A stretch of 13,209 bases of DNA, from positions 1 through 13,209 of the forward strand of contig JADGIF010000239.1 in the NCBI GenBank assembly GCA_018985225.1. The letters are read 5' to 3'. This DNA is from Amoeboradix gromovi X-113 (taxonomy: Eukaryota > Fungi > Sanchytriomycota). The notes under the pieces are model-generated. The model made no database searches and had not been told where the DNA came from. It saw only the letters and a list, made by a program, of their open reading frames with translations. Below, in pieces: positions 1-13,209 of this stretch. Position numbers and translations under genes: made by a program. How positions within the stretch are numbered: position 1 is the stretch's first letter; every line of letters begins with the position of its first letter.

Positions 1-1
1 C

Positions 2-166
2 CAGGAGATAGTACAGCTAATACAAGGGCATATGGAATATCTGTCAGAGAGATTCCCTTCCCAGGGTTCCAGGATTTCCAGGTCGTTTTCAAAGATCTTG
101 ACCACAAATGAATCAGATATGGACTTTTTGAAAAAGTTCTTTTTAAACGAAAGCATCACGCAATAA
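2..166 (+). CDS. 3' end of a CDS running in from the left edge (QEIVQLIQGHMEYLSERF...FLNESITQ*), function unknown
   Basis: The frame is open from base 2 to TAA at 164-166. The stop overlaps AATAAA, as in several other genes here. Confidence 0.5.
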   Translation, partial: QEIVQLIQGHMEYLSERFPSQGSRISRSFSKILTTNESDMDFLKKFFLNESITQ

Positions 167-630
167 ATACTCTGGATCTTATTTAATGCAAGCAGCTTGC
201 GCCCTAATCTACCAGTCATGGATGAGATGCAGTGCACGCGTAAGTAAGAGTTGCACTTCCGTGAAATAAACGCCAGTATGTGTTTCTTGCTTTGGCTTTC
301 ATGATTCTTGAAGCTTTCATAGTGTGGCTATGAATCAAATTCAACTGGCCTTGGACGATATGATATAAAATTGAGTATTAACCCTCTGGAGCACTGATTA
401 TAACTGGTGCCAACGAGCTGGTTTTACGCAATTTTCATCACCTTTTTTGTTCGTCTGCTCTTTTACACAAAGCTTCTTGTTTTTCCAACAATACACCTTT
501 ATTTTACGATAAGACTGATTTCAAATTGAGATAATTGCACCATTTTAGCTCCAATCAAAGAAATTCGTATTCGGCAAATATTCATTTTGTTGCCATTGTT
601 TTCACAACCTGAACCGTACATTTACCAACG

Positions 631-1059
631 ATGCTAATTAAAAGGAAAACCTTCAAAATTCACATGCAACCTCGCCCATCCATAGTCGGATATATATTGT
701 TCAACATTGGTCTGTTTTTGTTCCACTTACCTAGTAATTGGCTTTACATGTTTGTTTTGTTCATATTTAGCTTAGTGTGCACTCTGCATCATCTTTATGA
801 TCCTGACTTTGTATATTTTGAGAAATGGGTATTGTTAGTGTTAAGTATTTACATGTGTGTATTTTTGTATCTTTACCTTTTCAAATTAGATATCATATAT
901 CAAAAACTGCTTAAATATATACCCTCATTGAATTTTAACGAGACTCTACTGATTATGTATATTCTGTCTATACAATTTTGTTTGGTTTCTTCTGTCATTG
1001 TTATTTTTGCCAGTTCTCAACGCAGATATCTAACGACAAAACAGCTTTATTTAGTTTAA
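631..1059 (+). CDS. Small hypothetical multi-pass membrane protein (about 4 TM helices; start may be ATG 664)
   Basis: 142-aa ORF with several hydrophobic stretches and AATAAA just after the stop, convergent with the next gene. T-rich DNA can mimic this pattern. Confidence 0.5.
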   Translation: MLIKRKTFKIHMQPRPSIVGYILFNIGLFLFHLPSNWLYMFVLFIFSLVCTLHHLYDPDFVYFEKWVLLVLSIYMCVFLYLYLFKLDIIYQKLLKYIPSLNFNETLLIMYILSIQFCLVSSVIVIFASSQRRYLTTKQLYLV

Positions 1060-1063
1060 TATT

Positions 1064-1075
1064 AATAAATTTATT
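1064..1075. terminator. Bidirectional polyadenylation signal (palindrome AATAAATTTATT) between convergent genes
   Basis: A perfect 12-bp palindrome gives AATAAA on both strands between the stop codons at 1057-1059 (+) and 1077-1075 (-). Confidence 0.55.
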
Positions 1076-3249
1076 CAGTTTAAAATGACTTGTTTAACAT
1101 TAGCCATCAATGCCAGTTCCTTGATCTCAGTGCTTGCGACTATTTCTATGGCCATGTACTCCAAATTCTTTAAATACCACCCAAGCATTCCAAGCACCTC
1201 TTCTGTCTCAAAGGACCTGTATATCCTGCATCCTGCTACCATCTCTTTTACTCTTGCCTGCTGGTGCTCATCAAACAGCTTGATTGAATCGCTCTTCATC
1301 AAAAACGTGCAGTCCTCGTTTTCTTTGATATAGCGCATCACGGCATCCGAGTTGCACTCTATACTGTGCGAGTGTATCATTACCAGTCTGCTCTTCCTTT
1401 CGAACACCTCCAACTCAAATCCTATGGGCCCTGCAACCATAAGACTGACTTTCTCCACATTTTCAAACCTCTTGTATCTCAGCAGCGCAAGGCTCAGATG
1501 CTTTGGCAGTACCACCACGTTCGATCTGTCTGCAGCGTCAACCGCTCTTGTCCCCAGTAGACCCCTCAATAACTTTGATTCCATCGTATCCGAGTAGACA
1601 TGTATGTTCGCCACTCCGTCTAGCTGATCTAGCACTTTGCTATAAAGAGTCTTGCGAAGCATCTTGTTCCAGTTCTGCTTCCCATCCGACCTTACCGAAC
1701 CCAGCTTATCCCTGTGGTTGAACAGGTTGTTGAACAGCTTGTTGCTGTCGTTTGGTGGCAAAGTGAGAGTTATGAACAGCTGGCTACTATTCTTGAACTC
1801 CGATGGAACATTGGGCACTCTGCAAGGTCTGCAATAGAACCCAAACGTGTACTGGTCAGGAAACACCATGAGAGGGACGAGCTTGCTGTCGACAAGATAC
1901 GCGCTGCAGTAATGCTCCGAATAGCCTGAATCAAGAACCGCAGAATAGAACTTAAGTGATCCGACATTGTCAGTCAGCATCTTCTGAAATAAGTCAGCTT
2001 TGCAAATGTAATCGAAAGATACTGCATTTATTTGTTTTAACAAAAGACTCAGTGACTCCATGTCCGGGCGGTGACTAAACAAAGACACGGTGAATCCTTT
2101 GCAACCAAACACATTGACCTTCAAAGATATGTTGATCAAACCATCGCTGAATCCCACCTGGGACCACAGGTCTTCAGTACTAGGGACTGCATCAAGTGTT
2201 TCCCTACCTGCAACCTCGATTGCGGAGGGGGTTTCTGGTGCACCGGTAGTAGCAGATGGCTGAGGGCGCGTGTTGCTTGTGCTGGCTATTTTGGGTGCGG
2301 CAGCAGTCAAGGCATCTGAAGAACCACCAGGACTAGACTTTGGTATGATGAAATTCAAATAGTCCGGCCTAGACTGGACCTGCTTGGCTCTTTTGCGCTT
2401 CGAAGCAGCATGCTCAAGCGTGCGTTTTCTGCTCGGGACAGAAGATTTCAGTTGATCAATCGAGTCAAAATGAATGCTTTTCAAATAAGCGTTCAACTGC
2501 TCAGTGCCGAGGACATAGTTTTCATATATCTTGCAAGCATCGAGCGCTACGGATTTGAGAAAGTGGCAGTGAAAGTCAAACCGCTCCTCGAAAGTGTCGT
2601 AGTAGTGATTGGTGATCTTGGAAAGGGAGCCGTTGAACAGCTCGGTTAGCTTGTCGTTGAAGTTGATGCCACATTTGGATTCAACAAAATCCGATATGCT
2701 GAGGACTCTGAGAGAGTCTACAGACTCTTGGGTTGCCTGAACAGCCTCAGTCCCGTCGTCTTGGAGTATGTTCCACTTGCACTTGATCGCTAAGAAGGGG
2801 CGCCTGCGCTCTTCGTCTACTTCCAGCTTGATTGATTGGATGCCCTGGAATGCTTTTGAAAACAGCTTGAAGTTGGCCTCCTCTTCGGTTGTGTCCAAGC
2901 TATCAAAGTACTCCTCCACATGTTCGTCGATAGTCGAGTTGGTTTCCGGTTCGATAGACATATCCGCAAATGACTCCCAGCTTACCATGTACAGCTTCAG
3001 CACCCTGTTCTCCCTGATTCCAGCAACGTGCTTGACTATTTTATCCACATAGAATGCCCCGTTCGAGGCGTGCACCAGGATTCTTTCCGTGATCAATGGG
3101 TTCTGGTTCCATGTCTCCAGCATCAGCTTATACAAGTCCGATGTGGATGTCGAGCTACGGACCGCTCTACCATATGCTTCTAGTATGTTCAGTAGCTGCG
3201 CTCTGGTGAATCTTTTGATCACCCTGATCTTCTCATCTTGTGTGGCCAT
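1075..3249 (-). CDS. ~724-aa putative nuclear protein: SAP/HeH-like + chromodomain + NLS + degenerate Hsp70/actin-like (ASKHA) fold
   Basis: Long uninterrupted ORF with first ATG at 3249 (the track start at 3261 is TTG). Chromo-like segment FYVDKIVKH...LYMVSWESFADMSIEPETN...VEEYF. Basic cluster RKR...KRKRAK. C-terminal motifs are colinear with the Hsp70 NBD. Confidence refers to the CDS; the domain calls are less certain. Confidence 0.85.
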   Translation of the reverse strand: MATQDEKIRVIKRFTRAQLLNILEAYGRAVRSSTSTSDLYKLMLETWNQNPLITERILVHASNGAFYVDKIVKHVAGIRENRVLKLYMVSWESFADMSIEPETNSTIDEHVEEYFDSLDTTEEEANFKLFSKAFQGIQSIKLEVDEERRRPFLAIKCKWNILQDDGTEAVQATQESVDSLRVLSISDFVESKCGINFNDKLTELFNGSLSKITNHYYDTFEERFDFHCHFLKSVALDACKIYENYVLGTEQLNAYLKSIHFDSIDQLKSSVPSRKRTLEHAASKRKRAKQVQSRPDYLNFIIPKSSPGGSSDALTAAAPKIASTSNTRPQPSATTGAPETPSAIEVAGRETLDAVPSTEDLWSQVGFSDGLINISLKVNVFGCKGFTVSLFSHRPDMESLSLLLKQINAVSFDYICKADLFQKMLTDNVGSLKFYSAVLDSGYSEHYCSAYLVDSKLVPLMVFPDQYTFGFYCRPCRVPNVPSEFKNSSQLFITLTLPPNDSNKLFNNLFNHRDKLGSVRSDGKQNWNKMLRKTLYSKVLDQLDGVANIHVYSDTMESKLLRGLLGTRAVDAADRSNVVVLPKHLSLALLRYKRFENVEKVSLMVAGPIGFELEVFERKSRLVMIHSHSIECNSDAVMRYIKENEDCTFLMKSDSIKLFDEHQQARVKEMVAGCRIYRSFETEEVLGMLGWYLKNLEYMAIEIVASTEIKELALMANVKQVILN

Positions 3250-3631
3250 GAGCTGTCTCAAAAATGAATCCTTTTATTGTCGAAAGTACATGCATGATAC
3301 GCCCTACCTTGCTTGCGGGATGAACACTACTCACGCTTTATTTTCTACTCAATGCCATGCACTGGTGCATTTTAGGGTGGTGACAAACAGCTATCAAAAG
3401 TTACGGCAGTGTATCGAGGCTTCCTAAACTAAAAATCAGAACACAATCTTAAGGTTGATTTTGATTATTAACTCTCTTAGAAGAATGTAAAGACCAGTTG
3501 ATACTGTTTTCACTAGCATATATAGGTAACGGAAAATATGAAGTAAAACCACTCTGTTGCTTATAGCTCAGGTATACCATAGCAGATTGTAATACAAATC
3601 TGAAAGTGAGAACTGAAAATCAATAAAACAA

Positions 3632-4300
3632 CTAACTTGATTTATTTCTCTTTTTCTTTTGCTGTTTTTCATTTAACAAAAGTGCAATTCTAACAAACAA
3701 TGCTACAGCATCAACATATAGGTCTGCAGCAGCTCTTAAAACATCAATTTGCCCTTGCTCAGCCTTGTAAATCATGACTTGTGTATCATAAAGAATGTAT
3801 GTTGCAAAAACTAAAATTCCTATGACGAGCTCGAAATACAAGTTTAATCTGATTCCAAATATCCAGGATGCAAAAGAATTAGCAATTAAAATCATAGATC
3901 CAGTAGATATTAGTGACATGATGTACGACATATATCTTGTGGGAGAACTTAGGACACTTGCACTAAAAGCAAAAAACACAAGAGATGTATACAGCAATGC
4001 TTGCAAAACCAATTCTTGCGGAATGAACTCAAGAAAGTGAATTGATGCACCTTTGGCTACTGCAAATGATATAAACGCTGCTTGTTTGTATGGCTTGCTA
4101 AATGATCCGAATAAAGCAATGTAACTTAGCATTGCCACTGGTGCAGCCACTATTCGAGGAATAGGCAGAACGTAACCACAAATAGCAAGCACAAATCCAA
4201 ATGACAACCATGCATAAACTTGCGTTACCTGTCTTTTGACTGCTGGTTTTAATGGTGCAAAATCTAATAATTTTGAGATTGGAATTTGAACGGTTTCCAT
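3632..4300 (-). CDS. BI-1: Bax inhibitor-1 (TMBIM6-like) family membrane protein
   Basis: Hydrophobic 222-aa protein with QVYAWL near the N-terminus, the YILYDTQVMI and DLYVDAVALFVRIALLL signatures, and a lysine-rich C-terminal tail. Confidence 0.92.
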   Translation of the reverse strand: METVQIPISKLLDFAPLKPAVKRQVTQVYAWLSFGFVLAICGYVLPIPRIVAAPVAMLSYIALFGSFSKPYKQAAFISFAVAKGASIHFLEFIPQELVLQALLYTSLVFFAFSASVLSSPTRYMSYIMSLISTGSMILIANSFASWIFGIRLNLYFELVIGILVFATYILYDTQVMIYKAEQGQIDVLRAAADLYVDAVALFVRIALLLNEKQQKKKRNKSS

Positions 4301-4491
4301 TTATTTGTTTCATCTGGGGTGTAGAATCATTCTAGAAAATGGGATGATTGAAGTTATACCTTGACGATTTAACGACTACTTCTGCTCAATAACGCTAAGT
4401 TTCATTTTCATTAGCGAATATGGTTTGCTTCTTCAGTCAAATAAAAATTGTTCTGTAGATTTTTGTCTTTGGTCACATCCATTTTGTTTCC

Positions 4492-4604
4492 ATAGGCGTG
4501 GGAAATGGTATCGCTGACAGTTTATATAAACTGTTGGCAGAGCGACTGGCCTTGTCAGTTTCTCTAGGAACTAGGAGTTATAGCGAGGATGCGCATATCC
4601 CTAT
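4492..4604. other. Cluster of stem-loops including a perfect 18-bp palindrome; candidate structured RNA or cis-element
   Basis: ACAGTTTATATAAACTGT at 4517-4534 extends through G-U pairs (GCTG/TGGC). Further hairpins: ACTGGC-CTT-GTCAGT (4545-4559) and GGATG-CGCA-TATCC (4587-4600). Confidence 0.3.
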
Positions 4605-4681
4605 TTAAAATTTAAAATGCACAATTGCTTGTGCTTTTGAATCGGAAATGATGTTTTCTCAAGCATAAAATAACAAATTTA

Positions 4682-5611
4682 TTAATCTATTTGCCTTATG
4701 TTGATATTTATCCTCATGTTGTTATCTTTGAGAAACTTAAATACATCATTATAATCTAACAAATCACAATTCTCTAATTTGCTAAAATCCGAGGCCCTTA
4801 TCTTAGGAACTCCATGGTAAGCATATCTACACTCTCCATACATCAAAAGAGCATCCCCAGAACGCATTTCAACGGCAACAGGTGGATCTTTTCTATCTTT
4901 AGTCCCCATTAGCAAAACTCCAGTTGCACCTAAGCTAAAAGAGCATAAAGGCACTTCCATATTAGATTCAGATAGATCCACGTGTGCCATCATTCTATCG
5001 CATTGCTTGTAATAATTAACGACACCAGCTTCAATATGAATACTATCGTATTTAGTGTACGGAAATGAAGCCTTGACAATCTTTTGAGTTGCGCTGTTTA
5101 TTAAAGCAGGAATGGGATATGACGTAGCAGTATACTTACGGTTAACCCAGTCAAATTCTCTACCGAGAATAGTCCATCTCAGTTTCTTTAACAAAGTATG
5201 AGAAGGTACATTTTTAATTTGCTTTCTAGCGTAAGGGCGATTTGTAACGGGACAAATTCCTTGAAATTGCTTCTGTTTTATCAACACTTCGTCTTGAAGC
5301 TGGTATGATTTAAAAATATCAATACCGTCGCCTAATTCATAATCCTTTTCAAGCACAGTAGGAAACTGATTTGGGTAGGTCACTATAGAATTATACAACA
5401 TATGTTGCTGCTCCAATGTTGATAATGCGTTTCTAATCAATAAACAACCTGGTAGTGGAGATTGTATTAGTTGCATTTCACCAATATAGACTTCATCAGA
5501 AAGTGTGCATCTCAAACTGATTTGATTGCTAGCCAAAATTTCATTCTTGACATCTATATTATTGTGTTGATGTAGTTTTTCAGCAGCTCGAAATGCAGTC
5601 TCCTGTGTCAT
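4682..5611 (-). CDS. ALKBH1: ALKBH1-like Fe(II)/2-oxoglutarate nucleic-acid dioxygenase
   Basis: N-terminal TAFRAAEK, then KKLRWTILG and EAGVVNYY. HxD in AHVDLSE, distal His in YHGVP, and RININIRQ carrying the 2OG-binding arginines. Confidence 0.92.
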   Translation of the reverse strand: MTQETAFRAAEKLHQHNNIDVKNEILASNQISLRCTLSDEVYIGEMQLIQSPLPGCLLIRNALSTLEQQHMLYNSIVTYPNQFPTVLEKDYELGDGIDIFKSYQLQDEVLIKQKQFQGICPVTNRPYARKQIKNVPSHTLLKKLRWTILGREFDWVNRKYTATSYPIPALINSATQKIVKASFPYTKYDSIHIEAGVVNYYKQCDRMMAHVDLSESNMEVPLCSFSLGATGVLLMGTKDRKDPPVAVEMRSGDALLMYGECRYAYHGVPKIRASDFSKLENCDLLDYNDVFKFLKDNNMRININIRQID

Positions 5612-6547
5612 GTAGTCAGAATGAATTAAAAGCTAGCGTGCCAATAGTTCGCCTAAAGCATGGACAATAAAACATGAGATATTTCTTCTTTAGTCTGCCT
5701 TTCGAGAAATATGTGTTTAAGAGTTTATCTAGAATTTGCAGATGGGACATCAAATATAAAAACTGGACTAACTTTCTGCAGCAACTTGGAACATTATTTC
5801 AGCTTTATTAGTTTTATGGATTTGAGAGGCGAGTTGACATTAAGCTAGTTGCGGAGTTGACGAGTATAAAAGGAGAATAAATATTCTGTACAGCTATTCT
5901 CTTACTCTTCATCCAATCTTTATTTCAAATAAACCTCTGATTCATGGTACTGATTCATAATAGGGTATATTTTCATTTAAGAACTGTCCAGAAAGAACTG
6001 TCTTGCCCATAAATAGAGACCTTTCCTAACAAAGTTATGGCCAAGAGAATGCAAAAGCTTTCATACACCAGTAAATCAAAGAAATGTAGTGTCTGTGAGA
6101 ATGAAATAGATAAGAGTACCGTCTAAGAAAATGCACCTTTTGCTTAGATGCTCAAAGACCTCATATATTTGAACGAGATGCAGGGTCTTCTAGTTTTATT
6201 TTGAAAAGAGGAATATAATCAATGAAAGAAAATTGGTATAATAGAAGATCATTTATTAATGATAGCATTTCCTCCATATGGTGCACCTTTAAAAACGAGT
6301 TAGTCTAGTTTTTATATTTGGTGTCCCAGATTATTCCCAAATTAAAGAAGTAAACAGCATATAGTTCGATGTCACTGTGCGTCACAACTCTCAATTTTGA
6401 ATTAATAAGACAAAATCAGGGACGCTGAATATTCTAGCATGCTAAACATTTCATAGTTTATTGATTCGGCTGAAGTGGTTTGTTCTGTGCCGAAAAGTTC
6501 TCAAGAGTGTAAAAATTTCTGCGCATGAGTTCCTAAGAGATCTAATT

Positions 6548-7174
6548 TTACTGGTTAATTATTACTTTACATTTGCAAGGTAGTTTAAATGCAGCCTGTT
6601 TCAGCGCTTCAAGCGCCAATTCTCGAGGAAGCCATTGCTCAACTTGAGCAGCAGTCGGAAGCGGTAGCTGATATCCAATTTTAGGTAGCGATACGGCTCT
6701 GGCGTGCTTTCTCATTAACTGATCTTTCTTCTTTAAATCTAACAAATTCTGATCAATTTGAAAAGTAGAGGACGGGCTTGCGTGCGCAATCATGGGGTGT
6801 ATTCCTATTTCAAACACTATTTTACCCTCAGGAACCCTAGCCATATAATGATCTACATCTGCTTTACCTTTTCCCATGCGAACACCAATTGCCTTCTTAG
6901 TCACAGGAATATCTGGAACAACTCTTAAAAACATTTGTAAATTCTTGCTGTCCAAGGTCCTTTTGGTGGTTTTACGAGCAGATTCTAATTGTTGAATAGT
7001 TAGCCTTGTACCTTCCAAAACTTGCAGCCCAAATTGACCGTGACAGAGTGTTCTTCCTTTTGTGGACATATTCACGTTGACAGGTATTCTACCTTTAAAT
7101 TTCTTCTTGTACTTAATGTTTTGCGGTTGTTGAAGTTCTCTCAAGTATCTTCTAAACATTAATAGTTTGGACAT
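6548..7174 (-). CDS. MRPL16: Mitochondrial ribosomal protein uL16m with a long internal insertion
   Basis: uL16 motifs KYKKKFKGRIP, GQFGL, PVTKK..GVRMGKGK, GKIVFEIG and ALKQAAFKLP. Short basic N-terminal presequence-like leader. Confidence 0.93.
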   Translation of the reverse strand: MSKLLMFRRYLRELQQPQNIKYKKKFKGRIPVNVNMSTKGRTLCHGQFGLQVLEGTRLTIQQLESARKTTKRTLDSKNLQMFLRVVPDIPVTKKAIGVRMGKGKADVDHYMARVPEGKIVFEIGIHPMIAHASPSSTFQIDQNLLDLKKKDQLMRKHARAVSLPKIGYQLPLPTAAQVEQWLPRELALEALKQAAFKLPCKCKVIINQ

Positions 7175-7498
7175 GCTGTAATTAAAGTCAACTGGAGGGA
7201 CTTGTGTGACAAAAAGAAAATGAAGATTAGATTAGAAAACCCAGCAAAAGTCTCCAAAGCTATGATATACAGATTCTATCAGAACATCGGACTATGACTG
7301 AAATTAGCATCAGCACCGTAAAACACAAAACATGTCTATCTCGTGTATAAAGCGGTTGACCTGGGAAGTGCGTCGGCTGCAAACATGAGCACGGTGGTAG
7401 AGAGATAAAGAGCCAGTTAAACGATCTATTATGGTGATTGCTGCTAACGGGTGCATCAGAAAAGCCGTTGCCGCGCCCCAAAGAAAAGACAGGTTTTT

Positions 7499-7701
7499 AT
7501 AGCAGGAAAAAGGCTGCTTTGGGGTTTCAAGGTTTATCACAAAGAATGCTGCAGCATGAAAATGAAGACTTTGAAGCAAAAAAGAGAAACTCTTAACAAA
7601 GTGTTGCCCAAGTATTAGAATACGGGATATTTCTGCATGACTATCTTTCGATATTTGTTTTCAAAGTTTGACTAGCTGTTGGAGAGTGTGGCCCATTTTA
7701 C
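7499..7701 (+). repeat. Repeat copy A (inverted relative to 13007..13209; may extend further left)
   Basis: Reverse complement of 13007..13209 with a single mismatch (7581 A versus 13127 C on the + strand). Confidence 0.97.
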
Positions 7702-7721
7702 AAGTTGGAATCCCCTGTTTT

Positions 7722-8075
7722 ATGATTAAATCAAGTGAGCTTGTGGCCATAGAGAGAAAGTATACTAGATTCGTGAAGCAGGTAATAAATGAGCTGAATG
7801 AGATGAGAAATAAATTGTCAAAATACGAAGAGCCTAAAATTGTAAAACAGGTTGTAATAAAGACCGTCGAAGATAAAAATATAGCTGCAAAGCTACGAAA
7901 AGAGATTCAAGAGATAAAAATAAAGCTTCAGGAAAAGGAAAACGAGAACAAAATTTTAAGGCAAAAATTGAAAAAGACTTCAGAAAGATATCACCTCGTC
8001 ACACTAGGACATATCTCTGAAATTGCATTTTTAAACAACTCTTTAAATAAGCTAAATGCCGCTATAATTGAATAA
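7722..8075 (+). CDS. Small coiled-coil hypothetical protein (117 aa from ATG 7722)
   Basis: K/E/Q-rich heptad-like sequence (LRKEIQEIKIKLQEKENENKILRQKL). The stop overlaps AATAAA. The track's longer start is a TTG inside the repeat. Confidence 0.7.
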   Translation: MIKSSELVAIERKYTRFVKQVINELNEMRNKLSKYEEPKIVKQVVIKTVEDKNIAAKLRKEIQEIKIKLQEKENENKILRQKLKKTSERYHLVTLGHISEIAFLNNSLNKLNAAIIE

Positions 8076-8519
8076 ATGTTTTTTGACTATAAGAGGCGTT
8101 AAATAATTTTTGCACCTTTAGTAAAAACTGCACCAGCGAATCTAGATAGCAATCCCCGCATACTATCACCTATAAGCTAGGCAAAGTACTTCTGCTATAT
8201 CTTCTTTGCTACCAACTCAGTCTTTCACTATTTGTTAAAGACATTCAATTACAACTATCTTTATACCTGTTCGGAACTGTTTAAGCCGAGAATTTATTCA
8301 AATCCTGAAGGAGTTTTGGTCTTAATTTTTGATTTCATTTTATATTTTGATTTCTCATTTATTGCAATTTGGAGACCCACTTACGCTACATATGGTACGG
8401 ACAAATTCATGAAAGAAATGTCTCAAAAACGTGGAATTAGTCACTTAGAGTGTCACGTATTTGTTGCTTGTGATTTGGGCAAATTTCGTTGCCACTTATT
8501 TCTAGTCTTAGGTTTTAAA

Positions 8520-8700
8520 CTCATGAAGAAGCAAAACAAGAGCTCTTTATATAGAGTATGCGAAGAATCCTATTGGTTTTCTTCAGCGGCTCTTTCGGCT
8601 GTGCTAACTGCAATTGGCATAGCAAGTACCTTTTTAGTAATTTCTGTTATCGCAATACACGTTTGTAGCAGATGTCCCGCCAAAGAAGTTCATGTACATA
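8520..8700 (-). pseudogene. Possible degenerate hAT transposase C-terminal dimerisation-domain relic
   Basis: The minus strand reads ITEITKKVLAMPIAVSTAERA (8650-8588), resembling the hAT L..lA.kvLsiP.ts...ER.FS motif. It is flanked by in-frame stops. Confidence 0.35.
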
Positions 8701-8855
8701 TCATATCCATGTTTTATAGAATTCCCTCGTTTACTGTGTACTTTAAAATTTTCACAATGATCTTTTAGGCTTTCATTGCCATAGCTTGAGTACCGTTTGA
8801 TTGGGCATATTCTTTTTGTCATCTGCATTTACCCCAAGTTTACTTTTCATAGAGC

Positions 8856-9808
8856 ATGTCCCATATGTCTGCTCAATCTTTGGATAATTATTTGGAACTT
8901 TTGATGAAGAAGAAACTGCTAAATGAGGAGCAAATACAAGAAATATATTATATATCCAGGGAGATATTCATAAATGAAAGCAATGTGCAACCACTTTCCT
9001 CCCCAATAACTATCTGTGGTGATATTCATGGCCAGTATTATGATTTACTGGAACTATTCTTAGCTGGCGGCAACTGCCCTTTTACTAATTATTTATTTCT
9101 AGGTGATTATGTTGACCGAGGCTATGATTCCGTGGAAACAATTCTTTTGTTGTTATGCTTGAAATGCAGATACCCAGATAGGATAACCTTAGTTCGTGGC
9201 AATCACGAAAGCAGACAAATCACGTCTATATATGGGTTTTATGATGAATGTATTCGCAAATTTGGCAGTAATCATTTATTCATGTAGATGCCAATGTCTG
9301 GCGAATCGTTTGCGATTTATTTGACTTGTTACCAATTGGTGCCACAATAAACAATGAGATACTCTGTGTACACGGCGGATTATCCCCAGCCATTCAAAAA
9401 ATAGATCATATCCGATTAATAGATCGCAAATGCGAAGTACCTCAAACTGGACCATTTAGTGACTTGCTATGGAGTGACCCAGATGACTCTGAAAAAGGAT
9501 GGAGACAGTCATCAAGAGGTGCAGGCTATGTCTTTGGTGAGGACGTGACTAAGAAGTTTCTTCACCAAAACAAAATTCAATACATTGCTAGAGCACATCA
9601 ACTTGTAATGGAAGGTTACAAAGAGCATTTCAATGGACAAGTTATAACTATATGGAGCGCTCCTAATTATTGCTATCGCTGTGGAAATGTGGCAAGCATT
9701 TTGCAACTAGATGAACATTTGAAAAAGGATTACATTATATTTAAAGAAGCACCGGAGAACGTCAAAAATTCTCAGTCGAAAGCCATAGTTCCAGAGTACT
9801 TTTTGTGA
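8856..9808 (+). CDS. PPP4C: Ser/Thr protein phosphatase 4 catalytic subunit, join(8856..9267,9288..9808), 310 aa
   Basis: PPP motifs GDIHGQ, GDYVDRG, RGNHE, HGGLSP and [13 protein letters not shown]4-type C-terminus ([12 protein letters not shown]...EYFL). Removing the 20-nt GT-AG intron restores [20 protein letters not shown]. Confidence 0.93.
9268..9287 (+). other. 20-nt spliceosomal intron GTAATCATTTATTCATGTAG
   Basis: GT...AG ends, contains the in-frame stop, and excision gives a gap-free match to the conserved PPP sequence. Confidence 0.92.
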
Positions 9809-10017
9809 AGTAAACTAGTTTAATGTAATGGATACTCTATCTACTTCGTCTCAAAAAGAGCTTATCATTTGCGGGAGACTTGCCAAACAAAACAATTTCG
9901 TCTTGTGGTTCCATTAATTTCCGTAACTTTTGTACAGGGTCAAGTAGTATTGTTAGTTTGTCTCTCGAAGTTCTTAGTTTACTAGTAGAGAATTACTCTT
10001 AATGAGGATAATAACCT

Positions 10018-10450
10018 ATTATTTCTTTCAACTCAGGTACACCCTTAACAAATCATTATTTTAACAGCATGCAGTCACTCTTTCGTATTCTGAAGCATTC
10101 AAAGGCCCAATGCACGGCATTAATCGATTGTTGTTGATTTACGACATTAAAATTTATGCATCCATGAAATCGAGCTAGAGCAGAAGGTTATTGCAACACA
10201 TATCACAAGCTTGAGAAAAAAAGCAGTAGATATTAAGCAGTGGCTACCTTTCGGAACCATCATGAGCATTAATTGAAATATTTATCGAAAGAGGATCTGT
10301 TTCTGATTGAACATCTTGCAAATATAGTAAGAGATGTAGTTCCAGCACTATGTTGTATTAGTAACAGAGAGTGTAAACACAGTTTTTTAATTTTACGATG
10401 CGAAACTAGCATTGTACAACTTATTTGATGAAGCAATAAAAGGGTATAAC
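10018..10450 (+). pseudogene. Possible highly degenerate hAT-like (DDE) transposase relic
   Basis: Ordered fragments across stops and frameshifts: IISFNSG (D-motif-like), GPMHGINRLL (CxxH-like, 10104-10133), DIKQWLPF (TRW-like) and LSKEDLFLIEHLANIVRDVVPALCCIS (like LseeDW..le.l..iL.pf..at..lS). Confidence 0.35.
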
Positions 10451-10632
10451 TATGGACTGAATAAATTTGGTCAATTTAATTGCCCAAACTTTGAAATATG
10501 GCACCAGAAAATTCTTTATTTGCAAACAGGGAAACGTAGAACTTCAATTTTTAAACACGCCATTAATTGTAATTTTTTGAATATCTTTTATAGTCAGTTA
10601 TTTAGCATTTAACGCAATTTGTGAAGAAGGAT

Positions 10633-11767
10633 ATGCACGATTTGTTTAAAGTTACAAGCTGTCGAATATTTTCTAGAACTACAACTGGTGGATCCCTTTA
10701 AACTCTACGATTGGAATTTTCGGCGATAATACTTTTATTTGCTCTATTGGTTGTCCTAATTTCCCTATCAGCAATGAATTTGTCATGTGCCATATTCTAA
10801 CTGCGAGTCAATTCCTTTAGTTGTGAAATCGTCTTTCTTAACAATGTTTGACTCTATTTTTCCAGATCAGCTAAAAACATACAGAGAACAGCCTGTTGCT
10901 TCGAAGATTTTTGCAGATTATATACCAATAAATAGTGTTCGAACTCCTAAAAGAATGAAATTAAAGCAAGCCAGTTGGAATTCGATTTTGTTTAGTTTGG
11001 GCTCTGTTAAACTACATAAGTCCAAGTACTATTTCACTTGTACTAAATGCCATTCTGTCATACCATATGAATTTGCCGAAATATCTGGCCATTTGAGCCT
11101 TTGCAATTCCTCAAACGACGCGAAACTGTTTATATCTAACCACCCTGTAAGTTGTAAGCAGAGCCGTCCGAAAATGTCTGTATTGATTACCCAGGATGAT
11201 TTGTCTATCAAAAATTCCAAGCCGAGATTAAAAATAAAAAGATCAAGTAGCTGCGATGAATCTATCATCTCAAATTATTACACAAAGGGAATAAACATGG
11301 TAAATCCGCGCCAAAGAACCAGATCTCGGAAATCTTTATTTTTTACAAATTTAAAAAAGAATCCTTCTACAGCTGTTAAATATCCTTCACCTGTTGAAAT
11401 GTCACAGCCAGTATTATATTTTGATGGCTTTTTGGATAAGTTTGGGTTCTTTCCAAGTAATCATGAGTTCGTTTGCTTTAAATGTAAATCTAATCTGCAT
11501 TCAAGGCTACCTCGTGTATTCTTAGTTCATTTATTGTCTTGCCTGACTGATGCCTTGCAAAAGACAGATTTAATTTTAAAATATGATGCGAGATACCCTA
11601 ATATGATCGAAGACATAGTTACTAGATTTGACGAGAAATGCCTGGTTAGGTCACTGTCAGATGTAAGCTATTTAGAGTTGCTAGAGTTTATTAAAAAAGT
11701 GAAGGCCGTTGGACATCAAGTTGACCAGAATGAAAACACGCCACCAGCTCCTACAAGTAGAAAATAA
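10633..11767 (+). CDS. Protein with three C2HC (BED-like) zinc-finger repeats; predicted 26-nt intron 10651..10676 and apparent -1 frameshift at ~10802
   Basis: The main ORF contains CTKC...HLSLC (11039-11104) and CFKC...HLLSC (11474-11542). A third similar repeat (GIFGDNTFICSIGC...CHILT/C) lies upstream in another frame. The stop overlaps AATAAA. The 5' structure is inferred. Confidence 0.65.
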
Positions 11768-11793
11768 AGCCGTTTATTCATCTTTACCTTGGG

Positions 11794-12958
11794 TTACTGA
11801 TCTCCAGATGCTATGTCCAGTAGCTGCTCTTTAATTCGCTGATTCATCGTTCTAATTTGATCTACAAACAGTTGCAATTCAAGAGCCTGCTGCTTTGCGT
11901 TATTCATAGCTTTCAACATTTTATCGAAGTGCTTTTGATCATCCATTCCCCACGATATGCTGGTCGATCTTTTGATTTTTAGTTCTAATTTCTTTAATTT
12001 TTCCATTCTCTTTCTTCTTTCATCATCTTTAGTCCCCTTACGTTCTTTGAACTCACTATACCTAAGTTAACTTATTAAAATACAATTCTGACATATGAAT
12101 GCCTATAATTGTTGTCGGGAAGCCAAGGCACAGCGCACCGCAAAACATGGTCAATGCACCAAAAAATTTGCCAGATCCGCTTGTTGGGTACATGTCACCA
12201 TATCCTACAGTGCAGAGCGTTACTATAGCCCACCACAATGCATGCGGAATCGATTGAAATTGAGACGCGCTTCCTTTCAGTACGCCGTCAGTATAATACC
12301 AAATTCCATCATCTGATCTTTCACTTATAGACTGCTCGCAAAAGTATACAAAACTAGCAGATATGAACATCAAATTTATCATTAAGAAAAGTAATAAATA
12401 AACACCGTCTTTAGATCTCTTAAGGGCATTAGCCAAAATAACAACTTGTTGAGCATTCTTGTGTGCCTTGAATAACCTAAAAACTCTAAATAATCTTACT
12501 ACTCTAATAACTGCCATACTAGAAGCATTAGAATCAGCAAGAATTAATTCGATGAAAAACGGTAAAATGGCTATTACATCGATAATCCAGGAAGGCTGGG
12601 TTACTAAACGAGGTAAGTACTTGTAATTAGGGCAACTGAGCGTGCGCAGAAGGTATTCAAATAGAAATATTATCGTAAAAGACATTTCAAAATTAAAAAA
12701 TGTATTTTGTTCAGCAGTGGTATTGCTGAGATCATAAACGGTTTGCAGAACTAGAGAAGCCACACTTCCGATTATCACGAAAGTCATCAGAACGCTCCAT
12801 ATGTAGGCATATGTTGAGTAAGTCGGTTCTGTCAAGAATTTGAAAACACGTTTTCTTAAAGATGTTCCAAACGTGTCATTAGGACTAAGCTGGAATTCCT
12901 TGTTCATTTCTTCTTCCCATTCTTTTAAAGTCAAATTATTAAGAATAACCGCAGTCAT
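11794..12958 (-). CDS. Voltage-gated potassium channel (6-TM Kv-like), join(complement 12084..12958, 11794..12061), 380 aa
   Basis: S4 segment VIRVVRLFRVFRLFK and pore SIPHALWWAIVTLCTVGYGDMYP. The 22-nt intron joins the 298-aa ORF in frame to the 70-aa ORF, giving a coiled-coil tail. Confidence 0.93.
12062..12083 (-). other. 22-nt spliceosomal intron GTATTTTAATAAGTTAACTTAG
   Basis: GT...AG ends with a TTAAC branch-like motif next to the acceptor. Excision gives MSELYSEFKERKG...RMEKLKK, in frame with 11794..12006. Confidence 0.85.
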
Positions 12959-13006
12959 TGATTTAGGTGGCTTTTTTACTATTGAGATAACATGATTTGA
13001 AAAGAG

Positions 13007-13209
13007 GTAAAATGGGCCACACTCTCCAACAGCTAGTCAAACTTTGAAAACAAATATCGAAAGATAGTCATGCAGAAATATCCCGTATTCTAATACTTGG
13101 GCAACACTTTGTTAAGAGTTTCTCTTCTTTGCTTCAAAGTCTTCATTTTCATGCTGCAGCATTCTTTGTGATAAACCTTGAAACCCCAAAGCAGCCTTTT
13201 TCCTGCTAT
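13007..13209 (-). repeat. Repeat copy B (inverted copy of 7499..7701, truncated by the window edge)
   Basis: 202/203 identity to copy A. Similarity ends sharply after ...GTGTGGCCCATTTTAC. Confidence 0.97.

Follow-up and report, generated by a model that had tools for sequence, protein, structure and literature searches.

A fast-evolving single-copy gene of a sanchytrid fungus, predicted to encode a nuclear protein that pairs a chromodomain with a SPOC-like barrel

The window, meaning the whole 13,209-nucleotide stretch of Amoeboradix gromovi X-113 DNA that was analysed, holds an ordinary compact-eukaryote set of genes around the one described here. The neighbours encode a Bax inhibitor, an AlkB-like oxygenase and mitochondrial ribosomal protein L16, along with a PP2A-type phosphatase, whose gene has a short intron, and a K+ channel. 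A repeat of ~230 bp at 5733-5962 (extending to ~6000) has at least 40 copies genome-wide with 89-96% identity; the copy in the window lies ~120 nt upstream of the ATG of the AlkB-like gene (5611, minus strand). Window positions 1-211 and 333-484 are 98-99% identical to G000:C111:44694-45050, where both parts abut, and this match reflects either a recent segmental duplication or a repeat that carries an indel.

The gene under study lies on the minus strand as one continuous ORF of 724 codons, opened by the ATG at 3249 and closed by the TGA at 1075-1077. There is one copy in the 10.55-Mb assembly (1319 contigs). The start at 3249 is supported because a homologue, P0002, aligns from its own Met1. 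An earlier interpretation made from the letters of the DNA (the sequence-only reading) had placed the gene at 1075-3249; this ORF is real, and all the strings that it quoted can be found in the protein within ~4 residues of where it placed them. In the N-terminal part these are FTRAQLL... (aa 14-27), FYVDKIV (aa 66-72) and YMVSWESF (aa 87-94). The basic cluster RKRTLEHAASKRKRAK lies at aa 274-289, the earlier numbering being ~4 higher here, and the C-terminal part contains AVLDSGYSEHYC (aa 437-448), NVVVLPKHLSLALLRY (aa 577-592), KVSLMVAGPIGFELEVFE (aa 600-617) and RIYRSF... (aa 675-693). The predicted order along the protein is a SAP-like domain, a chromodomain, a chromo-shadow-like module, helices, a nuclear localisation signal (NLS), a linker, a SPOC domain and an alpha/beta domain. 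Outlined below are these parts and two features of the DNA around them.

1075..3249, minus strand: whole gene, 724 codons plus TGA stop, without intron, single copy; homologues P0002 and P0003
3064..3249, minus strand (aa 1-62): SAP/HeH-like domain of four helices (tentative)
2893..3063, minus strand (aa 63-119): divergent chromodomain whose aromatic cage positions are F66, W91 and F94, from hhalign, shuffles, PDB profile and AF2
2653..2889, minus strand (aa 121-199): second beta-beta-beta-alpha module, chromo-shadow-like, from fold prediction only
2395..2652, minus strand (aa 200-285): helical region, conserved up to ~aa 220
2383..2430, minus strand (aa 274-289): bipartite basic cluster RKRTLEHAASKRKRAK, read from sequence; P0002 has a basic cluster at the same place
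2152..2394, minus strand (aa 286-366): disordered A/S/P/T-rich linker, from composition and pLDDT 24-37
1708..2151, minus strand (aa 367-514): SPOC-like beta-barrel, from the AF2 model
1078..1707, minus strand (aa 515-724): conserved domain of alternating alpha and beta elements, for which a PIN-like or an RNase H-like fold is possible
1100..3440, no strand: compositional island of high GC that spans the gene and the ~190 bp preceding its ATG
3316..3392, no strand: exact overlap of 77 nt with the start of contig C933 (G000:C933:1-77)

Relatives of the 724-aa protein are few: just two turned up when 1.84 billion cluster representatives were searched exhaustively with phmmer. The search for homologues that the sequence-only reading had proposed thus yielded one full-length relative, P0002, and a second, P0003, that is matched in its N-terminal part only. 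P0002 (690 aa, E 3e-60) is found on two ENA metagenome contigs from a gene-dense, AT-rich eukaryote and is 28% identical to the target over the full-length alignment and 29% over the matched stretches. Chorismate synthase, in contrast, is 75% identical between the P0002 organism and the window's genome, and on such sequence comparison the two organisms are evidently close kin. From these same two organisms it follows that the target family evolves unusually fast. P0003 (352 aa, E 4.5e-26) comes from Sanchytrium tribonematis (EukProt EP00834) and matches the N-terminal 210 residues. Its gene model (EP00834 P004430) stops at 352 aa, and the final 100 residues show no relationship to the target family; the C-terminal half may be missing, lie in another frame or be cut off by a short intron that was not recognised. 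Published genomes of sanchytrids are those of Amoeboradix gromovi (10.5 Mb, 36.3% GC) and S. tribonematis (11.2 Mb) (PMC8371127). Word-indexed searches of protein sequences, whether started from the target, the family alignment or P0002, returned the queries alone; back-translated family motifs picked up no relative in JGI metagenome contigs; and language-model look-alike searches with the whole protein and with aa 520-724 gave no usable match. Within what was searched, the gene is restricted to sanchytrid-like fungi.

The chromodomain at aa 63-119, which had been proposed from its sequence pattern, stands as a divergent member of its class. When the family was aligned by hhalign with five bona fide chromodomains from the window's genome, the match reached a probability of 93% (E 2.8e-7, 49 columns) and a score of 38.8, a value that none of 100 column shuffles attained (10.1 +/- 2.1, maximum 18.1). 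A profile of aa 55-130 searched against the PDB gave chromodomains as 14 of its 15 best matches (HP1, CBX1/3, Swi6 and cpSRP43), at E 0.06-0.6. Pfam finds no match in the target even at E<=10, Chromo (PF00385) included. In both homologue segments Chromo is the top Pfam family, aligned over model positions 1-50 of 53, with 20.0 bits (E 6.5e-4) and 19.3 bits (E 1.1e-3), below the gathering score of 25.1 bits. The aromatic cage of HP1 consists of Y24, W45 and Y48 (Drosophila numbering), and an HMMER alignment to the HP1 chains 1kna and 6asz equates these positions with F66, W91 and F94. Across the three family proteins the cage residues are F/F/Y, W/W/W and F/Y/F, i.e., all aromatic, while the structural W of the 'NTWEP' motif has been lost. 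The AF2 model, which was built from a three-sequence alignment, places strands at 67-79, 82-92 and 99-102 and a helix at 108-118 (block pLDDT 56-85); for aa 1-210 as a whole, block pLDDT is 56-90, with most blocks at 73-90. Binding of the chromodomain to a methyl-lysine peptide is predicted.

The modules on either side are more tentative. In the putative SAP/HeH-like domain, a SAP-like helix scores 18.3 in hhalign against 8.4 +/- 1.8 for column shuffles, with 0 of 100 as high. Pfam SAP (PF02037) has no match in the whole target or in its N-terminal segment; the genome's two true SAP domains score ~41 bits with this model. A PDB profile search with the N-terminal alignment returned nothing relevant. 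Elsewhere in the genome, contig C11 (G000:C11) carries a SAP-domain ORF of 161 aa (17547-17639, minus strand) and the best HP1-like chromodomain ORF, of 159 aa (17979-18128, plus strand). The two are divergent and ~340 bp apart, separate genes for modules that are fused in the target. The second module, aa 121-199, looks chromo-shadow-like in the predicted fold. As a second chromodomain at the sequence level it was rejected (hhalign probability 0.3%, 15 of 100 shuffles as high). This stretch gives no sequence-level chromo-shadow signal, a PDB profile search with the second-module alignment found nothing relevant, and Pfam Chromo_shadow was not detected in the genome. Further along, the bipartite cluster RKRTLEHAASKRKRAK is present as had been claimed, with a basic cluster at the equivalent position of the homologue, and is a likely nuclear localisation signal. 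The linker that follows (aa 286-366) is indeed rich in A, S, P and T.

In the C-terminal half, the AF2 model gives aa 367-514 a SPOC/Ku-type beta-barrel fold. Foldseek matches this part of the model to the SPOC domains of FPA, SPOCD1, PHF3 and RBM15 with probability 0.98-1.0, and also to the Chp1-Tas3 core; the closest ESM Atlas cluster is likewise a SPOC domain (TM 0.58). Chp1, FPA and PHF3 are tied in Z, and therefore the fold does not single out Chp1. The assignment of aa 367-514 as a SPOC domain can be held with middling confidence, coming as it does from one AF2 model of three input sequences. Pfam SPOC (PF07744) has no match, nor do sequence-level methods give a SPOC signal. The residues that follow, aa 515-724, have pLDDT <50 and match neither the PIN domain nor DomII of Chp1. 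Within them, aa 597-681 weakly match integrase cores, YqgF and MutS, as well as they do ASKHA proteins, so that a generic RNase H-like layer is the most that can be read from them. When the C-terminal 369 residues were searched as a profile, the PDB gave no match at E<=10, and Pfam scans of each domain of the protein gave nothing relevant.

Other genes of the genome encode factors with which a silencing adaptor would work: one Argonaute, one RdRP, a Dicer-like ORF with two RNase III domains, canonical chromodomain proteins and a SET protein most closely related, among solved structures, to SUV39H2, Clr4, DIM-5 and G9a. This SUV39/Clr4/DIM-5-like SET gene lies at G000:C505:7973-8356 and has one short intron; Pfam Pre-SET was not detected in the SET protein or elsewhere in the genome. 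The only RdRP domain of the genome (G000:C398:6342-7919) sits within a 2568-aa open frame, which is unusually long for a cellular RdRP.

Our best explanation, to which we give a probability of about 0.55, is that the protein is a nuclear multidomain chromatin adaptor of the Chp1/TASOR type, joining methylated histones to a silencing partner. This reading is drawn from the combination of a chromodomain and a SPOC domain in one architecture and from the Argonaute, RdRP, Dicer-like and SUV39/Clr4-like machinery of the genome. Its domains come from tool results, some of them predictions; the ligand, the partner and the link to RNAi are inferred. The chromodomain would dock on a histone tail that carries methyl-lysine, with H3K9me deposited by the SUV39/Clr4-like enzyme as the likeliest mark, and the SAP-like domain could supply an additional contact with DNA or chromatin. 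The SPOC barrel, perhaps together with the C-terminal domain, would act as a docking surface for other proteins and bring in a silencing partner. Heterochromatin would thereby be coupled to co-transcriptional or RNAi-based repression of repeats, in parallel with Chp1 in the RITS complex of fission yeast and with TASOR and MPP8 in HUSH.

Known systems offer several points of comparison. Chp1 is built in the order chromodomain, RRM, SPOC, DomII and PIN, and its C-terminal half binds Tas3 (PMC5391189). The target has in common with Chp1 (structure 3TIX, with Tas3) an N-terminal chromodomain and a SPOC domain, here predicted, in the C-terminal half. The differences are considerable: no RRM was found after the target's chromodomain, where the chromo-shadow-like aa 121-199 lie instead; the SAP-like and chromo-shadow-like modules are absent from Chp1; the target is not known to have a Tas3-like or GW-like partner; and the SPOC domain is followed by ~210 residues without a PIN match, compared with ~300 (DomII and PIN) in Chp1. 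A PDB sequence search for Chp1 entries and Pfam detected no sequence homology with Chp1, and membership of the target in the Chp1 family is not claimed. In HUSH, an H3K9me-reading chromodomain (MPP8) works with a SPOC-bearing scaffold (TASOR) in transposon silencing, and the likeness of TASOR to Chp1, whose architecture is described there too, suggests an old design (PMC7532188). Chromodomain and SPOC domain are on separate proteins in HUSH but on one polypeptide in the target, and TASOR has a pseudo-PARP domain and is far larger. HP1, Swi6 and Chp2 have a chromodomain and a chromo-shadow domain. In the target, however, the two modules abut without a hinge, the 'NTWEP' W is missing and the second module has no chromo-shadow signature in its sequence; HP1 proteins, for their part, have no SAP or SPOC domain. 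To our knowledge, RITS has been described only in fission yeasts. Chp1 and Tas3 have been reported absent from Mucor (PMC12863538). As predicted here, the chromodomain-SPOC pairing is as in Chp1, in a lineage where none was known.

Of the alternatives, a possible but clearly less probable one is that the protein is a transcription regulator unrelated to RNAi, in which a chromodomain reads a histone mark and the SPOC domain binds phospho-serine motifs on the Pol II CTD or on a phosphorylated co-repressor, as in PHF3, DIDO, SPEN and FPA. The likeness to Chp1 would then be the product of convergent domain shuffling. Against this, a review of the SPOC family gives PHD-TLD-SPOC and RRM-SPOC architectures and no chromodomain-SPOC family (PMC10111866). 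PHF3, DIDO, SPOCD1, SPEN and FPA all carry PHD-TLD or RRM modules, and their SPOC domains, unlike that of the target, are recognised by Pfam. The same review notes that the SPOC domains of TASOR and SPOCD1 are without the basic phospho-serine patch (PMC10111866).

Base composition raises an unlikely alternative, namely that the gene was recently acquired or derives from a mobile element, its source being, for example, a relative of higher GC, a virus or a transposon that bears a chromodomain. The island over the gene and ~190 bp upstream has a GC content of 41-59% against 25-35% in the flanks. The GC3 of the gene (0.583) lies ~5 sd above that of 53 other ORFs of >=200 aa from ~100 kb of the same genome, three Hsp70 genes included (median 0.35, sd 0.044, next highest 0.426). 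High expression was rejected as the cause, as the three Hsp70 genes have GC3 <=0.41. A fork in the assembly graph at the island's edge and the weak integrase-core matches of aa 597-681 also favour acquisition. On the other hand, GC1 and GC2 of the gene are ordinary, the island has no second copy in the genome, and no terminal inverted repeats or target duplications were found at its edges. There is no reverse transcriptase, integrase or transposase signature. Another sanchytrid and a close relative have homologues, and in the latter the P0002 gene has a GC3 of 0.24, which matches the AT-rich usage of its neighbours. As for the fork, contig C933 diverges into AT-rich sequence after the 77 nt that it shares with the window. 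The overlap, which begins 67 nt before the ATG, probably marks a branch in a de Bruijn assembly graph (k=77), so that the linkage of the gene to its Bax-inhibitor neighbour is provisional. A simple chimeric contig would not by itself account for the island, since the flanks are AT-rich and native-looking on both sides and only one of them has a graph fork. The island may have arisen by recent transfer from a GC-richer relative, by biased gene conversion or through a one-sided assembly problem, and the anomalous codon composition is a separate puzzle about the gene's origin.

We hold it at least as improbable that just the N-terminal 220 residues can be interpreted, the SPOC barrel being a spurious product of the shallow alignment given to AlphaFold and the rest of the C-terminal half having no assigned fold either. 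The modest pLDDT of aa 367-514 (42-73) and the still lower values beyond them fit such an account, as do the silence of sequence-level methods and a single-sequence model, useless in quality, that did not reproduce the barrel.

Last, and very improbable, is the proposal of the sequence-only reading that the C-terminal 275 residues are a degenerate Hsp70/actin (ASKHA) fold and the protein a chromatin-targeted pseudo-ATPase. Two of the checks that it suggested, profile search and AlphaFold with Foldseek, bore out the chromodomain of aa 63-119 and went against the ATPase, with no ASKHA fold in the SPOC-like C-terminal half and no PDB or Pfam match. The claimed colinearity with the Hsp70 nucleotide-binding domain (NBD) does not exceed chance: hhalign against the three Hsp70 NBDs of the window's genome gives a probability of 0.07% and a score of 12.8, which is below the shuffle mean and equalled or exceeded by 23 of 30 shuffles. 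AVLDSGYSEHYC, the supposed 'phosphate-1' motif, falls within the SPOC barrel, and the homologue has N and S in place of its D and G. The C-terminal half does not show a pair of RNase H-like lobes with conserved phosphate-binding loops; ~210 residues follow the barrel, compared with the ~380 covered by NBD model positions in the genome's own Hsp70s. With no profile similarity to Hsp70, actin or Arp proteins, no conserved phosphate-binding motifs and too little length for two lobes, the protein is not a degenerate Hsp70/actin-type ATPase or pseudo-ATPase.

A bolder form of the adaptor reading can also be drawn, and we regard it as speculative. The protein would be a RITS/HUSH-type hub of Sanchytriomycota, in which an HP1-like chromodomain/chromo-shadow pair, a SAP-like DNA anchor and a Chp1/TASOR-type SPOC scaffold link H3K9 methylation to Argonaute-based silencing. 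If this is true, the chromodomain-SPOC silencing scaffold would be ancestral to fungi or opisthokonts rather than an invention of fission yeasts, and its rapid evolution would have kept it hidden from sequence searches. The family illustrates how such factors can hide, with three members among 1.84 billion clusters, no Pfam match and a presence seen by profile and fold alone. If sanchytrids do have a chromodomain-SPOC protein, the Chp1/TASOR design would have been seen independently for a third time. With Argonaute, Dicer, RdRP and a Clr4-like enzyme kept in a genome of 10.5 Mb, the sanchytrids would offer a compact system for studying how heterochromatin readers are wired to RNA silencing.
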